Shown here piece by piece: positions 1 to 64,000 of a DNA stretch of 64,000 nucleotides. How positions within the stretch are numbered: position 1 is the stretch's first letter; the number at the start of each line of letters is the position of its first letter. Under the pieces are notes generated by a model. The model made no database searches, was not told the origin of the DNA, and saw only the letters and a program-made list of their open reading frames with translations. Source of the DNA: Patescibacteria group bacterium (GTDB lineage Bacteria > Patescibacteriota > Patescibacteriia > UBA11705 > DATKZF01); the NCBI GenBank assembly GCA_049319825.1, contig JBMORT010000009.1, positions 131,349 through 195,348 on the forward strand, given 5' to 3'. The translations under genes were made by a program, and so were the position numbers.

Positions 1-819
1 CTGATCAAGCGACCTCAAGAATTACCGCCGATCACCGAAGTTCCGGAACTTATTGGCGCGGTCGGCGAAAACATCGAGTATGCCGCTCAGGTGGTCGGTG
101 ATGAGTTTTTCAATCAGCCTGACGTGGAACAAGCGGCTTCGACTATCGGCGCCGGCGCATTAGGCGCGCTGGCGGCCATCAATCTGGCATCACTGTTCAC
201 CTTTGCGGGTTTTTTACCATACCTGTTTTCACTATTCTCCGAACCGATTTTGTCACTCTTTCCGAGAAAGCGAAAAAAATACGGCACTGTTTACGATTCC
301 GCATCCAAAAAACCGGTTGAGCTGGCGCTTATTCGCTTGTTCGACACCAATACGAATCGGCTGATAAAAACAGCGGTGACGGACAAATTCGGCCGCTACA
401 CGTTGCTGGTCGATCCGGGCAGTTATTATTTAAGAGTCTTCAAGAAAGATTTCATCTTTCCATCGCAAACGGTCAGCGCATCAGATCAAGAACCCGCCTT
501 CACCAATATTTATCACGGCGAGCCGTTGATTATCGTCGAAAAATCGGTCATAAATGTCAATATCCCGATCGATTATGTTAAGCAGGAGGTTCCCGGCAAA
601 AGAGCGGCGATTGTTAAATATTTGCGCGGCGCGCAGCGGTTTATCGCCATTATCGGTCCGGTTTCCGCTTTACTGGTGCTGCTGATCAAGCCTAACGTGC
701 TATCCGCCGTCTTGTTTGCGGTTCACATAATCTTATTCGCTTTGTTTTCCAGAATATCTCAAGGCAGAAAAAAGCAGCCGACCAAATTAAAACTTAGTCC
801 GCAATCAGGCATTCAGTAA
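1..819 (+). CDS. Membrane protein with a carboxypeptidase-regulatory-like (CarboxypepD_reg) beta-sandwich segment. Probably 5'-partial: the frame is open to the window edge and the first start codon is GTG at 91.
   Basis: Frame is open from nt 1 with no stop. Motif 'YGTVYDSASKKPVELALIRLFDTNTNRLI...DKFGRYTLLVDPGSYYLRV' resembles CarboxypepD_reg. Hydrophobic N- and C-terminal segments. Confidence 0.45.
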   Translation: MIKRPQELPPITEVPELIGAVGENIEYAAQVVGDEFFNQPDVEQAASTIGAGALGALAAINLASLFTFAGFLPYLFSLFSEPILSLFPRKRKKYGTVYDSASKKPVELALIRLFDTNTNRLIKTAVTDKFGRYTLLVDPGSYYLRVFKKDFIFPSQTVSASDQEPAFTNIYHGEPLIIVEKSVINVNIPIDYVKQEVPGKRAAIVKYLRGAQRFIAIIGPVSALLVLLIKPNVLSAVLFAVHIILFALFSRISQGRKKQPTKLKLSPQSGIQ

Positions 820-824
820 TTGAT

Positions 825-1349
825 ATGGCGCCGATATTGTATTTGTTAGTATTTATCGCTATCATTTTACTGTTAACCATGGCGGTCGCCGGCAAATTGT
901 CTGCTCCCTATGTGCCGACAAAAAAAGATGATTTAAAAAGAATCGTGAAATTGGCCGGGTTAACTAGCAAAATGACATTCTGTGATCTGGGTTGCGGCGA
1001 CGGCCGGGTGGTCGCTTATGTCGCAAAATTCACTCGGGCCGAAGTCATCGGCATTGAACTGGCCATACCGCTGTATTGTTTTGCCAAAATCAGGCAACAG
1101 CTGCCTAAAAAGCGTAATTTAAAGATAGTCTATGGAAATTTTTTAAACATGGATTTAAGCCGAGCCGACATCATCTACATATTCGGCTTTCCCAAAACCC
1201 TGCAGCAAAAAATCAGCGCGAAAATCAAACGGAATGTGAAATCGGGCGCCAAAATAATTTCATATTTCTTTAAAATACCCGATCTCGAGCTGATTGTCGA
1301 AGATCAGCCACGGAAAAATCAAGCTCCAATTTATGTTTATAAAATATGA
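825..1349 (+). CDS. Class I SAM-dependent methyltransferase with an N-terminal TM helix.
   Basis: Glycine-rich motif I 'CDLGCGDGRVVAYVA', followed by an acidic residue after beta-2 ('IGIELA'). Confidence 0.6.
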   Translation: MAPILYLLVFIAIILLLTMAVAGKLSAPYVPTKKDDLKRIVKLAGLTSKMTFCDLGCGDGRVVAYVAKFTRAEVIGIELAIPLYCFAKIRQQLPKKRNLKIVYGNFLNMDLSRADIIYIFGFPKTLQQKISAKIKRNVKSGAKIISYFFKIPDLELIVEDQPRKNQAPIYVYKI

Positions 1350-1963
1350 AGCTGTATAAAATTATCATTATTGTCGCGATTATTTTGGGTTTGGTCGGCG
1401 GTGGAATTTATATCGGCTGGAAAATCGCCAAACCGGTGAAAACTCAGCAAAAAGTCACAGCCGATGTGATATTGACCGCATTACACGCGCGAGGATTTTT
1501 AGTAACCGAGGCCATTGTGTTCAGTGAACCGATTGTTATCGAAAACACAGAAGGCAGTGTTTGGAAGGATTTGTTTTTCGGGCAAACCATTGAAGCTCGG
1601 GGAAATATGGAAGTGAATTTGGGTGTTGATTTGAAAAAAGTGGAGGCGGCGGATATCATCGTTGATTCGGATCAGGTGACAGTGTGGTTGCCGCGTGCGG
1701 AAATTTTCAATTCCCGATTGGTCGGCCCGATTGATGTGGAAAATAAACAGGGATTGCTTAAACGATTGTTTGATAATGACGACGGTTATAATCAGGCTTT
1801 AGCCGAGATGACCAAACAGGCCGAAGCGGCCGCCGGCACTTTGGAATTATTAAATAAAGCCAGTCAAAACGCTTCTGATGAAGTGACTCGTATTTTACAG
1901 CTAATCGCCAAAGATAAAAAGATTCAAATTAATTTTAAAAATGATGCCGAAGAAGAAAGCTAG
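1346..1963 (+). CDS. Membrane-anchored hypothetical protein (DUF4230-like architecture).
   Basis: N-terminal TM 'IIIIVAIILGLVGGGIYIGW' followed by a soluble domain. Start overlaps the upstream stop (ATGA). Confidence 0.4.
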   Translation: MKLYKIIIIVAIILGLVGGGIYIGWKIAKPVKTQQKVTADVILTALHARGFLVTEAIVFSEPIVIENTEGSVWKDLFFGQTIEARGNMEVNLGVDLKKVEAADIIVDSDQVTVWLPRAEIFNSRLVGPIDVENKQGLLKRLFDNDDGYNQALAEMTKQAEAAAGTLELLNKASQNASDEVTRILQLIAKDKKIQINFKNDAEEES

Positions 1964-2867
1964 ATCTATGAAAAGAATATTGTTGATTTCCATAATATTC
2001 GTTTTTTTCAGCCAGCCCGCGCTGGCTGCCGGCGTTAAAAATATTGATGTCCCTTTCACCGCTCAAGCTCCGGACGGCTGGTATTCGCCATTTGACGAAG
2101 CGTGCGAGGAAGCGGCCACGGTGATGTTGGATAACTTTTATCAAGGAAACCGCTCAATTGCCAACCCGAAGCAGGAGATTTTGGATATCGTCTATATTGA
2201 AAATCAACTTTGGGGAATGAATAAAGATACCAACGCGCTGCAGATGACTCACATAATAAATAATTTTTTTGCTTTTGAAGCGGACACGAAACCCGATCCG
2301 ACTTTAGCGGCCATAAAAAACGAGATAGACAATAATCGTCCGGTATTGGTCCCTGTTTACGGCAGAAGTTTATACAATCCGAATTTCAGGGGAGCCGGAC
2401 CGATCTATCACGTGATAATAATCAAGGGTTATGATGATCCGGCCCGACAATTTATCACCAATGAGCCAGGCACGGTTCATGGTCATAACTGGCGCTACGG
2501 TTACGAAGAGATGATGAATGCCATTCATGATTTGAACTACGGCAATCAGTCTGCCGGTCAAAAGATCGCCATTTTTACTCATGATTACATCAAACATTCC
2601 GGATGGAGTGATGCGGATAAAGACGGTTATACCAAAAGCGAGGAAATCGCCAATAAAACCAGTTTGAAAGTTAAAAATATCGGCGGCAATCTGTCCGTTT
2701 ATGAAGGCCGCCTGCTGCGCAGTCATCTTGACCCCAAAGTTTATTTGGTGACCAACGGACGCAAGCGCCATATCCGTTCAGCCGAGGAATTGTTTAGTTT
2801 GGGGTTCGGTTGGCAAGACGTGGTGCGTGTGGACCAGCAAATTTTAGACGGCATTCCCGCCAAGTAA
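1941..2867 (+). CDS. Secreted peptidase C39-like (YvpB/BtrH-like) domain protein.
   Basis: Signal peptide 'MKRILLISIIFVFFSQPALA'. Cys-containing segment 'DEACEEAATVMLDNFY' and downstream 'YHVIIIKGYDD' resemble C39_2 family catalytic regions. Confidence 0.45.
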   Translation: MMPKKKARSMKRILLISIIFVFFSQPALAAGVKNIDVPFTAQAPDGWYSPFDEACEEAATVMLDNFYQGNRSIANPKQEILDIVYIENQLWGMNKDTNALQMTHIINNFFAFEADTKPDPTLAAIKNEIDNNRPVLVPVYGRSLYNPNFRGAGPIYHVIIIKGYDDPARQFITNEPGTVHGHNWRYGYEEMMNAIHDLNYGNQSAGQKIAIFTHDYIKHSGWSDADKDGYTKSEEIANKTSLKVKNIGGNLSVYEGRLLRSHLDPKVYLVTNGRKRHIRSAEELFSLGFGWQDVVRVDQQILDGIPAK

Positions 2868-2897
2868 AAAAAATAAAAATTTGCACGAAATAGCATT

Positions 2898-3455
2898 ATG
2901 GTCGAAGCTTTTCAATTGGATTTTTTCAAACAGCCGACAGAGTCTTCATCAATCGGGCGATCGCCGGATAAAAAAAGATTGAGTCCGGAAGATAAAAAAA
3001 ATATCCAGTGGTTTTGGCGTTATTTTGAATACAAACAACAGCCCGACGCGGTTATGGGAGAGTTTCCGAATATTGATACCAGCGATCTAGATCCGCAAGC
3101 GCAAAAAGCGGCGGAAAGAGCTTATTATTTCAGCGGCGCTGATCAATACGAGGGATTACCGAGATATTCGCGGACCGATATTCGTCAGCGTCTGCCAATG
3201 AAAAATTTTAAAACCCTACCGGTGGGACAACATTATTCCAATCTTCGGCCGATTAGCGAGCAAGCCAGCCTGCTGTTACTCGAAAGTCCGAGAACCCGGC
3301 AGCTGAGCTGGTATTATGCGGAACCGAAGCGTGGTAATATTATTGAACTGAGGCAATTCCCGGCTGATTTTGTGATGGAATTCAGCCATTATTTTCCGTC
3401 GGAAGTTAAAAATGCGCTGATGATCGCGCAAAAAGATATTGACAATAAAATTTGA
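2898..3455 (+). CDS. Hypothetical protein.
   Basis: Intact ORF with coding-like composition; no recognisable motif. Confidence 0.4.
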   Translation: MVEAFQLDFFKQPTESSSIGRSPDKKRLSPEDKKNIQWFWRYFEYKQQPDAVMGEFPNIDTSDLDPQAQKAAERAYYFSGADQYEGLPRYSRTDIRQRLPMKNFKTLPVGQHYSNLRPISEQASLLLLESPRTRQLSWYYAEPKRGNIIELRQFPADFVMEFSHYFPSEVKNALMIAQKDIDNKI

Positions 3456-3479
3456 CAATTCCAAAAAATTGATTATAAT
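3452..3479 (+). promoter_or_regulatory. Near-consensus sigma70 promoter (TTGACA-N16-TATAAT), ~180 nt upstream of the ATP-grasp gene.
   Basis: TTGACA at 3452-3457 and TATAAT at 3474-3479, read directly. Confidence 0.55.
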
Positions 3480-3661
3480 TTTATTGTTATAAAGTGATGT
3501 ATGAAATATTGCCTATCCAATAAATCAAATATCATTTTCGGCTTTATTTTTAGCCTTGGCTCCTGATGGCTGCTATTTGTCGTATATGTAATGTAGTCAT
3601 CAGCAGCGATGGCTATTTTTAATTAGCCAGTTCATTGAAAAGCAAGTCGAGGAGGGGGAAA

Positions 3662-4903
3662 GTGCCAAAACCAAAGCAGCTCTACGTCCATGCCATCTCC
3701 GATAAAAATTGGAGTGGCATCCATAGCGTTGAGAAATATGAATTCAGGGTGATTGTATCGGCGCCAAAAGATCAGGAAAACATTTACGTATTTTCCGAAG
3801 CACCTGATGAAGAATATCTTGCCTATCGCCGGGATTATTTGGGATATCAAATCGATCAGGAACAGTTTTTCGTCGCCTCCGGCCATGGCCGGCATTTGGC
3901 TGAAAGGGTGCTGAATGATCATCCGCTGGTGGAGCGCCTGAAGGGTATGCTGCCGCAGGGCTCGATCATGGATACTTTTACTGTCGGACCGGCCGAGGAG
4001 CGTTTGGCCGAGAGAATGGGTATGCGTTTGATCGGTAAAACCGCGGACGCGAATTTGGGTTCGAAAAGCAACTTTCGCAGGCTGGTCAAACAATCCGGAT
4101 TTCAGGTGGCTCCCGGCCATGAATGCCTGACCAGCAGTCTCGAGGTTATCGGAGCGGCGGCGGAACTGTTCGACCGCGGTGCTCGGCGCGTCGTGGTCAA
4201 AGGCGATTTTGGCGCCAGCAGTTCTCAAAATCAACTGTTTGAATCCGATGAAAATTGGGTGGAGAAAGTTGAGCGATTTTTGGATGATATTTCATTTTCC
4301 GGCGGTGTGGTTGAGGAATGGATCGAAAATGTGGAAATTTCACCGTCGACGCATTATCAGCTCAACGGAAGAGCGGTGCAGCAACCCGGTCCGTGGGAGC
4401 AGGTGCTTCGAGGACGTAACCGAGTGTATGCCGGTGCCACATACCCTGCCCGAGTCAGTCAAAAACTCGCCAGGGAAATTAAGCGACAAGGTTTGGCGAT
4501 CGCCGGTTTATTCAGCGATTTGGGGGTCGAGGGCGCGCTCGGATTTGACTGTGTGGTGACAAATAGCGGACAAATCATTTGGTCGGAAGCCAATGTTCGC
4601 AAGGGCGGGGTAACCTTTATTCGCGATTTTGCGGTGGTGCAGAATGTCATTGACAGAGTCATCTGGGGGCTTGATTTGGTTGATGAACGGTTGATGAATA
4701 TGTCATTTGGCGAAGTGTTAAAAAAGACAAAACCGCTGCTTTTCCGATCAACCGATTCCGATTCGCAAAAAGAGGGAGTGGTTTTTTACAATGTTGGCTG
4801 TTTGTCAAAAGGAAAGATTCAGCTGATTATCGTGGCCAAAACAGTCGAGGAAGCTCAATTTTACTGGACCATGCTCAATCGAAAAATGTTTGACTTGCTT
4901 TAA
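3662..4903 (+). CDS. ATP-grasp fold enzyme (carboxylate-amine ligase-like). Start is moved to the GTG preceded by GGAGGGGG.
   Basis: Motifs 'RRVVVKGDFGASSS', 'VVEEWIENVEIS' and C-terminal 'FDCVVTNSGQIIWSEANVRKGG' match the ATP-grasp ATP/Mg-binding pattern (E-x-N). Shine-Dalgarno-like sequence at 3651-3658. Confidence 0.5.
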   Translation: MPKPKQLYVHAISDKNWSGIHSVEKYEFRVIVSAPKDQENIYVFSEAPDEEYLAYRRDYLGYQIDQEQFFVASGHGRHLAERVLNDHPLVERLKGMLPQGSIMDTFTVGPAEERLAERMGMRLIGKTADANLGSKSNFRRLVKQSGFQVAPGHECLTSSLEVIGAAAELFDRGARRVVVKGDFGASSSQNQLFESDENWVEKVERFLDDISFSGGVVEEWIENVEISPSTHYQLNGRAVQQPGPWEQVLRGRNRVYAGATYPARVSQKLAREIKRQGLAIAGLFSDLGVEGALGFDCVVTNSGQIIWSEANVRKGGVTFIRDFAVVQNVIDRVIWGLDLVDERLMNMSFGEVLKKTKPLLFRSTDSDSQKEGVVFYNVGCLSKGKIQLIIVAKTVEEAQFYWTMLNRKMFDLL

Positions 4904-4911
4904 TGTCTAAT

Positions 4912-4940
4912 CCCTTACTATAATGATAGTAAGGGTTTTT
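4912..4940 (+). terminator. Rho-independent terminator.
   Basis: Perfect 10-bp stem cccttactat/atagtaaggg with a 4-nt loop, followed by TTTTT. Confidence 0.7.
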
Positions 4941-4984
4941 GATTGATTATATCTTAAATATAAGTCGTTTATCATTGAAAATTT

Positions 4985-5683
4985 ATGAAAGGCTTTTCTA
5001 AAAAATTATTTGATCAAATCCGAAATGTGGTTTTCGGAGTAGAAGACGGATTAATATCGACTCTCGGAGTGCTGACCGGCATTGCCGGCGGCACCAATAA
5101 CCGCGCGGTGATCATACTGTCCGGTTTCGTCATTATTTTGGTCGAAGCCTCATCTATGGCCGCGGGCACATTTTTATCTTCAAAATCGGAAAATCAGGCT
5201 AAAGAAAAAATAATTAAAGAAGAGTTGAAAAGAATCAGACAAAATCCGGAGCGGGAAAGAAAGGAATTAATCGAATTTTATCGGCAGCGTGGCTATAGTG
5301 ATTCCGATATCGACTCAATGGTCAGCCGCATGATGGCCAATGAGGATTTATTAATTGAAGAAATGGCGCATAAAGAATATGGCATTGTCATGCGCAGCGA
5401 CGACAGGGCAAAGACAGGCTCGCGATATATGTTTTTGTCATACATGGTCGGCGGTGCCATCCCCGTGATTCCATATTTGATATTTTCTGTTAATGTCGGA
5501 TTGTTTTTTTCAATTGTCCTGACACTGGTCGGTTTATTTTTACTCGGATTTTATAAAGGAGTTTTAACCAATGTGTCGAGGATTAAAAGCGGCCTGGAAA
5601 TGTTGGCCGTGGCGGCGACCGTATCAGCCATCGGTTTTATTATCGGTCGAATCGTCGGTCATTTAATCGGATTAATCAACTGA
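4985..5683 (+). CDS. VIT1/CCC1-family metal (Fe/Mn) transporter.
   Basis: N-terminal 'VFGVEDGLISTLGVLTGIAGG' is the family signature. Central coiled-coil region and C-terminal TM helices. Confidence 0.7.
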   Translation: MKGFSKKLFDQIRNVVFGVEDGLISTLGVLTGIAGGTNNRAVIILSGFVIILVEASSMAAGTFLSSKSENQAKEKIIKEELKRIRQNPERERKELIEFYRQRGYSDSDIDSMVSRMMANEDLLIEEMAHKEYGIVMRSDDRAKTGSRYMFLSYMVGGAIPVIPYLIFSVNVGLFFSIVLTLVGLFLLGFYKGVLTNVSRIKSGLEMLAVAATVSAIGFIIGRIVGHLIGLIN

Positions 5684-5684
5684 T

Positions 5685-6146
5685 ATGTCTTTAGCCGAAT
5701 ATAAACGAAAACGAAAATTCGACACTACCACCGAGCCCAAACCGGTGATTAAGCGTTCAAGGAAAGGCAATATTTATTCAATTCAAGAGCATCACGCGCG
5801 AAATTTGCATTGGGATTTACGGCTGGAAAAAGATGGCGTATTGATGTCATTCGCCATGCCCAAAATTCCGCCTCGAAAATCCGGCTTAAAACGTTTGGCT
5901 GTTCGAACAGAAGATCATCCGCTAGACTACGCGCTTTGGACAGGCTCGATTCCGGCCGGACAATACGGCGCCGGCACCGTCACCTTATGGGATCAAGGTA
6001 CGTACGATGTCATTGATGAAAAAAAAGGAAAAAAATATATAATCAATATCAACGGACAGAAATTGCATGGTCGCTATGCCTTGGTGAAATTTAAGAAAAA
6101 TTATTGGTTATTTTTTAAAATGAAAAGAATGATTATTAAAGATTAA
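5685..6146 (+). CDS. Standalone DNA ligase D 3'-phosphoesterase (PE) domain protein.
   Basis: 'RNLHWDLRLEKDGVLMSFAMPKIPP' matches the LigD-PE core (HxDxRLE...SWAVPKGP). Start is 2 nt after the VIT1 stop. Confidence 0.6.
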   Translation: MSLAEYKRKRKFDTTTEPKPVIKRSRKGNIYSIQEHHARNLHWDLRLEKDGVLMSFAMPKIPPRKSGLKRLAVRTEDHPLDYALWTGSIPAGQYGAGTVTLWDQGTYDVIDEKKGKKYIININGQKLHGRYALVKFKKNYWLFFKMKRMIIKD

Positions 6147-6217
6147 AGATATGTCTAAAATTACATATTTTTTGTTGATTTCTTGACAGAAATTAACATA
6201 TTCGATAAATTATCAAT

Positions 6218-6452
6218 ACCAGGATGGATTGCTTAAGCCGCTGCTTGATTCTTTCGAGGAGAACTGGAAGTTTTAAAGAAAGCCGGTATTAAATGGCACT
6301 AACCGGCGAGAAGCTGCCCGATGCGTCTTCCAGACCGCGTGCCCTCGGCTGCGGCAAGCTTCCGACCTGGTAAGAGAAATTGTCCCGTAAAATGCATCGG
6401 GACTTCTAGTGCCACCCCCACCGTCAACGACGCGTGGGGGGTTCTTTTTTTA
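6218..6452. ncRNA. Unassigned small-RNA locus. The + strand has a sigma70-like promoter (TTGACA 6183-6188, TAAATT 6206-6211) and an intrinsic terminator (6412-6452). The − strand of 6293-6416 carries SRP-RNA-like motifs. Strand and identity are unresolved.
   Basis: No convincing ORF. − strand read 'UUACCAGGUCGGAAGCUUGCCGCAGCCGAGGGCAC' resembles bacterial 4.5S 'UUUACCAGGUC...GGAA...GCAGCCAAGGCAG'. An 8-bp end-closing helix UGGCACUA/UAGUGCCA is present. I could not fold a canonical GNRA-capped domain IV. Confidence 0.35.
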
Positions 6453-6547
6453 AAAAAATGTGGACAGCGTAATTGACAAATATTTTATAATATCTTAATA
6501 TTTTTATTATATATTTTCAAAACCCGCCGCTACAGAGGAGGTGGATC

Positions 6548-6907
6548 TTGCGAAAAATTCTGGAGGTGGAAGACATGGCGGTGCTGGTGCGGGTGTGGCA
6601 AAAAATGCTGGGGCCTAAGGTCAACGTTATCTGGGCTCCCACAATCGAAGCCGCTCGAATCGAGCTGACGCGCAGTCTGGATTTTGATGCTGTGCTGATG
6701 GATTGCTGTGTCCCAGGAAATATCCCGAACACATATGGACTGACAAGAGAAATCAGATCCATGGGATTCACCAAACCAATTATTGCGAAATCGTCCACGC
6801 AAGATTACTGTTTAAAACAGCTTGAATTCGGCGCCACTCACGCGGCGGTAAACGGCGATGTGATCGAAGTGCTGTTTGAAGTTTTAAAACTTGATCAAAA
6901 TCGATAA
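6548..6907 (+). CDS. Standalone response-regulator receiver (REC/CheY-like) domain protein; TTG start.
   Basis: 'KILEVEDMAVLV' (beta1 with acidic pair) and 'DAVLMDCCVPGN' (phospho-acceptor Asp region). Shine-Dalgarno-like GAGGAGGTG upstream. Consensus-like promoter TTGACA-N17-TAATAT at 6473-6501. Confidence 0.55.
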   Translation: MRKILEVEDMAVLVRVWQKMLGPKVNVIWAPTIEAARIELTRSLDFDAVLMDCCVPGNIPNTYGLTREIRSMGFTKPIIAKSSTQDYCLKQLEFGATHAAVNGDVIEVLFEVLKLDQNR

Positions 6908-7004
6908 TCTAGGCTGGTAATATCCGGCCTCTTTTTATCGGCTATTGACAAATTTTGTAAAATATGCTAATAAATTATGATTGAACCAAGCAAAGGAGGT
7001 TAAC

Positions 7005-7286
7005 ATGTTTGGTATTTTCAGAGGAAAAAAGAAAGGCTTATCTCTTTTTCAGCAGGAAAAAGGGGCACTGAAAGCCAAATATGGTAATACGCCGATTCCT
7101 CCGCTCAAGCATACGGCGGAAAGAAAAGAAAAAGAAACAATTCCAGGCTTTCAATTCGCCTCAAAATGCGGTAGTTGCGGTGCATTCAATATTCATGTAA
7201 TCGAAAAAAGTAAGTCTGGAATACTGGCGCTCATTTGCACCAAGTGCAATGATGTGTACGAAACAGAAGTCATCGCGGACAGTTAA
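7005..7286 (+). CDS. Small zinc-ribbon protein (C-x2-C...C-x2-C).
   Basis: 'CGSCGAF...(17)...CTKCND'. AAGGAGGT Shine-Dalgarno-like sequence 8 nt upstream of the ATG at 7005. The ORF-track start at 6981 is TTG inside that sequence. Confidence 0.45.
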   Translation: MFGIFRGKKKGLSLFQQEKGALKAKYGNTPIPPLKHTAERKEKETIPGFQFASKCGSCGAFNIHVIEKSKSGILALICTKCNDVYETEVIADS

Positions 7287-7362
7287 TAACTGTTCGTTTT
7301 TATTTACTTTTAAACGTGATTGTGTTAAAACAATGGTTGTAAGCGAACTGGCGGAGGAATAA

Positions 7363-7686
7363 ATGAAACCAAATGACGCCGAGCCCACAATTCCCGCTCC
7401 AGTCAGTTACAGTACGAGTGACATCGTTTTATCTTCCGTTGATCAGGCTTACATCGATGCCATGGCCGAGGCCGGTGCCATACTTGACGGAATAGAAACT
7501 TTTGATCTGGTACTGGTGAATGAAATCAAATCAATCAATGTTTATTGCCCTCGTTGCAGTCCGGTCGATCGGCTGGTCAGCTCCTCGCACCGAGTGATGT
7601 TTTCCAGTGTTAAGCATTTGATTGTTAAATGCCACGTTTGCGAACATATTCATCGCGTGCCCAATCAGGTTGAAGTCAGCGGATAA
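7363..7686 (+). CDS. Small zinc-ribbon protein, probable paralogue of 7005..7286.
   Basis: 'CPRCSP...(22)...CHVCEH'. GGAGGAA upstream of the ATG. Confidence 0.45.
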   Translation: MKPNDAEPTIPAPVSYSTSDIVLSSVDQAYIDAMAEAGAILDGIETFDLVLVNEIKSINVYCPRCSPVDRLVSSSHRVMFSSVKHLIVKCHVCEHIHRVPNQVEVSG

Positions 7687-7718
7687 TTCAATAATTATCC
7701 GCATTTTATTGGGAAATA

Positions 7719-7747
7719 TTGACATCCGGGCAAAAATGCCTTATAAT
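7719..7747 (+). promoter_or_regulatory. Consensus sigma70 promoter (TTGACA-N17-TATAAT) driving the tRNA-Thr/rpmG region.
   Basis: Exact TTGACA (7719-7724) and TATAAT (7742-7747). A ~110-nt leader with a GC hairpin plus T-tract (7780-7815) precedes the tRNA. Confidence 0.55.
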
Positions 7748-7867
7748 AAATTTTGTATTCGCCCTCTTGGCAGCGCCGGGCGCATAACGCCGGAGCGGTG
7801 GTTTTTTCCCGATTTTTCAGACTCGAAGAGGCTCAAAATCAAGGATCCTCGAAATTATCAAAAATTT

Positions 7868-7943
7868 GCCGACGTAGCTCAGTTGGTAGAGCAGTGGTTT
7901 TGTAAACCATTGGTCGTGGGTTCGAGTCCCTCCGTCGGCTCCA
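7868..7943 (+). tRNA. tRNA-Thr (anticodon UGU) with encoded CCA.
   Basis: Perfect 7-bp acceptor stem gccgacg/cgtcggc. D-arm gctcagttggtagagc. Anticodon loop tt-TGT-aa. T-arm gggttcgagtccc. 3' CCA. Confidence 0.9.
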
Positions 7944-8050
7944 GTATTGTTTTAAGCGGGGCAACGGGTGTTTGCTTTATTTCATCAAATAATATACAAT
8001 ACAAAAATTCACATGGTTTTTTAATGAATTAATATATTTAACGTAGTTAT

Positions 8051-8206
8051 ATGTCACAAGATAATTTAATCAAATTGGAATGCAAAGATTGTAAGAAAAT
8101 CAATTATTTTTCTCACAAGAATAAAAAAACATTAAAGCAGCGACTGGAACTAAACAAATATTGCAAACATTGCAAAAAACACACCACGCATAAAGAAATC
8201 AAATAA
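8051..8206 (+). CDS. rpmG: 50S ribosomal protein L33.
   Basis: Translation '[51 protein letters not shown]' matches L33, including the zinc-ribbon cysteines. Not in the ORF track because it is under 60 aa. Confidence 0.85.
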
Positions 8207-8228
8207 AATTTTTTTTCATGAAATATAA

Positions 8229-8252
8229 AACCGCTCATCAGAGTGGTTTTTT
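8229..8252. terminator. Bidirectional intrinsic terminator between convergent rpmG and the pentapeptide-repeat gene.
   Basis: Stem ccgctc/gagtgg (with one G-U pair), loop atca, flanked by A-tract and T-tract. Confidence 0.55.
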
Positions 8253-8709
8253 ATTCATTGGAAATTTCTCGGCAATCGGTGCAAATGCCGCCCTCGGGTT
8301 TATACCCGGCCGGCCAGCGAGTCGCTTTGGTGTAAAACACGCCAATAACGATAGCTTTTTCCAGCTTGGCGCCGGTCAAGTTCGTGGACTTGAGCGTCGC
8401 ATATTTGAGATCGCTCTCGGAAAGATCTGCTTCTGCCAAATTAGCTCCTTCGAAATTAGAAGAACAAAGCTCAGCGCCAGAAAAATCAGCTTTGGCTAGA
8501 TTGGCGCCGGTAAAGTTGGCGCCATCAAGTTTTGAGTTGGTAAAATCGGCGCGCTCCAATTGTTGTCCGCTGAAATCGCGATAAGATAACCTTTGATTGG
8601 CGAAATTGGGGCCGGACGAGCAGGCGCTGAGCGTGATGATCGGCAGCAGGACCACCAGTGCTTGTTTCATTTTATCCACCTCCCTGATAAAAAAATAGCA
8701 ATCAGTCAA
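8251..8709 (-). CDS. Pentapeptide-repeat lipoprotein.
   Basis: Lipobox 'LSACSS'. Tandem A(D/N)LxG-type pentapeptides ('ADFSGAELCSSNFEGANLAEADLSESDL'). Confidence 0.7.
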   Translation of the reverse strand: MTDCYFFIREVDKMKQALVVLLPIITLSACSSGPNFANQRLSYRDFSGQQLERADFTNSKLDGANFTGANLAKADFSGAELCSSNFEGANLAEADLSESDLKYATLKSTNLTGAKLEKAIVIGVFYTKATRWPAGYKPEGGICTDCREISNE

Positions 8710-8712
8710 ACA

Positions 8713-10806
8713 TTAGTCAAATCGATAGATGTATATCTGTCCATCAATGTCATAGGTTTCGGCGGCGATTGCCCGCGCCATATTGTTTAGGTTTTCGAAT
8801 CGATCCCAGTATTTGGGGATGACCAAATAGACGGTTTGCACGCCGGTTAATTGTCTGGCTTGCTCGATGTATTCGGTTTTGGGACGGTCATTGACTATAT
8901 TCAGAAATGAATCGTATAATCTTGAACCGGTCGGGAGCGGATAATAGAAATGGCCGTTATATTCCGGCTCAAATCCGTATAACTTCACGGCGGCCACGGC
9001 GGTGTTTTGACTGGCGAGGACAATATACGGATCGGCGCCGGAATTGTGGATGAAGGTGGCCGCCAGGAAATCATATTTGCCGACGTTTAATCCATGATTG
9101 GCCTCGATATTGTCGTATCGAGGATATGACAGGTAAAAAGATGTGGATACCAGCATCGCCGCCAAAAAGCCGATGGCAATCAATGTACCCGGTTTTGTTT
9201 TAAATCGAATAAAAATTTTAGAAAAGATTGGTAGAATCAGTGGAGTTAAAAAAATTATCATTATGATCGTTAGCCTGGAAGCATAGTCGTTTTTTTCATA
9301 ATAAATCAGCGCGTCAAAGGAAAAGAATAGTTTCAAAATTAAGTAGTCGACGGCCAATAGCGTGCCGCTGACCAAATATATATTGATTAATCTGCGGACG
9401 ATGGAGGTTTTATCCGTGTCGTACAAAATGTCCAGATGTCGGCGAAAAATAAAAATTGAGGCGCCGATCAAAAGCAGTGTCATCAGCTGCCAATTGAATC
9501 CGTAAAAATAAATCAGATCGTAGATGCCCCGAAAATTATTTTTGAAATAAATCAACTGTTCCAGTTCGATCCCCAGCGTTTGTTTGATTTGTCGCCATTC
9601 AAAGAAAAGATTCAGCGGATAATTATTGATAAATCGAGTGGCCAGAAAAGCCAAAGGAATTGCGGCCGCGGCCATCGCCAAATAGGCGATCCGGAAAATT
9701 TTGGCCGGCAATCCCGCGGCCGGGTCAATGAATGCCCGCGATCCCACGCATAAAATGAGCGCGGGCAAGCCGGAGAGCGGATGGATTGACAAGGCGATAA
9801 GCGCCATGGCGAGCGGCCAGCGCCACGAGATGTCGCGGCGAGCCAAATAACGATAAAGCGTCATGGCGGTGAGCAAAACGAACAAGAGCGATAAGTTTTG
9901 TGGAGTGGTGAATGTCAGGAATGAAAAAGGCAATGCTAAAAATGCCAATATCGCCGCCGCATTCACTGATCTGAACGATTTGACGGCGATTGCCGGTATA
10001 AACACCGCGGCGAGCAGCGGCACTAACAGCCGGTCGATCAGATCGATCGGCAGCAGCGTAATTTTGTGGACGAACACTTCTAAAGCGTATTGGCCGAGAT
10101 AATAAAACGGCTTGGGTAGGATGTAGCCGTGATCAGCGATGATTTGCGCTGTTTTTTGATGGATAAAAGGATCAAACCCAAACCCGAGCTGGTAAACAAT
10201 CATCGAAACGGAAAAAGACATTAGAAAATGGATCGATAAAAATATTTTTTTCCAAAAATTTTTAAGTTCGGTTTTTAGCAAAAAAATGAATAGTATCAGC
10301 GTGGCCAAAAAGTAGCAGATAAATATTTTTTGATCGATAAGCGTCCATGGCGTGGGCACTGAAATATCGGAGCGAGCGTCCATCAATAATTTCACGATAA
10401 AACCAAGTAAGACGAAATACGACAAGATGGTCAGCGATTGCCGCCAATCCGTATTGATTTTCGGAATTTTATGTAAATGGCGCGATCGGCCATGCCACAG
10501 TCGGGCGCCAATTGAAAAACCCGAAATTAAAATTGCCAATAGCATTATCACCGGTTGATTAAGCTGATAAAAATAATAAATGATCGAACCGCAGACGCTG
10601 ACCATGGCTAAAATAATGATTGCGGCCATTGTCCATGAGTCGGCCGCCCCGTTTTTAATTGCCGATTTAATGAGACAAACGCTCGTGACCATGAATAAAA
10701 TGCCCGAAAGCATGCCGAGAAGGAAATGGACATTAAAAAATGTCTGGAAGCAGACCAGGGTCAAAGCCATGATATTTATGACGATCAAACCGTATTTTTT
10801 TATCAT
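8713..10806 (-). CDS. Large polytopic membrane protein (~14 TM) with a C-terminal soluble domain; possible GT-C-type glycosyltransferase or polymerase.
   Basis: Hydrophobicity pattern only; no definitive motif. Confidence 0.45.
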   Translation of the reverse strand: MIKKYGLIVINIMALTLVCFQTFFNVHFLLGMLSGILFMVTSVCLIKSAIKNGAADSWTMAAIIILAMVSVCGSIIYYFYQLNQPVIMLLAILISGFSIGARLWHGRSRHLHKIPKINTDWRQSLTILSYFVLLGFIVKLLMDARSDISVPTPWTLIDQKIFICYFLATLILFIFLLKTELKNFWKKIFLSIHFLMSFSVSMIVYQLGFGFDPFIHQKTAQIIADHGYILPKPFYYLGQYALEVFVHKITLLPIDLIDRLLVPLLAAVFIPAIAVKSFRSVNAAAILAFLALPFSFLTFTTPQNLSLLFVLLTAMTLYRYLARRDISWRWPLAMALIALSIHPLSGLPALILCVGSRAFIDPAAGLPAKIFRIAYLAMAAAAIPLAFLATRFINNYPLNLFFEWRQIKQTLGIELEQLIYFKNNFRGIYDLIYFYGFNWQLMTLLLIGASIFIFRRHLDILYDTDKTSIVRRLINIYLVSGTLLAVDYLILKLFFSFDALIYYEKNDYASRLTIIMIIFLTPLILPIFSKIFIRFKTKPGTLIAIGFLAAMLVSTSFYLSYPRYDNIEANHGLNVGKYDFLAATFIHNSGADPYIVLASQNTAVAAVKLYGFEPEYNGHFYYPLPTGSRLYDSFLNIVNDRPKTEYIEQARQLTGVQTVYLVIPKYWDRFENLNNMARAIAAETYDIDGQIYIYRFD

Positions 10807-10892
10807 ACTATGCGTATTTTAGCAGTAATTTTCAAGATATTCCAGCCGGTATAGAAAATTTGGCAAAAACCTGTTAGAATAACAGCGAATAT

Positions 10893-12476
10893 ATGATATC
10901 CAGACAAATCGAAAATTTGCTGAATGCTTATTACGATGACGCCGAGCCGTGTCGATACGCCGAAGAGAGCACCATCAGCGTCAACGAAGTGGTGGCCAAG
11001 GCGGTTTTGGCTTACGAAAAAATCAGAAATATTGTTGATTATCGAGATGAACATTTGCTTCGAAAGAGCGCCATCAATCGCATTGTCAAACGTCGTTTTG
11101 CCGACGTGCTGCGCGGCGCGCAGATCGGGGAGCACCTGATCAAGGAATTGATCCGCGCCGGCTATGTGGCCAACCGAAGCCTGCCGGAAACCAAATCGGT
11201 TGAAGTCAGCGCCGCGCTCAATAAAACGGCCAATTTGTATTTGGGAATTAAAGATTCGTTCGCATTTAATGAACAGCAGAAGTTTAAAAATTGGCTGTTG
11301 GGGTTAGTCTCGGTGGAAATCGAAGAATTGCTGGCGCCATCGGCATTTAAACAGGCGCTGGTCAGCGCCGCTTTTTCCTTGGCCAAAGCCAAGACAGAGA
11401 TTTTGGATGAAGCGATGTCAGCCGATGAAAAAGATCTTCAGCTGTACGTCGGTGTTTTGCGTTCATTGTTCAAATCCGACAATGACATGATTTCATATTC
11501 ACTTTTTAAACTTTTTTATCCCCAATGGTATGCTGACCCCGATGAAGTGTTTGATCAGATCAGGGTTGAAATATCGGATATAAAAAAGCTGATTGATTAT
11601 CACATTAATCATCGTCTGCGCCGAAAAGTCGAGCACTGCGTCAAGCCCTATGGCGTTTATTTATACACAATAAAAGATTTGATCGAACAAAATCCGCCGT
11701 CAGCGCCGGCCATTTTGGAAAATCCGGAAGTCGCGGCCGAGTATTTAAAGGCGATTATCGCTCAAAAAAAGAAGTTGATAAAATCAAGACTTAATAAAAG
11801 TATTTTTCGCTCGATGATTTATATTTTCCTGACCAAAATGCTGCTGGCGCTGGCGATTGAAGTCCCGTTTGAACTTTTTGTCATCAAGGAAATCAATCAT
11901 TTGCCTCTGTTGATCAATTTGTTCGCTCCGATAATTTTACTTTTTATCATCGGCAAAACAATAGTGGTTTCCACCGCCAAAAATGCCGATAAAATTCTAA
12001 CCGACACCTATTCCATCATTTACGGCCAGTTGCCAGATTTAAATCGAGTGGTGATCAAGCCGCCGCGGAACTGGGGTGCGGTCAAACAAGTGTTTTTCGG
12101 GCTGTTTTATTCGGGTACCTATATCATTACCTTTGGCGCGCTTTTCTGGGCTTTAAAAGATCTTAAGTTTAATGTCGTCGGCGGCGCCTTGTTTATAGTT
12201 TTTTTAAGCATTGTCAGCTTTTTCGGTTACCGGCTGCGTCAGGGCGCCAAGGAAATTTATATTGTCAAAGAACGCCAGGGCTTTTTCGCGACGCTGATTG
12301 AATTCTTTTTCATGCCGATCATTAAGGTCGGGCAGTGGATATCCACCAAGTTTTCCAAAATCAATATTTTTATATTTATATTGGATTTTATAATTGCCGC
12401 GCCGTTTAACGTCATTATTGAAGTTATAGACGATTGGTTTGCTTTTTTTAAAGAGAAAAAAGAAGAAATTTATTAA
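10893..12476 (+). CDS. Hypothetical protein with an N-terminal soluble domain and a C-terminal multi-TM region.
   Basis: Intact 527-aa ORF; C-terminal 200 aa are hydrophobic. Confidence 0.45.
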   Translation: MISRQIENLLNAYYDDAEPCRYAEESTISVNEVVAKAVLAYEKIRNIVDYRDEHLLRKSAINRIVKRRFADVLRGAQIGEHLIKELIRAGYVANRSLPETKSVEVSAALNKTANLYLGIKDSFAFNEQQKFKNWLLGLVSVEIEELLAPSAFKQALVSAAFSLAKAKTEILDEAMSADEKDLQLYVGVLRSLFKSDNDMISYSLFKLFYPQWYADPDEVFDQIRVEISDIKKLIDYHINHRLRRKVEHCVKPYGVYLYTIKDLIEQNPPSAPAILENPEVAAEYLKAIIAQKKKLIKSRLNKSIFRSMIYIFLTKMLLALAIEVPFELFVIKEINHLPLLINLFAPIILLFIIGKTIVVSTAKNADKILTDTYSIIYGQLPDLNRVVIKPPRNWGAVKQVFFGLFYSGTYIITFGALFWALKDLKFNVVGGALFIVFLSIVSFFGYRLRQGAKEIYIVKERQGFFATLIEFFFMPIIKVGQWISTKFSKINIFIFILDFIIAAPFNVIIEVIDDWFAFFKEKKEEIY

Positions 12477-12688
12477 CAATAATTTCGCCGTATAATTAAA
12501 TTCCATTCGGGAAAAGTCAAAACCGAATTGGCGACGGGAAACATCGCCAAAAAAATTGAGGTTATTATTGAATAATCATAGTAGATTATGAAATTTCCGG
12601 CAGCTGATGTTCGGATTTTTTTCTTGACAAAAAGTTGCCTGATCGCTATAGTTAAATGTCATCATGTTTGGTGACACGGGAGGGGATA

Positions 12689-13492
12689 ATGCTGATCGCG
12701 GACGGCAGCGTGCAAATTGAGCGCCTGGGACGGAATTTGGGAAATTTCCATCCGACATTGTCGCCAGAAGCGCCGATACTGTACGATATTGTTCGAAAAA
12801 ATTTTCGATTCTCAAGGTTATTTTTGCCGAAAGTCAATTTTACCAATCGAGTGGCGGGCATGCGTGATTCAAATTGTTTCAGTTTGCCGGATCGTCCGTT
12901 TATTTGGCGCACGCGCGACTGGGCCGACGGCGGTATCGTGATTAATGACTCGCTGACAGCCATCGGCGTTTGCAATGCCGACTGTCATTTGGGTGTTTTA
13001 TATGATCCTGACGGAGAAATGCTGTGTTTGCTGCATCTGGGTTTAAAATGTTTTTATCGGCCGGATGGCAGCCCGTCCGTTCTTCAAGAAGCGCTGCGTC
13101 TGTACGACTGCGACGCGACCGATCTTTATTTTTGGGTGGGTTTCGGCGCCGGACCGTGCTGCTATGGCCATGATTTACAGCATCCGGAATTCGGAGAAAA
13201 GAACCGCCATCAAGCGGAAAATTTAAGAAAATTTTTTGGCGCGCAAGCGGTCAAAGGAACAGTGGCCGCCGGACCAAGAAAGGGTTGGGCCGCGCATGAT
13301 AATTTAACGATGATCATTAATCACGCGGATAAGCTGGGATTCAAGGACATGGAAATCGATTATCAGTGCACTTCATGCGCCGGTTTGGACTCAAAAGACG
13401 GTGTTGAAACGGGGGAGCGGTTGTATTGGTCGAACCTTCGGGGCGATGTTGACTGTCGAAATTTTTTCATGGCGCGCCTGACGACGCGCTAA
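12689..13492 (+). CDS. YfiH/PgeF-family (DUF152, laccase-domain) protein. Start moved to the ATG after GGGAGGGG.
   Basis: 'NADCHLGVLYDPDGEMLCLLHLGLKC' resembles conserved Cys/His motifs of the YfiH family. Shine-Dalgarno-like sequence at 12677-12685. Confidence 0.5.
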   Translation: MLIADGSVQIERLGRNLGNFHPTLSPEAPILYDIVRKNFRFSRLFLPKVNFTNRVAGMRDSNCFSLPDRPFIWRTRDWADGGIVINDSLTAIGVCNADCHLGVLYDPDGEMLCLLHLGLKCFYRPDGSPSVLQEALRLYDCDATDLYFWVGFGAGPCCYGHDLQHPEFGEKNRHQAENLRKFFGAQAVKGTVAAGPRKGWAAHDNLTMIINHADKLGFKDMEIDYQCTSCAGLDSKDGVETGERLYWSNLRGDVDCRNFFMARLTTR

Positions 13493-13559
13493 AACAAGGG
13501 ATCTTATCTCTTGTTTTTTAATTGAAAAATATTAGAATTTAAGCTAAACTGAAGGCAGT

Positions 13560-15218
13560 ATGAAACTTTGGTTTAAGAAAAATCGATATGTTTTTATTTT
13601 GATGATTTTGGGTGTTGCCTGCTTTTTCATGTACAGCTTTTTGGCATTCAGTGCGCCCAAAGAAATTTTCAATTCTCCGGATGAAACCGCCAATTATGTG
13701 TTTTCGTGCAATTTCGCCAAGGCGGGGACAATGAAATTGCCAGAAGACGATAATTTAAAAGTTCAGGGAATGATTCATCCGCGCAGCGCGATCGCCAATT
13801 ACAATGGCGATATCGTGCCCGGATATTTTCTGGGCGCGCCGATGATTTTCGGCTATTTGGGAAAAATATTGGGCTGCTCGGCCATTCCTTTTGTTTTGCC
13901 GGTAATATCCGCCATCACTCCGATCTTCTTTTATCTGGGTTTAAAAAAGATATTTGAAAAAGATGTGGCGTTGATTAGCGCGGTCCTGCTTTATTGCCAT
14001 CCGATTTTTTTGTATTACACCGCTAAAAGTTTGATGCCCAATGTATTGTTTATTGATTTTTTGATTATATCAATCGCTTTAGTGTTAATCGCGCCAATAA
14101 AAAAGGGATTTAAAGGATATTTTCACGCGCGGCCGCTAATCGCCTATTTTTTTTCCGGTATTTTTCTGGCGCTGGGGCTGACCATTCGTCCGGCGGAAAT
14201 CTTTTGGGTGTTTTTTTTATACGTTGTGCTATTCGCTTTCAGAATAAGATATGTGAATTGGCCGGGTTTGTTTTTAGGACTGTGCGGCTTCGGCATTATG
14301 ATCGTGCCCAATTTGCTTTTGAATTATGAGCTGTACGGCGGATACTTTCAGCTCGGTTACAACACGCGATTGATGGGAATTGATTTGGATAATGCGGGTT
14401 CGGCGCCATTTTGGCGTTCATTTTTTTCCCGGTCGATGATTTTTCCGTTCGGCGTTAAGCTGGCGGCCAGCGGCGCGATGTTCATCAACTATTTTTGGCG
14501 ATTTTTGGGCTGGTATAATCTACTGCTGCTGCCTGGGCTGGTCGCATTTTTTGTTTATCTGTGGAATGATAAAAAATTATTCGCCAGAAAGATAGTATAC
14601 TTGATCGCGGTTTTTGACGTTTCTGTTTATTTGATTTTATACTATGGTTCATATTTATTCAGTGATCATATCGACTCGTCAAAGATATCCATCGGCAGCT
14701 CATATTTACGCTACTGGCTGCCGATATTCATTCTCCTGCTGCCGCTGATGTCATCTGCCATCTACGCCGTTTGGCGATTTGCCAGCAAGCAGAAAATCAA
14801 CATCAAGTGCCTGTTTTTAGCGGTGACGATAATGATTTTATCGCTCAATACTTTCGGAGTCGTCTTTAGCTGGACAGATGAAAGCCTGGTGGCGGTCAAG
14901 CATAATCTGGAAATATATCAAAAAATCAGAAATGATGTCGTTTCTTCCACCGAAGAAAACGCCATCATTATCACCGATCGGGCGGATAAAATTTTTTTTC
15001 CGCCAAGAAAAGTGGTGGTATTTTTGGATAATTTTGCCATTTGGCCGCTGGTTGAAATTATCTGCGAGCAGCGCCCGGTATATTATTACACGATGATGCC
15101 GCCGGCAGATATGAAGTACTTCTTGTCGACCAAAGTGACCAATGCCCGCCTGACATTCGATTTTTCCAATAAAATAAATAATTTTTATTTATATAAGATT
15201 AAGCCGGATAAATTTTAA
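13560..15218 (+). CDS. GT-C-fold membrane glycosyltransferase candidate (ArnT/PMT-like).
   Basis: ~12 TM helices, first-loop 'SPDETANY' acidic motif, C-terminal soluble domain. Confidence 0.45.
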   Translation: MKLWFKKNRYVFILMILGVACFFMYSFLAFSAPKEIFNSPDETANYVFSCNFAKAGTMKLPEDDNLKVQGMIHPRSAIANYNGDIVPGYFLGAPMIFGYLGKILGCSAIPFVLPVISAITPIFFYLGLKKIFEKDVALISAVLLYCHPIFLYYTAKSLMPNVLFIDFLIISIALVLIAPIKKGFKGYFHARPLIAYFFSGIFLALGLTIRPAEIFWVFFLYVVLFAFRIRYVNWPGLFLGLCGFGIMIVPNLLLNYELYGGYFQLGYNTRLMGIDLDNAGSAPFWRSFFSRSMIFPFGVKLAASGAMFINYFWRFLGWYNLLLLPGLVAFFVYLWNDKKLFARKIVYLIAVFDVSVYLILYYGSYLFSDHIDSSKISIGSSYLRYWLPIFILLLPLMSSAIYAVWRFASKQKINIKCLFLAVTIMILSLNTFGVVFSWTDESLVAVKHNLEIYQKIRNDVVSSTEENAIIITDRADKIFFPPRKVVVFLDNFAIWPLVEIICEQRPVYYYTMMPPADMKYFLSTKVTNARLTFDFSNKINNFYLYKIKPDKF

Positions 15219-15273
15219 ATGGTCAGCCGGGCTCAATTCCCATGCCCAATGATCAAATGCAAATCGGCAAATT

Positions 15274-15825
15274 ATGAAATATTTTAGATTAATCAGATTG
15301 TCTGTCTGGATAGCGGCCATCGGGGTCTTTGTTTTAATCGCGGCTGATTATTTTTCGCTTGACGGCTATGGCCGTCACCAATACGCGGCCGGGCAAGCGT
15401 CGCCATGGTTTTCCAGGATGTACTCGGCGTCCAATTACGAGCTGATCACCGGCGAGCCAACTTATTTTCGCATTCATAAATTTCCCACGGCGTTTAATCT
15501 GAAGGTACCGATTTCATTCGACGACGCGCGTATAAAAATTTTTTTCAAGGCGGATGACTTGGAGTCATTTCAATTCGGCGTCATTGAAAATCAGGGCAAG
15601 AGTGATTTTCGTTTGCGGGAAATTTTGATTGACAGCCCGGGGCAATGGCATGAACAAACGGTGGAAATTGATTTAACCGATGCGTACCGTGACCCCAAAG
15701 AGGGATATGGCTTTGTGTTTCTGGCCGGCGGCGGTGATCTGAATGTTGCGCGGCTGGAAATTGAGCTTGTTCGCGATAATTTATGGAAGACATTAAAAAA
15801 CAAATTAAAAACAGCCCCGAATTAG
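15274..15825 (+). CDS. Membrane-anchored hypothetical protein.
   Basis: N-terminal TM; intact ORF. Confidence 0.4.
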   Translation: MKYFRLIRLSVWIAAIGVFVLIAADYFSLDGYGRHQYAAGQASPWFSRMYSASNYELITGEPTYFRIHKFPTAFNLKVPISFDDARIKIFFKADDLESFQFGVIENQGKSDFRLREILIDSPGQWHEQTVEIDLTDAYRDPKEGYGFVFLAGGGDLNVARLEIELVRDNLWKTLKNKLKTAPN

Positions 15826-16139
15826 CGATTATTTTTTTAGATCTGCATCTGATCAGTTGGTTATCGCTGGCTTGTTTTTTCGTACTGGAGAAAAAATGGC
15901 CGGGGTTGATCAGCTATTTTGTTCATCCCATTATTTTGCTCATAGCCTGGTTGATTACCGTTTTGTTAATATCGGAAAATTTTTCTGAGCGCCACCGGCG
16001 ATTCCATTGGATTCCGATTATCTTGATACTGATTGCCGGCACGATATATATTAAGATTTCCTTGCAAAATTGGTGGTATTTGGGCGTGGCGGTCCTGCCC
16101 GTCCTGCTTTTGGCCTTAAAAAAAGAAAAGCGCGTCTGA
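15783..16139 (+). CDS. Small integral membrane protein.
   Basis: Three hydrophobic segments; overlaps the upstream gene end. Confidence 0.35.
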   Translation: MEDIKKQIKNSPELAIIFLDLHLISWLSLACFFVLEKKWPGLISYFVHPIILLIAWLITVLLISENFSERHRRFHWIPIILILIAGTIYIKISLQNWWYLGVAVLPVLLLALKKEKRV

Positions 16140-16198
16140 AATTTGCCAAATGTCGAATTTTGGCTTAAAATAATGTATATAATTCTTAAAAATAAATT

Positions 16199-17230
16199 AT
16201 GGCCAAACAAAATAAAAATATATTGGTGCTGGGAGGGGGCGGTTTCATCGGCTCGCATCTGTGCGAGCGGCTGGTCAATTCCGGCCAGAATGTAATTTGC
16301 GTTGATAATTTCAGCACCGCTGATCCGGAAAACATCAAACATCTGCTTCAGGAAATGAATTTTGAACTGATCAGGCACGATATAGCTGAACCTTTGCCGG
16401 AGTTGGAATCCTTAGCCGACGTGTCCAAATTTAAAATCGACGTTTTCGGCATCCAGGAAATATACAATTTGGCCTGCCCGACATCAGTGAAAAATTTTGA
16501 AAACTTAAAAGTTGAAACTATTTTGGCCAATACCTCCGGAGTGAAAAATGCGCTCGATTTGGCCGTTAAATATAAAGCAAAAATAGTACACGCGTCTTCC
16601 TCCGTGGTTTACGGCGAAGTGCCCAAAAGCACCATAAAAAAACCAATTTACATTAAAGAGGATTATCGCGGCCAAATGGATCAGCTGGATCCTCGAGCTT
16701 GCTATGATTTGGGTAAATCATATGCGGAAACAATCGTGTCCGTTTATCATGAAAAATTCAATTTGGACACGAAGATGGTCCGCATATTCAGGACTTACGG
16801 TCCGCGCATGCCCTTAAACGACGGTCAGATGATTCCGGATTTTATCAGCAACGCATTGGATAATAAAGATTTGACAGTGTTTGGCGATGAAAATTTTATT
16901 ACCTCATTGTGCTATGTCTCGGATATCGTCGAAGGCATGATCAAGCTGATGGACAGTCCGATCAATGATCCGGTCAACATGGGCGGCACCGTGGTTCATC
17001 GTCTGTCCGACGTCGCGGATAGTATCATCAAGATGACCGATTCGAGTTCTCAAATAGTTTTTAAAGAAAAGCTGCTGTTTATGCGCGAATTGGGATACCC
17101 GGACATTTCCGCGATAAAAAACGCCATTGGCTGGTTTCCGATAATCGATATCAACGAAGGGCTGAAGAGAACGATCGAATACACCAAAGCGCATAAAAGC
17201 TTAGTCGCCTTCACTGCCGATCAGGCATGA
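16199..17230 (+). CDS. NAD-dependent sugar-nucleotide epimerase/dehydratase, UDP-glucuronate decarboxylase (UXS)-like.
   Basis: 'LVLGGGGFIGSHLCERLVNSGQNVICVDNFSTA' Rossmann/UXS signature; Y-x3-K region 'YDLGKSYAE'. Confidence 0.75.
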   Translation: MAKQNKNILVLGGGGFIGSHLCERLVNSGQNVICVDNFSTADPENIKHLLQEMNFELIRHDIAEPLPELESLADVSKFKIDVFGIQEIYNLACPTSVKNFENLKVETILANTSGVKNALDLAVKYKAKIVHASSSVVYGEVPKSTIKKPIYIKEDYRGQMDQLDPRACYDLGKSYAETIVSVYHEKFNLDTKMVRIFRTYGPRMPLNDGQMIPDFISNALDNKDLTVFGDENFITSLCYVSDIVEGMIKLMDSPINDPVNMGGTVVHRLSDVADSIIKMTDSSSQIVFKEKLLFMRELGYPDISAIKNAIGWFPIIDINEGLKRTIEYTKAHKSLVAFTADQA

Positions 17231-17233
17231 TCT

Positions 17234-17899
17234 ATGAAGACTTACATCGTCATCCCCGCGTACAATGAAGAAAAGACCATCGGTCGAGTGATCGAGGATT
17301 TGCTGCGCGAATCTTATGAGCATATTGTCGTTGTCGATGATGGTTCGAGCGATGACACGCGCGGTATTATCGGCCGGTATCCGGTCAGCTTGTGCCGGCA
17401 TCGTCTCAATTGCGGTCAAGGGGCGGCATTGCGAACCGGTACTGATTTCGCCCTAAGGCAAAACGCCGACATCATTATACATTTCGACGCTGATGGTCAG
17501 CATCAAGTTAAGGATATTCGAAAATTCGTGGAAAAAATCATGCAGGGCTATGACATCGTGATCGGTTCCAGATTTTTGGGCGCCAGCTATAAAAACATAC
17601 CGCTATCCAAAAGATACCTGATCCATAAGCCCGCCCGGCTGTTTAATCGTTTGTTGACCGGAATCAAGCTGACCGATGCGCACAGCGGGTTTCGGGCGGT
17701 CAGCCGCGAAGCGGCGGAGAAAATCAAGATCACCATCAATCGCATGGCGCATAATACCGAAATCCCCGCGGAAGTGATCAGGCATCGGCTGCGCTACGCG
17801 GAGGTGCCGGTTGATGTCGTTTACCATGAATACGGCCAAAATTTGTTTGATGCTTTTGAGATATTGGCCGATTTGTTAAAACATCGAATTTTGAAATAA
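17234..17899 (+). CDS. GT2 glycosyltransferase (dolichol-phosphate-mannose synthase-like).
   Basis: 'IVIPAYNEEKTI...VVVDDGSSDDT' and D-x-D 'FDADGQH'. Confidence 0.8.
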   Translation: MKTYIVIPAYNEEKTIGRVIEDLLRESYEHIVVVDDGSSDDTRGIIGRYPVSLCRHRLNCGQGAALRTGTDFALRQNADIIIHFDADGQHQVKDIRKFVEKIMQGYDIVIGSRFLGASYKNIPLSKRYLIHKPARLFNRLLTGIKLTDAHSGFRAVSREAAEKIKITINRMAHNTEIPAEVIRHRLRYAEVPVDVVYHEYGQNLFDAFEILADLLKHRILK

Positions 17900-17900
17900 T

Positions 17901-18275
17901 ATGAATTTGATCCAAATATTGATTTTAATTTTTATCGCGTACGTGATTTATCGATTGGTGGTTAAACTGAACAAGCGACTATTAAGCCCGAGTTTTTTTA
18001 TTCTTTGGCTGATTTTTTGGCTGATAGTCGGATTAATTGTCGTTTTGCCGCAGACCACTCAGCTGATCGCCGAATGGTTGGGGGTCGGCCGGGGTGTGGA
18101 TGCGGTTATGTACATCTCCGTCATCGTCTTGTTTTACATGATTTTCAGAATTTTTGCCCGGATCGAAAAAATTGAAAAAGACATTACCCATTTAGTCAAG
18201 GAAATCGCGATCGAGAGCGCGACAAAAGGAGAAGACCAACATGGAAAAAGTGGCGATCATCCTGATCAATTATAA
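17901..18275 (+). CDS. DUF2304-type small membrane protein (GT2 partner).
   Basis: Two-TM architecture with a 'LGVGRGVD' motif, immediately after the GT2 gene. Confidence 0.55.
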   Translation: MNLIQILILIFIAYVIYRLVVKLNKRLLSPSFFILWLIFWLIVGLIVVLPQTTQLIAEWLGVGRGVDAVMYISVIVLFYMIFRIFARIEKIEKDITHLVKEIAIESATKGEDQHGKSGDHPDQL

Positions 18276-19338
18276 AGATTACGCGAAAAAATACCTTAAA
18301 GATTGCGCCGCTTCATTGATAAATATAAATTATCCCCACGATGCGGTAAAGGTTTTCGTGGTTGATAATCAATCATCCCCGGAAAGTCGCCGCGACATAC
18401 TGGAGCTGATGAGACAATTTGATTTTGACGGCGGCAGCGGCCGGATCAAAGCCGAGCTTATCGCCAATGAAGAAAACGTCGGGTATGGACAGGGGAATAA
18501 TTCCGGAATAATGGCGGCCAGAAAACAAGGATTTGAATTTTTCTTTTTACTGAACATGGATACGGAAGTTGATCCGTTTTTTTTATCGAAAGCGATGGCC
18601 GTGTATCACCAAGCACCGAATGCGGGACTGATCCAATCGCGATTGATGCTGCATGATCATCCCGAACAAATAAACAGTTTGGGGAATTTAATACATTTTC
18701 TGGGTTTCGGATTTTCCGAAGGTTATAAAAAAAAATGGCAAGAATTTTCGGTAAACAGTCGATTCGATGAAATAATTTATCCCAGCGGCGCGGCTTTACT
18801 GATTTTTGAAAAAGTTCTTGATGATATCGGCTACTTCACGCCGGAATACTTTATGTATCATGATGATCTGGAATGGGGCTGGAAATCGCGATTGCGCGGT
18901 TATAAAAATTTTATCGCTTACGATTCGGTCGTTTATCATAAATTTCAATTCATTAAAAGCGTTAAACAATTTTATTGGATGGAAAGAAATCGATTGATCA
19001 CCACCTTGGTCGCTTATCACTGGGCGACATTGCTCATATTGTTTCCGGCGTTCGTTTCGTATGAATGCGGTTTAGCGTTTTTTTCTCTGTTTAATGGCTG
19101 GTTTACGGAAAGAGTGAAAGTGTATCGCTGGTTTTTCAGTTGGCGCAACATTAAAAAAATTTACCACTGGCGTCGCCATGTTCAAAGTCGACGGCAGACT
19201 CCGGAGCGGCGAGTGGTTTCTGATTTTGCCGGAAAAATCTTATATCAGGAAGATTTTGACAATCCCATATTAAAATATGTCGCGAATCCGATATTTAATT
19301 TATATTGGCAGATTGCCAAGAGAATAATTTTTTGGTAA
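18241..19338 (+). CDS. GT2 glycosyltransferase with a C-terminal extension.
   Basis: 'VAIILINYKDYAKKYLKDC', 'VVDNQSSPES' and a DxD-like 'LNMDTE'. Confidence 0.65.
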   Translation: MEKVAIILINYKDYAKKYLKDCAASLININYPHDAVKVFVVDNQSSPESRRDILELMRQFDFDGGSGRIKAELIANEENVGYGQGNNSGIMAARKQGFEFFFLLNMDTEVDPFFLSKAMAVYHQAPNAGLIQSRLMLHDHPEQINSLGNLIHFLGFGFSEGYKKKWQEFSVNSRFDEIIYPSGAALLIFEKVLDDIGYFTPEYFMYHDDLEWGWKSRLRGYKNFIAYDSVVYHKFQFIKSVKQFYWMERNRLITTLVAYHWATLLILFPAFVSYECGLAFFSLFNGWFTERVKVYRWFFSWRNIKKIYHWRRHVQSRRQTPERRVVSDFAGKILYQEDFDNPILKYVANPIFNLYWQIAKRIIFW

Positions 19339-19343
19339 ATGCT

Positions 19344-20480
19344 ATGAAAATCGCTCAAGTGGTATGCGTCTTACCGCCGTATGGCGGCGGCATCGGGGTG
19401 GTGGCCCATTTTTATGCCGTTGAATTGGTGAAATTGTTCGGCCATGATGTGCACGTATTTACGCCAAGCTTCAAACAATTGGCGGATGATAAAAGAAATT
19501 ACACCATTCATGGCCTCAGGCCTGTTTTTAGACATGGAAACGCCGCCTGGCTGCCCCAGCTTCGATGGCAATTGAATAATTTCGACATCATCCATTTGCA
19601 CTATCCGTTCCTTGGTGGCGCCGAAGCCGTTTATCATTTGAAAAAAGCAGGGAAAATAAAAAATTTGGTTATCAGCTATCACATGGATTTGGTTGGCGCC
19701 GGCGTAAAAAGTCGAATATTACAAATGTATTCGGGTTTTCACACGCATCGAGTGCTGGATCAGGCCGATCGAATAATCGCGGCTTCTCTTGATTACGTAC
19801 TGGACAGCTCGATTCGCGAATATTATTTATCGCATAAAGAAAAATTTGTAGAATTGCCGTTCGGTGTCAGAAGGATTTATCGCCCCCGAGGCAAAGATCA
19901 ATATTTTATCGATAAATACAAAATCAAAAAGGAAGATAAAGTGCTGTTGTTTGTGGCCGGCCTGGACGCGGCGCATTATTTTAAAGGGGTAAATTATCTT
20001 ATCGACGCCATGAAATATTTGGATGATAATTTTAAATTGATCATCGCCGGGGAAGGGGATTTAAAAAAAGATTATATCGAACAAAGCAAAAATCTTGGTC
20101 TGGAGCGGCGGGTGCATTTCGCCGGCTACGTCGATAAAGAACTTTTGCCGGAGTATTATAATTTGGCCGATTTATTCGTATTGCCATCAATCGACAAATC
20201 CGAAGCATTCGGATTGGTGTTAATCGAGGCTTTGGCGTCGGGTGTACCGGTTATCGCCTCAAATTTAAAAGGGGTGAGAACCGTCGTCGATTCGGGCCGC
20301 TGCGGGTTGCTTTTTCAGCCTAAAAATTCCAGAGATATCGCGGAAAAAGCGAAAATAATATTAAACAATCCAAAAATTCACGAGCAGTTCGCCAAAAACG
20401 CGGCCACCGGCGCCAATAGAAAGTATCGCTGGCCGAACATTGTTTCCAGACTGAATGACATTTACACCGAATTAATATGA
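19344..20480 (+). CDS. GT4 (group 1) glycosyltransferase.
   Basis: 'EAFGLVLIEALASGVPVIASNLKGVRTVVDSGRCGLLF' E-x7-E type motif. The ORF-track start at 19305 may also be the true start. Confidence 0.8.
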   Translation: MKIAQVVCVLPPYGGGIGVVAHFYAVELVKLFGHDVHVFTPSFKQLADDKRNYTIHGLRPVFRHGNAAWLPQLRWQLNNFDIIHLHYPFLGGAEAVYHLKKAGKIKNLVISYHMDLVGAGVKSRILQMYSGFHTHRVLDQADRIIAASLDYVLDSSIREYYLSHKEKFVELPFGVRRIYRPRGKDQYFIDKYKIKKEDKVLLFVAGLDAAHYFKGVNYLIDAMKYLDDNFKLIIAGEGDLKKDYIEQSKNLGLERRVHFAGYVDKELLPEYYNLADLFVLPSIDKSEAFGLVLIEALASGVPVIASNLKGVRTVVDSGRCGLLFQPKNSRDIAEKAKIILNNPKIHEQFAKNAATGANRKYRWPNIVSRLNDIYTELI

Positions 20481-21637
20481 AAATCGTCATCATCAGCAAT
20501 TTATACGAACCTTACAGTCGCGGCGGCGCGGAAAAGGTCGTTGGGAACCTGATTGACGGGCTGTCATCGACTCACGAAACAATATTGATCACTACCAAGC
20601 CCAAAGGTTTTGGGCGCGATGAATCAATCAATGGCAGGAAGAAAATATATCGTTTTCGTCCGATTAATTTATATTATTATTTAAATGATTATAAACACAA
20701 TGTCGCGGTTAGACTGATCTGGCATTTTTTCGATCAATTTAATCTACACTCATATTTAAAAATTCGTAAAATATTAAAAGATGAAAAGCCCGATTTGATC
20801 ATCTCTCATAATTTGATGGGAATCGGATTATTAATCCCCCTGGCGCTGAAAAAGTACCGCTGGATTCATACTCTGCACGACGCTCAGCTGATCGTACCCA
20901 GCGGACTGATCTCTAAAGGCCGTGAAGAAGATTTCACAGCGGCCGGTTTTTTAACAAAATTTTATGCCTGGATCAATAAAAAAATATTTGGTTCGCCCGT
21001 TAAAGTAATTTCTCCCTCCCGCTGGCTGCTCGACTTTCACGTAAATCGGGGATTTTTTAAAAATTCAAAAAAATCGGTGATTTTAAACCCGGCCGTTATG
21101 GAGCCGGTGGCCGAGCATCGGCGGCGATCGGACAAAACATTGAATTTATTGTTTCTGGGTCAAATCGAAGAGCATAAAGGCATTTTTTTTCTGGTCGATC
21201 AATTAAAACATCAGTCATTTGATTTTAATTTGAAAATCGCCGGCGCCGGCTCGAAAGCAGCTCGGCTCCGCTCCATTATTAATGGCGACTCGAGATTTGA
21301 CTTTTTGGGCAAAGTGGCGCCATTTCAAGTCAAAATTTTACTTGACCAATGTGATTTTTTAATGGTGCCGTCATTATGCTACGAAAATTCACCGACAGTC
21401 ATTTACGAAGCGTTCAGCCGCGGCGTGCCAGTGATCGCTTCGAATATCGGCGGCATCAGCGAGCTGGTGTTAACCGGACAAACGGGGTATCTGTTCCATG
21501 CCGGCGATCAGCAAACTTTTCGCGAGGCGCTGGATAAGGCAAATAAACCCGACCAATACGAATCGCTTTCTCAAAACTGTTTGAAATTGATGTCAAGGAT
21601 AAGCATCGATGCTTATATAAATGATTTGCTCGCTTGA
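20477..21637 (+). CDS. GT4 (group 1) glycosyltransferase.
   Basis: 'ENSPTVIYEAFSRGVPVIASNIGGISELV'. Confidence 0.8.
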   Translation: MKIVIISNLYEPYSRGGAEKVVGNLIDGLSSTHETILITTKPKGFGRDESINGRKKIYRFRPINLYYYLNDYKHNVAVRLIWHFFDQFNLHSYLKIRKILKDEKPDLIISHNLMGIGLLIPLALKKYRWIHTLHDAQLIVPSGLISKGREEDFTAAGFLTKFYAWINKKIFGSPVKVISPSRWLLDFHVNRGFFKNSKKSVILNPAVMEPVAEHRRRSDKTLNLLFLGQIEEHKGIFFLVDQLKHQSFDFNLKIAGAGSKAARLRSIINGDSRFDFLGKVAPFQVKILLDQCDFLMVPSLCYENSPTVIYEAFSRGVPVIASNIGGISELVLTGQTGYLFHAGDQQTFREALDKANKPDQYESLSQNCLKLMSRISIDAYINDLLA

Positions 21638-21667
21638 CCATAAATATTGTGATTAACAAAATATCAT

Positions 21668-22615
21668 ATGCGAATAAAGCGCGTCACCAAAAATCAATTG
21701 AGAAAATTAATATTCATCCCCGATGATCAATTTGAAATTTATATGTGGCAGGAAGATACTTTGCATAACAAAAGAATTGCCGACATAAAAAAGTATCATT
21801 ATAAAAAGTCCAGATTCATCAATTCCGAAAAGGGACAAGCCATGTTAAAATGCAAATTGAAAAAAACCGGAGAAATTCATGAGATCGATGTCTGGATCGT
21901 CGACGGGCATCGGTTGCGCAGCGGACATCAGCAAGGGGATGTTGATTTTACCATGGGCGGCCACGGCTATCGCTATCTATACATTCCCAAGCATGAAATA
22001 TGGATTGATCAAATATATTATAAAACGAAAGATTATTGGCCGATAGTTTGGCATGAATACATTGAACGCATATTGATGAGAAACGGGCTGCCTTATAACA
22101 ATTCTCATGACATCGCCTCCGCCCTGGAAATCGTCCATCGCGATGATGATTTCTTTGTTCTGCCCATCGGCACTCATCGCCAAAATCACGCCTGGACTTG
22201 CGGCCCGGCGTCGCTGAAAATCGTTATGGATTATTTGCGGTATCCGGTATCCGAATCGTACCTGACGAGACTGACCAAATGCTCAAGGAAAAAAGGCACG
22301 GATCCGGAAAATATGATAGCGGCCGCCAGAAAAATGCGCTTCGTGGCCGAAGATATGCGTGGCCTGAAGCCGAAGCTGGTGAAAAAAATGATCAGGGCCG
22401 GCATCCCGGTCATCGCCAATTACCAGCTGGAACCGGCAATCGGCGAAGGACATTACGCGGTAATTATCGGCTTCAGTGAAAATGAATATGTGCTCTCCAA
22501 TCCGGCGCTGGATAAAGGATACGAAGTCGTGCCGATAAAAGAATTCCAGAAAAATTGGTACGAGCTGGAAGATAATACGGTTAAACAGGGGATAATTATC
22601 AAAAATGAAGAATAA
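21668..22615 (+). CDS. Protein with a C-terminal peptidase C39-like domain.
   Basis: 'HAWTCGPASLKIVMDYL' (catalytic Cys context) and 'GHYAVIIGFSENEYVLSNPA' (His context). Confidence 0.5.
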   Translation: MRIKRVTKNQLRKLIFIPDDQFEIYMWQEDTLHNKRIADIKKYHYKKSRFINSEKGQAMLKCKLKKTGEIHEIDVWIVDGHRLRSGHQQGDVDFTMGGHGYRYLYIPKHEIWIDQIYYKTKDYWPIVWHEYIERILMRNGLPYNNSHDIASALEIVHRDDDFFVLPIGTHRQNHAWTCGPASLKIVMDYLRYPVSESYLTRLTKCSRKKGTDPENMIAAARKMRFVAEDMRGLKPKLVKKMIRAGIPVIANYQLEPAIGEGHYAVIIGFSENEYVLSNPALDKGYEVVPIKEFQKNWYELEDNTVKQGIIIKNEE

Positions 22616-22646
22616 AAAATCACCGACTCAATCGGTGATTTTTTTC
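22614..22646. terminator. Bidirectional intrinsic terminator between convergent genes.
   Basis: 8-bp stem atcaccga/tcggtgat with A-tract and T7 flanks. Confidence 0.6.
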
Positions 22647-22656
22647 GCGATTTAAT

Positions 22657-22977
22657 TCAGATCAAATAATATAATGCCGAGAGAACGGAAAAAATAAATA
22701 TGGAAACAAACAAAAATAAAAAAGTGTAACCGATAATTTCCAGCGCTATCTTGGTTTTTTTATTGATCAAAAAGTACAGCGGATAGCCGAAAATAATCAA
22801 TGCGCAGACGCCCGCGGAAAAAACCAGTAACATTAAAACAATTATGCCCGTCAACAATTCGTGAACTGGCAAGTTGCTTCTGCCGATAAGGAATAATAAA
22901 CCGGAAATTGCGGCCACATAAACGGCCGTGGCCAATGCTTGAGTAAGGGCGATCATCGCCGGATGTAATTTTTTCAT
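22657..22977 (-). CDS. Small integral membrane protein.
   Basis: Four hydrophobic helices; intact ORF. Confidence 0.4.
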   Translation of the reverse strand: MKKLHPAMIALTQALATAVYVAAISGLLFLIGRSNLPVHELLTGIIVLMLLVFSAGVCALIIFGYPLYFLINKKTKIALEIIGYTFLFLFVSIFIFSVLSALYYLI

Positions 22978-23072
22978 ATTTCGTATTTATTTTACCATTT
23001 AATTATATCAAATATTGTATTTTTTAGGCAAATATGCTATTATCTATATGTTGTCCGACAAATTTGTGATTT

Positions 23073-23146
23073 GGGGGTGTAGTATAGTGGTAGTACAGCG
23101 GTCTCCAAAACCGTTAGCGTGGGTTCGATTCCTACCACCCCTGCCA
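23073..23146 (+). tRNA. tRNA-Trp (anticodon CCA) with encoded CCA.
   Basis: Acceptor gggggtg/cacccct. Anticodon loop ct-CCA-aa. T-arm gtgggttcgattcctac. Followed by the hairpin gtcgctggcgagcgac. Confidence 0.9.
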
Positions 23147-23271
23147 AGTCGCTGGCGAGCGACGTAAACAAGTGTGATAAATTCGAGCGTTTGTTCGTTT
23201 TTTTATTTTGTTGATAACTATTTTTTATCCTACGGGGCTATTATGTTATAATAGTAATGTTAATTAAGTTT

Positions 23272-24444
23272 ATGAAAAAAATAAAAAAAGTGTTTTCATT
23301 GGCAATTGTATTGGCTTTGCTATTTTGGTCAACGGCGGCGAAAACGAACAATTACGGATTCGTTTCCAATAATATTTGGGTTTCAAACACCTCTCCGATG
23401 TTAGGTGACGTGATAAAAATTTCGTCGGTGGTTGTTAATGACAGCATCAATCAATTTAACGGAGATGTCGTATTTTTTGATAATAACAGCGCCATCAGCT
23501 CCAGCATGTCATTTTCTTTGGCGCCCGGCGATTCCAGTAAGGTATTATCGATTGATTGGACAGCCGCCCCTCAGGGAGACCATCGATTCAAAGCGGAGAT
23601 ATCCAATGCTTATTTTACCGACGAACAAGGCAATATTGAAGCAATTGATGGCAGCTTTTTCAGCCAGATAACGGATATTATCTATGTTGACGTCGATTCC
23701 GATAACGATTCGATCCCGGATAAAATTGAAGAAAATCATGGAACGGATCCGAATAATCCCGATACCGACGGCGATACCGAAGACGATGACATCGATCCCG
23801 ATCCCACGGATCCGACGGTTTTTAGCGGACCGGATACGGATGGCGATGGCACGATAGACGCTCTCGACACGGATAAGGACAATGACGGCCTATATGATTG
23901 GAAAGAGCAAGAAATGGGAACCGACCCGAAAAAATATGACACGGACGGCGATTCCTGCGGCGACAAACAAGACGCCTTTCCCCTCGATGCTCAAAAATGC
24001 GAGTCTGATCCGGAACCGGTAGCTGAACCTGATCAAAACTCGGATCAGCAAAGTAATGACGACGAACAGGCGGAAAATATAAACGAACAGTTCGCCAGCG
24101 CGGATCTATTGGCGACAATGGAAACGATCGCTTCCCCGGAAATTATGGTTGCCAGCGAAGACAACATTTTCGACAGCTTTTCTGATGATGAAAATGGCGG
24201 CCACGGAAATAAATTCGGCTGGTTTAAAAACGGAAAATGGCGCGATTTGTTTTTAAAAATCATGTTGCTGCCGCTGGCTTTATTGATCGCGTTTTTCATG
24301 AAAATGTTATTTTGGGGAACACATCATCTGCCGGCCGGAATAGGGAAATGTCCGGATGCCGCGTCAAAACCGCATTCAAACCACGCTGATAATGCTGATA
24401 AGCATGCTCATCAGGCCGAGGGGAAAAATCATCAGAAGAAATAG
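23272..24444 (+). CDS. Cell-surface protein with a signal peptide, thrombospondin-type-3-like Ca-binding Asp repeats and a C-terminal TM anchor.
   Basis: 'DTDGDTEDDDIDPDPTDP', 'DTDGDGTIDALDTDKDNDG', 'DTDGDSCGD'. C-terminal 'LLPLALLIAFFMKMLFW'. Start moved to the MKKIKK signal-peptide ATG. Confidence 0.5.
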   Translation: MKKIKKVFSLAIVLALLFWSTAAKTNNYGFVSNNIWVSNTSPMLGDVIKISSVVVNDSINQFNGDVVFFDNNSAISSSMSFSLAPGDSSKVLSIDWTAAPQGDHRFKAEISNAYFTDEQGNIEAIDGSFFSQITDIIYVDVDSDNDSIPDKIEENHGTDPNNPDTDGDTEDDDIDPDPTDPTVFSGPDTDGDGTIDALDTDKDNDGLYDWKEQEMGTDPKKYDTDGDSCGDKQDAFPLDAQKCESDPEPVAEPDQNSDQQSNDDEQAENINEQFASADLLATMETIASPEIMVASEDNIFDSFSDDENGGHGNKFGWFKNGKWRDLFLKIMLLPLALLIAFFMKMLFWGTHHLPAGIGKCPDAASKPHSNHADNADKHAHQAEGKNHQKK

Positions 24445-24460
24445 CTGATCAAATATTTAT

Positions 24461-24484
24461 AAAACTGTCCACCGGGACAGTTTT
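24461..24484. terminator. Bidirectional intrinsic terminator between convergent genes.
   Basis: Stem aactgtcc/ggacagtt, loop accg, with A-tract and T-tract. Confidence 0.6.
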
Positions 24485-24538
24485 ATGATTTGTTTAATGT
24501 ATTTGATCAATAAGAATCGTCATTTCAGTTCAATATGG

Positions 24539-25588
24539 TTAAACCGTATTGGTTTTTGAGGCGACCAGCATGCCGCAAGCGGCATTTATTGATTCGCCAA
24601 AACTGCGCCGCTGAGTAAAAGGAATTTTTTCAAGTTCAAGCAATTTTTTGAAGGCCATCATTTGTTTTGACGATGCTGAAGGCCACTTGATGTTGTTTTT
24701 ACACGCCACCGCGTCGGATTTATGAAATTTGATGATATTGAGGTGAAACAGCGGATGATTGAGCAGCTTTTTTAATTGTCTGGCATCATCTCGCGAATCA
24801 TTGAAACCCGGAATCACAATATACTCAAAGAAAAGTTTGCGCTTTGTCCGCTGAACATATTTTTTACAGGCGGGCATCAGCTGGGTTAAAGGATATTGAT
24901 CATTAACAGGCATTAGTTCGCTTCGTTTTTCATCTTCAGCGGCGTTTAATGAAATTGCCAAATTAACCTGTGGAAAATCATTGGCGAATTTGGCTAGACG
25001 AGGGACTATACCCGCGGTGGAAACCGATATTTTACGCCAACCGATGGGCCAATAATCATGTAATAAGATCAGTGATTCCTTAACCGCGTCGTAATTTAAA
25101 AAAGGCTCGCCCATGCCCATGTAAACAATATTGGAAATCTCAGAATGGCGGGCGGCTAAATAATTAGCGACGGCTTTAACCGTGTCGATTATTTCCGAAG
25201 CGCTCAGATTTCTTGTAACTTTCATGGTGCCGGTGGCGCAAAATTGACAGCCCAAGGGACAGCCTGATTGGCATGATAAGCACAGCGTGGTTCTCTCGCC
25301 ATGTTTCATTGTTACCGCTTCCACCAAATCAGCCGAATCGCTCAATCGAATTAAAAACTTTGTTGTGTCAGATGATTCGGTTACGTGGTCAATAATCACG
25401 GTAGACAGCGGTAATTTGGTGGCCAGCATTTGTCTTAAGTCCTTGGGTAAATTTGAAAAATCATTCCAAGATTCGGGCTTATTTTGAAAATAAAAAAGCA
25501 GCAGCTGTTGGCGACGGAATTTTGGCTGATTGGATTGAATTAAAATATCATCAAGTTTTTTGATATCCATATTTTCACAATATAGCAT
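24539..25588 (-). CDS. rlmN: Radical SAM 23S rRNA/tRNA (adenine-C2)-methyltransferase RlmN/Cfr family.
   Basis: 'CQFCATG' and 'MGMGEPFLNYD' signatures; C-terminal conserved Cys. Confidence 0.85.
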   Translation of the reverse strand: MLYCENMDIKKLDDILIQSNQPKFRRQQLLLFYFQNKPESWNDFSNLPKDLRQMLATKLPLSTVIIDHVTESSDTTKFLIRLSDSADLVEAVTMKHGERTTLCLSCQSGCPLGCQFCATGTMKVTRNLSASEIIDTVKAVANYLAARHSEISNIVYMGMGEPFLNYDAVKESLILLHDYWPIGWRKISVSTAGIVPRLAKFANDFPQVNLAISLNAAEDEKRSELMPVNDQYPLTQLMPACKKYVQRTKRKLFFEYIVIPGFNDSRDDARQLKKLLNHPLFHLNIIKFHKSDAVACKNNIKWPSASSKQMMAFKKLLELEKIPFTQRRSFGESINAACGMLVASKTNTV

Positions 25589-25665
25589 TTTTTAAGCAAT
25601 AGTCAAAATTGCCCGTAGATCGAATAAAGGGTATAATGAAAATGCAATACAATTATTACATTAAT

Positions 25666-26136
25666 ATGGAAAAAGCGATATTCGCTGCCGGCTGTTTTTG
25701 GGGAGTCCAGGACGCGTTTGATAAAATAAATGGCGTTGTTAAAACAACGGTCGGCTATACGGGCGGACGCTCGGAACATCCAACATATGAAGAGGTTAGC
25801 GCCGGCGATACCGGACATGCGGAAGCAATTTTAATCGAATTCAATCCGGCAATTGTTAGTTTCGATCAACTGTTGGAAAAGTTTTGGGAAATACACGATC
25901 CGACACAGTTAAATCGGCAGGGGCAGGATGTGGGCAGTAATTATCGATCCGCCGTTTTTTACTTAAATGACGAACAAAAGAAGCAGGCTGAAAAATCATT
26001 GGCAGCATTGGCGAAATCCGGGAAGTATCGGCATCCGATAGTTACTGTAATCGAAGCCGCGCAAAAATTTTATCCGGCGGAAGAATATCATCAAAAATAT
26101 TTTAAAAAGACCGGAGAAAGCTCCTGTCACATATAA
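25666..26136 (+). CDS. msrA: Peptide methionine sulfoxide reductase A.
   Basis: 'AIFAAGCFWGVQDAF...GYTGG'. Start moved to MEKAIF. Confidence 0.85.
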   Translation: MEKAIFAAGCFWGVQDAFDKINGVVKTTVGYTGGRSEHPTYEEVSAGDTGHAEAILIEFNPAIVSFDQLLEKFWEIHDPTQLNRQGQDVGSNYRSAVFYLNDEQKKQAEKSLAALAKSGKYRHPIVTVIEAAQKFYPAEEYHQKYFKKTGESSCHI

Positions 26137-26140
26137 AAAT

Positions 26141-26356
26141 ATGCGGTGTTCAAATTGCGGCAGTCAAGACATGGTTAAATCGAGGCTCCAGCGAGGGTTT
26201 GGTCAGAAAAATTCGTTTGCCTTCGAACCGGATAAGCGACACTGGACCAGAAAAGGCATTCGACCGGAAGTTTACGTTTGTCGACAGTGCCGTCATGTCA
26301 TGTTTTTCGTCTCCGAGAGGAATTTCGCCAATTTATATATTGATAATCGAGACTGA
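26141..26356 (+). CDS. Small zinc-ribbon protein.
   Basis: 'CSNCGS...(41)...CRQCRH'. Confidence 0.4.
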   Translation: MRCSNCGSQDMVKSRLQRGFGQKNSFAFEPDKRHWTRKGIRPEVYVCRQCRHVMFFVSERNFANLYIDNRD

Positions 26357-26371
26357 AACATAACCAATACG

Positions 26372-26402
26372 AGAACTGATTCACAGTTCTTTTTGATTTT
26401 TT
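26372..26402 (+). terminator. Rho-independent terminator.
   Basis: Stem agaactg/cagttct, loop attca, then TTTTGATTTTTTT. Confidence 0.6.
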
Positions 26403-26466
26403 TATAGAATATTATTAAAATATTAAGACATCGGGCATGGCGGCAGAGCCAGAGGGGGAGGGCGAA

Positions 26467-27474
26467 ATGGAAAAACTGCTGATCTTTGATGCGGGCGCGC
26501 ATCCGGCGCTCTGTCAAACGATTTGTCAATTACTGGAGATCGAGCCCGGACAGGCGGAAGTTCTGGAATTTTCCAATGGCGATATCGCCAACAAGCTGTT
26601 GTCCGATGTGCGCGGTTCCGATTGTTTCGTTATTTCGACTCAAGCGCAGCCCGTGCAATTTCACATTCAAACCACCTTGTCGCTGGTAAAGAATCTGCGA
26701 ATTCATTCGGATGGGATGGTTAGATTGATTTGGGGTTACATGCCCGGAATTCGCAGCGATAAAGTGGATCAGCTGCGCATTTCTTTGGGCGCGCGCGACA
26801 TGGCCGATCAGATCACGGCGGCCGGAGCGCACGGAGTGGTCATTTTGGAACCGCACTTTCCACAAATCGTCGGTTTTTTCGATCAGCGATTGACACGCGT
26901 CGAACCGATCAAAACAGCTTCCATTTTTCTCAATGAAATAGTCAATTCCGGCAATTTCGATTTGAACAATTGCGTCGTGGTGGCCGCCGACCTTGGCAGC
27001 GCCAAACGGTCCGGCACCTTTGCCACCCGGCTGCACGTGGAATTGGCTTTTATCGACAAACGCCGCAACGGCAATACCGAAACGATCAAGCCGGTGGCGG
27101 TGATCGGGAACGTCAAGGGAAGAGATTGTCTGGTGCCGGATGATGAAATCTGCAGCGGCAGCACTTTTATCGAGGACGCCATCTTCCTTTTGGAAAACGG
27201 CGCCCGAACCGTCACCGGCTTTATGACGCACGCACCGCTGACCAATTTGGCGGCGTTGCGGAAAATCGAGGCGATTTCGGAAATTACCGGTTTGCATGTC
27301 ACTGATTCGATTCCGATTTCTCAGGAAAAGCAGGCGACTTGCTCAAAGCTGAGGATCCATTCGGTGGCGCCGCTATTGGCCGGGCTGATTCGCTGCGTTC
27401 ATGAGCGGCGATCGATACACGGTCCGCACGGATTTTTGCAGAGTCTTTACGATAAAAGACTGGTGAAAGGATAG
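26467..27474 (+). CDS. prs: Ribose-phosphate pyrophosphokinase (PRPP synthetase), divergent.
   Basis: 'LLIF...FSNGDIANKLLSDVRGSDCFVIST', 'IWGYMPGIRSDK', and PRPP loop 'VVVAADLGSAKRSGTFATRL...IDKRR'. Shine-Dalgarno-like GAGGGGGAGGG upstream of the ATG. Confidence 0.65.
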   Translation: MEKLLIFDAGAHPALCQTICQLLEIEPGQAEVLEFSNGDIANKLLSDVRGSDCFVISTQAQPVQFHIQTTLSLVKNLRIHSDGMVRLIWGYMPGIRSDKVDQLRISLGARDMADQITAAGAHGVVILEPHFPQIVGFFDQRLTRVEPIKTASIFLNEIVNSGNFDLNNCVVVAADLGSAKRSGTFATRLHVELAFIDKRRNGNTETIKPVAVIGNVKGRDCLVPDDEICSGSTFIEDAIFLLENGARTVTGFMTHAPLTNLAALRKIEAISEITGLHVTDSIPISQEKQATCSKLRIHSVAPLLAGLIRCVHERRSIHGPHGFLQSLYDKRLVKG

Positions 27475-27535
27475 TAAACATATTATCCTTTTTTATTAAC
27501 AGCCGAATAAAGAATAAATGTGGTATAATGACATC

Positions 27536-27688
27536 ATGGAAAATCAAAATCAAGGCAAGGCATTCAATGTGGTTGTCGTGATATTTATAATATTTATGAT
27601 CGCCTTGTTTGTGTATTTGATGAAAGCGAATTTGTCCAGCGATCGATATCAATTGCCCATGCCCGATTTATCCGAAACATCTAGATAA
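27536..27688 (+). CDS. 50-aa single-TM peptide, apparently leaderless (ATG 8 nt after an extended −10 'TGGTATAAT').
   Basis: Translation MENQNQGKAFNVVVVIFIIFMIALFVYLMKANLSSDRYQLPMPDLSETSR; promoter read directly. Confidence 0.3.
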   Translation: MENQNQGKAFNVVVVIFIIFMIALFVYLMKANLSSDRYQLPMPDLSETSR

Positions 27689-27701
27689 AAAAATAAAAAA
27701 T

Positions 27702-28550
27702 ATGGCAAAAATAAAAAGAAAAAATACCCGGCCCAAAATCAGTTTTTCCATGCTCTGGCAAAATTTGTTAACTTTCGCGATCGCTCAATTACTGGCGCTG
27801 GCCACGGCCATTCCGTTGCTTTCGGAAAAAGTCTACACCAGCTATTCCGCGCCCGTGCCCTGGTATTATTTTGTGGTGTCGCTGGCGATCGCCACCATGT
27901 TCGTGATATTGGCGATCAAGTATTTAAAAGGAGGCCGGTTTTTTGTTTTGGTCTTTTATTTTGTGATCGTACTGGGCGCCATGGAAGTTTTTGCCAATTA
28001 TATGACGACTGAATTGGCCATTGCCTGCGCTTTAATAATACTGGTGCTCAGAATAACCGCGCCCAGAATTTGGACTCATAATCTGGCGATAATAATGGGA
28101 TTGGCCGGAGTTTCGGCCTCGATCGGTTTGGACCTGATGCCGCTGGGTGTCGTGATAATTTTGGTGGTTCTGTCAATCTACGATTACATCGCCGTTTATA
28201 AAACCAAAACAATGGTAAAAATGTTTGAAGGCATGATGTCGCGAGGCGTTATTTTTTCCATTATTATTCCGCAGCACGCCAAAAATTGGTTTACCGATCT
28301 GAAAAAAGTGAAAAGAAATGAAGGCTTTATGTTTTTGGGCACCGGAGATATCGCGCTGCCCATGTTGTTTGCCGCCGCCTGCCTGAATATCAGCATGATC
28401 AGTGCCATTGCGGTGATCATCGGCGCGACTGTTGGTGTTCTGGCCATTCATTTATCGCTGGCAATCTCTGCCAAACGGGCTCCGATGCCAGCTTTGCCGC
28501 CGATCGCGCTGTTTTCAATTTTGGGATTTCTGATTTCCTTATATTTATAG
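27702..28550 (+). CDS. Presenilin / signal-peptide-peptidase family (peptidase A22) intramembrane aspartyl protease homologue.
   Basis: Polytopic protein with 'LSIYDYIAV' (YD), 'FLGTGDIALP' (GxGD) and C-terminal 'PALPPIA' (PAL), in the canonical order and spacing. Confidence 0.55.
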   Translation: MAKIKRKNTRPKISFSMLWQNLLTFAIAQLLALATAIPLLSEKVYTSYSAPVPWYYFVVSLAIATMFVILAIKYLKGGRFFVLVFYFVIVLGAMEVFANYMTTELAIACALIILVLRITAPRIWTHNLAIIMGLAGVSASIGLDLMPLGVVIILVVLSIYDYIAVYKTKTMVKMFEGMMSRGVIFSIIIPQHAKNWFTDLKKVKRNEGFMFLGTGDIALPMLFAAACLNISMISAIAVIIGATVGVLAIHLSLAISAKRAPMPALPPIALFSILGFLISLYL

Positions 28551-28628
28551 GTTGGCTGAACGGGTAATTTAAATTTGCCAGGCGAGGCTTTGAATTTATT
28601 CATTAAAACCTATCATTAGCGAAAAAGT

Positions 28629-29522
28629 ATGTGGATTGTCGTCGCGGTTGTCGGTTACTTCTTTTTTTCCGTCACCGGATTGGTCGATAAATTAATTTTA
28701 TCTGAAGTAAAAAGACCGAGAGCTTACGCGGCAGTTGTCGGCATTTTGGGATTAACGGGCGTGTTATTGGCGATATTCGGATTTGAATGGCCGCGTCCCG
28801 AATTGTTGTTTTTATGCTTGATTGCCGGCGCTTTATACATTATCGGTCTGGTGCCTTTTTATAAAGCCATACAGCTCGGACAGCCCAGCAGAGTAATTTC
28901 TTTTTTCGGCGGATTACTGCCTGTTTTCGTGCTGATTATGAGCGTCTCTTCCGGGATTGAGTTTTTAAGGCCGCTCCAATATCTGGCTTTTTTCATCATC
29001 ATGATTGGCGGCTATTTGATCACCGTAGAGTCGAGACGTAAAAAATCGCCATACTCGGCCTACGCTTGGTCCGGCTTGGCGGCACTGCTGATAGCCGGTT
29101 TTTATTTTTTAAGCAAATATATTTTTTTACAAACTGATTTTCTTTCCGGTTTCGTATTAATGAGAATCGGCGGATTGGGGGGCAGTTTGATTTTATTATT
29201 TTATCCGGGCACTTTTCATGAAATCTACGCCGATCTAAAAGCCCAAAAAAGTAAACAGACTCAAAGAACCGGCGGTTTGGTTTTGATTTCTCAAATCAGC
29301 GCGGCGCTCGCGTTTATTTTAATCAATTACGCCGTATCCATCGGCAAAGTCAGCCTGGTCAACGCGCTAACCGGCACCCAATTTGTTTTTCTGCTGTTAT
29401 TGGCATCGTTTTTTTCAAAAAGATATCCCCAGCTCAAGGAATCAATCGATAAAAAAAATATTTTTCAAAAAATTTCGGCGATTGTATTGATTGCCATCGG
29501 CTTGGCGATATTGGTTTTATGA
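28629..29522 (+). CDS. 10-TM permease, possibly DMT/EamA-like.
   Basis: Two-fold hydrophobic repeat architecture. Confidence 0.4.
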   Translation: MWIVVAVVGYFFFSVTGLVDKLILSEVKRPRAYAAVVGILGLTGVLLAIFGFEWPRPELLFLCLIAGALYIIGLVPFYKAIQLGQPSRVISFFGGLLPVFVLIMSVSSGIEFLRPLQYLAFFIIMIGGYLITVESRRKKSPYSAYAWSGLAALLIAGFYFLSKYIFLQTDFLSGFVLMRIGGLGGSLILLFYPGTFHEIYADLKAQKSKQTQRTGGLVLISQISAALAFILINYAVSIGKVSLVNALTGTQFVFLLLLASFFSKRYPQLKESIDKKNIFQKISAIVLIAIGLAILVL

Positions 29523-30517
29523 TAAAAATAAAAAAAATCCTCATCTGGTCGACGCTGAGCATTTTAACGATAATTATAATTTTTTTAATTGCCTATTTAG
29601 CTATGCCGGCCAAAGAAAAAATTGAAAATCCCGTTTGGGGAGTTACGTTTACCCCCAGATTCGCCAAGGAGCTGGGAATTGATTGGCAAAAATCGTTTAT
29701 TTTAATGCTCGATGATCTTAATTTTCGCCATTTCAGATTGGCCGTTTATTGGGATGAAGTCGAATCGAAAAAGGGAACATTTGATTTCGGTGAATTGGAT
29801 TGGCTGATCAATGAGATAGAAAAAAGAAACGGATCGGTTATTTTGACGATTGGACGAAAGAATTTGCGCTGGCCCGAATGTTATCAACCGGCCTGGATAA
29901 AAGAGATGGCCGATGATCAAATCGAACAGCGTTTATATGAAATGATACGCGAAACAATCAATCATTTTAAAGATCGAAAATCAATTTACCTTTGGCAGGT
30001 GGAAAATGAACCGTTCTTCAGTTTTGGCGAGTGCCCGGCTCCCAAATCCAGGGTGATCGAAGCCGAAGTCGCGCTGGTGAGGAGCTTGGATAACCGCCCG
30101 ATAATGCTAACCGATTCCGGCGAGCTGAGTACCTGGCTTAAAACAATAAAATACCCCGATATTTTAGGCATCACCATGTATCGTGATGTTTCCAATCCAT
30201 GGACCGGCGATTTTCACTGGCCCAGTCCGGCCGGCTGGTATTCAAAGCGCGCCAAATTGGCGGAACGCCGGGTCGATAAGGTTATTGTGGCGGAATTGCA
30301 AATGGAACCTTGGTACAATCAGCCATTCACCAGTGTCGAGCCGGATGAACAGGCGGCCAAATTCAATATTGATAAAATGAAGGATAATATTGATTTCGCG
30401 AAAAAAGCCGGTTTTTCCGAATATTATTTGTGGGGAGCGGAGTGGTGGTTTTACATGGAAAAAAATGGTCATAACGAGTATTTGGAGCACATCAAGAGCC
30501 TCAATAAAAAACAATGA
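29519..30517 (+). CDS. Membrane-anchored glycoside hydrolase, clan GH-A (GH5-like).
   Basis: N-terminal TM. 'WQVENEPFF' (NEP acid/base motif), and a later Glu in 'VIVAELQMEPWY' as a candidate nucleophile. Confidence 0.5.
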   Translation: MIKIKKILIWSTLSILTIIIIFLIAYLAMPAKEKIENPVWGVTFTPRFAKELGIDWQKSFILMLDDLNFRHFRLAVYWDEVESKKGTFDFGELDWLINEIEKRNGSVILTIGRKNLRWPECYQPAWIKEMADDQIEQRLYEMIRETINHFKDRKSIYLWQVENEPFFSFGECPAPKSRVIEAEVALVRSLDNRPIMLTDSGELSTWLKTIKYPDILGITMYRDVSNPWTGDFHWPSPAGWYSKRAKLAERRVDKVIVAELQMEPWYNQPFTSVEPDEQAAKFNIDKMKDNIDFAKKAGFSEYYLWGAEWWFYMEKNGHNEYLEHIKSLNKKQ

Positions 30518-30576
30518 TCCCATGATAAAACACTTGCTTTTTGAGGCTGGTTCGAATATAATACATCAACGCCCAT

Positions 30577-30732
30577 ATGCCAATATTCTCAAAAAAATGT
30601 GTAATTTGCGATAAAAAGGTCATAAAACCGATTAAAAAGCATGATCAATATTTCTGCAGTGAACGGTGTGTTTTGGCATTTGAAAAAAAGTTGAAGGAAT
30701 TGGAGGGGATGAATTTGGATAACTGCTGTTAA
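30577..30732 (+). CDS. Small TRASH/YHS-like metal-binding protein.
   Basis: 'CVICDKK...(16)...FCSERC' (C-x2-C-x16-C-x3-C). No clear Shine-Dalgarno sequence. Confidence 0.3.
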   Translation: MPIFSKKCVICDKKVIKPIKKHDQYFCSERCVLAFEKKLKELEGMNLDNCC

Positions 30733-30740
30733 ATTGGGGT

Positions 30741-30824
30741 TACAAGATTGGATAATTGAATTTACGAGATTGCGAGATTTACTGTACAAGATATTACAAG
30801 ATTGGAGAATTGAATTTACGAGAT
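30741..30824 (+). repeat. Tandem 30-nt direct repeats (29/30 identical, 54-bp period) belonging to the TACAAGAT / CGTAAATCTCG repeat family.
   Basis: tacaagattggataattgaatttacgagat at 30741-30770 and tacaagattggagaattgaatttacgagat at 30795-30824. Confidence 0.7.
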
Positions 30825-30852
30825 AGTACGAGAATATACTAATTTTACTAAA

Positions 30853-31323
30853 ATGGTTACGAAGATTCCGATTCCAAACTGGAAGTCAATTGATTCAAAA
30901 GGCGAGACTTTTGATTTTTTTGAATATCAGGACGATAAATGGATTTTGTTGATATTTTTCAGAGGCAAATTTTGCGGCTTGTGCAGAAAATTATTGATGA
31001 AGATTAATGACCATTTCGGCAAGCTGGAAAAGCTAGGGGTGAAACCGGTCGCCGTTTCCGGCGATACCAGACTTGGCGCCGCCGTTCTGCATACGTTTTT
31101 AATGATGCGCTTTCCAAATATTCCCGATGAGCAGCTTGAAATCGCCAAGTTTTTCGGCGTGCCGGCGGAAAAAAAAGGCCACGGCACATATTTACTGCCG
31201 GCAATTTTCCTAATCAATCCCAAGCATGAAATCGTTTGGGCGAGAAAAGGGGAGACGTTTGAAGATGTTGTTGAGTTCGAAGAACTGCTGACAGCGATAC
31301 GAAAATGCATGGATAATAATTAA
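30853..31323 (+). CDS. Redoxin/AhpC-TSA-like thioredoxin-fold protein.
   Basis: 'FFRGKFCGLCRK' C-x2-C in a thioredoxin-fold context. Confidence 0.55.
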   Translation: MVTKIPIPNWKSIDSKGETFDFFEYQDDKWILLIFFRGKFCGLCRKLLMKINDHFGKLEKLGVKPVAVSGDTRLGAAVLHTFLMMRFPNIPDEQLEIAKFFGVPAEKKGHGTYLLPAIFLINPKHEIVWARKGETFEDVVEFEELLTAIRKCMDNN

Positions 31324-31429
31324 CTTGTTTAAATTTTTTTTCAGAAATGCGAGAAACGATAAACGAAAAGTGAATATATTGTTTTATTTACTCGCCTACC
31401 GCATTTCTTTATTGTTTCATCATAAACAC

Positions 31430-32455
31430 ATGCAGCTTTCAGATTTCGATTACCATTTGCCCATAAAATCAATCGCGCAAAAGCCAAAAAATCCTCGGGA
31501 CAGCTCGAGGCTGCTTGTTTATAATAGGCGGAATAAAAAAATTGTTCACGACCATTTCTACAATATTTCAAAATATTTAAATGCGGGTGATTTGCTTGTT
31601 TTTAATGACACCAAAGTTTTTCCGGCCCGGCTTCTGGGCAAAAAAGAAACCGGCGGCAAGGCTGAGATATTGCTGCTTGAGGAAATAAAAAAAAATGTCT
31701 GGAAAGCCGTGGTGGGCGCGAAAAATAAAAAACCAGGAATGAAAATATTGTTTGGCAAGGATCTTACGGCCACACTGCAAAAAAGATTGGATGACCTGGA
31801 ATGGCAGGTTAAGTTCGACTGCCGCGGAGATTTTTACAAAACCATTGAAAAAATCGGCCAGGTGCCGCTGCCGCCATATATCAAATCAAAAGAAAAGCAA
31901 TCCAGGCTGAAAAAAGAGTATCAAACCGTTTATGCCAAAAAATTCGGTTCAGCGGCCGCGCCCACGGCGGGATTTCATTTCACGAAAAATGTTTTAAGCG
32001 AGCTGAAAAAGAAGGGTATTGAATTTGCATACGTAACTTTGCACGTGGGCGTGGGCACATTTGCTCCGGTGCGAGCTGAAAATATTAAGGAACATCAGCT
32101 TCATTCGGAAAAAGTTGAAATCAATGAAACAAATCTGAATAAAATTTTTACCGCCAAAGCCAAGGGGCGAAAAATAATCGCTGTCGGCACCACATCGGCC
32201 AGGGTTTTGGAAGGAGTGATCGCTGCGAAAGGAATTAAAAAGGCGTTCAAGGGACAAACGAATATTTTCATCTATCCCGGTTACAAATTTCGGCTCGTCG
32301 ATGGATTGATTACCAATTTCCATCTACCAAAAAGTTCCCTGATCATGCTCGTGGCCGCGTTAATGGGCCGGGTAAAAATTTTGGATATCTATAAATTGGC
32401 CATAAAAAAGAAATATCGATTTTACAGTTTTGGCGACGCGATGATAATTATCTAG
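31430..32455 (+). CDS. queA: S-adenosylmethionine:tRNA ribosyltransferase-isomerase.
   Basis: 'MQLSDFDYHLPIKSIAQKP...RDSSRLLVY' canonical QueA N-terminus. The ORF-track start at 31325 is probably too far upstream. Confidence 0.85.
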   Translation: MQLSDFDYHLPIKSIAQKPKNPRDSSRLLVYNRRNKKIVHDHFYNISKYLNAGDLLVFNDTKVFPARLLGKKETGGKAEILLLEEIKKNVWKAVVGAKNKKPGMKILFGKDLTATLQKRLDDLEWQVKFDCRGDFYKTIEKIGQVPLPPYIKSKEKQSRLKKEYQTVYAKKFGSAAAPTAGFHFTKNVLSELKKKGIEFAYVTLHVGVGTFAPVRAENIKEHQLHSEKVEINETNLNKIFTAKAKGRKIIAVGTTSARVLEGVIAAKGIKKAFKGQTNIFIYPGYKFRLVDGLITNFHLPKSSLIMLVAALMGRVKILDIYKLAIKKKYRFYSFGDAMIII

Positions 32456-32459
32456 TGAA

Positions 32460-32522
32460 AGGCGAGAAGCGAGAGGCGACAAGCGAACCCGCGTATCGCT
32501 TAGCGCATTGCGCCTCTAACAT
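32460..32522 (+). repeat. Copy of the intergenic repeat family 2 ('AAGCGAGAG...GCGA' with short GC hairpins).
   Basis: ~80% match to 50032-50102 over two blocks. Confidence 0.5.
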
Positions 32523-32527
32523 TTTGT

Positions 32528-32992
32528 ATGAACCAAATCTCCGTAATCCTGCCAAATATCAGAAGCGCATACAATGTTGGTTCAATATTTCGAACCGGTG
32601 ATGCTATTGGAATTGAAAAAATTTATATCACCGGCTATACGCCGCGCCCGGATAAAGACAAAAAAAAGATTACCAAAACTTCATTGGGGGCGGAGCAGTC
32701 AATCCCCTGGGAATATTGGCCGCAAGCTTGGCGGTTGATTGATTGTTTGAAAGAGCGAGGTTATGCCATTGTGGCTTTGGAAAAAAACAAAAACAGCGCG
32801 GATTATAGAAAATTTAAGCCTCAATACCCCGTGGCTTTGATTTTGGGACATGAAGTTGACGGGGTCTCGTCGGCACTGCTGAAGCGCGCCGATCAAGTCA
32901 TCCATTTACCCATGCTTGGTTTAAAAAATTCCTTGAATGTCGCTTCCGCGTTCAGCGTGATCGCCTATCATCTGCGGTTTGCCCAAACATAA
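32528..32992 (+). CDS. SpoU-family RNA 2'-O-methyltransferase (TrmH/TrmL-like).
   Basis: 'LILGHEVDGVS' and 'LPMLGLKNSLNVASAFSVIAY' SPOUT motifs. Confidence 0.75.
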   Translation: MNQISVILPNIRSAYNVGSIFRTGDAIGIEKIYITGYTPRPDKDKKKITKTSLGAEQSIPWEYWPQAWRLIDCLKERGYAIVALEKNKNSADYRKFKPQYPVALILGHEVDGVSSALLKRADQVIHLPMLGLKNSLNVASAFSVIAYHLRFAQT

Positions 32993-33030
32993 TTCGCATC
33001 CAAGAAAAAAATGTAGTATAATGACTGCAT

Positions 33031-33567
33031 ATGCTTAATCTTTCCCCAATAGAAAAAGAGGAACTTTTAAGTTTAGCCAGAAAAGCGATTGCGGCCAAAC
33101 TCGAAGGGAATGATTTGGATATTCCCACCGATAACCCGAATTTTTCAATCAACCGGGGAGTCTTTGTTACCCTGATGAAAAACAATGAATTGCGCGGTTG
33201 TATCGGCAATATCGAATCGCGAAATTCCGTCTGGCAAGGAGTGATTGAAAACGCGACAGCGGCGGCCTTTGAAGATCCCCGTTTTCTGCCGCTGCAGGCC
33301 GAAGAATTGAGCCAAATTCAAATCGAAATATCCATTCTGTCAGAACCGGAGCTTGCCAAGCCGGAGTACCTAAAGCCCGGGATTGACGGCGTGGTGATCA
33401 AGTGCGGTGAAAACAAAGCGACATATCTGCCTCAGGTTTGGGAGCATTTTAAAACCAAAGAAGAATTCATGGACAGCCTGTGCGTCAAGGCCGGCCTTGC
33501 TGAAAGGTCATGGCAAGACCCTCGGACGCAGGTCTTCACCTATCAGGTGGAGAAGTTTTCTGAATAA
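33031..33567 (+). CDS. AMMECR1-domain protein.
   Basis: 'GVFVTLMKNNELRGCIGNIE' matches the AMMECR1 signature (LRGCIG). Confidence 0.8.
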   Translation: MLNLSPIEKEELLSLARKAIAAKLEGNDLDIPTDNPNFSINRGVFVTLMKNNELRGCIGNIESRNSVWQGVIENATAAAFEDPRFLPLQAEELSQIQIEISILSEPELAKPEYLKPGIDGVVIKCGENKATYLPQVWEHFKTKEEFMDSLCVKAGLAERSWQDPRTQVFTYQVEKFSE

Positions 33568-33575
33568 AATAAAGT

Positions 33576-33659
33576 GAGGTTACCAGATTACAAGATTTGT
33601 CATGCAAGATGGTACAGATCCTGTAAATCCGTACAGCGATCTCGTAATCTGGCAACCTC
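33576..33659 (+). repeat. ~84-bp element with a 16-bp imperfect terminal inverted repeat (repeat family 1), followed by a GC-rich hairpin at 33697-33738.
   Basis: gaggttaccagattac ... gtaatctggcaacctc. The interior is ~80% identical to the reverse complement of 50583-50680. Confidence 0.65.
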
Positions 33660-33751
33660 AAAATAAAAGGGTATTCCAATCTTGTCCTGTCTAGTACAGT
33701 AAATCTCGCCGGCCGGCCCTGCCTGACGGCAGTCAGGGCGGCCGGTATATC

Positions 33752-34744
33752 TTGAAATATAAAAATATGAAAAAAATATTCATTAACGAATTAAACTCGG
33801 GCGACAATATGGATTCGCAGCCGTTTGTCGTCAGGAAAATACATTCGCAACGCGCTTCAAACGGCAAAGAATATTGGAATTTGACATTGGCCGATAAAAC
33901 CGGAGAAATTTACGCCAAGGTTTGGGCCGATAATTTGGCCAGCTGTGATCAAGTGACGGGCGGCGATGTGGTTTTGGTTTACGGCACCGTCAGTGAATAT
34001 AAAGAAAGAAAGCAAATTATCATTGCCAAAATGATTAAATCCGATGAGTTTGACATGAGCGATTTTATTGAAAAATCACAAAAAGACACAGCTGCCATGT
34101 TTGATTTCATTGAGCAAGCGATCAGCGCGATTGAGAATAAATTCGTAAAAAAATTAGTGCAAAGTTTTTTCACGGATCAAAATTTTATTGAGCGGTTCAA
34201 ATCGGCTCCCGGAGCGCAAAAGATCCATCACGCCTATGTCGGCGGATTGCTCGAGCATACTTATGAAATGCTAAAGTTTGCCCAATGCGTCGAAGCAGAA
34301 TACCCCGTGATAAATAAAGATTTGCTGACGGCCGGCGCGCTGCTGCACGATATCGGTAAAATGGAGGAATTGGCCGTATCAAGCGATATTGAAAGAACTG
34401 TCAAGGGCAAGCTGATCGGGCATTTAACTATCGGAGCGCTGACGATCGCCAAAAAAATGGATGCGATAAAAAATTTTCCGGAACACCTGAAAAATAAAAT
34501 ACTGAACCTTATTCTGGGCCATCACGGCAAATTGGAATTTGGCAGCCCGGTAAAACCGATGTTGCTCGAGTCGCAGGTTTTGTACCGCATCGACGAATTG
34601 TCGTCCAAAACCAATACCGCGGCGCGTGAATACGAGCTGGGATTGCCGACGTCCGAAGATTTTTCAGAAAAAAATTTCGCCTTGGATACGGAGATTTACA
34701 TTCGAAACGATGACGATAATCACACGCAAGTCAAGTTGATATGA
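33752..34744 (+). CDS. OB-fold + HD-domain phosphohydrolase, YhaM-like 3'-5' exoribonuclease.
   Basis: N-terminal OB-fold region. HD motifs 'HHAYVGGLLEH', 'LLHDIGK', 'GHHGKLEFGSP'. Confidence 0.6.
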   Translation: MKYKNMKKIFINELNSGDNMDSQPFVVRKIHSQRASNGKEYWNLTLADKTGEIYAKVWADNLASCDQVTGGDVVLVYGTVSEYKERKQIIIAKMIKSDEFDMSDFIEKSQKDTAAMFDFIEQAISAIENKFVKKLVQSFFTDQNFIERFKSAPGAQKIHHAYVGGLLEHTYEMLKFAQCVEAEYPVINKDLLTAGALLHDIGKMEELAVSSDIERTVKGKLIGHLTIGALTIAKKMDAIKNFPEHLKNKILNLILGHHGKLEFGSPVKPMLLESQVLYRIDELSSKTNTAAREYELGLPTSEDFSEKNFALDTEIYIRNDDDNHTQVKLI

Positions 34745-35943
34745 CTCAACACCAAAAATTGGATTTATTGATGATAAACATGTCCGCTTTCAGCGACTGG
34801 CAATCGGGCATAGTCAATAGAAATTATTTTATTTATCAATATCTGCGCCAGCGTCCTTGGGTGGATAATGTGATCGCCGCGGATTTTTTCCCCGTTAAAT
34901 TGAAGCCGGCGATCGGATATTATCCCCAAAATTTATTATTGGGTCTAAAGAATAAAAATATAATTTTCGGCGATCTGACCAGCGTCTGTTACCAGCACAG
35001 CGATAAAACTTATGTTTATTCGTCGATCGACGGCGTTTGGTCGAAGAAAATTATCGTCGCGGAAATAAAAAAAATAATCGATAAGCTGGGATTAAAAAAT
35101 GATCTGCTGGTTTGGTCTTACAACCCGATGTTTACGGAGTTTATTGATGAATTGAATTTTAAGATGTTTATTTTCGATTCGGTCGACAATTGGCTGGAGC
35201 ATTCGGCGTATTTAAAGCTTATTTCCCGGCAAAAACTTAAAAATAATTACAAGAAAATAGCGGATCGCGCCGATTTGATTTTCACTGTTTCCCGAGAGCT
35301 GATCGATTTTTATCAAAGTCTGAAAAGGAAAAGCAACATTTTCTGGATTCCGAATGGTGTTGATTTCGATTATTATAACGATGAAAAAAATTTACGGCAA
35401 AAAACCGAGCTCGATAACGAACAGCGAAAAATCATCGGCTATCTGGGCACCATTCAAGATCGAGTGAACATTGATTTGATCAAATATATCGCGGAAAAAA
35501 ATTCGGATATGCTGGTCGCCCTATGCGGGCCGGTGTGGAAATCCGTCCGGCGCGAGATACATTTGAAATTAAAGCCGTTGCCAAACGTCAAATTGTTCGG
35601 GCGAATACCTTATCAAAGCGCGCCGGCTTACATAAACAGATTCAGCGTTGGCATTATTCCGCACCGGCTGGATAAATTTATCGCTTCGACGAATCCGATG
35701 AAGCTGTATGATTATTTGGCGCTGGGCAAGCCGGTGGTCAGCACGGCCGGCGCCGGAGTCGATGTTTTCAAGGACATTATACACATCGCCAAAAGTCCGG
35801 CTGAATTTAATAAATTGATCCAAAAATCTTTTCACGATGATCCGAACTTGGCGAAAAAGAGGATAACCGCGGCCCGGGAGAACGATTGGCAAAGTCGAAT
35901 TGACATGATGGAAAAAATAATTTTTAATGATTATCAATCATAA
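34741..35943 (+). CDS. GT4/GT1-like glycosyltransferase.
   Basis: C-terminal 'NPMKLYDYLALGKPVVST' nucleotide-sugar-binding motif. Confidence 0.55.
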   Translation: MTQHQKLDLLMINMSAFSDWQSGIVNRNYFIYQYLRQRPWVDNVIAADFFPVKLKPAIGYYPQNLLLGLKNKNIIFGDLTSVCYQHSDKTYVYSSIDGVWSKKIIVAEIKKIIDKLGLKNDLLVWSYNPMFTEFIDELNFKMFIFDSVDNWLEHSAYLKLISRQKLKNNYKKIADRADLIFTVSRELIDFYQSLKRKSNIFWIPNGVDFDYYNDEKNLRQKTELDNEQRKIIGYLGTIQDRVNIDLIKYIAEKNSDMLVALCGPVWKSVRREIHLKLKPLPNVKLFGRIPYQSAPAYINRFSVGIIPHRLDKFIASTNPMKLYDYLALGKPVVSTAGAGVDVFKDIIHIAKSPAEFNKLIQKSFHDDPNLAKKRITAARENDWQSRIDMMEKIIFNDYQS

Positions 35944-37192
35944 CAAAATATCTATGAGAAAATTGGTATTGTCGCTGCTTATAATGATGCTATTCATTAT
36001 GCCCGCCGTCCAGGCGCAGGCGAAAGAAAGACCGCTGGTGGAAGATCAGCTACGGGAAATCTTCGACCGCTACTCGCATTATCTCGATCTGAAATATTAT
36101 GATGAATTCGGATCATGGCTTTTTAAAGCTCCGTCATACGGCTATGGAGATTGGATTTTTGCCAATTCTCCTCGTCTGACAATGAGTTTTGCCGCCTTTT
36201 ACAAATACCGCGCTCAAAACGGCGACCCCGAATCAACGGCCAAAATCGGGCAGGCGATTCGTCAGGCGATATTTCAGCAGCGCCTTAAGCCGAGCAGCAT
36301 GTATTCGTTCGACGGCGCCATAGCCAATTTTCTCATTGTCAGAATGATAGAACAGGTTCCGGAAGCATTGTCCGCCAAAGAAATTGATCAATATCGAAAA
36401 TTTTTAAATGCTCGGTTGCCCGAAGCTCTTCGCGCCGACGATACTGAAAATCGAGCGGCGTTGGCCGCGGTCTATTGGCGCTATTGCGCCGATTATCTGG
36501 AAAAATCCGGGTATATCATCCCCCCCGATGTTTATCAGACCATTGATGGCAAAATCGATCGAAGCGTCAGTCAATCTTTATCATCCGATTTTTTATATCG
36601 AGAAAACAATCAAACGGACTTTTCGCTTCATTATCATGTGCTCGAATCTTTTTTATTGACTGTGTACGGTGATTGGACCAAGCAGGTAAAGTTTGTGATC
36701 TTGGGCAGAGAAATGAATAAAAATACGCGATTAATGTCATTTGGCAACGGGTTTTTGGAAACAGCGCTCGGTCTGCGGCCCGCCGGCGCCAACAGTCAAA
36801 CATATCTGATGGCGGGCTTGCTCAGCAAGCGCTTTAAATTTGCCGATTACAATGTTTTTTTGGATCATCTGGCCGGATCAAATTTCTTTTCCGATCCCGC
36901 TAATGTCAACCGGTTGGAATGGCATAACACCTTGGCAAAAGAAGAGCGGGTTTATCATGATGATTATTCGTTTGCCAATATTGCCGAATTGGCGCTGGTC
37001 AGCGGCCTGCTTGAAAATCAGATCCAAGCCATCGGCCTTCTGGAATTGTCAAACGCGAAAACCAAGGATTCCGCCACATTTTACATCAATAACATGGGAA
37101 ACGAGATTATATTTACCGATAAAATATTGAAAAAATCAATACGGCTAAAACTCTCGACCGATGAGCAGAGCACGGAAATTCTGAGTTTTTAA
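35927..37192 (+). CDS. Secreted hypothetical protein.
   Basis: Signal peptide 'LVLSLLIMMLFIMPAVQAQA'; no recognised domain. Confidence 0.4.
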   Translation: MIINHNKISMRKLVLSLLIMMLFIMPAVQAQAKERPLVEDQLREIFDRYSHYLDLKYYDEFGSWLFKAPSYGYGDWIFANSPRLTMSFAAFYKYRAQNGDPESTAKIGQAIRQAIFQQRLKPSSMYSFDGAIANFLIVRMIEQVPEALSAKEIDQYRKFLNARLPEALRADDTENRAALAAVYWRYCADYLEKSGYIIPPDVYQTIDGKIDRSVSQSLSSDFLYRENNQTDFSLHYHVLESFLLTVYGDWTKQVKFVILGREMNKNTRLMSFGNGFLETALGLRPAGANSQTYLMAGLLSKRFKFADYNVFLDHLAGSNFFSDPANVNRLEWHNTLAKEERVYHDDYSFANIAELALVSGLLENQIQAIGLLELSNAKTKDSATFYINNMGNEIIFTDKILKKSIRLKLSTDEQSTEILSF

Positions 37193-37244
37193 AGCAGTGG
37201 GCATCATATGATAAAAATAAACCGATCCGTCATTTGATCAACGT

Positions 37245-38135
37245 ATGAAAACCTTATCGATTATCATTGTTTCATGGAATGTCAGCGCCTTGCTTATCAG
37301 ATTGATAAAATCCATTTTTGAGTATACGAAGGACATCGATTTTGAAGTGATTATCGTCGATAATAACTCAAAAGACGATACCATCGAGCAGCTGCGGTCA
37401 AAATTCGCCGAAGAGATCGCCAATGAAAAATTAATTATTTTGGATGAAAAAGAAAATCATGGCTTTGCCAAGGGCAATAACCTCGGCGCGGCCAGAGCCA
37501 AAGGAGAAATTCTTTGGTTTTTGAATCCGGACATGGAGTTTATCGAGGACTCGGCTAAAATAATGCTCGAGATATTAAAAAGCGATGATAAAATCGGCGC
37601 GCTGGGCTGCAAACTTCTTTATGAGGATCGCACAGCGCAGCCGACAGTGAAATCTTTTCCGGCGCTGCCGGATCAGGTTTTAATTTTACTTAAGCTTCAT
37701 CATTTGCTTAAAACAAAAAGCTTAAAAAGATATTTGGCAAAATACTTTCGCTATGACCGGCAGCAGGCAGTCGATCAGCTGATGGGCGCGTGCCTGATGA
37801 TAAACAAAGAAATTTTTGAAAAAGTGGGCAAGTGGGATGAGGATTACTGGCTGTGGTGGGAAGATGTTGATTTATGCAAAAAGATAAAAGACGCCGGCTA
37901 TAAAAATGTTTTCACGCCGGCGACCGCCATCATTCACTATGAAGGCAAGTCATTTGAGCAGGTGCCGAGCCTGGATAAGCAAAAGAGATTCAATAGGGGA
38001 ATGAGGATTTATTTTAGAAAGCATCATGGGTTAGGATCATATATCTTTTTGAGCGCTTTGTCTCCAGTCAGCCTGCTTCTCGCTTGGATAACGCAATTAT
38101 TTAAGGTGAAGCCTAAGACTCAGTCAAGGATATAA
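37245..38135 (+). CDS. GT2 glycosyltransferase.
   Basis: 'LSIIIVSWNV', 'FEVIIVDNNSKDDT', 'FLNPDMEF'. Confidence 0.75.
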   Translation: MKTLSIIIVSWNVSALLIRLIKSIFEYTKDIDFEVIIVDNNSKDDTIEQLRSKFAEEIANEKLIILDEKENHGFAKGNNLGAARAKGEILWFLNPDMEFIEDSAKIMLEILKSDDKIGALGCKLLYEDRTAQPTVKSFPALPDQVLILLKLHHLLKTKSLKRYLAKYFRYDRQQAVDQLMGACLMINKEIFEKVGKWDEDYWLWWEDVDLCKKIKDAGYKNVFTPATAIIHYEGKSFEQVPSLDKQKRFNRGMRIYFRKHHGLGSYIFLSALSPVSLLLAWITQLFKVKPKTQSRI

Positions 38136-38276
38136 AGCCTTGTATTGATAGGCCGCCAGTTTTAATCAGATCTCTCGATTCCGCTATGCTCCACTCGAGA
38201 TGACAAATTGGGCGGCCCCTCCTCTTTGCCATTTCGACTAAGCCCGAAGGGCGCATGGAGAAATCTAAATAAGAAT

Positions 38277-39797
38277 ATGCCAAAACTTTTCGATAAAACA
38301 TATTTCACTGCAATCCTACTTTTCATCCTGGTAGAGATTTTATCGTTTTTCGCCTTTTATTTCCAGCTATTCAATACCATCACCTTTATAACGATCCTTG
38401 TTTTAACCGCTATAATAAGCTGGATAAAATATGAGTTCGGCCTTTTTATTTTACTGTCGGAATTGATTGTCGGCTCCAAAGGCTACTTATTTTCGATTCC
38501 GATAACCGATGAAAAAGCATTATCGATCAGGCTGGGGATTTTTCTGGTGATTTTCTTTCTCGGCATTTTCAAAATAATCAAAGATTTGCGTTCTAAAAAT
38601 TCCCGATTCGCATTTTGGCATTCCAAGCTGAGGAATTATTATGTTTTACTGGCAATCGCTTTGGTCTGGGGCGTAATCTGGGCGATTATCAGAAAAATCA
38701 GTTTGACTGACATCTTTTTCGACACCAATGCATATTTATACTTTGCTTTGACGCCGATTTTATACCAGCTGATCATAAAAAGGGAGCAGATTTACGGATT
38801 GCTGAAAGTTTTTCTGGCAGCGATCACTTATATTTGCGTAAAATCAATGTTTCTTTTATTTATTTTCAGCCATTTGGTCAGCTACACCCGGCCGGTTTAC
38901 CAATGGGTCAGAGACAGCGGCTGGGGGGAAGTGACGCTGCTGGCCGGAAATTTTTTCCGCGTATTTTCGCAGTCTCAAATATACGCGCTGATCGGATTTT
39001 TTGTCATATTTAGTTTAATTTTTTTAATAAAAAGAGAAGAAAAAAATCGGAATTTGCTCGGACTGTTTATATTGCTTGCCTTAACTTGTTCCACATTGAT
39101 TTTAAGTCTGTCTCGCAGCTTTTGGCTGGCGGGCGCAGCAGTATATTTGATCGCTTTGCTGATATTACTGTTCAAATTCAGGTATAGCGTTAAACAAACA
39201 ATCAAAATAGCGGCCATTTCAATCGGTATTGCCGCCATAAGCATCGGTTTAATCGCCGGTCTGGTGAAATTCCCCTGGCCGCGGGCGAATGTCGAGCTGC
39301 TGGCGTTGAGTTCACGCTTTCAAATCACGGGCGAGGCGGCCGTGTCATCGAGATGGAGCCAGCTGCCGGCGCTCGCTCAGGCGATTGCCCGGCATCCGGT
39401 CATCGGCTCGGGATTCGGCCAAACCGTTACCTACATTTCGCAAGATCCGCGGGTGCTTGAAGCAAATCCAACAGGTGAGTATACCACTTATGCCTTTGAA
39501 TGGGGCTATCTGGACCAAATTTTAAAATTCGGCCTGGCCGGACTGGCCATTTATCTGCTTTTGATTTATAAAATATGGAAATCAGGCTGGCAGGCCATAA
39601 AAAACCTTGATTTCAATTTTGACAAGGCCTTAATTGTCGGACTTTTACTCGGCCTGCTGGCGCTTTTGGGCACGCATATGTTCAGCCCCTATTTGAATCA
39701 TCCGCTGGGAATCGGCTTTATTATTTTAACGAGCGTATGGGTTGAGCTTTATGCAAATTCAGTCAATCGACAAACAGTCAAATTTAATGATAATTGA
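38277..39797 (+). CDS. O-antigen ligase/polymerase (Wzy_C)-like polytopic membrane protein.
   Basis: ~12 TM helices with a 'LSLSRSFWLAGAAVY' Wzy_C-type motif in a periplasmic loop. ATG at 38277 chosen over the upstream ORF-track start. Confidence 0.5.
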   Translation: MPKLFDKTYFTAILLFILVEILSFFAFYFQLFNTITFITILVLTAIISWIKYEFGLFILLSELIVGSKGYLFSIPITDEKALSIRLGIFLVIFFLGIFKIIKDLRSKNSRFAFWHSKLRNYYVLLAIALVWGVIWAIIRKISLTDIFFDTNAYLYFALTPILYQLIIKREQIYGLLKVFLAAITYICVKSMFLLFIFSHLVSYTRPVYQWVRDSGWGEVTLLAGNFFRVFSQSQIYALIGFFVIFSLIFLIKREEKNRNLLGLFILLALTCSTLILSLSRSFWLAGAAVYLIALLILLFKFRYSVKQTIKIAAISIGIAAISIGLIAGLVKFPWPRANVELLALSSRFQITGEAAVSSRWSQLPALAQAIARHPVIGSGFGQTVTYISQDPRVLEANPTGEYTTYAFEWGYLDQILKFGLAGLAIYLLLIYKIWKSGWQAIKNLDFNFDKALIVGLLLGLLALLGTHMFSPYLNHPLGIGFIILTSVWVELYANSVNRQTVKFNDN

Positions 39798-39859
39798 CTT
39801 TATCATAAATCTCTGTTAATATCATCATAAACTGGAGTAACATTAAAGGGAGGTTTGAG

Positions 39860-40084
39860 ATGGATCCAGTGGACTTTCTGCTGCAGCATCCTGAAGTCTC
39901 CGAAGACGCGTTGAAATTGGTCACCTTGATTGCGTTTGCTTTGACCGTAATCGCGGTCATCATTATGATTTATTGCTATGAGCGTCGGCATCGAAATGAC
40001 AACGGCAATGGCGATGATGACGGTCACAAAGTGATTATTGGAAAAGATCACGACAAGGAAGGGTCGCGACATGTGGGCACTTGA
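39860..40084 (+). CDS. Small membrane protein with a His/Asp-rich tail.
   Basis: GGAGG Shine-Dalgarno sequence 7 nt upstream; one TM helix. Confidence 0.3.
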   Translation: MDPVDFLLQHPEVSEDALKLVTLIAFALTVIAVIIMIYCYERRHRNDNGNGDDDGHKVIIGKDHDKEGSRHVGT

Positions 40085-40247
40085 AGGAATCAGGGATTTT
40101 GATTGGGGTTCAACCATCTTAACATTGATTCTGGTCATTTTATTGGCGGTGGTGTATGTTTTCGTCGGCTCCCTGCTAAACCGCGGTGATCGAAAAGCGG
40201 CCGAGAAGCGGGCGAAAAGAGATGAAATGTCCGACGCGAAATCATAA
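40038..40247 (+). CDS. Small membrane protein.
   Basis: Single TM helix; overlaps the preceding small ORF. Confidence 0.25.
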   Translation: MEKITTRKGRDMWALEGIRDFDWGSTILTLILVILLAVVYVFVGSLLNRGDRKAAEKRAKRDEMSDAKS

Positions 40248-40516
40248 TTTCGCGTTTTTTAATTTAAGAAGGCCAGCCTCCGCTGAAGCTTCGGCTGGTA
40301 AACTTGAGAAGGCGTAGAGGGAGAGAAGGCTGTTGTATAAACCGAATCTCGAATCTCGAATTTCCAAACCACTTTCGAATTTCGACAAAACGAATTTCGA
40401 GGCATCACCCGGCTAATCTTTGCGTTTCTGATCGCCGGATCAGTGGTTTTCTTCAAAAATTTCCAGTGACCCAAAGGCAGCCGGAAGCGGACAAGATAAA
40501 ATTCTTGAAAAAAAGC

Positions 40517-40544
40517 AAAACGCGGAGAAGTATTCGCGTTTTTT
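40517..40544 (+). terminator. Rho-independent terminator inside the 350-bp spacer preceding the defence island.
   Basis: aaaacgcg-(10-nt loop)-cgcgtttttt. Confidence 0.5.
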
Positions 40545-40600
40545 GAGTTGATTTTTGGGGGGAGGGGTGGTAGAATGGGAGTAAATAATGTTAATAAAAT

Positions 40601-41524
40601 ATGCCAATCTTCAAAATTCAAGGAAAACAGCTTTTACCTATAAAAGAATCCAAAATAGATTTAGAAAAAGATTTACAAAAAATAACAGAGGAAAATTTAG
40701 AGGCTGTTTTCGGTCTAAAATTTGTCAGTTCTGAATTCCAGCTAAATAATCTTCGAATTGACACTTTAGCTTTTGATGAAGAAACAAACTCTTTTATAAT
40801 CATTGAATTCAAGAGAGATAGGAGTTTCAGCGTAATTGATCAGGGTTACGCCTACCTGGCCTTAATGTTAAATAACAAAGCGGATTTTATATTGGAGTAT
40901 AATGAAAATTTAAAAGCTAATTTAAAGCGCGAGAATATTGATTGGTCTCAATCCCGCGTTTTGTTTTTGGCCAATTCATTTACCACGTATCAACAAAATG
41001 CAATAAACTTCAAGGATCTACCTATTGAGCTGTGGGAGGTGAAGAGATACGATAATGAAACGATTTTATATAATCAGTTTAGGGCGGCGGATACAAAGGA
41101 GTCAATAAAAACGGTTTCCAAGAGTAAGACTATTGTAGGAGTGAGTAAGGAGGTAAAAGCCAAAACTGTCTATGATCATTTCAATGATAATTGGGTTGAA
41201 ATGAAAGAACTGTTTGAAAAAATTAGAGAAAAAATTTTGGATTTGGATAATAGAATAATAGAAAATCCAAATCCAAATAATTATATTGGATATAAAATTG
41301 GAAATGCCAATATCTGCACAATCCATCCATACAAATCCAAATTGGGCTTCTCATTAGGAAGAGTTGATAAAGAAGATGTTAAAGATCCAGAAAACTGGGT
41401 AAAAAAGGTCCCTTGGAAAAAGTTTAAATGGCCGAAGTTATGCGTTTTTGATATTAATAGCGAAGAAGATATTGATTATGCTATGTTTTTAATTAAGCAG
41501 GTTTATGATAAATTTTATAAATAA
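40601..41524 (+). CDS. PD-(D/E)XK nuclease-fold protein (NucS/DUF4263-like N-terminal core) with an uncharacterised C-terminal domain. Its stop is 4 nt before the mod start.
   Basis: 'NLRIDTLAFDEETNSFIIIEFKRD...VIDQGYAYL' matches the D...(D/E)-x-K plus downstream Q/Y pattern of restriction-endonuclease-like folds. Confidence 0.5.
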   Translation: MPIFKIQGKQLLPIKESKIDLEKDLQKITEENLEAVFGLKFVSSEFQLNNLRIDTLAFDEETNSFIIIEFKRDRSFSVIDQGYAYLALMLNNKADFILEYNENLKANLKRENIDWSQSRVLFLANSFTTYQQNAINFKDLPIELWEVKRYDNETILYNQFRAADTKESIKTVSKSKTIVGVSKEVKAKTVYDHFNDNWVEMKELFEKIREKILDLDNRIIENPNPNNYIGYKIGNANICTIHPYKSKLGFSLGRVDKEDVKDPENWVKKVPWKKFKWPKLCVFDINSEEDIDYAMFLIKQVYDKFYK

Positions 41525-41527
41525 TAT

Positions 41528-43492
41528 ATGAATGAAAATTTTTATACCAAACTAGAAAAACTTCTAAAAAAAGACAATCGCTTTATTGATCAAGATGGAG
41601 ATTTATTAAAAAGCGAAGTGATTGATAAAGCGTATAAAGTTGATGAAAAATTAATTGAGTTTTTGATTTCTGATAAAGATGTTAAAAACAAATTTTTCAG
41701 TAAAATCAAAGATGTTCATGTCTTCAATATCAATGATTTTGTGTCTTATATTCAGGACAAGCATTTCTTAAATGATTCTTACACCAAATACAAAAACAAA
41801 ATCGGTTTAACAATAGATGGCAAGTTTCTAAAAGAGCGCGATGAAGTGGCTCTTGTTTGGCCTTTCAAGGATTGCGTGCTTGAAGGTGGCATGACTAAAG
41901 AAGATCAGAAGCGAAAAGAAATATTTTTCAATGAAATTTTAGCGCAGGATGAAATCGATAAATTGTTGGCGCCAAAGGTTTTAACTAACTGGAAAAGATA
42001 TACGCAGGATGGGGAGAAGGAGGTTAAGGAGTTGAAGAGGGATAAGGATGGCACAATTAATGAGAATTTAATTATCAAAGGCAATAATCTTTTGGCTTTG
42101 CATTCATTAAAACAGGAGTTTCAGGGAAAAGTGAAATTGATCTATATTGATCCGCCGTATAATACAGGAGGAGGTGATGAAACGTTTACTTATAACAATA
42201 ACTTTAAGCATTCAACATGGTTAACATTTATGAAAAATAGATTGGAAATTGCAAGAAACTTTTTAACCGAAAATGGTTTTATTTCAATTGCAATTGACCA
42301 TTATGAGATGTTTTACCTAGGTGCTTTATGTGATGAAATATATGGAAGAGAAAATAGACTTGGTGTGATTTCGGTTGTTCATAATGCCGCTGGTAGAAGT
42401 GATGATAAATTTTTTGCAACTTCCAATGAGTATATGTTTGTGTATGCTAAAAATTGGCAAAAATGCGTGTTAAAGAATTTTGAAATAGGGGAAAAACAAT
42501 TAAAAACTTTTAAATATAATGATGATATTTCTAAATATAGATTAATTCCATTAATTAAAAGTGGTGTCGCCTCAACAAGAAATGCACGTCCCAAACAGTT
42601 TTATCCTATTTATATTAACAAAAAGTTGGATAAGGTGTATCTATCAAAAAATAAAAATTATGTTGAGGTATTACCAATAGATAAAAATGGAATTGAAAGA
42701 GTATGGAGAAACAGCCCAGCTCGATTAAGTGAGAAAATAAAGAATAATGAAATTGTTATTAAGAAGGATGCAAATGATAAGATAGTAATTTATTATAAAC
42801 ATCGAATTACAGATTATAAAGGTGTAAAGCCGAAAACGCATTGGGAAGATCCCAAGTATAATGCCTCTACATATGGAACGAAATTACTGGCTAATTTAAT
42901 CGGTGAAGGAAATGTAAGTTTTCCAAAATCGATTTATACCGTAATAGATCTACTTAAAATAACAACAGATAAACAGGATTTGATTCTAGATTTTTTTTCT
43001 GGGAGTGCTACAACAGCCCATGCAGTTTTAGAATTAAATAAAATAGATAATGGAAATAGAAAATATATTTTAATCGAACAATTAGAGCGTCATTTAGATA
43101 CAGGTATAAAAAGAATTGTTGAAGTAATGAAAAAGTTTAACAAAGAAAAAACTTTATTCAATAAAAAATCGTTGGATTTTATTTACTGCGAATTAATGAA
43201 ATACAATGAGGCATTCATAGATAATATTCAAACAGCCAAAGACGCCAACGAATTATTAAAAATCTGGGGAGAAATGAAAGAAAAAAGTTTTTTGAATTAC
43301 AATGTGGATTTGAAAAGGTTTGATGAGACTATTGATGAATTTAAAAAATGTTCATTGAATAAGCAGAAAGAAGTTTTATTGGAAATACTAAATAAAAATC
43401 AACTTTATGTGAATTTGAGTGAGATGGGGGATGGGGAGTTTAAAGTTACGCAGGGGGATAGGGGGATGAATGAGGAGTTTTATAGAAAATAG
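41528..43492 (+). CDS. mod: Type III restriction-modification Mod subunit (N6-adenine DNA methyltransferase).
   Basis: 'LIYIDPPYNTGG' (motif IV DPPY), upstream SAM-binding region, long C-terminal target-recognition region. Confidence 0.85.
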   Translation: MNENFYTKLEKLLKKDNRFIDQDGDLLKSEVIDKAYKVDEKLIEFLISDKDVKNKFFSKIKDVHVFNINDFVSYIQDKHFLNDSYTKYKNKIGLTIDGKFLKERDEVALVWPFKDCVLEGGMTKEDQKRKEIFFNEILAQDEIDKLLAPKVLTNWKRYTQDGEKEVKELKRDKDGTINENLIIKGNNLLALHSLKQEFQGKVKLIYIDPPYNTGGGDETFTYNNNFKHSTWLTFMKNRLEIARNFLTENGFISIAIDHYEMFYLGALCDEIYGRENRLGVISVVHNAAGRSDDKFFATSNEYMFVYAKNWQKCVLKNFEIGEKQLKTFKYNDDISKYRLIPLIKSGVASTRNARPKQFYPIYINKKLDKVYLSKNKNYVEVLPIDKNGIERVWRNSPARLSEKIKNNEIVIKKDANDKIVIYYKHRITDYKGVKPKTHWEDPKYNASTYGTKLLANLIGEGNVSFPKSIYTVIDLLKITTDKQDLILDFFSGSATTAHAVLELNKIDNGNRKYILIEQLERHLDTGIKRIVEVMKKFNKEKTLFNKKSLDFIYCELMKYNEAFIDNIQTAKDANELLKIWGEMKEKSFLNYNVDLKRFDETIDEFKKCSLNKQKEVLLEILNKNQLYVNLSEMGDGEFKVTQGDRGMNEEFYRK

Positions 43493-44326
43493 AAATTATA
43501 TGCAATTTGCAAGAAAAACAATAAATTTTCTTACAAATATTATTACAGGAAAAGATGGTGACGATCCTCGCTTTCCGCGATACAAAAAAGGTCACGAACT
43601 TGTTAGATTCTTTAATGACTTTGGGTTTAATGATATATATGGAAAAAGCTTTTCTTCAAGATGGCAATACACTGAACAAAGACTACTGGAATTGAATAAT
43701 AATAATCAAATTGAAAAAGCAGTTGAACATTTCTTAAATCCAATAAATTTCGTGAATGATAATGAATTACTAAATTTATGGATTCAAGAATTGAATGAGT
43801 ATTTAGTTTATGATAATTATCAAATAAAAATAGAAAATAAAAAAATAAAAATTTTTTCAACTGGTGATACAAAAATACATATTGATAGTACACCACAAAT
43901 CGATAATGATTTTGTAAAGGAAAATATTGAAAAGTGTGACGATAAAATTGGCAGAAATGATTTTTCTGGTGCTATTACAAACGCCAGGGCCCTTTTAGAA
44001 GATGTCATGATTTATTTATACAACGAAATAACTAATACAGAATTTAAATATAATGGTGATTTGCCAGCTTTATACAAAAAATTGAGTAAAAATTAAATTT
44101 ACATCCTGAAAATATTGCGAATAATGATTTAAAAAGTGTTTTATCTGGATTGTTTTCTATTATTAATGGGATTTCAGGTTTTTCTAATACGGTTAGCGAT
44201 AGGCATGGTAAAACATCTAAATTACATAAACCGGATAAGCATCATGCGGTTTTGGCAGTAAATACAGCAAAGACCATGTCTGAGTTTTTAATCAATTCAT
44301 ACGAAAAACAATATCAGCGAAATTGA
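43470..44326 (+). pseudogene. AbiJ-like abortive-infection (HEPN/Abi_C) gene, interrupted. The 208-codon N-terminal part ends at TAA 44094-44096 and the Abi_C-like C-terminal part continues in another frame (44099-44326).
   Basis: The C-terminal fragment translates 'LKSVLSGLFSIINGISGFSNTVSDRHGKTSKLHKPDKHHA', an Abi_C-type R/N...S-D-x-H motif. The frames are offset by one nucleotide across the stop. Confidence 0.45.
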
Positions 44327-44450
44327 TATACAAAATATTATAAATGAAAATCCATGGATAATAGACATTTTTTTTGCTTTTATTGCTGCAATAATTGCAC
44401 TTGTATTAGAAGGGAATTTCCATTATTTAGGTGAAATTTTTGGACGATTA

Positions 44451-45227
44451 TTGTCATACTGGCGCAATTTGCGAGATAAATATTTAACTTTTACATTTAC
44501 ATATAAGATTGGTATTTTTAATCAAATTGAATGGATTGAAGATAAGGAAGTTAATAGGTCATGGACAGATATAGCACCAAGCCAATGGAAAAAAATATTC
44601 GCTGAGGGGAATTTGAATAGGGGTAGAATTAAATTTAAAAATAGGATGAAATTGCTCTTTATAAATTCATATAGTGTTATTTTAAATCCCTATGGAGGAG
44701 TATATCCAGAAAATAATCTTGGAAAAAACGAAACGTTAAATAAGATATTTAGGTATGTTAAAAATGGAGGCATTTTTGTTAATGTTGCCGATGTGCCAGG
44801 ATATTATGCATATAACAATAAATCAAAAAGAAAAATTGAAACAGGCTTGGCTCTCTATGATCCATTTCGTCTAGATGAAATAATTTCTTTTAATTCAGTA
44901 CCATTTATCAAGGAATTATGTCTAAAGATAATTGGAACATATATAGAGGTAGAACATAATGGAAAATTAAAATTGATTCCATTTAAAGATGAGGATTTTG
45001 AAATTGAAATAGAAAGAGCTGTTAAATCCTCAAATAACACTGACGCAATATATAAATGGATTGATTTCAATGGAGAAAAAATCACTGCGTTTTTTATAGC
45101 CCAATATGGCAAAGGTTATTTTATCATTTCGTTATTAAAGTTAAATACGGAGAAAAACAAGGAAATATCACAAAAAATTATCGAAAACATTAAAATATAT
45201 TTAAAAATTATTAATAGAAAAACATAA
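44451..45227 (+). CDS. Hypothetical protein between mod and res (TTG start). The in-frame upstream sequence is open back to 44292 and encodes a TM-like segment with no ATG/GTG/TTG.
   Basis: Intact 258-codon ORF with no recognisable motif. The upstream open frame overlaps the end of the Abi_C fragment. Confidence 0.35.
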   Translation: MSYWRNLRDKYLTFTFTYKIGIFNQIEWIEDKEVNRSWTDIAPSQWKKIFAEGNLNRGRIKFKNRMKLLFINSYSVILNPYGGVYPENNLGKNETLNKIFRYVKNGGIFVNVADVPGYYAYNNKSKRKIETGLALYDPFRLDEIISFNSVPFIKELCLKIIGTYIEVEHNGKLKLIPFKDEDFEIEIERAVKSSNNTDAIYKWIDFNGEKITAFFIAQYGKGYFIISLLKLNTEKNKEISQKIIENIKIYLKIINRKT

Positions 45228-45228
45228 A

Positions 45229-47784
45229 ATGTCAGATAAATTTTTATACGAAGATTATGATGCTATTGTTAGGCATGGATTTCTTAATACAAAAATCCCT
45301 GATTTTATTGTTGAAAATTTAAATCCAGATTTTAAGTTGAGGGATTATCAAATTGAAGCATTTGCCAGATTTTTAAATTATCAAAGTTACGAAACTCCCG
45401 AAAGAACGAACACTCATCTCCTCTTCAACATGGCCACCGGCTCTGGCAAAACATTAATCATGGCCGGATTGATTTTGTATTTATATGAGCAGGGATATCG
45501 GAATTTTTTATTTTTTGTAAATTCTACCAATATCATTGAGAAGACCAAAGATAATTTTTTAAATAACCTTTCAAATAAATATTTATTCAATCAAAAAATA
45601 TTTTTCAGAAATAAGCAGGTTAAAATTAATAAAGTTGATAATTTTGACGGTGTCAGCGACAAGGATATTAATATATGCTTTACCACCATGCAAAAACTCC
45701 ACGGTGATCTGCATAATGAAAAGGAAAATTCTATTACCATTGAAGATTTTAAAGATCATAAGATTGTTTTAATTTCAGACGAAGCTCATCATGGCCAAGT
45801 CCAAACTAAAAATATACAAAAAGAAATATTTGAAAAACCGAATTGGGAAAATACAGTAATAAAAATATTTACTCAAAGTCCGGAAAATATTCTATTAGAA
45901 TTCACTGCAACCGTAGATTACCAAGATAAGAATATTGTTGAAAAATATCGAGATAAAATTATTTTCAGATATGAATTAAAGGAATTCAGAGATGCGGGAT
46001 ATTCAAAGGATGTTGAACTATTGCATACGGATACGGATAGGCCGGATCGAATTTTACAAGCAATTATTTTAAGTCAATATCGTCAAGAAGTATCCAGTAA
46101 GCATGGGATATATCTAAAACCAGTCATTTTATTCAAAGCCCAAAATACCATCGCTCAATCTGAAGAAAATAAAAAGCTTTTTCATGAAATTATTGATAAT
46201 TTATCCGTTAAAGACATTGATAAAATTAGAAAACAAACTGATGTTGAGGTCTTACAAAAAGCTTTTCAGTTTTTTAAGAATAATAAAATCACCGATTCAA
46301 TTTTAGTTAAAAAATTAAGAGACGGATTCGCAGAAAACAAATGCTTAAGTGTTAATGAAGAAAGAGAAAAAGAAGAATATCAGCTGTTGCTTAATTCTCT
46401 TGAAGATAAAAATAATCAGATCAGAGCTATTTTTGCTGTCCAAAAATTAAATGAGGGCTGGGATGTGCTTAATTTATTCGATATTGTTCGGCTATATGAA
46501 ACCCGCGACGGCAAAGCAAATAAACCAGGTAAAACCACTATCTCAGAGGCTCAGCTGATTGGCAGAGGCGCTCGTTACTGGCCATTTGCTTTGAATGATG
46601 AACAAGATAAATATAAAAGGAAATATGATGAAGATTTAAAAAATGAATTAAGAATTCTGGAAGAATTGCATTATCATACTCATCATGAGGTAAGATATAT
46701 AAGTGAAATAAGAACAGCATTGAAAGAAAAAGGTCTTATTGATGAAAATGAAATTGAGGTTGAATTAAAATTAAAAGAAATTTTCAAAAATTCAGATTTT
46801 TATAAAAAAGGAATTGTTTATGATAATGAAAGAAGGAAAAGAAGCTATGAAAAAGTGAAAAAGATTGAAGATCTAGGTGTAACTAAGAAAAATATTACTT
46901 ATAATGTCTTAACCGGAGCTGGCAAAGAAGTAAAAGTCTTTGACGATGAAAAAAAAGAGATAAAAGATTTAAAAAAATCTTCAAAAGATATTAGTTTAAC
47001 TGAAATTCAACCTCATGTTATAAAAAATGCTTTGGCTAGAAATGAATTTTTTACTTTCGAGTCTTTGAATCACTATTTTCCTGAATTAAAGTCTATCAAT
47101 GAATTTATTGATAAGGAAATGAGCAAGTTAAACATTACTTTTCGAGGAAAAGACTTAGACAATTTAAGTAATACTAATAAATTTCATGCCGTTTTAGCAT
47201 TGTTGGAACAGATTGAAAAGGAGATTAAAGAAAATTTGACTGAATATGTGGGGACAAAATTTGAACCGAAGCAAATTAATACTGTTTTTTCCGATAAAAA
47301 AATTAAGATTAAAAAAGATTCTGAAAAATTAGATGGCCAAAAAGATTTAGTCGCTGATAAGGATTGGTATGCTTTTGATGCGAATTATGGGACTAGTGAA
47401 GAAAAGGATTTAGTTGTTTTTATGAATAATCATCTTACTGAGTTAAAGAAACATTTTAAGGAAGCTTATTTGATTAGAAATGAAAGGCAATTGAAATTAT
47501 TTAATTTTAATGACGGGCAAACATTTGAACCTGACTTTTTGCTATTTTTACTTGATAAAAATGAAAAAGGTATAACATATCAATTATTTATAGAACCAAA
47601 AGGCGAACATTTAAAAGAGCATGATCAATGGAAAGAAGATTTTTTAAAGGAAATTACAGAAAAGTATAAAGGAAAAGTTTTGACTTTTACAAAAACCAAG
47701 AAATATAAAATAATTGGCCTGCCATTTTATAATAGTGCGAATGAAAACGAATTTAAGGAACATTTATTTACTTCTATTCAATAA
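45229..47784 (+). CDS. res: Type III restriction enzyme Res subunit (SF2 helicase + C-terminal nuclease).
   Basis: Motif I 'NMATGSGKTLIMAG', motif II 'LISDEAHHG', motif VI-like 'QLIGRGAR'. C-terminal 'LFIEPKGEH' PD-(D/E)XK-like. Confidence 0.8.
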   Translation: MSDKFLYEDYDAIVRHGFLNTKIPDFIVENLNPDFKLRDYQIEAFARFLNYQSYETPERTNTHLLFNMATGSGKTLIMAGLILYLYEQGYRNFLFFVNSTNIIEKTKDNFLNNLSNKYLFNQKIFFRNKQVKINKVDNFDGVSDKDINICFTTMQKLHGDLHNEKENSITIEDFKDHKIVLISDEAHHGQVQTKNIQKEIFEKPNWENTVIKIFTQSPENILLEFTATVDYQDKNIVEKYRDKIIFRYELKEFRDAGYSKDVELLHTDTDRPDRILQAIILSQYRQEVSSKHGIYLKPVILFKAQNTIAQSEENKKLFHEIIDNLSVKDIDKIRKQTDVEVLQKAFQFFKNNKITDSILVKKLRDGFAENKCLSVNEEREKEEYQLLLNSLEDKNNQIRAIFAVQKLNEGWDVLNLFDIVRLYETRDGKANKPGKTTISEAQLIGRGARYWPFALNDEQDKYKRKYDEDLKNELRILEELHYHTHHEVRYISEIRTALKEKGLIDENEIEVELKLKEIFKNSDFYKKGIVYDNERRKRSYEKVKKIEDLGVTKKNITYNVLTGAGKEVKVFDDEKKEIKDLKKSSKDISLTEIQPHVIKNALARNEFFTFESLNHYFPELKSINEFIDKEMSKLNITFRGKDLDNLSNTNKFHAVLALLEQIEKEIKENLTEYVGTKFEPKQINTVFSDKKIKIKKDSEKLDGQKDLVADKDWYAFDANYGTSEEKDLVVFMNNHLTELKKHFKEAYLIRNERQLKLFNFNDGQTFEPDFLLFLLDKNEKGITYQLFIEPKGEHLKEHDQWKEDFLKEITEKYKGKVLTFTKTKKYKIIGLPFYNSANENEFKEHLFTSIQ

Positions 47785-48256
47785 AAAACTATGCCCCCCT
47801 TCACCCCCAAAAGCAATAAACCCTATAAACTCTCCCGCACCGAGCATTAATCATGGAAAAGGGAGCATGAAACATGGAGCATGAATTACTAGGACCGTAG
47901 GACAGTATGGCTGTAGGATTAAATTGATTTAAAAAGCGTGAATGAGAGCCCGTTTTCGGGGTAAATTCACGGGTTATTGACAAAAATGCGTGATTAAGCG
48001 CATTTTAATTTGAATTTAATAATTTTATTAAAATTTCAAACTAAAAAAACAGACATATATTTACATAATTTAGCGTAAAAAGCGATGTTTTAAATTTCTT
48101 GTAAGGTGTAATTGACAAGAAACTAAAGGCCATTTAAATTTTAATTTAATAAAAAAAGCACCTGTCTGCGGTTTATGAATTGACCGCTAGGGAGCCGAAG
48201 CCCCCACAAGTGCTGATTATAATATATCAAATATTGGTGAAAATGTCAATTGTTAC

Positions 48257-49003
48257 ATGTTAATAAATAATTCTATGCCTCGCAATCTTTTTGACCCCAA
48301 AAATAAAAAGCCATTTAAATTAAGCCGCACCAAGCTCGAGGACTTTGTCCGATGCCCCCGCTGTTTTTATTTGGACCGCAGGCTGGGCATATCAAAGCCG
48401 AGCATGCCGCAATTCAATTTGAACATTGCCGTTGACCATCTGCTGAAAAAAGAATTCGACATTCACCGCGTAAAGGGCATCGCGCATCCGCTCATGAAGG
48501 CGTATAAAATCAAAGCCGTGCCGCTGGCTGATGACCGCCTGGACGAATGGAGAAATAATTTCCGCGGCATTCAATATTTTCACAAACCAACCAATCTCAT
48601 CATCTTCGGCGCCATCGACGACATCTGGCTTAATTCCAAAGGCGAGCTGATGATCGTTGATTATAAATCAACCAGCACTGAAAACGAAGTGACGCTCGAA
48701 GGCGAATGGAAGGCCGGCTACAAGCGGCAGGTGGAGATTTACCAGTGGCTTTTCAGAAAAAACGGCTTCAAAGTCTCTGACACCGGATATTTCGTCTATG
48801 CCAATGGCCGAAAAGACCGAAAGGCGTTCGACGCCAGGCTGGAATTCGATGTCACTGTCCTGCCGTATAAAGGCAATGACCAATGGGTGAGTAAGGCCAT
48901 CAGAGACGCGCATAAAGTCCTAATGTCCAACAAAATCCCCGCAGCCGGCAAAGGGTGCGAGTATTGCCTGTATCGGAGGAAGGCGAAAAGGGCGGAAAAA
49001 TAA
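48257..49003 (+). CDS. PD-(D/E)XK nuclease family protein, Cas4/RecB-like (DUF83-type) with Fe-S-type cysteines; standalone.
   Basis: N-terminal 'CPRCFY'. Core 'IFGAIDDIW...MIVDYKST'. C-terminal 'GCEYCLY'. Confidence 0.55.
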   Translation: MLINNSMPRNLFDPKNKKPFKLSRTKLEDFVRCPRCFYLDRRLGISKPSMPQFNLNIAVDHLLKKEFDIHRVKGIAHPLMKAYKIKAVPLADDRLDEWRNNFRGIQYFHKPTNLIIFGAIDDIWLNSKGELMIVDYKSTSTENEVTLEGEWKAGYKRQVEIYQWLFRKNGFKVSDTGYFVYANGRKDRKAFDARLEFDVTVLPYKGNDQWVSKAIRDAHKVLMSNKIPAAGKGCEYCLYRRKAKRAEK

Positions 49004-49062
49004 AAAAGCCCGATATTCGCGCGATCAATGCTCTGCTCGAGGCGGCGAGATCCGGGCCTTTT

Positions 49063-50031
49063 TTATTTTAATGTTGTTCCGATAAAATCAGCATGCCCGT
49101 TAACGAAGCTGGCAATATCAACTTCATTTTTACCCTCCAGCTTAAGCTTGATCAAAATCAAGCAACCGAGACCGGTCTGAATCGCGACATTGCCGTCTTT
49201 TTTAAATACCAATCCGATCGGCCGTTGACCGTTACTTGATAAAAAATCCGCTTTGATAATGTCCAGCTTCTTATTTTTGAAATAGGTAAAAGCCCCGGGC
49301 CAAGGAGTAAACGCTCTGATCTGATTGAAAATATGCTCGGCTGAATTGGTCCAAGCGATCCGGCCTTGCCCTTTGGAAATCGTGGGGAAAACAGAGGCCA
49401 GCTGGTCGTCCTGCTTTTGCGGTTTTATTTTACCGGCCAGATAATCGGTGACCACCTTGACTATCGATCGCGCGCCCAGCTCAGCCAGCAAATCATGGAG
49501 CGTGCCCAGGTCATCGGCTTTTTTTATATCGATCTCACTCTGCGCCAAAATATCGCCCGTATCCAATCCTTCATCGATTTTCATTATGGTCACGCCGGTT
49601 TGTTTATCGCCATGACGCAGCGCGGCCTGTATCGGCGAAGCGCCCCGATATTTGGGCAAAAGAGACGCGTGAATGTTCAGGCAACCGAATTTGGGCAGAT
49701 CAATTATCGCCTTTGGCAAAATCTTTCCATAGGCGACAACCACCGCCAAGTCCGGCTTTATTTTGTTCAGCCGGTCAACTAAATCCTCATCCAATTTTTC
49801 CGGCTGCAAAATAAAAAAATCACGCGACATGGCGTATTCTTTAACGGGTGGAGCGGATAATATTTTTTTTCTGCCCTTGGGCTGATCCGGCTGGGTAATA
49901 ACCGCTTCAATTGAAAAATTTTCAGCCAATTCTCGAAGGGCTGGTATGGCAAAGTCGGGTGTGCCGAAAAAAATTATTTTTATTGCTTTCATATCTGAAA
50001 TGCGCAAAGCGAGAGTCGCAAAGCGATTCAC
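49063..50031 (-). CDS. fmt: Methionyl-tRNA formyltransferase.
   Basis: 'IIFFGTPDFAIPAL' and 'HASLLPKYRGASPIQAAL'. Confidence 0.85.
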   Translation of the reverse strand: MNRFATLALRISDMKAIKIIFFGTPDFAIPALRELAENFSIEAVITQPDQPKGRKKILSAPPVKEYAMSRDFFILQPEKLDEDLVDRLNKIKPDLAVVVAYGKILPKAIIDLPKFGCLNIHASLLPKYRGASPIQAALRHGDKQTGVTIMKIDEGLDTGDILAQSEIDIKKADDLGTLHDLLAELGARSIVKVVTDYLAGKIKPQKQDDQLASVFPTISKGQGRIAWTNSAEHIFNQIRAFTPWPGAFTYFKNKKLDIIKADFLSSNGQRPIGLVFKKDGNVAIQTGLGCLILIKLKLEGKNEVDIASFVNGHADFIGTTLK

Positions 50032-50102
50032 CGGCCGGCGCGGCCGATATCATCAGTGCGGGCAGGTATATCGCATATCGCATTTCGCGCCTCGTATTTC
50101 TT
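50032..50102 (+). repeat. Copy of the intergenic repeat family 2 with a GC-rich insert (ccggccggcgcggccg).
   Basis: gcgcaaagcgagagtcgcaaagcgattc ... tatcgcatatcgcatttcgcgcctc matches 32460-32522. Confidence 0.5.
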
Positions 50103-50573
50103 TTATTTTATTTCGCCTTTGATTATTTTTATAACCTTGTCAATAAATAAAACCCCGTCCAGATGATCCACTTCATGCTGTATCACTCTGGCGAACATAC
50201 CTGCGGCGACAAAAATCATTTCTCGGCCGTTAATATCCAATGCTTTGACTTTGATCTTTTTGTAGCGCTTAACGGTGCCGAAAATTCCCGGTACAGACAG
50301 GCAGCCTTCTTCATCAATTATTTTTTTTAAGCTTTTTCTAATAATACGGGGATTGATCAATACCAAATCGCCATTTTCCGTATTAATGACGCAAATTCTT
50401 TTGTTTGTGCCAATCTGCGGAGCGGCCAGGCCGATGCCATCTTCTTTATGCATTGTTTCGGCCATATCCAAAACAAGCCTTTTAAAGCCTTCGGTTTTTA
50501 TTTCTTCAGGGCCGATCTCGATATTTTTCGCCCGGAGAATTTTATTTGGATGAGTGATGATATCGAAAGCCAT
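50103..50573 (-). CDS. def: Peptide deformylase.
   Basis: 'GIGLAAPQIG', 'EGCLSVPG', 'HEVDHLDG'. Confidence 0.9.
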   Translation of the reverse strand: MAFDIITHPNKILRAKNIEIGPEEIKTEGFKRLVLDMAETMHKEDGIGLAAPQIGTNKRICVINTENGDLVLINPRIIRKSLKKIIDEEGCLSVPGIFGTVKRYKKIKVKALDINGREMIFVAAGMFARVIQHEVDHLDGVLFIDKVIKIIKGEIK

Positions 50574-50582
50574 ATTGGATCT

Positions 50583-50680
50583 ACTAGATTACAGATTCAC
50601 GTACGGATTATACAAGATTATTACATTGCGCCTTTTAAAGCGATCTGTACAATCTTGTATGTAAATCTCGTAATCTGGTA
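50583..50680 (-). repeat. Repeat family 1 element in inverted orientation, between priA and def.
   Basis: Reverse complement 'ccagattacgagatttacatacaagattgtacagatc...' aligns with 33583-33653. Internal tacaagat/atcttgta inverted pair. Confidence 0.65.
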
Positions 50681-50688
50681 ATATCAAA

Positions 50689-52557
50689 TTATAACAGATT
50701 TATCGGGTTCTTGTCAACTATTATATCATTCGGAATGGCTTTAATCAATACTTTTTCGGCCTGTTGATCGAAAACCTTTACGGCGATCTGCCAAATAAAA
50801 TAATCCCTGATTTTAACGGAATAGGCGGCATATGGCGCGGATGGCTCAATTCCTTGGATACCTGATATTTTACCGGAAATATAATCAATTTTCTGCTTTG
50901 CTTTTTTTTCAAATTTATCCCGAACAATTATTTTAATCATGTTGAAATAAGGAGGATAGTTAAGCAGCTGGCGAGCTTTTAATTCTTTTTTATAAAATTC
51001 AAGCGGCCGGTTAAAATAGGCGACAGCGTGATTTTCCAAAAAAGCGCTTTGAATTAAAATTTTGATGTTTGGATTCTGAGAATATAATTTTTGAGTGAAT
51101 TTTCGAAGCAGATAAAAGACCTTGGCCGGATGAGAGAAATCAGGCAGATAAAACAAACTGTCAAAATACACGAAAGCCGCTCGGTCAAAGAGTAAATTGC
51201 CGTCATTTATCGATGGCAGCCCGACCATTATATTCGGACTAGCATATTTTTTTCGTATTAATGCTTCGAACCCCATGGCCCCAATACCCGTGGCCCGAAT
51301 ACTGGCGCCCCCGCACTGCGGGCACAGTGTCGGTTGAACCGTATACTTTAGGCAATGGTGGCAGAACAGACGAGATTCCGGATAAACGGTCAATGGCAAG
51401 CCGCAAATCGAACAGCTGATCACTTTTTGGCAATCGGCGCACTTTAAGGTGCTGGCATAACCGCGCTTATTTACCAATAACAATATCTGTTCATTTTTTT
51501 CCAATCCGTGCTTGATGAATTTATCCAGATTTTCGGTCAGATAATAATCATCGCCACCGACACTGAATTCAACGCGACGCACCTGCGCTTCGGGAATATT
51601 TTTCCCCAGATTTATCAATTTGAATCGCTGTTTTTGCGCAGCGAAATATGTTTCCGGCTTGGGAGCGAATCCGGAAACAATCAGTTTGGCCGATGTAAGT
51701 TTGGCTATCCGAAATAAAACCTCGCCGGCGTCGTAGCGCGGATTCTGATCCCACTGTTTGTAATCATCGGATTCGGAGCGATCAATGATGACGGTCCTGA
51801 CGTTCATCAAATTGAAAAAGATCGCCGATCTGGTACCGAGCAGCACCTTGGCGCTAGCAGACGCGATCGCTTGATAATATCGTAGATATTTATTTTTACT
51901 TGATTTATAAGTTTTGCTGTCCAAGATCAACGCCAAATCGGCGATATTATCGGGCAGGCGTCTTCGAAAAACTTCCAGATCAGCCAGCGTGGGGAAGAGC
52001 AGCAGTATCTGTCGGTCGGCATCGATATGTTTTTTTATCAGTCTAACGTACAACTGATCGGTCAGCTCCGTGTTTTGGTTCAACAGCAGATATCCTTTTT
52101 CTTCGGAGTCAATAATTTCTTTTGCCAGCCTGGCCATGGTTTCTGAGATCATCAGATCATTTGTCGCTGCCGTCTTTTTTTCTTCCGTGCCTTTATTCAT
52201 CAATCCGTTTTCATTGCCGGCATAATTGCTTCGTCTTTTGGGAATTTCCGGCAGCATCAGCTGGGCCGTCGAGGCGAGCGAATGGTGATAAAATTCGCTG
52301 AACCAGCTAATCAGTTCAATTTGATATTTGGCAATCAAGTCTTTATCGATAATCCTGATGATTGACTTCAACTCAAAACCGGGCTGGTGGACGGAAAATC
52401 CGACGACCAATCCGAATATTTTTGATTTTTTAAATTCCATCTCGACAATGGCGCCGGCACTGATATCATCAGCCAGTGATTCCGGAATAAAATAATCAAA
52501 AACCTCAACGGATCGGGGCATTTTTCGCAGCGGCAGTATTTGAGCGATTTTTTTCAT
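50689..52557 (-). CDS. priA: Primosomal protein N' (PriA)-like, in the conserved priA-def-fmt order. I could not find a canonical Walker A (GxGKT) or DExH box.
   Basis: PriA-type zinc-binding cysteine cluster 'CADCQKVISCSICGLPLTVYPESRLFCHHC...CPQCGG'. Helicase-core positions read 'LLLNQNTELTDQ' and 'VIIDRSESDDY'. Confidence 0.65.
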   Translation of the reverse strand: MKKIAQILPLRKMPRSVEVFDYFIPESLADDISAGAIVEMEFKKSKIFGLVVGFSVHQPGFELKSIIRIIDKDLIAKYQIELISWFSEFYHHSLASTAQLMLPEIPKRRSNYAGNENGLMNKGTEEKKTAATNDLMISETMARLAKEIIDSEEKGYLLLNQNTELTDQLYVRLIKKHIDADRQILLLFPTLADLEVFRRRLPDNIADLALILDSKTYKSSKNKYLRYYQAIASASAKVLLGTRSAIFFNLMNVRTVIIDRSESDDYKQWDQNPRYDAGEVLFRIAKLTSAKLIVSGFAPKPETYFAAQKQRFKLINLGKNIPEAQVRRVEFSVGGDDYYLTENLDKFIKHGLEKNEQILLLVNKRGYASTLKCADCQKVISCSICGLPLTVYPESRLFCHHCLKYTVQPTLCPQCGGASIRATGIGAMGFEALIRKKYASPNIMVGLPSINDGNLLFDRAAFVYFDSLFYLPDFSHPAKVFYLLRKFTQKLYSQNPNIKILIQSAFLENHAVAYFNRPLEFYKKELKARQLLNYPPYFNMIKIIVRDKFEKKAKQKIDYISGKISGIQGIEPSAPYAAYSVKIRDYFIWQIAVKVFDQQAEKVLIKAIPNDIIVDKNPINLL

Positions 52558-52676
52558 ATTTTAATGATAGCAAAATTGCGCTGAAATTTCTAATTTCATT
52601 CGGTGATTTTTAAATAATAAAAGGTCCCCGCGGGGACTCATGTCTTTTTCCACTCAATAATTGGCGCTGTATTCTT

Positions 52677-53468
52677 TTATTTAAACACAAATTCTCCCAC
52701 CAAGTATCCGACCCCGAACGGCGCCTCGTAAGAAAGCACTTCGAATTCATAATTCATGTGTTCAACAATGCCCAGCAGAATTAAAAACGATCGCAGGCCG
52801 CATTCTGCCGCTTCTTCGATCAATTCAGGATCAATATTCAAAATATTGTTGATTTTTTTCTCTTTCATCAGCTTTATCAATTTCTTATCGAATTCTTTGG
52901 CGCGCTTGGAAAAACCCGCGGGCGCGTCCAGACTCAGCCGATGAGAAAGATCGCCGGATGCGATTATCGCTATTTTTTTATCGGTATCAAAAATCGCTTC
53001 TTTTAATTCTTTGCCGAATTCCAAATGCTTTTGGTGGCTTAAAAGACAATAATTGATCGGCACGATCTTTAAATCTTTTAGGCCGGCGGTCAGGTAATAT
53101 AAGGGCACGGCAACGCCGTGGTCCAGGTTTTCATGCTGGCTTAAAAAAACCGGCAATTTGGTTTCCACCCGCTCTTTGAAGCGATTGATAAATTCCAAAT
53201 CAGGATTAAATGTCAATTTCGTGGTAAAATCTCCAAACGCCTCGAAATTCGCTTCATAAACGGAATTGGTGTTGATATTGAAGGAGTCGGTAAAAAATTC
53301 TCCGTGCGGCGAGATGACAATAATTGTTTCCGGCTCAGCCGCCAGCAATTTTTTATTCAGTTCTTTGAGCGAATCGATTGTCTTTTGCACTTCAGTGATA
53401 TTTTGTTTGCCGATGGCCGGAATGATAATGGGCGGATGCGGGGCGACGGCGGCGAAGACTAAAGACAT
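52677..53468 (-). CDS. Class III extradiol dioxygenase-fold protein (LigB/YgiD/Memo superfamily).
   Basis: 'AVAPHPPIIIP', 'IVISPHGEF', 'SGDLSHRLS' His-containing motifs typical of the LigB fold. Confidence 0.5.
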   Translation of the reverse strand: MSLVFAAVAPHPPIIIPAIGKQNITEVQKTIDSLKELNKKLLAAEPETIIVISPHGEFFTDSFNINTNSVYEANFEAFGDFTTKLTFNPDLEFINRFKERVETKLPVFLSQHENLDHGVAVPLYYLTAGLKDLKIVPINYCLLSHQKHLEFGKELKEAIFDTDKKIAIIASGDLSHRLSLDAPAGFSKRAKEFDKKLIKLMKEKKINNILNIDPELIEEAAECGLRSFLILLGIVEHMNYEFEVLSYEAPFGVGYLVGEFVFK

Positions 53469-53498
53469 ATGTATGAATTATGGAACATCAAGCATGGA

Positions 53499-54917
53499 TC
53501 ATTCTTGCAAATAATCCAATGTAATTTCCTCTCCCAGAGGGATATTTACTAAGGTCGACGGATCGATTGTGGTAATATTGCTCCAGCTGTAGCCGAGTTC
53601 ATTAAAAACTTTTTCCGTGGGGATGAGCAATCTGCGACCCCCGCTGGTGACATAGACCTGCGGCGAATCGAATGATTTTATCAATGCCCCGTCTTTTATG
53701 GTCACCAAGCCGCCGCGTTCGTATTTATCAAGCTCCAAGGGTGAAGTGACGGTTATATGGTAATGTGAAAAATTTATATCCAGCAGATAACGATTGGGAA
53801 TCGGATGCTTCACGCCGTTTTGCACGAAGAAAACACCGCCGGTTTGATTATCCTGAAGCAGCGCGCCGGCCGGATAAGTCGTTTTAATGGTGATCGGATC
53901 GCCGGGATTAAACATTTTCGCTTCATCGGCGGTAATGTCAATCAATTCTTCCAGATTAAAGCCGATCATCCGGAACACTTCCATGCTTTCTATATGCCGC
54001 AGGCGATCATCGGATAACAGGTAAATATTGCCACCGGGATCTTTTAGCAATGAATGCTGAGGGAATTTAATGGGCAAGCCCATCGGATAACCGCTGAGCA
54101 CGCTTTTGTCAACCGAAATGACATCCTTTAAATCGAAGCGGCTGACCAGCGCGCCTCGAGACAGAAAAGGCCGTTTGGTCCCATGATCAATCAGCCAAAC
54201 TCCGGGCTCGTCTTTGACCTGAATCAACGTTCCATCGGGATAAATTTTGGAGAAATAGGAATTCCAGAGCTTCCAAAAATTAAAATTGCCATGAATGTGA
54301 GGCGTATAAATATACAAATTGGCGGTGGCGCGATTTAAAATCGTGACGATTTGCCCGTCGATTATGTATGTGCCGCCGACCTGATGGTTGAATTCCCAGG
54401 GATTTTCGATATAATATTGATTCCGCCACGCCGCGCGATCGATCTGCTTGGCGAATCCTTTGAATTTTTGGATTAACGGATCGTCTTTGGAACATGAGTC
54501 GCACACGGCGTAGCCGGTGGCCCAATCGAGCTGATCCTGAGTCGGCTTTGGGTCTTCGATCAGGCTTTGTTCTTTTTGCAGCAGCACCAATAAATATTTG
54601 GGGCTGATTTGATAACGCAGCGCCGCTCGATAAATTATTTCCGCGGCCGACCGCAGCTGACCGTCAATGTCTTCAAACGTTTTATGGGCCAATATTCCCG
54701 ATTTGGAGTGTAAAAAGGCGATTATATCCTCCAATTTCATTGACGAGGAATCCCTGAACTCGCTGTCGGAAATGATATATCCCGGATTAAAATCATCCGC
54801 CCGTACCGGCTGACAGCAGGGGATAAGCAGGGAAATCAATAAAATTAAAGTGATAACGAATTTTTTCATATTGTTAACGATATTATTCATGATACCATAA
54901 AATAAATGATTGTTCAA
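53499..54917 (-). CDS. Secreted hypothetical protein.
   Basis: Signal peptide 'MKKFVITLILLISLLIPCCQPVRA'; no recognised domain. Confidence 0.4.
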   Translation of the reverse strand: MNNHLFYGIMNNIVNNMKKFVITLILLISLLIPCCQPVRADDFNPGYIISDSEFRDSSSMKLEDIIAFLHSKSGILAHKTFEDIDGQLRSAAEIIYRAALRYQISPKYLLVLLQKEQSLIEDPKPTQDQLDWATGYAVCDSCSKDDPLIQKFKGFAKQIDRAAWRNQYYIENPWEFNHQVGGTYIIDGQIVTILNRATANLYIYTPHIHGNFNFWKLWNSYFSKIYPDGTLIQVKDEPGVWLIDHGTKRPFLSRGALVSRFDLKDVISVDKSVLSGYPMGLPIKFPQHSLLKDPGGNIYLLSDDRLRHIESMEVFRMIGFNLEELIDITADEAKMFNPGDPITIKTTYPAGALLQDNQTGGVFFVQNGVKHPIPNRYLLDINFSHYHITVTSPLELDKYERGGLVTIKDGALIKSFDSPQVYVTSGGRRLLIPTEKVFNELGYSWSNITTIDPSTLVNIPLGEEITLDYLQE

Positions 54918-55012
54918 ACTATATATATTTAGACACCGCTAACACTCAATCATTACACCGGCTATCAGCGTGAAAAATTTTATTGATAAAAAAACGGACA
55001 TTGATGTCCGTT

Positions 55013-57661
55013 TTATGATTGACTATCGGCGCTAAAGATGATTTTATTTTCGCTAAAGTCGACCGTTATATTTTTTTGTTCATTTATTTTTGAAGAAACT
55101 ATGCGCATCGCCAATTCATCCAGAATTTCATTTTGAATCAATCGCTTCAGCGGTCTGGCGCCATAAGCCGGGTCATAGCCCTTATCAGCCAAATGCTTTT
55201 TCAGACAATGCGTAAATTCAATGCCGATGCCTCTGCCGGCCAGACGCCTTTTGATTTCCTCGAGTCGCAGGTTGACGATCTTGGCCAAATCAGACTTGCT
55301 CAAGCTGTCAAACATGATTATATCGTCCACCCGATTCAAAAACTCGGGTTTGAATCGTTCGCGGAGCATTTCCATGATTTTTCCCTTGACATTTTGCTTG
55401 GCCGGAGTCTTCGCCGCGTTATCGGCAAAGCCGATTTCAGATTGCACAGACAGCTGAAGAATCAAGTCACTGCCGATATTGGACGTCATGATGATGATTG
55501 TATTTTTAAAGTTGACCATCCGACCCTTGGAATCGGTCAATCGTCCGTCGTCGAGCAGCTGAAGCAGCGAATTAAAGACCTCGGGGTGCGCTTTTTCAAT
55601 TTCATCAAATAAAACCACCGAATATGGACGCCGTCTGACCGCCTCGGTCAGCTGACCTCCCTCGTCGTGTCCGATATAGCCCGGCGGTGATCCGATAAAT
55701 TTGGCCACCGAATGCTTTTCCATGTATTCGGACATGTCAATCCTGATCAGGGCGCTTTCATCGTTAAACATAAACTCTGCCAAAGCTTTGGCCAGTTCGG
55801 TTTTTCCCACTCCGGTCGGTCCCATAAAGATGAAAGAACCGATCGGCCTTGATTCTTCGGCTAAGCCGGCTCTTGAGCGGCGCAAAGCGTTGGAAACGGC
55901 CTTAATCGCTTGTGCTTGCCCGATAACCCTCTTTGCCAGATCTGTCTCGGCCCCGGCCAATTTTTGCAATTCGGATTGAAGCATTTTATTAACCGGTATG
56001 CCCGTCCATTTGGCCACGACTGCGGCGATATCTTCCGAGCTGACCTCTTCCTTTAATATTTGCTTGCCGCCGGGTCCGGTCTGAACTTTGGCTAAATTTT
56101 TCTTTTGAGCGTCAATTTCCTTTTCCAGCTCCGGAATTTTACCATAGCGAATCTCCGCGACTTTATCGAACTCGGATTTTCGTTCCACTATATCCGCCTC
56201 TTGCTTTAATTTTTCGATCCGCTTCGAAGCCTCTTGTATTTTCGTGATGATTTCTTTTTCTTTTTTCCAGTGTATTTCCAGCTGATTCGACTGTTCCTTC
56301 AGCTCAGCGAGCTGTTTTTCCAGCGAATTCAATTTTTCGCGAGAATTATCGGTATTTTCCTTGCCGAGCGCCTGTTTTTCGATTTCCAAAGTTTTAATTT
56401 TCCTTTGCAGCTGATCCAGGTCGTCTGGCATGCTGTTCAATTCGATTCTTAGCGCTGATGTCGCTTCATCGATCAGATCAATGGCTTTATCGGGCAAAAA
56501 ACGATCGGTAATGTAGCGCTGCGAAAGCTGCGCCGCGGAGATGATGGCATCATCGGTAATGCGCACGCCATGATGGACTTCGTATTTCTCCTTAATGCCG
56601 CGCAGAATGGCAATCGTGTCTTCAAGCGACGGCTCCGCGACCATGACCGGCTGAAATCGTCGCTCCAGCGCCGCGTCTTTTTCAATATGTTTTCTGTATT
56701 CCTTGATCGTGGTGGCGCCAACGCATCGCAGCTCACCGCGCGCCAAGGCCGGCTTCAATAGGTTCGAAGCGTCCATGGCGCCTTCAGTGGCGCCGGCGCC
56801 AACAATGGTGTGAAGCTCATCTATGAAAACAATAAACTTATCCGAATTTTTCTGAATTTCTTTCAATACCGCTTTTAACCGGTCTTCAAATTCGCCGCGA
56901 AACTTGGTGCCGGCGATCAAAGAACCCAAATCCAGCGAAATGACTTCTTTATTTTTCAGATTTTCAGGCACATCGCCGGAGACGATGCGTTGAGCCAGAC
57001 CTTCGGCAATGGCGGTTTTTCCCGTGCCGGGTTCGCCGATCAAAACCGGATTGTTTTTCGTTCTCCTTGATAAGACCTGCAGCACTCGCCGAATCTCATC
57101 ATTGCGGCCGATAACCGGATCAAGCTTTTCTTTACGCGCCATGTCGGTCAAATTTACGGTGTATTTTTCCAAAACCTGATATTTGCTCTCCGGATCCGGA
57201 TCGGTGACCTGCTGTGAGCCTCGCACTTCAGACAGCACTTTCAGCACCGCTTCGTAATTGAGCTGGTTGTCGGCCAAAATTTCCGACGCTTTGCTTTCCG
57301 CCTGGATTAACGATAAAAATAAATGTTCCGTGGAAATGAATTCATCGCCCAAGCTTTCCGCCACTTGTTCGGAATTGGCCAAGGTATAATTAAAAGCGGG
57401 GGAGACATAAAGCTGCCCCTGAGCGCCGCCTTCGATTTCGCCTTTGGGCAAATTTCTTAGCTCCGATTCAACTCGAGAAATTATTTTACGCGTGTCTTTG
57501 TCCAATTTTTTTAAAATGGTCAAGACAATACTGTCTTTTTGCTCCAACAACGACGCCAGCAGATGAATGACATCAAGCTGAGAATTTTTATATTCAAAAG
57601 CTTTATTCTGCGCCCGTGACAGCGCTTCCTGAGATTTTATAGTGAATTTATTGATATTCAT
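55013..57661 (-). CDS. clpB: ATP-dependent chaperone ClpB.
   Basis: Two AAA+ modules ('GEPGTGKT', 'GPTGVGKT') with a long coiled-coil middle domain. Start set at MNINKF. Confidence 0.9.
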
Positions 57662-57772
57662 ATTTATACCGTGCGGCCAGCCGGGCAACGCTACGGGTGC
57701 GACTAGGCCCATAATCAGTACAGATTAGTCGCCCATGGCCGACTGCCGAACTGATCGCATTTATTTTATTAT

Positions 57773-57799
57773 TTAGCACTCTAATATACAGACTGCTAA
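57773..57799. promoter_or_regulatory. CIRCE-like HrcA operator upstream of clpB (one mismatch to consensus).
   Basis: TTAGCACTC-N9-GACTGCTAA versus consensus TTAGCACTC-N9-GAGTGCTAA. Confidence 0.55.
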
Positions 57800-57888
57800 T
57801 ATATTGTGCCAAATAAAAAAAGGCCTGTCAAGAGCGCGGTGAAGAAATCAGAAACCGGAAATTGAAAACCGGGTCCTAGAGCTGCCGC

Positions 57889-58935
57889 CTATAAAACAAA
57901 TGGCAGCCGGACACCGCACTTTGGACAGACTTTTTTATTTTTGTACATCTTTTCAATAATATACCCTTTGCGGGAAATTAATAACTCCCCGCATTCGGCG
58001 CAATTCGTGTTTTCAAATTTAGACGTTTTCAAATTGCCCGAATAAACGAAGCGCAGATCATTGTCTTTGGCGATATTTATGGCATTCTCAATGCTGGATT
58101 CGTTTGTCGGCAGCGCTCCAACCATTTTGTGGGCCGGATAAAATGCCGAAAGATGCCATGGCGTTTCATTACCCAAATCAAAACGAATAAATTTCGCCAT
58201 GGCCGATATCTCTTCGTCCGAATCGTTTAATTGCGGAATGATCAGAGTGGTTACTTCAAGATGAATATTCGACTTGGCCACCCGAATCAAACTGTCTTTG
58301 ACATGTTTTAATCTCGCGCCGCAAACCTGCTGATACTTATCTTCCGTAAAAAATTTTAAATCTATGTTAATCGCGTCTAAATAAGGCTCGATGAGATGAA
58401 AAGTTTCTTTGGAAAAATAGCCGTTGGAAACCCAAACATTGGCCAACCCCTGTTTTTTTGCCTCCTTCATTACCTCGAGAGCGTATTCGATGTATATTGT
58501 CGGTTCGGTGTAAGTATAAGCAATGCTTTGGCAATTCATGCTTTTGGCGGAATTAACAATTTGCCACGGCGCGACCTCTTCTCCGGGAATTTCTTCCAGC
58601 GGGCTTACCTGAGAAATGGAATAATTTTGACAATGAAGACAGCGAAAATTACAGCCGACGCAGGCGATCGAGTAGGCGAGCGATCCGGGCAAAAAATGAA
58701 ACAGCGGTTTTTTTTCGATCGGATCAATATTTTGCGAAATTATTTTACCGTAATTCAAACTGAAAAGCCGGCCGTCCATGTTTTGTCTGACCTGGCATAG
58801 GCCTCGCTGGCCAGGATTGATCAGGCAGCCGTGCAGGCAATTATAGCATCTAATCGTGGTCTTTTTGGCGTCGCGCCAATTTATGGCTGGCTTCATATTT
58901 ACATTGATGCGAAAAAGTCGTATAATCAACTTCAT
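57889..58935 (-). CDS. Radical SAM enzyme, PflA/PflX-like (AmmeMemoRadiSam-system type).
   Basis: 'CVGCNFRCLHCQN' C-x3-C-x2-C, preceded by an N-terminal Cys cluster 'CYNCLHGC...GLC'. Confidence 0.6.
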   Translation of the reverse strand: MKLIIRLFRINVNMKPAINWRDAKKTTIRCYNCLHGCLINPGQRGLCQVRQNMDGRLFSLNYGKIISQNIDPIEKKPLFHFLPGSLAYSIACVGCNFRCLHCQNYSISQVSPLEEIPGEEVAPWQIVNSAKSMNCQSIAYTYTEPTIYIEYALEVMKEAKKQGLANVWVSNGYFSKETFHLIEPYLDAINIDLKFFTEDKYQQVCGARLKHVKDSLIRVAKSNIHLEVTTLIIPQLNDSDEEISAMAKFIRFDLGNETPWHLSAFYPAHKMVGALPTNESSIENAINIAKDNDLRFVYSGNLKTSKFENTNCAECGELLISRKGYIIEKMYKNKKVCPKCGVRLPFVL

Positions 58936-59041
58936 CTATATTTTAACAAATTGATGGTATAATGAGAATAGGGTAGTCGGGCGGCAGGACTTCATTGGAT
59001 TTTCTTTATTATTCAGCTGGCTCGCCACTGACGACCTAAAA

Positions 59042-59584
59042 TTGATTCTAATTCATATGCGCTGTTTTATTGCCATTGAAATTCCAGAAGATATCAAATC
59101 CAAAATTGAAGAATTTTTAACGCCGCTCAGATCGGTCAATTCGAATAATAAAATAAAATGGGTGGATAGCCGCAACATTCATTTGACCTGGCAATTTATT
59201 GGCGAATTGGATTTTAATAGCGTGGCGGAATTAAAAAAATCATTGGCTCAAATAAAATTCGCGCCGTTTGAGATCGGGTTTGATAATAAATTAAGCTTTT
59301 TTCCGAATCAGTTTAGACCAAATGTCATCAAATTGGACGTAGTCGACCAGCGAGGGGAGCTCAAGCGCATAAATTCGCTGATTCGCGAGCAGCTGGATAA
59401 AATCAAAATCGAATATGACCGCAAACCTTTCTTGGCGCATATTACTTTAGGCCGAATAAAATATTTTAGCGGCGATTTTAAGCGATTAATTTTACCATCG
59501 TTTTTATCATTTACTGTCGATCGATTCGACTTGTATTGCAGCGACCTGACCGCCGACGGACCGATTCACACAAAATTGACATAG
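59042..59584 (+). CDS. thpR: RNA 2',3'-cyclic phosphodiesterase (2H phosphoesterase, LigT/ThpR family).
   Basis: Two H-x-T/S-x motifs: 'HLTWQF' and 'HITLGR'. Confidence 0.75.
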   Translation: MILIHMRCFIAIEIPEDIKSKIEEFLTPLRSVNSNNKIKWVDSRNIHLTWQFIGELDFNSVAELKKSLAQIKFAPFEIGFDNKLSFFPNQFRPNVIKLDVVDQRGELKRINSLIREQLDKIKIEYDRKPFLAHITLGRIKYFSGDFKRLILPSFLSFTVDRFDLYCSDLTADGPIHTKLT

Positions 59585-59631
59585 CTTATTTTTCACTTGG
59601 CTTTAGACATTTTATTTATTAATTTTTACGC

Positions 59632-60840
59632 ATGCCCTCAATACGCAAAAATCAGCCGGTGATTCTCGGGGTTGGCATCGCCAATCTCGATCTGGAGCAA
59701 TCCGTAGATAAAATTCGGTCATTTTTAATTTCCGGCAGAAAACACACGATTTTCACCCCCAATCCGGAAATTTGCCACGCAGCTTCGAAAAATGATCACT
59801 ACCGAAAAATATTAAATTCATCCAGCTTGAATATTGCCGACGGGTTTGGGTTAAAAATCGGTGGCTTGATATTGGGACAGAAAGTTTTGCATCGAGTCAC
59901 CGGAATTGATTTGACCTGGCGAATAATTGATTTGGCCGCGGCCAATCATTATAAAATCATGCTTTTGGGGGGAATGGGGGACACGGCGCGTCTGGCGGCT
60001 GACAAAATTAAAGAGCAATATCCAAACATTGAAATTGTCGGCGCCGCTTCGGGCATTGAGATTCAAATCGAACATGGCCGAATCGTTTATAATATTGAAC
60101 AAAACCAAAAATTGACAAAGCTGATAAACCGCGCCGCGCCCGATATTTTACTGGTCGCCTTTGGCGCGCCCAAGCAGGAATCTTGGATTTTTGAAAACAT
60201 CGGTAAGCTAAATTCCATCCGGCTGGCCGTAGGCGTGGGCGGCACGCTGGACTTTATCGCCGGAAATGCCAAGCGGGCACCGCAGTGGCTGAGAAAAATC
60301 GGCTGCGAATGGCTGTATCGATTAATCAAGGAGCCGCGCCGATGGCGTAGAATTTTTGCGGCCATCGTGTTGTTCCCGGCGACTTGCATCAAATGGCGCT
60401 GGCGCTGGTTATATAAATATCGACCGAACATTGCCAGCATCATCTACAATTGCCAAAATCAAATTCTGCTGATATTTAATCCCAGGTTTCATTACTGGAC
60501 ATTGCCGCAGGGCGGCATTGGTCCCGGAGAAAACATTCCCGTGGCTTCACTTCGTGAAATCAGGGAGGAAATTGGCATGGATTCAAATGATTTAGAATTC
60601 ATCAAAATCATTCCATCAGTTTATTCATACGATTGGCCCAGGGAATTTAGAAATTTTCGTCCATACAAAGGGCAACGGCAAAAATTCATCTGCTGGAGAT
60701 TCACCAAACCCGCGCAATATTTCCATTTTAAAAAATCAGATGAAGTGGCCGGAGTCAAATGGGTGGGCAAGGATGAGTTATTAAGCGCTCTGCCAAAAGT
60801 GCGTCGAGAATCAATAAAAAAAATTTTTAGCTATCTTTAA
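59632..60840 (+). CDS. Fusion protein: N-terminal WecB/TagA/CpsF (GT26) glycosyltransferase domain plus C-terminal Nudix hydrolase domain.
   Basis: GT26 motifs: 'IFTPNPE', 'LLVAFGAPKQESWI', 'GNAKRAPQWLRKIGCEWLYRLIKEPRR'. Nudix box: 'GGIGPGENIPVASLREIREEIG'. Confidence 0.7.
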   Translation: MPSIRKNQPVILGVGIANLDLEQSVDKIRSFLISGRKHTIFTPNPEICHAASKNDHYRKILNSSSLNIADGFGLKIGGLILGQKVLHRVTGIDLTWRIIDLAAANHYKIMLLGGMGDTARLAADKIKEQYPNIEIVGAASGIEIQIEHGRIVYNIEQNQKLTKLINRAAPDILLVAFGAPKQESWIFENIGKLNSIRLAVGVGGTLDFIAGNAKRAPQWLRKIGCEWLYRLIKEPRRWRRIFAAIVLFPATCIKWRWRWLYKYRPNIASIIYNCQNQILLIFNPRFHYWTLPQGGIGPGENIPVASLREIREEIGMDSNDLEFIKIIPSVYSYDWPREFRNFRPYKGQRQKFICWRFTKPAQYFHFKKSDEVAGVKWVGKDELLSALPKVRRESIKKIFSYL

Positions 60841-60873
60841 TAATTACGGCATTCATTTTAAATTTATAAAATG

Positions 60874-60900
60874 AAACCATCAGCGATGCTGATGGTTTCT
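60874..60900 (+). terminator. Hairpin terminator after the GT26-Nudix gene.
   Basis: aaaccatcagc-gat-gctgatggttt; weak T-tract. Confidence 0.4.
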
Positions 60901-61046
60901 GTCTTAGGGACTACGGTTAGTTTGGTTGATGCGCCCTACTTGGGTAAATAATGACATGGTCCGGGAGGGCGCCAAGTACCCAAACCTCGCCAGGCGAACA
61001 AAATCGTCACTTCGCCTTCGAGGTTCGGCCAGATGATTTTTGGCAA

Positions 61047-61083
61047 ATAATAAAATCCCCCATTTTTCTTTAGAAATGGGGGA
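61047..61083 (-). terminator. Intrinsic terminator of the GC-rich gene (minus strand).
   Basis: 10-bp stem tcccccattt/aaatggggga, followed on the minus strand by a U-rich run. Confidence 0.5.
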
Positions 61084-61091
61084 TGAAAAAA

Positions 61092-62495
61092 TTATTTGGT
61101 GAAGAGGTTTTCGAACTGCTCGAACGTCCTCTCGTGCCGAGTCTTCTTTCGGCCGCCCCGCTCCTGACGGCCGTTCTTTTTGGCATTGTCCGCGGCCATG
61201 TCAAAGAGGCTGGCCACGAGCTTGCTCGTTTCACACACCGCGGCCGCGCGCCGGTTTTTGGCCGCCTCACGCCGGCTGATGTGGAGAAGGGCCGAGCTCA
61301 AAGGATGAGCCACGACCCGCTGCGGGACATGGGTCTTGCTCCGCTTGTCCCAGCGCGTCTCGGTCTGGCCGAGCTGGTCGGACACATAGTCCGCCAATGC
61401 CATACCGAGCTCCCGTGGGACCACGAGGTACAGCTCGCGGCCGCCATCCTCAACCTTGAGGAGCGTCAGCTCCTCCTGATTGCCGAGAATGGACTGATCG
61501 TAGATCAGCCCGATGTCTTCGGCCATCCGAGCCGCCGCGGCCGGACGGAGCGACTTTTCGTCGTAGTACCTCTCATACTCATCGGCCCCGGGCTCGAGGC
61601 TGAGGATTCGGCTCCGCTCCTTATCCGCCAGGATTTCCTGGACGGTCTTGGCGAACCCGCCCTCGATGAGCCGCTTGAGGATCGGCTGCGCCATGTCGGA
61701 GAGGCGCTGGCCGAAGCGATGGTACACCAGCGCTTTCGGCAGTCCGCTGTACCGGAAGCCGAGTCGGCTGGCCCGGACCGCGATGGGACTGGAAACGAGC
61801 ATGTACCGGTCCTCGCCGTCGCTTTCGTCCGGGATCGTGACGAGACCGTACGGAAATCCGTCCCAGCGCTCGATCATCTGACGCGGCACACCGTCGTGCG
61901 CCAGCTCTTCGGCGCGCTTTTTCAGCGCGTCTTCGTCTCGCACGACGATCGTCTCGAAGTCCGGCTTTTCCCGGTTATCGAGATCGAACTCGACCGTGTA
62001 GACCTTTTCCGGGAAATGCTTGAGCAGATCCCGTCTGGTCCACAGGCCGTCGGCGCCGAGCTCCTCGATGAGCTGACGCAATTGACGGTCGCGCCGGCCG
62101 TCGTAGCTGAAGACGGCCTGTGGGAACGTGCTGACTGACAGCTCCTTGCGGAGCGCCCGTCTCGCGTATTCCAGGGCGCCGCTTCGGTGCCCTTCACATA
62201 CGACATACGGGAAATCCTTGTCAAACGAATACGCCGCCGGATCCTTGGGGTCCAGCTGCTGGCAGCCGGGCACCATGCACCGGACGTGCCCATCGCTGAT
62301 CAGTTCGCCGAAGGACAGAATCTGTCCCTCCGGCGTTTTCAGCCCGTAGAATTCCTTGTTAATTCCCTTAAAGGAGCACACCTTGTGCCCCTTGAGTCCG
62401 ACGTGGGACAAGACCACGCCGTTCTTGTCACACGGATCGCCGAGCGAACAGACGTACGCCAGAGTTGCTTCCTTCGCCACCTTATTCGTACTCAT
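61092..62495 (-). CDS. Hypothetical protein encoded in a visibly GC-rich ~1.7-kb segment, with N-terminal Cys/His clusters and a basic C-terminus.
   Basis: Intact 467-codon ORF whose composition contrasts sharply with the flanks. A long antisense ORF (61083..62138) is the expected high-GC shadow. Motifs 'CSLGDPCDKNG', 'HKVCSF', 'HVRCMVPGC', 'CEGH'. Confidence 0.5.
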   Translation of the reverse strand: MSTNKVAKEATLAYVCSLGDPCDKNGVVLSHVGLKGHKVCSFKGINKEFYGLKTPEGQILSFGELISDGHVRCMVPGCQQLDPKDPAAYSFDKDFPYVVCEGHRSGALEYARRALRKELSVSTFPQAVFSYDGRRDRQLRQLIEELGADGLWTRRDLLKHFPEKVYTVEFDLDNREKPDFETIVVRDEDALKKRAEELAHDGVPRQMIERWDGFPYGLVTIPDESDGEDRYMLVSSPIAVRASRLGFRYSGLPKALVYHRFGQRLSDMAQPILKRLIEGGFAKTVQEILADKERSRILSLEPGADEYERYYDEKSLRPAAAARMAEDIGLIYDQSILGNQEELTLLKVEDGGRELYLVVPRELGMALADYVSDQLGQTETRWDKRSKTHVPQRVVAHPLSSALLHISRREAAKNRRAAAVCETSKLVASLFDMAADNAKKNGRQERGGRKKTRHERTFEQFENLFTK

Positions 62496-62814
62496 TTAAT
62501 TTCTCCATGTCGGGATCGCTCCCGAAATGTTGGGCCAGGTTGGCCCATTATTAAAAGAACACCATAAAGATGCGCCAGCGCTACTTGCGCCGAAGCATCA
62601 ACGAACAATTTATTATATCATATCAAATTAAAAAAGTCAATCATGCGCTGTAAATTACCTAAATTTAGACAATAATTGATTAAAACAGTTCTTAATGCAT
62701 AAATAACAATGTTTTATACACTCATTGGCGGCCGAATATTTATCCGCCTTGTTTCTTTACATCAGCGGTGAAATCGGGTAAAATAGATACATTAATTACC
62801 TACATAACTTATTT

Positions 62815-64000
62815 ATGGGCAACAATTCCCAAGCAAAAATCAGAGTCAGAATCGCGCCCAGTCCGACAGGATTCGTCCATATCGGCAATTTACGCACAAT
62901 TTTGTATAATTACTTAATGGCCAAAAATCATGACGGCACATTTTTGGTCAGAATCGAAGATACCGATCGCTCCAGATATGTTGACGGCGCCGTGGAAAAT
63001 ATGCTTTCCGTACTTAAGTGGGCAGACATAGATTATGACGAAGGTCCCTTTCTAACACCTAAAAACGCCATTGCCGAGAAAGGGGAGAATGGCCCATATT
63101 TTCAATCGAAACGCTTGGATGTTTATCATCATCATATCAAGGAGCTGATTGACAGCGGCAAGGCCTATTATTGTTTTTGTTCCAAAGAAAGGCTGGATAA
63201 TTTGCGATCCGAGCAAACCGCCAATAAAATGCCACCCAAATATGACGGCTGCTGCCGCCATTTAAGCCGGCAAGATGTTCAAAAAAAATTAAGCCAAAAC
63301 ATTCCTCATGTTGTCAGATTTAAAATGCCTGAAAATAAAGAGATACTGATCGCTGATCTAATCCGGGGCGAAATAAGAGTCAATTCCAATGATCTTGACG
63401 ATTACGTGTTGATTAAATCGGACAAATTTCCAACATATCATTTCGCGAACGTTGTCGATGATCATTTGATGAAAATCACCCACGTACTGAGAGGCGACGA
63501 ATGGATACCCAGCACTCCCAAGCATGTTTTGCTTTACGAAGCGTTCGCATGGCCGGCGCCGGTTTTCGCGCACCTGCCTCAGCTGATAAACAAACAAAAG
63601 AAAAAGTTGTCCAAGCGCGATGGCTCAGCATCTGTCAATGATTATATCGATCGCGGCTATCTGCCGGACGCGCTGATTAATTTTATCGCCTTGCTTGGGT
63701 GGAATCCGGGATCCGATCAGGAAATTTTCACGAGAAATGAAATGATCAAGCAATTTGATTTATCTCGGGTTCATAAAGCGGCCGCCGTATTTGACACAGA
63801 CAAACTGGATTGGATGAACAGCTATTACATTCGACAACTGGATGCTGATAAATTTTTGGGATTGGCCGCGCCTTTTTTAATAAAAGCGGAATTAATTAAA
63901 ACCAGCGGCGCTAATTATAAAATTCTAGAAACCAATGAGCGACTGAGCGCCGCCAATCTCAAAACGATCTTGACGCTGGAACAGCCACGAATCAAAAAAA
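62815..64000 (+). CDS. gltX: Glutamyl-tRNA synthetase, 3'-truncated by the window edge.
   Basis: 'RIAPSPTGFVHIGNLRTILYNYLMAKNHDGTFLVRIEDTDRSR' (HIGN motif) and 'KKKLSKRDG' (KMSKS). Confidence 0.85.
   Translation, partial: MGNNSQAKIRVRIAPSPTGFVHIGNLRTILYNYLMAKNHDGTFLVRIEDTDRSRYVDGAVENMLSVLKWADIDYDEGPFLTPKNAIAEKGENGPYFQSKRLDVYHHHIKELIDSGKAYYCFCSKERLDNLRSEQTANKMPPKYDGCCRHLSRQDVQKKLSQNIPHVVRFKMPENKEILIADLIRGEIRVNSNDLDDYVLIKSDKFPTYHFANVVDDHLMKITHVLRGDEWIPSTPKHVLLYEAFAWPAPVFAHLPQLINKQKKKLSKRDGSASVNDYIDRGYLPDALINFIALLGWNPGSDQEIFTRNEMIKQFDLSRVHKAAAVFDTDKLDWMNSYYIRQLDADKFLGLAAPFLIKAELIKTSGANYKILETNERLSAANLKTILTLEQPRIKK

Follow-up and report, generated by a model that had tools for sequence, protein, structure and literature searches.

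Does this stretch of a Patescibacteria genome encode a genuine presenilin-type intramembrane protease, and what is the very small membrane protein whose gene lies directly in front of it? A sequence-only reading of the window (the whole 64,000-nucleotide stretch of DNA that was analysed) had pointed to a 282-aa polytopic protein carrying the YD, GxGD and PAL motifs of peptidase family A22 in the proper order, and to a 50-codon, single-transmembrane (TM) ORF immediately upstream of it, which was thought to be leaderless and a candidate substrate or partner of the protease. Both ORFs are present, with the motifs in that order and the small ORF in that place (Table 1). Alzheimer's disease research gives presenilin-type proteases a central place, and archaeal PSH provides their simplest structural model. 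The substrates on which prokaryotic PSH acts physiologically are unknown, as are the partners of archaeal PSH (PMC2947513), and the function of the Haloferax PSH orthologue is listed as 'Unknown' (PMC9263693).

Table 1. Features of the protease locus, with positions counted from the first nucleotide of the window.
Feature	Position	Strand	Remarks
Intrinsic-terminator-like hairpin and U-run	27465..27498	+	End of the upstream prs (PRPP synthetase) gene
Extended -10 element TGGTATAAT	27521-27529	+	6 nt upstream of the microprotein ATG (27536)
Microprotein, 50 aa, single-pass membrane	27536..27688	+	Orthologues before PSH in ten loci
PSH-type protease, 282 aa	27702..28550	+	Presenilin/SPP family, MEROPS A22, Pfam PF06550, putative intramembrane aspartyl protease
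Predicted catalytic D161 of the protease	codon 28182-28184	+	Within SIYDYIAV (Y160-D161)
Predicted catalytic D216 of the protease	codon 28347-28349	+	Within FLGTGDIALP (G213-T-G-D216)
PALP of the protease (P263-A-L-P266)	28488-28499	+	Within MPALPPIA
EamA/DMT-family 10-TM transporter	28629..29522	+	Pfam EamA, 33 bits; directly downstream of PSH
Membrane-anchored TIM-barrel glycoside-hydrolase-like (GH-like) protein	29519..30517	+	Weak GH10/GH42/GH5 Pfam matches

As judged from its sequence and its predicted structure, the 282-aa protein is a genuine member of the presenilin/SPP-type family (A22, PSH-type) with complete catalytic motifs. PF06550 was the only Pfam family to match it at E ≤ 1 (79.2 bits, with the cutoff at 23.9; E = 4.9e-22), with residues 25–280 aligned to profile positions 4–278 of 283, which upholds the A22 assignment; no transporter family and no presenilin proper (PF01080) appeared in Pfam at that threshold, the eukaryotic-type SPP profile PF04258 (A22B) was likewise unmatched, and A24 prepilin peptidases matched in neither Pfam nor NCBIfam. 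Among PDB sequences, the PSH entry 4hyc aligned with E = 2.6e-14, its YD and GxGD motifs coinciding with those of our protein (GMGD opposite GTGD), and the match to PSH is far beyond chance. Across 33 homologues of 33–66% identity, conservation is complete at Y160, D161, G213, G215, D216, L265 and P266 and reaches at least 90% at P263 and A264. The archaeal PSH equivalog of NCBIfam, NF041679, scored 80.2 bits, under its 125-bit cutoff; in sequence terms the protein is a family-level relative of the archaeal enzyme and not an equivalog. An identical protein in NCBI is already named 'presenilin family intramembrane aspartyl protease'. PADLOC gave no defence-system match for the protease, the microprotein, the EamA transporter or the GH-like protein.

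The AlphaFold (AF2) model of the protease (pLDDT 90.5, pTM 0.89) has nine TM helices. D161 lies in helix 147–168 (TM6), GTGD stands at the start of helix 214–227 (TM7), into which a beta-strand (209–213) leads, and PALP directly precedes helix 265–281 (TM9). The topology that had been expected, nine TM helices of which TM6 carries YD and TM7 GxGD, is thus borne out in the model, where both Asp residues are placed within, and not outside, TM helices. Foldseek ranked 4hyg, 4hyc and 4y6k first in the PDB, followed by PS1 and SPPL2a, with a probability of 1.00, and every chain among the top 21 matches is PSH, PS1, PS2 or SPPL2a. Lys plus Arg counts are 6, 1, 1, 8 and 2 in alternate loops and 0, 0, 0 and 0 in the others; by the positive-inside rule the protease is N-in/C-out, with its basic N-tail and its TM6–TM7 loop predicted to be cytoplasmic, which is the presenilin orientation. 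The doubt that the protein might be no active protease at all, and instead some other polytopic protein (an A24 peptidase, a transporter or a pseudo-enzyme), draws on its score below the equivalog cutoff and on an activity that is only predicted. Profile and fold evidence together rule out the A24 and transporter identities, however, and with both catalytic Asp residues and the G, PAL and YD motif residues conserved as described, and a fold matching both PSH and PS1, this doubt is largely refuted and scarcely credible.

Such a gene is not a rarity in bacteria. The sequence-only reading had called bacterial A22 examples sparse, a view that is outdated: we found 262 homologues of the protease, the named ones being mostly proteins from Patescibacteria MAGs, and the exact protein had been annotated before. 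PSH homologues are common in both Patescibacteria and DPANN MAGs, and therefore the family cannot be regarded as essentially one of archaea and eukaryotes. The host in question is a bacterium, with QueA, RlmN and sigma-70-type promoters encoded within the 64-kb window. Literature searches on presenilin homologues in Patescibacteria/CPR, on PF06550 and on IAP sequence-similarity networks returned nothing relevant.

With the protease annotation already known from NCBI, what is new at this locus is the microprotein and its constant pairing with PSH. The conservation of its ORF marks it as a real gene under purifying selection. Orthologues of 40–50 aa lie directly upstream of the PSH gene in ten distinct loci (10/10), which answers in the affirmative whether the small ORF is conserved beside A22 homologues; M1, F10, K30 and P41-M42-P43 are invariant in their alignment, and dN/dS is 0.07–0.58 where synonymous sites are unsaturated. 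The protein consists of a short N-tail, a 19-residue TM segment rich in Ile, Val and Thr (47–68% of the segment across orthologues) and a K-x-N...[ILV]-P-M-P tail, and AF2 predicts a helix at residues 3–33 followed by a disordered tail. From the PMP to the stop codon there are 0 to 9 codons, and from the microprotein to PSH there are 4–70 nt or an overlap; at one locus (L005) nothing stands between PMP and the stop codon, and an alternative PSH start overlaps the ORF. In the window the gap to the PSH ATG is 13 nt, composed of A and U only, and contains neither structure nor a terminator. NCBI calls a 56-aa version of the protein (P0121) from an ATG at 27518, but we favour the start at 27536 because it agrees with the alignment of nine orthologues and because 27518 lies 5' of the -10 element. 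An antisense ORF of 117 aa (27299..27652) overlaps the conserved sense ORF and its promoter and was rejected as spurious.

The microprotein is confined to one narrow PSH subclade, within which the proteases are 56–71% identical. At about 50 more distant PSH loci the ORF is absent, and PSH therefore does not need it. With the window and 66 loci translated in all six frames, a motif regex recovered the microprotein at these ten loci only; a profile search of 1.84 billion proteins recovered the family itself and one marginal signal-anchor match (P0125); a word-indexed search found only the window microprotein when queried with it alone, and four called proteins when queried with the alignment; and a metagenome scan with a four-sequence alignment added one new locus (L065) and a duplicate of another (L060). 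The N-terminus of the microprotein resembles the signal anchor of P0125. Searches of Pfam, NCBIfam, PADLOC and the PDB gave no match for the microprotein, nor did the PDB hold anything similar to the basic peptide of another PSH clade. In the literature searched, this gene pairing was not found described for any PSH, and we regard the microprotein as previously undescribed. We also considered whether the microprotein might be a pilin of minimal size bearing a class III signal peptide, for which the criterion is [KR]-[GA] right before the hydrophobic stretch and usually Glu at +5, and rejected this: the -1 residue is Ala in the window copy only and Thr, Ile or Leu in the other orthologues, thus not Gly or Ala in most of them, and there is no Glu at +5.

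The extended -10 element noted just before the microprotein ATG is likewise present, at a gap of 6 nt and not the ~8 nt first estimated. TGnTAnAAT occurs 6–12 nt before the ATG in eight of the ten loci, stands 56 nt away in L063 and is absent in L064. Since there is no -35 element at 16–18 nt, a generic promoter scan left the extended -10 unflagged. The published signature of bacterial leaderless genes is TANNNT about 12 bp from the start codon (PMC3160421); in the window, the first T of TATAAT (27524) is 12 bp before the ATG, and in both this spacing and its want of a Shine–Dalgarno (SD) motif the microprotein gene agrees with the sequence criterion of that study. Given the conserved element at 6–12 nt, the microprotein mRNA is probably leaderless or near-leaderless. 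Such starts are, by the sequence of the window, general in the host genome and not special to this gene, as is the absence of SD motifs: only five of the 52 genes (long ORFs) in the window have an SD-like motif, and several others have TGnTAnAAT 4–12 nt before their ATG. Upstream, the hairpin at the end of prs (12-bp stem at 27465–27492, dG -11.3 kcal/mol, z -3.2, followed by a U-run), to which a hairpin and T-run ahead of the promoter in L005 are comparable, would separate the microprotein–PSH unit from upstream transcription.

Downstream of PSH, the neighbourhood is stable. An EamA orthologue follows directly in all seven subclade loci whose sequence reaches that far, and EamA probably belongs to the same operon; the GH-like gene, with a 4-nt overlap between its start and the EamA stop, follows EamA in the window and in L001, L003 and L064. 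The block of EamA, GH-like, peroxiredoxin and QueA genes is syntenic within a narrow lineage. The gene 5' of the microprotein, on the other hand, varies (prs, a Zn-ribbon gene, an ABC-F gene, an uncharacterised ORF and others), and in several loci rearrangement breakpoints fall right upstream of the microprotein promoter, never between microprotein and PSH. Homologues of nicastrin, APH-1 and PEN-2 were sought among the genes around PSH (prs, EamA, GH-like, peroxiredoxin), and none was found.

What, then, does the microprotein do? The best explanation overall, which we consider likely, is that the locus encodes a complete PSH-type protease in a leaderless, microprotein-first transcription unit, and that the microprotein is a dedicated partner of this protease. 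From the conserved adjacency we infer that it may be a substrate or a partner of PSH. Between these, a modulator or pseudo-substrate is more likely than a cleaved substrate because the charge distribution (N-flank net positive, C-flank on average neutral to negative) favours N-in/C-out. This lean towards N-in, opposite to the orientation expected of substrates of a presenilin-oriented enzyme, depends on charge differences that are small, and in several orthologues, the window copy among them, it is ambiguous.

The lean bears most directly on the idea that the microprotein is the native substrate, or pro-peptide, of PSH, which would cut the beta-branched-rich TM segment and free the ...F-x-[ILV]-PMP tail into the cytoplasm or the medium, perhaps with involvement of the neighbouring EamA exporter, by analogy with peptide signals made by intramembrane proteolysis. 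Much about the protein would suit such a role: its strict adjacency to PSH; extramembrane flanks so short that no prior shedding would be needed; a TM composition of the helix-labile kind that presenilin/SPP-class proteases are known to cleave; and an invariant tail motif, which suggests that the tail itself is functional. Presenilin takes type I and SPP type II substrates, however, and a presenilin-like N-in PSH would be expected to take N-out/C-in substrates; moreover, a substrate gene need not adjoin its protease gene, and the microprotein has no recognisable cleavage-site motif. We regard the pro-peptide role as unlikely. Could the microprotein instead be functionally unrelated to the protease, as merely the first gene of an operon conserved in a narrow lineage, or serve EamA and not PSH? 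Transporter-binding small membrane proteins are common, the EamA and GH-like genes are linked to the block no less tightly than the microprotein, its family is limited to the one subclade, and its adjacency to PSH could partly reflect shared ancestry since the whole block is syntenic. Nonetheless, the position of the breakpoints and the short or absent gap to PSH both speak for a tie between these two genes in particular, and the bystander explanation appears somewhat unlikely.

It has also to be asked whether the ORF acts as a regulatory leader peptide, with a ribosome stalled at Pro-Met-Pro controlling PSH translation. The invariant P-M-P near the stop codon, the SD-less PSH start 13 nt downstream and the overlap in L005 would be in keeping with this; against it, the distances from PMP to the stop codon and from there to the PSH ATG vary widely, SD absence is genome-wide, and the intergenic RNA is unstructured, so that stalling would have nothing to unmask. 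The TM segment is also under selection, and it would presumably still be in the exit tunnel at the stall, unable to serve as a force sensor. A leader peptide is thus very improbable, and a force-sensing arrest peptide was rejected on the same variable spacing, the unstructured intergenic RNA and a TM segment too near PMP to have left the tunnel.

Returning to the dedicated partner, its working might be as follows. The conserved extended -10 promoter would drive a unit with the leaderless microprotein first and PSH second, followed by the EamA and GH-like genes. By analogy with archaeal PSH, D161 in TM6 and D216 in TM7 would, within the bilayer and independently of cofactors, hydrolyse single-pass membrane proteins in their TM helix, and the microprotein would be a membrane partner docking its helix on PSH. 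Co-transcription, leaderless translation and action together with the protease are all parts that we infer. We put forward more tentatively, as possible and on the doubtful side, that here, for the first time, a prokaryotic PSH comes with a native ligand dedicated to it and encoded in the genome: the microprotein would be either a minimal natural substrate, cleaved to release the conserved ...F-x-[ILV]-PMP peptide, or else a helix that sits in the substrate path as pseudo-substrate or regulator. If so, the two genes would form a system for studying the recognition of a native TM helix by presenilin-type enzymes. The conserved gene pair offers a concrete and cheap route to the question of binding or cleavage; if the microprotein is unrelated, an ordinary, already-annotated family member remains.

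Among known systems, archaeal PSH/MCMJR1 of Methanoculleus marisnigri (PDB 4HYG, 4HYC, 4Y6K; PF06550; NF041679) is the best sequence and fold match and belongs to the same Pfam family. Both proteins have about 280–300 aa without large loops, and in both (for our protease as predicted) there are nine TM helices, of which TM6 carries YD and TM7 GxGD, while a PAL-type motif precedes TM9. They share only about 20–23% identity, however, with a score of 80 bits against the equivalog cutoff of 125, and the window protease differs in its bacterial host and in the dedicated microprotein gene before it. The archaeal enzyme is active without cofactors (PMC2947513).

With human presenilin-1, gamma-secretase's catalytic subunit (PDB 6IYC, 8X52), the protease shares the fold (TM-score 0.62–0.70) and the three motifs, the PALP sequence being identical. 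The N-terminus and TM6–7 loop of PS1 are cytoplasmic, and the same orientation is predicted for the window protease. In contrast to PS1, it has no PF01080 match and a short TM6–7 loop without an obvious autoproteolysis segment, and its gene has no homologue of nicastrin, APH-1 or PEN-2 nearby. The GxGD aspartyl intramembrane protease fold is also common to SPP/SPPL2a (PF04258; PDB 9K92, 9K93), whereas PF04258 does not match our protein and the topology predicted here is the inverse of SPP, which is N-out/C-in. SPP takes substrates of the signal-anchor type with a very short C-terminal tail, and the microprotein resembles a free-standing signal anchor with such a tail. Intramembrane proteases that a small membrane protein controls or completes are known from BofA, which acts with SpoIVFB in Bacillus, and from PEN-2 in gamma-secretase, and these couplings of a very small membrane protein to an intramembrane protease may serve as a model for the microprotein as modulator. 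The likeness is not one of sequence (neither Pfam nor the PDB gave a match), and BofA acts on a metalloprotease, while PEN-2 consists of a re-entrant hairpin and a TM helix. Finally, the microprotein gene shares with leaderless bacterial genes (PMC3160421) a -10 box about 12 bp before the start codon, and the element is conserved in orthologous loci.

The one new element at this locus is a microprotein family and its strict pairing with the gene for a presenilin/SPP homologue (PSH), a pairing whose functional role is putative; the protease itself is already annotated and ordinary for its phylum. The identical NCBI protein (P0001) is named 'MAG: presenilin family intramembrane aspartyl protease [Patescibacteria group bacterium]', and a word-indexed search returned 262 homologues at E ≤ 0.001, nearly all with PF06550, the named ones mostly from Patescibacteria, Parcubacteria, Falkowbacteria or Pacebacteria MAGs. 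Among GTDB species representatives, 54 PSH loci were detected, in Patescibacteria lineages and DPANN archaea (Woese-, Pace-, Undin- and Nanoarchaeia). The sequence-only reading's description of bacterial A22 proteases as sparse thus no longer holds for the candidate phyla radiation (CPR); 'poorly studied' stands, and a literature search found no paper on bacterial A22 homologues of CPR.

The organism is bacterial, as the RlmN, MsrA, QueA and sigma-70-type −10 elements of the window show. In a rough neighbour-joining tree, its PSH subclade adjoins a Falkowbacteria/Patescibacteria group, and the DPANN proteins (L012, L013, L015, L018, L019, L022, L028, L034, L036, L037, L041, L043, L047, L057, L058) form a single cluster nested among several CPR clades, with 35–42% identity to CPR proteins. 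This nesting suggests that the gene passed between the two groups, both of them small episymbionts. Some CPR homologues (L014, L031 and the 455-aa P0083) are longer, with long extra N- or C-terminal regions that give architectures beyond the nine-TM core.

On sequence and modelled fold, the window PSH is a member of PF06550/A22, with every testable defining feature at those levels. The motifs SIYDYIAV (Y160-D161), FLGTGDIALP (G213-x-G-D216) and MPALPPIA (P263-A-L-P266) follow one another in the order first read from the sequence; among 33 aligned homologues (33–66% identity to the window PSH), Y160, D161, G213, G215, D216, L265 and P266 are invariant, and P263 and A264 are conserved in at least 90%. 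The sole Pfam match at E ≤ 1 is PF06550 ('Signal-peptide peptidase, presenilin aspartyl protease'; score 79.2 bits, gathering cutoff 23.9, residues 25–280); neither A24 nor a transporter family, the alternatives named in the sequence-only reading, was assigned. The sole NCBIfam match, NF041679 (archaeal presenilin homologue PSH), scores 80 bits, short of the equivalog cutoff of 125. One solved structure was matched by sequence, Methanoculleus marisnigri PSH (4hyc, E = 2.6e-14), with both Asp motifs aligned. As had been expected of the topology, an AlphaFold2 model from the 33-homologue alignment (pLDDT 90.5, pTM 0.89) has nine long TM helices with both aspartates inside them: D161 lies within helix 147–168, GTGD where beta-strand 209–213 meets helix 214–227, and PALP directly before the last helix (265–281). 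Foldseek against the PDB ranked PSH chains first, then presenilin-1 (gamma-secretase) and SPPL2a, all with probability 1.00 and TM-scores of 0.6–0.7, and gave no other fold match better than E ~3. The A22 interpretation is therefore supported, and the observation behind it confirmed.

The small ORF upstream was found as described, and it proved to be conserved. ORFs of 39–45 codons lie directly 5' of the PSH gene in all seven contigs of the closest homologues (L001, L003, L005, L060, L061, L062, L063; 56–71% identity to the window PSH), and searches with the microprotein itself added L064 and L065, making ten distinct loci with the window. The consensus is MKEKTF-(19 hydrophobic residues, 47–68% Ile/Val/Thr)-K-[AS]-N-L-N-S-D-x-F-x-[ILV]-P-M-P-x-x, with no substitution at M1, F10, K30 or P41-M42-P43 (window numbering). 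Of 41 aligned codon columns, 39 vary at the third position and 24 at the second, and pairwise dN/dS, for pairs with unsaturated synonymous sites, is 0.07–0.58, so purifying selection acts on the reading frame. AlphaFold gives a single helix (residues 3–33) with a disordered tail.

Pfam, NCBIfam, PADLOC and PDB contain nothing that matches the family, and when 1.84 billion representative proteins were searched with its profile, nothing beyond it was returned except one marginal match, to the signal anchor at the N-terminus of an unrelated protein of 261 aa. Matches to a motif regular expression in six-frame translations of 66 loci and the window were confined to these ORFs, and no such ORF precedes about 50 more distant CPR and DPANN PSH genes: the microprotein arose within one narrow PSH subclade. 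GenBank labels its members 'hypothetical'. NCBI's 56-aa version begins at ATG 27518, upstream of the extended −10, a start unsupported by the orthologues. The tripeptide PMP of the microprotein tail also precedes PAL(P) in PSH (APMPALPP, residues 260–262), which, with just three residues, may be chance.

In another CPR clade, PSH is likewise preceded by a conserved ORF, encoding an extremely basic peptide of ~40 aa (MKK[HY]SSKKC[ST]K.KTG[YF]RTPSVF...) with no Pfam or PDB match; the end of this ORF usually overlaps the PSH start or falls within a few nt of it. Two PSH clades are thus preceded by a small gene, a different one in each.

Coordinates of features in the window and in homologous loci (Lnnn, on other contigs)
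Feature	Position	Strand	Remark
TTATTAACA(G/A) motif	27497-27506		
Extended −10, TGGTATAAT	27521-27529	+	6 nt before microprotein ATG 27536
Microprotein ORF	27536..27688	+	50 codons; ends 13 nt 5' of PSH ORF
PMP, microprotein	27656-27664		
PSH ORF	27702..28550	+	282 aa
PMP, PSH	28479-28487		
GH-like protein	29519-30517	+	
51-52-aa ORF	window 30577-30732; L001 7690-7848; L003 6826-6981; L064 7632-7787		
Basic-peptide ORF	L010 2842-2967; L011 2891-3016; L021 2340-2465; L026 2855-2977; L050 2708-2875; L052 2883-3008		
Longer PSH homologues	L014 2455-3876; L031 1221-2465		473 aa; 414 aa

The extended −10 noted in the sequence-only reading is present before the microprotein gene, although the spacing to the ATG is shorter than the ~8 nt stated there. 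TGnTAnAAT lies 6–12 nt before the ATG in eight of the ten loci; in L063 the distance is 56 nt, and in L064 no such element can be recognised. A promoter scan found no −35 at normal spacing from the window element. A TANNNT box ~12 bp before the start codon is the published signature of leaderless bacterial genes (PMC3160421), and TATAAT begins exactly 12 bp before the microprotein ATG, which fits the earlier prediction that this gene would be leaderless. Leaderless initiation looks like the rule in the window organism rather than a peculiarity of this gene, judging from its sequence: an SD-like motif precedes only five of 52 long ORFs, and TGnTAnAAT occurs 4–12 nt before the ATG of other genes (e.g. 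10872, 23244, 58948 on the minus strand, and the 33031 region), several of them operon-first. Upstream of the microprotein promoter, five of the ten loci (the window, L061, L062, L063, L065) share TTATTAACA(G/A), 21–23 nt from the −10 hexamer, a distance too great for an ordinary −35; a regulator site or an UP-like element is possible.

The gene 5' of the microprotein varies: L001 and L062 share prs with the window, L003 has a Zn-ribbon gene, L005, L061 and probably L063 have an ABC-F ATPase gene, and L064 and L065 have others. The microprotein–PSH junction is unbroken in all loci. A 12-bp hairpin and then a U-run close the window prs (dG −11.3 kcal/mol, z −3.2), L005 has a similar hairpin, and the gap between microprotein and PSH is A/U only and unstructured, with no terminator; the two genes are likely co-transcribed.

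Further 3', an EamA-family transporter gene comes after PSH in each of the seven subclade loci with enough sequence, and a GH-like gene comes next in each of the four that reach further. The product of the latter, a membrane-anchored TIM-barrel protein whose gene overlaps the end of EamA by 4 nt in the window, has weak GH10/GH42/GH5 similarity and possibly represents an uncharacterised glycosidase family. Between the GH-like or DUF389 gene and a peroxiredoxin gene lies a conserved 51-52-aa ORF, Cys-rich in the window, with a weak, sub-threshold treble-clef/YacG-like Pfam match (E = 7e-4). The contigs of L001/L002/L006 and L003 are syntenic with the window over PSH, EamA, GH-like and peroxiredoxin genes, extending to prs in the former and to QueA in L003. 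Public labels are Bipolaricaulota for L003 (JGI Ga0307380_10000027), 'uncultured Gammaproteobacteria' for L002/L006 (CAYPKD010000004.1) and Patescibacteria for the window; at least two must therefore be wrong.

Presenilin and SPP have opposite, established orientations. Lys+Arg counts in successive loops of the window PSH alternate (6/0/1/0/1/0/8/0/2), which places the basic N-tail and the TM6–TM7 loop in the cytoplasm and the C-terminus outside. From the homology with archaeal PSH and presenilin, D161 and D216 are expected to activate water for cleavage of the unwound TM helix of a laterally entering single-pass protein; archaeal PSH does so without cofactors (PMC2947513; PMC7248309). That the microprotein is itself such a substrate seems unlikely. 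It is almost without an ectodomain and its helix is rich in beta-branched residues, as is typical of substrates of this protease class, but an enzyme oriented like presenilin is expected, by established rule, to act on N-out/C-in helices. The microprotein N-flank (MKEK) is net positive, the C-flank on average neutral and net negative in three orthologues, and the N-terminus resembles an ordinary N-in signal anchor; the resulting lean towards N-in/C-out, which argues against productive cleavage, rests on small charge differences, is ambiguous in the window copy, and is the only evidence obtained that discriminates between readings.

On this orientation evidence we read the microprotein as a membrane partner dedicated to PSH, a modulator or pseudo-substrate being likelier than a substrate that is cleaved; by analogy with BofA and SpoIVFB, or with PEN-2, such a role is a tentative possibility. 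It is rather doubtful that the microprotein is a bystander that serves EamA or is simply the first gene of the operon. That it is a leader peptide is highly improbable.

The microprotein family and its pairing with PSH were absent from all libraries searched, and the conserved microprotein offers an inexpensive way to test what prokaryotic presenilin homologues act on. Compared with known systems, the window protease falls below the NCBIfam threshold for an equivalog of archaeal PSH and lies outside presenilin proper (PF01080) and SPP proper (PF04258), while its orientation, as predicted from charges, is the same as that of presenilin and the inverse of that of SPP.

Follow-up and report, generated by a model that had tools for sequence, protein, structure and literature searches.

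[quoted passage not shown] Canonically, mod is followed directly by res in one operon of such systems, whose ATP-dependent cleavage needs two inversely oriented unmethylated sites and whose methylation is a hemi-methylation of one strand. The operon considered here was found in a contig stretch of 64,000 nucleotides, hereinafter called the window, and comprises, together with its borders, the following features.

40548..40576, + strand: promoter-like site, TTGATT, 17-nt G-rich spacer, TAGAAT (9/12 match, with a TG extension)
40601-41524, + strand: S18 open reading frame (ORF), 307 aa
41528-43492, + strand: mod, 654 aa, intact
43470-44096, + strand: N-terminal part of AbiJ, a 208-aa ORF whose stop is created by a frameshift
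44088..44092, + strand: A5 run, one base short in comparison with intact AbiJ
44093..44326, + strand: C-terminal HEPN (Abi_C) part of AbiJ in the +1 frame, with a 58-aa ORF at 44150-44326
44292..45227, + strand: open frame of U258, 258 aa from its first canonical start, TTG at 44451
45229-47784, + strand: res, 851 aa, intact
47796..47812, - strand: incomplete copy, in inverted orientation, of the left promoter's G-run motif, 12 nt beyond the stop codon of res
47983..48006, + strand: hairpin resembling a terminator, located after res in the mosaic spacer on the right

All genes of the block lie on one strand and are tightly packed: 3 nt separate S18 from mod and 1 nt separates U258 from res, and mod and AbiJ overlap by 23 nt. 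The ORF list and the Pfam and PADLOC profile searches confirmed the coordinates, domain calls and five-gene order of the first-pass annotation, including a PD-(D/E)XK gene closely packed before mod and foreign genes between mod and res, which are 1,736 nt apart (43493-45228), all of it foreign coding sequence. The identities of the genes and their intact or damaged state were read directly from these data.

The core of the operon is that of a Type III system. Mod matches Pfam N6_N4_Mtase (PF01555, 5e-27) and TypeIII_RM_meth (PF12564, 2e-20) and PADLOC MTase_III (2e-144); it is an N6-adenine methyltransferase of the beta class with DPPY at residue 208, and its residues 1-652 align in one piece with those of relatives. 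Res, which matches Pfam ResIII (PF04851, 6e-34) and PADLOC REase_III (5e-140, residues 21-846), is an SF2 helicase with a C-terminal PD-(D/E)XK endonuclease (GSGKT at 71, DEAH at 184, TAT at 226, QLIGR at 442, PD...ExK at 768-791) and is 65-70% identical to metagenomic relatives over residues 1-850. Both proteins have the features of Type III enzymes; what the operon lacks is the immediate adjacency of mod and res. As in EcoP15I and EcoP1I, a Mod with DPPY and a TypeIII_RM_meth domain is encoded upstream of, and on the same strand as, a Res with an SF2 helicase and PD...ExK, whereas the 1.74 kb of foreign coding sequence between the two genes and the extra nuclease-fold gene 3 nt upstream of mod distinguish the window from these systems. 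Mod would methylate host sites, and the Res-Mod complex would cut unmethylated incoming DNA.

The block also differs from its surroundings in base composition. The GC content of 1-kb windows is 0.278-0.306 within the island at 40.6-47.8 kb, versus a mean of 0.438 +/- 0.032 and a minimum of 0.388 in the 56 windows outside it, and all 7 windows with GC below 0.36 in the 64 kb fall at 41-48 kb (z ~ -4.6); the AT-richness noticed earlier is, by this profile, a significant dip. At the left edge, GC passes from 0.49 to 0.24 between 40,500 and 40,700, the left spacer being similar to the host up to ~40,550. The R-M relatives of the window are all low in GC (0.22-0.36 for Res). The low GC in comparison with the surroundings, together with the low-GC relatives, supports the view that the sequence of 40.55-47.8 kb is a foreign block of defence genes acquired horizontally; a search for a related genome with the site unoccupied was negative.

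The two long spacers described at the borders of the island exist, but the hairpins and direct repeats said to fill them do not go beyond chance: folding of the spacers is little better than that of shuffled sequences (z -1.42 and -1.74), and their repeats are tiny (CGAATCT x 2.7). The promoter-like site at 40548, which marks the left border of the AT-rich DNA and precedes the ATG of S18 by 25 nt, probably drives the operon, and its TTGATT / G-run / TAGAAT architecture recurs before a different gene in another locus (L031). Three sites, the third within a coding region, together contain 4 overlapping matches to TTTTGGGGGN4GGGG, versus 0.09 expected; the inverted-repeat alignment of the G-run copies is weak, its score being reached by 23 of 500 shuffles.

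The 307-aa protein S18 matches PADLOC PDC-S18 (PDLC04945) over its full length (E 1e-103, residues 1-302 versus positions 1-301 of 302). It consists of a NucS-like PD-(D/E)XK nuclease domain of restriction-endonuclease-like fold, with D54, E69 and K71 of the D...(D/E)xK motif invariant, and a C-terminal DUF5655 (YdhG/YjbR-like) domain. The NucS-like fold and the invariant D...ExK are shared with nucleases of the NucS and Shedu types, but the YdhG/YjbR-like domain is part of neither. PDC candidates, PDC-S18 included, come from a guilt-by-embedding study (bioRxiv 10.1101/2024.01.29.577857), and no publication naming or experimentally validating PDC-S18 was found in the literature searched. Around 80 S18 homologues, R-M genes of Types I, IIG and III and other defence genes are abundant; 21 of these loci have an R-M-like gene no more than 4 kb from S18, and in six it starts at most 59 nt downstream, including a second S18-mod-res case, L036. 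Mostly, S18 is accompanied by Type I systems or by no R-M system at all, and a relative of Mod or Res of the window was met within 10 kb in at most 5 of the 80 loci, both of them only in L036 and L068. Judging from these neighbourhoods, PDC-S18 may be regarded as a candidate stand-alone nuclease-type defence gene, often leading R-M operons.

The gene behind mod had been described as an interrupted AbiJ-like HEPN/Abi_C gene, and the interruption turned out to be a single frameshift in the A5 run. Its 208-aa ORF matches PADLOC AbiJ (2e-18) at profile positions 3-207 of 281, and the 58-aa ORF matches the same profile at positions 230-280 (4e-7) and Pfam Abi_C (1.6e-11), so that both domains are present and a single ORF is not. 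One A inserted anywhere in 44087-44093 restores a 285-aa AbiJ ORF covering Abi_C positions 1-82 of 83 (E 6e-19), in which the R...H motif (R245-x7-H253) is one residue longer than the textbook HEPN motif, Rx4-6H. The repaired protein resembles AbiJ of Lactococcus (PF14355 Abi_C) in its full Abi_C and its AbiJ-type N-terminal region, but the copy in the window is frameshifted within the HEPN domain and, because the frameshift splits this domain, is probably inactive in this genome. The frameshift region is identical in the Logan assembly of SRR32167788; the frameshift could nevertheless be an assembly error, as both agreeing assemblies may derive from the same reads. Solo AbiJ genes are known from R-M operons (PMC3710099).

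U258 is a 5'-truncated member of a membrane-anchored family with a class-I-glutamine-amidotransferase-like fold. It has lost the start codon and the first membrane helix of its family, which is characterized by an N-terminal pair of membrane helices, the GATase1 alpha/beta fold and the invariant motifs NPYGGVYPE and GG(I/V)FVNVAD(I/V)P. No invariant or near-invariant Cys or His was found among 26 sequences, and the family therefore has no Cys-His-Glu amidotransferase triad. It differs from the class I GATase, ThuA-like and GH42 middle-domain folds in the absence of this triad, in its own motifs and in its membrane helices, and has no match in Pfam, PADLOC, NCBIfam or PHROG. The recurrence of U258 beside Type III mod and res, for which the first-pass annotation proposed to look, was not borne out: its homologues occur in unrelated contexts, housekeeping genes included (L003), none was seen beside mod or res in the neighbourhoods examined, and the family is missing from the mod-res slots of the 28 Res relatives. 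A putative defence role of U258 is suggested by its position.

The mod-res junction was compared in 28 metagenomic Res loci on unbinned contigs, sampled via six peptide patterns; the frequencies of cargo given below are rough due to this small, unbinned sample. In the clade of the window, mod and res are separated by 0.76-2.8 kb in 15 of the 16 loci in which both are seen, and in four further clade loci there is no mod within 1.2-1.9 kb upstream of res. The gaps are occupied to 85-100% by same-strand ORFs, which group into ~19 unrelated clusters; all cargo of the window and of the 15 related loci showing both genes lies on the + strand. The cargo identified includes Shedu SduA (6e-133), intact AbiJ of 410 aa, PD-Lambda-5 A with a D12 methylase, Old/GajA/AriA-like (Old/PARIS-like) ATPases and AriAB-like cargo, a protein with a Ppl-like C-terminus, DUF3800, Schlafen-AlbA2, a RiboL-PSP HEPN protein and a NucC/DUF6602 nuclease, and several slot ORFs have no match of any kind.

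The boundaries of the cargo are precise. Homology of Mod reaches its stop codon, that of Res begins at its ATG, and the sequence between is specific to each locus; in most loci, the stop codon of the cargo and the ATG of res are 1-6 nt apart. A tree of Res places the cargo-bearing loci, the window included, in one clade, with the adjacent outgroups outside it and a single adjacent mod-res case, L093, nested within it, and the cargo does not track the tree. Canonical mod-res adjacency is kept in the remoter relatives L102, L104, L106 and L109, and also in pTElox9, a Thioclava plasmid; most relatives have radC in front of mod, and in L103 part of a second 5' end of res is preserved. The cargo is nested and co-oriented, differs among homologous hosts and includes known autonomous defence systems. 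Compared in this way, its recurrence and diversity are clear, and the mod stop-res start junction is, judged by these alignments, a recurrent and highly variable cargo slot of this Type III clade. S18, AbiJ and the U258 family each occur by themselves elsewhere. The first-pass annotation would have been refuted had homologues of its inserted genes never been met with mod and res elsewhere and had the GC dip not been significant; AbiJ recurs in the slot of L087 and S18 before another Type III pair in L036, and the dip is significant.

In our opinion, the window quite probably contains a horizontally acquired Type III R-M operon with a mod-res cargo slot in which both cassettes are damaged and with PDC-S18 in front. 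Self-contained, unrelated defence genes would be carried at the junction, co-oriented and tightly packed, and probably exchanged by recombination in the conserved 3' end of mod and 5' end of res. Such cargo would share transcription and transfer with the R-M genes and would add a second layer of immunity. Here the slot seems to hold two damaged cassettes, AbiJ with its 1-nt frameshift and U258 behind it; U258 may be the older cargo, which would have lost its 5' end at the border with the AbiJ cassette. The frameshifted AbiJ and the 5'-truncated U258 agree with the earlier idea that a Type III system took up an Abi module and is now in decay.

Genes embedded in Type I R-M, BREX, DISARM and Hma systems are mostly defence genes, 96.7% of them co-oriented, and Type III mod-res pairs were not analysed in the study concerned (Payne et al., bioRxiv 10.1101/2024.01.29.577857); no description of embedded cargo in Type III R-M systems was found in the literature searched, reviews included. 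The cargo of the clade is similar to such embedded defence, and to PrrC in EcoprrI, in being nested between core genes, co-oriented, composed of known autonomous defence genes mixed with unknowns and variable among homologous hosts; it differs in its Type III host and in a slot which is one exact junction, filled in nearly every clade member. By analogy with PrrC, Res-Mod might hold the cargo inactive until a phage anti-restriction protein releases it. In that case, embedding would be a matter of physical and functional coupling and not of co-transfer alone, PrrC within its Type Ic locus being the model case; the short distance from the cargo stop to res and the presence of Old/PARIS-like ABC ATPase and AriAB-like cargo, of families reported to fire on anti-restriction proteins (Ocr), agree with such coupling. 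However, Shedu, AbiJ, PD-Lambda-5 and Old are known elsewhere as autonomous systems, and the extreme diversity of the cargo is at odds with proteins specifically fitted to bind one R-M complex, which makes this guard model rather unlikely; in the window itself, both cargo genes are broken and, therefore, no guard can operate.

Chance juxtaposition in a defence island, where mobile defence genes simply adjoin and the mod-res position has no special meaning, is less probable still. Each of these genes does occur independently, defence genes generally cluster in islands, and the decay of the cargo is expected of neutral passengers; but the junction is occupied in nearly all clade members showing both genes, with boundaries exactly at the mod stop and res start, uniform orientation and hardly any non-coding DNA, and adjacency in the distant relatives makes the pattern clade-specific and position-specific.

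It is very improbable that the five genes form one obligate system, with S18, AbiJ and U258 serving the Type III enzyme as subunits or regulators. The close one-strand packing, with its short spacers and overlap, and the recurrences in L036 and L087 could be taken in its favour, but S18 or U258 occurs in 0/28 Res relatives, the slot accepts many unrelated cargo types, S18 and U258 have other usual surroundings, and two supposed subunits are damaged beside intact mod and res. This explanation, with the dedicated multi-component variant suggested by the first-pass annotation, is largely refuted by the comparative data. Finally, the joining of a low-GC fragment of another organism into the Patescibacteria contig of a metagenome-assembled genome (MAG), which the abrupt GC change at both block ends might suggest, is hardly credible, given that the block is present in two assemblies (a 259,546-bp NCBI MAG contig and a 137,537-bp Logan contig, the latter showing no difference from the window in 16.9 kb across both junctions), that S18 homologues are abundant in Patescibacteria and that the transitions are intergenic and lie near a promoter and near a terminator-like hairpin, which is what an integrated island should show.

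Returning to the cargo slot of the captured operon, we tentatively suggest, at somewhat less than even probability, that the mod-res junction of the clade, and perhaps the position before mod too, may be a general site of cassette exchange and that the unannotated cargo families may be new anti-phage genes. If so, Type III systems would be a further embedding host beside Type I, BREX, DISARM and Hma, and the U258 family, the proteins of 394, 339, 248, 244 and 216 aa and a recurrent partner of ~149 aa would become new anti-phage candidates, while some of the unannotated cargo might be triggered by phage inhibition of the R-M enzyme.

In the window, an ORF survey places six ORFs between 40,601 and 47,784, all on the same strand and with almost no spacing. 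The GC content of this block is 28–31%, against 43.8 ± 3.2% for the rest of the 64 kb (1-kb windows; outside minimum 38.8%), with a drop at about 40,550–40,600 and a rise at about 47,800, so the AT-rich dip reported in the first-pass annotation was confirmed. Its claim of foreign genes between mod and res also held, as the Pfam and PADLOC searches and the ORF survey put AbiJ fragments and a 258-aa ORF (U258) there. The DNA comes from a Patescibacteria MAG (NCBI locus tag ACOZBH_05260), and across 16.9 kb, including both island junctions, it is identical to a Logan assembly of SRR32167788. Mod and Res appear intact, since each of them aligns to its relatives full length and in a single piece.

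Type III proteins of the island
Mod, 654 aa: N6_N4_Mtase and TypeIII_RM_meth (Pfam); PADLOC MTase_III, 2e-144; DPPY at residue 208
Res, 851 aa: ResIII (Pfam); PADLOC REase_III, 5e-140; GSGKT, DEAH, TAT, QxxGR; C-terminal PD...ExK

A metagenome scan with the Res of the window gave 28 loci with 45–77% identity. As these relatives are short metagenome contigs found via six peptide patterns, the following frequencies are rough. Within the window clade (Res at least 59% identical to that of the window), mod and res are separated by 0.76–2.8 kb in 15 of the 16 loci that show both genes; four more loci have no mod in the visible 1.2–1.9 kb upstream of res, and the two genes adjoin only in locus L093. 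They are also adjacent in the more distant relatives L102, L104, L106 and L109, which in a neighbour-joining Res tree fall outside the cargo-bearing clade; L093, in contrast, branches within it. The gaps are 85–100% occupied by same-strand ORFs, which in some 20 loci form about 19 clusters unrelated to one another. About one third of the cargo families in these 20 loci had no Pfam or PADLOC match, and several cargo proteins, apart from those identified below, had no match anywhere.

Identified cargo between mod and res
Shedu SduA (6e-133): L108, L094, L096
DUF3800: L108, L094, L099, L100
Intact AbiJ with AbiJ_NTD3: L087
PD-Lambda-5 A and D12 methylase: L091, L101
Old/GajA/AriA-like ATPase-TOPRIM: L092
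AriAB-like protein: L085
928-aa ATPase with Ppl-like C-terminus: L086, L090
Schlafen-AlbA2 and HATPase_c_4: L095
RiboL-PSP HEPN: L097
NucC/DUF6602 nuclease: L111

The junctions of the slot are exact. Homology of Mod (...DKEFKV..EDK.LNKEFY) extends up to the stop codon, that of Res (MPQQFLYEQLD, kept even at the nucleotide level) begins at the ATG, and no sequence between these two points is common to the loci compared; the last cargo stop usually lies 1–6 nt from the res ATG, in the window likewise. The cargo is independent of the Res tree, for instance in the sisters L091 and L092, which carry PD-Lambda-5 and Old, respectively, and in L103 part of a second res 5' end persists ahead of the res start. 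Together, these sequence comparisons indicate that cargo has been exchanged repeatedly at the mod–res junction, most simply by recombination in the conserved mod and res flanks, which would be the probable mechanism. An ORF in the same position was found in a cultured organism, where plasmid pA2BH1 of Chryseobacterium sp. (NZ_MN657149; L120:5537-5974), whose Res is 45% identical to that of the window, carries a hypothetical ORF of 145 aa tightly fitted between the two Type III genes, mod and res.

Several further observations concern these loci. In L103, at ~1730-1775, GTGTCAAATTAATTT, a remnant of the L108-type res start (ATGTCAAATCAATTT), stands directly before the res ATG and resembles a recombination footprint at the res 5' end. 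Ahead of res, L094, L103 and L108 all have TTATCCACA, which matches the DnaA-box consensus exactly. A ~149-aa protein, unmatched in Pfam, PADLOC and PHROGs, occurs at L108:8652-9101, L094:5678-6019, L095:4808-5260 and L087:10897-11328 in copies 34–89% identical; it follows differing large cargo, Shedu in L108 and L094 and Schlafen-AlbA2 in L095, is found in L087 also downstream of res, behind a 500-aa ORF, and resembles a small partner or regulator that several defence genes have in common. The only relative of the 145-aa pA2BH1 ORF detected here (L104:5622-6182, 35% identity) is directly upstream of mod, and this ORF may be a small accessory moving among positions around Type III operons. The outgroup systems with adjacent mod and res adjoin a Rep_1 replication gene (L106:7022-7978) or a DDE transposase (L102:1125-2372), and L104 is IMG/VR UViG_3300028627_000416, a contig classed as viral; the outgroup relatives L102, L104 and L106 are borne by mobile elements.

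The cargo of the window is damaged. Two AbiJ fragments match positions 3–207 and 230–280 of the PADLOC AbiJ profile, the second also matching Pfam Abi_C, and the gene is broken by one missing base in the A5 run at 44088–44092. With one A added, a 285-aa protein results in which Abi_C is complete, and the score rises from 44.6 to 68.3 bits. An exact sequence look-up found the 208-aa AbiJ fragment not on record.

The 258-aa ORF U258 (44451–45227) had no match in Pfam, PADLOC, NCBIfam or PHROGs; a profile search gave 464 cluster representatives, 186 of them below 1e-30. The members of its family, which is GATase1-like, are normally longer (314–342 aa) and have two N-terminal membrane helices ahead of a globular domain in which NPYGGVYPE and GG(I/V)FVNVAD(I/V)P are invariant. 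From 44292 onwards, the frame in the window is open, with no ATG, GTG or TTG upstream of 44451, and the sole hydrophobic stretch there aligns to the second helix of the homologues; Met1 and the first helix (TM1) are lacking, and where they would be, the sequence overlaps the 3' end of AbiJ. A non-canonical start was rejected: only ATT, ATA and ATC codons are present upstream of the TTG at 44451, and truncation is preferred because TM1 is missing anyway in the alignment. We read U258 as 5'-truncated where the AbiJ cassette joined, by which AbiJ would be the later arrival. The window copy is an ordinary, partly decayed example of the clade-level pattern.

Homologues of U258 occur in a Type I R-M island (L001), adjoining a Type III-A CRISPR locus (L004), in integrase/replication-gene elements (L117, L118) and between cysS and tmk (L003), and none was found between mod and res among the homologue loci examined. 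From these mixed contexts it may be concluded that the family is an accessory, often mobile gene; it is only where it sits that points to a role in defence. Some members are fused behind long multi-pass membrane regions. In P0285, P0286, P0289, P0295 and P0296, these N-terminal regions measure 300–550 aa, have many membrane helices and show, by eye, rhomboid-like H..HxxxN and GxS motifs.

The position in front of mod varies too, because in seven Type III relatives it is held by RadC (JAB and UPF0758_N), whose stop lies 5–16 nt before the mod ATG, whereas the window has no radC and the 307-aa ORF S18 (40601–41524) in its place. The short radC–mod intergenic sequence is conserved among the relatives, and RadC may either belong to the mobile unit or serve as a favoured anchor for insertion.

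radC before mod in Type III relatives
L086:3485-4198
L087:2313-2999
L091:2097-2780
L094:1837-2508
L111:2104-2838
L090, L097, L101: radC end visible before mod

The whole of S18 matches PADLOC candidate PDC-S18 (E 1e-103); its matches to Pfam DUF5655 and NucS_C are weak. Its family is very large and well conserved (6195 matches, many 60–72% identical), with D54, E69 and K71 invariant, and its predicted structure (pLDDT 85.3) has two domains. Of the 80 homologue-bearing loci examined, at most five have a detectable relative of the Mod or Res of the window within 10 kb. The large same-strand neighbours were rich in R-M and defence domains, with N6_Mtase (12), ResIII (10), Methylase_S (5) and HSDR_N (5), and AlwI, GmrSD, SduA and BrxL also occurred. 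By this census, which is a lower bound, an R-M-like gene lies within 4 kb in at least 21 of the 80 loci, and S18 directly leads an R-M operon in at least six.

Genes starting at most 59 nt downstream of S18
L006, L014: Type I HsdR/HsdMS
L011, L021: Type I MTase and AriA/Old-like
L017: IIG-like MTase
L036: distant Type III mod-res pair

Thus, S18 is a facultative companion of R-M operons and not a subunit of the window's Type III system. This fits the origin of the PDC candidates as genes that lie within BREX, DISARM and Type I R-M loci (Payne et al., bioRxiv 10.1101/2024.01.29.577857). No mention of PDC-S18 by name was found in the literature searched, and this candidate gains comparative support as an accessory of several R-M operon types.

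Three features mark the borders of the island.

Features at the island borders
40548–40576, + strand: promoter-like element TTGATT / G-rich 17 nt / TAGAAT, preceding S18
47796–47812, − strand: degenerate inverted copy of the G-run promoter-like element, 12 nt past the res stop, directed back into res
48257–49003, + strand: solo Cas4-like PD-(D/E)XK gene, directly right of the island, with normal host GC

Phage origin was rejected, as one viral contig only had a relative and PHROGs gave no match for S18 or U258. A general search for inverted or direct terminal repeats yielded AT-rich chance matches only. The inverted G-run motif flanking the island was rejected as a TIR: its alignment is weak and equalled by 23 of 500 shuffles, and the left copy is simply of a promoter type that L031 also has. 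There, in a Falkowbacteria genome, a nearly identical element (L031:12685-12714) precedes an unrelated gene. The degenerate copy after res may act as an antisense promoter, be a vestige or have arisen by chance. No tRNA or ncRNA was found at the borders, and the supposed richness of the two spacers in hairpins was not borne out by folding (z −1.4 and −1.7). The search for an empty integration site via homologues of the Cas4-like gene found none, because this gene is ubiquitous in Patescibacteria and its neighbours are non-syntenic. It belongs to the most conserved proteins of Patescibacteria (>8000 matches at ≤1e-30, 60–76% identical); its homologues adjoin S18 in L047, lie near it in L048 and L015 and directly follow Type I hsdR in L001, and defence islands may preferentially land in its surroundings.

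R-M operons are known to contain HEPN and Abi genes (PMC3710099), and the classic embedded case is PrrC, which lies in the Type Ic locus EcoprrI. In the systematic guilt-by-embedding study, the host systems surveyed were Hma, BREX, DISARM and Type I R-M (Payne et al., bioRxiv 10.1101/2024.01.29.577857); Type III was not among them, whereas the host system of the island is Type III. Since the literature searched did not yield any account of cargo at the Type III mod–res junction either, the clade-level pattern, rather than the window copy, is rated as the known embedding phenomenon in a Type III host, apparently undescribed.

All that is said here on the function of the island and its cargo is what we infer. 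The promoter at 40548, judged by spacing only, probably gives a single transcript that spans S18, mod, the cargo remnants and res. The R-M core would restrict unmethylated DNA, S18 may contribute a second nuclease activity, and the AbiJ RNase, presumably toxic by design, is probably inactivated. The GATase1-like gene U258 is truncated. In our opinion, it is rather improbable that the cargo of intact relatives is physically guarded by the R-M complex, like PrrC, and not merely co-transferred or co-regulated.

The practical message of the window itself is modest: the Type III R-M system and the candidate nuclease are intact, and the two passengers are dead. Should the slot prove general, Type III R-M loci would be a new and cheap search space for defence genes by guilt-by-embedding. 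Patescibacteria, with their small genomes, would gain layered immunity as one transferable operon, of which the toxic or costly layers, such as AbiJ, would decay first and the R-M core would be retained.
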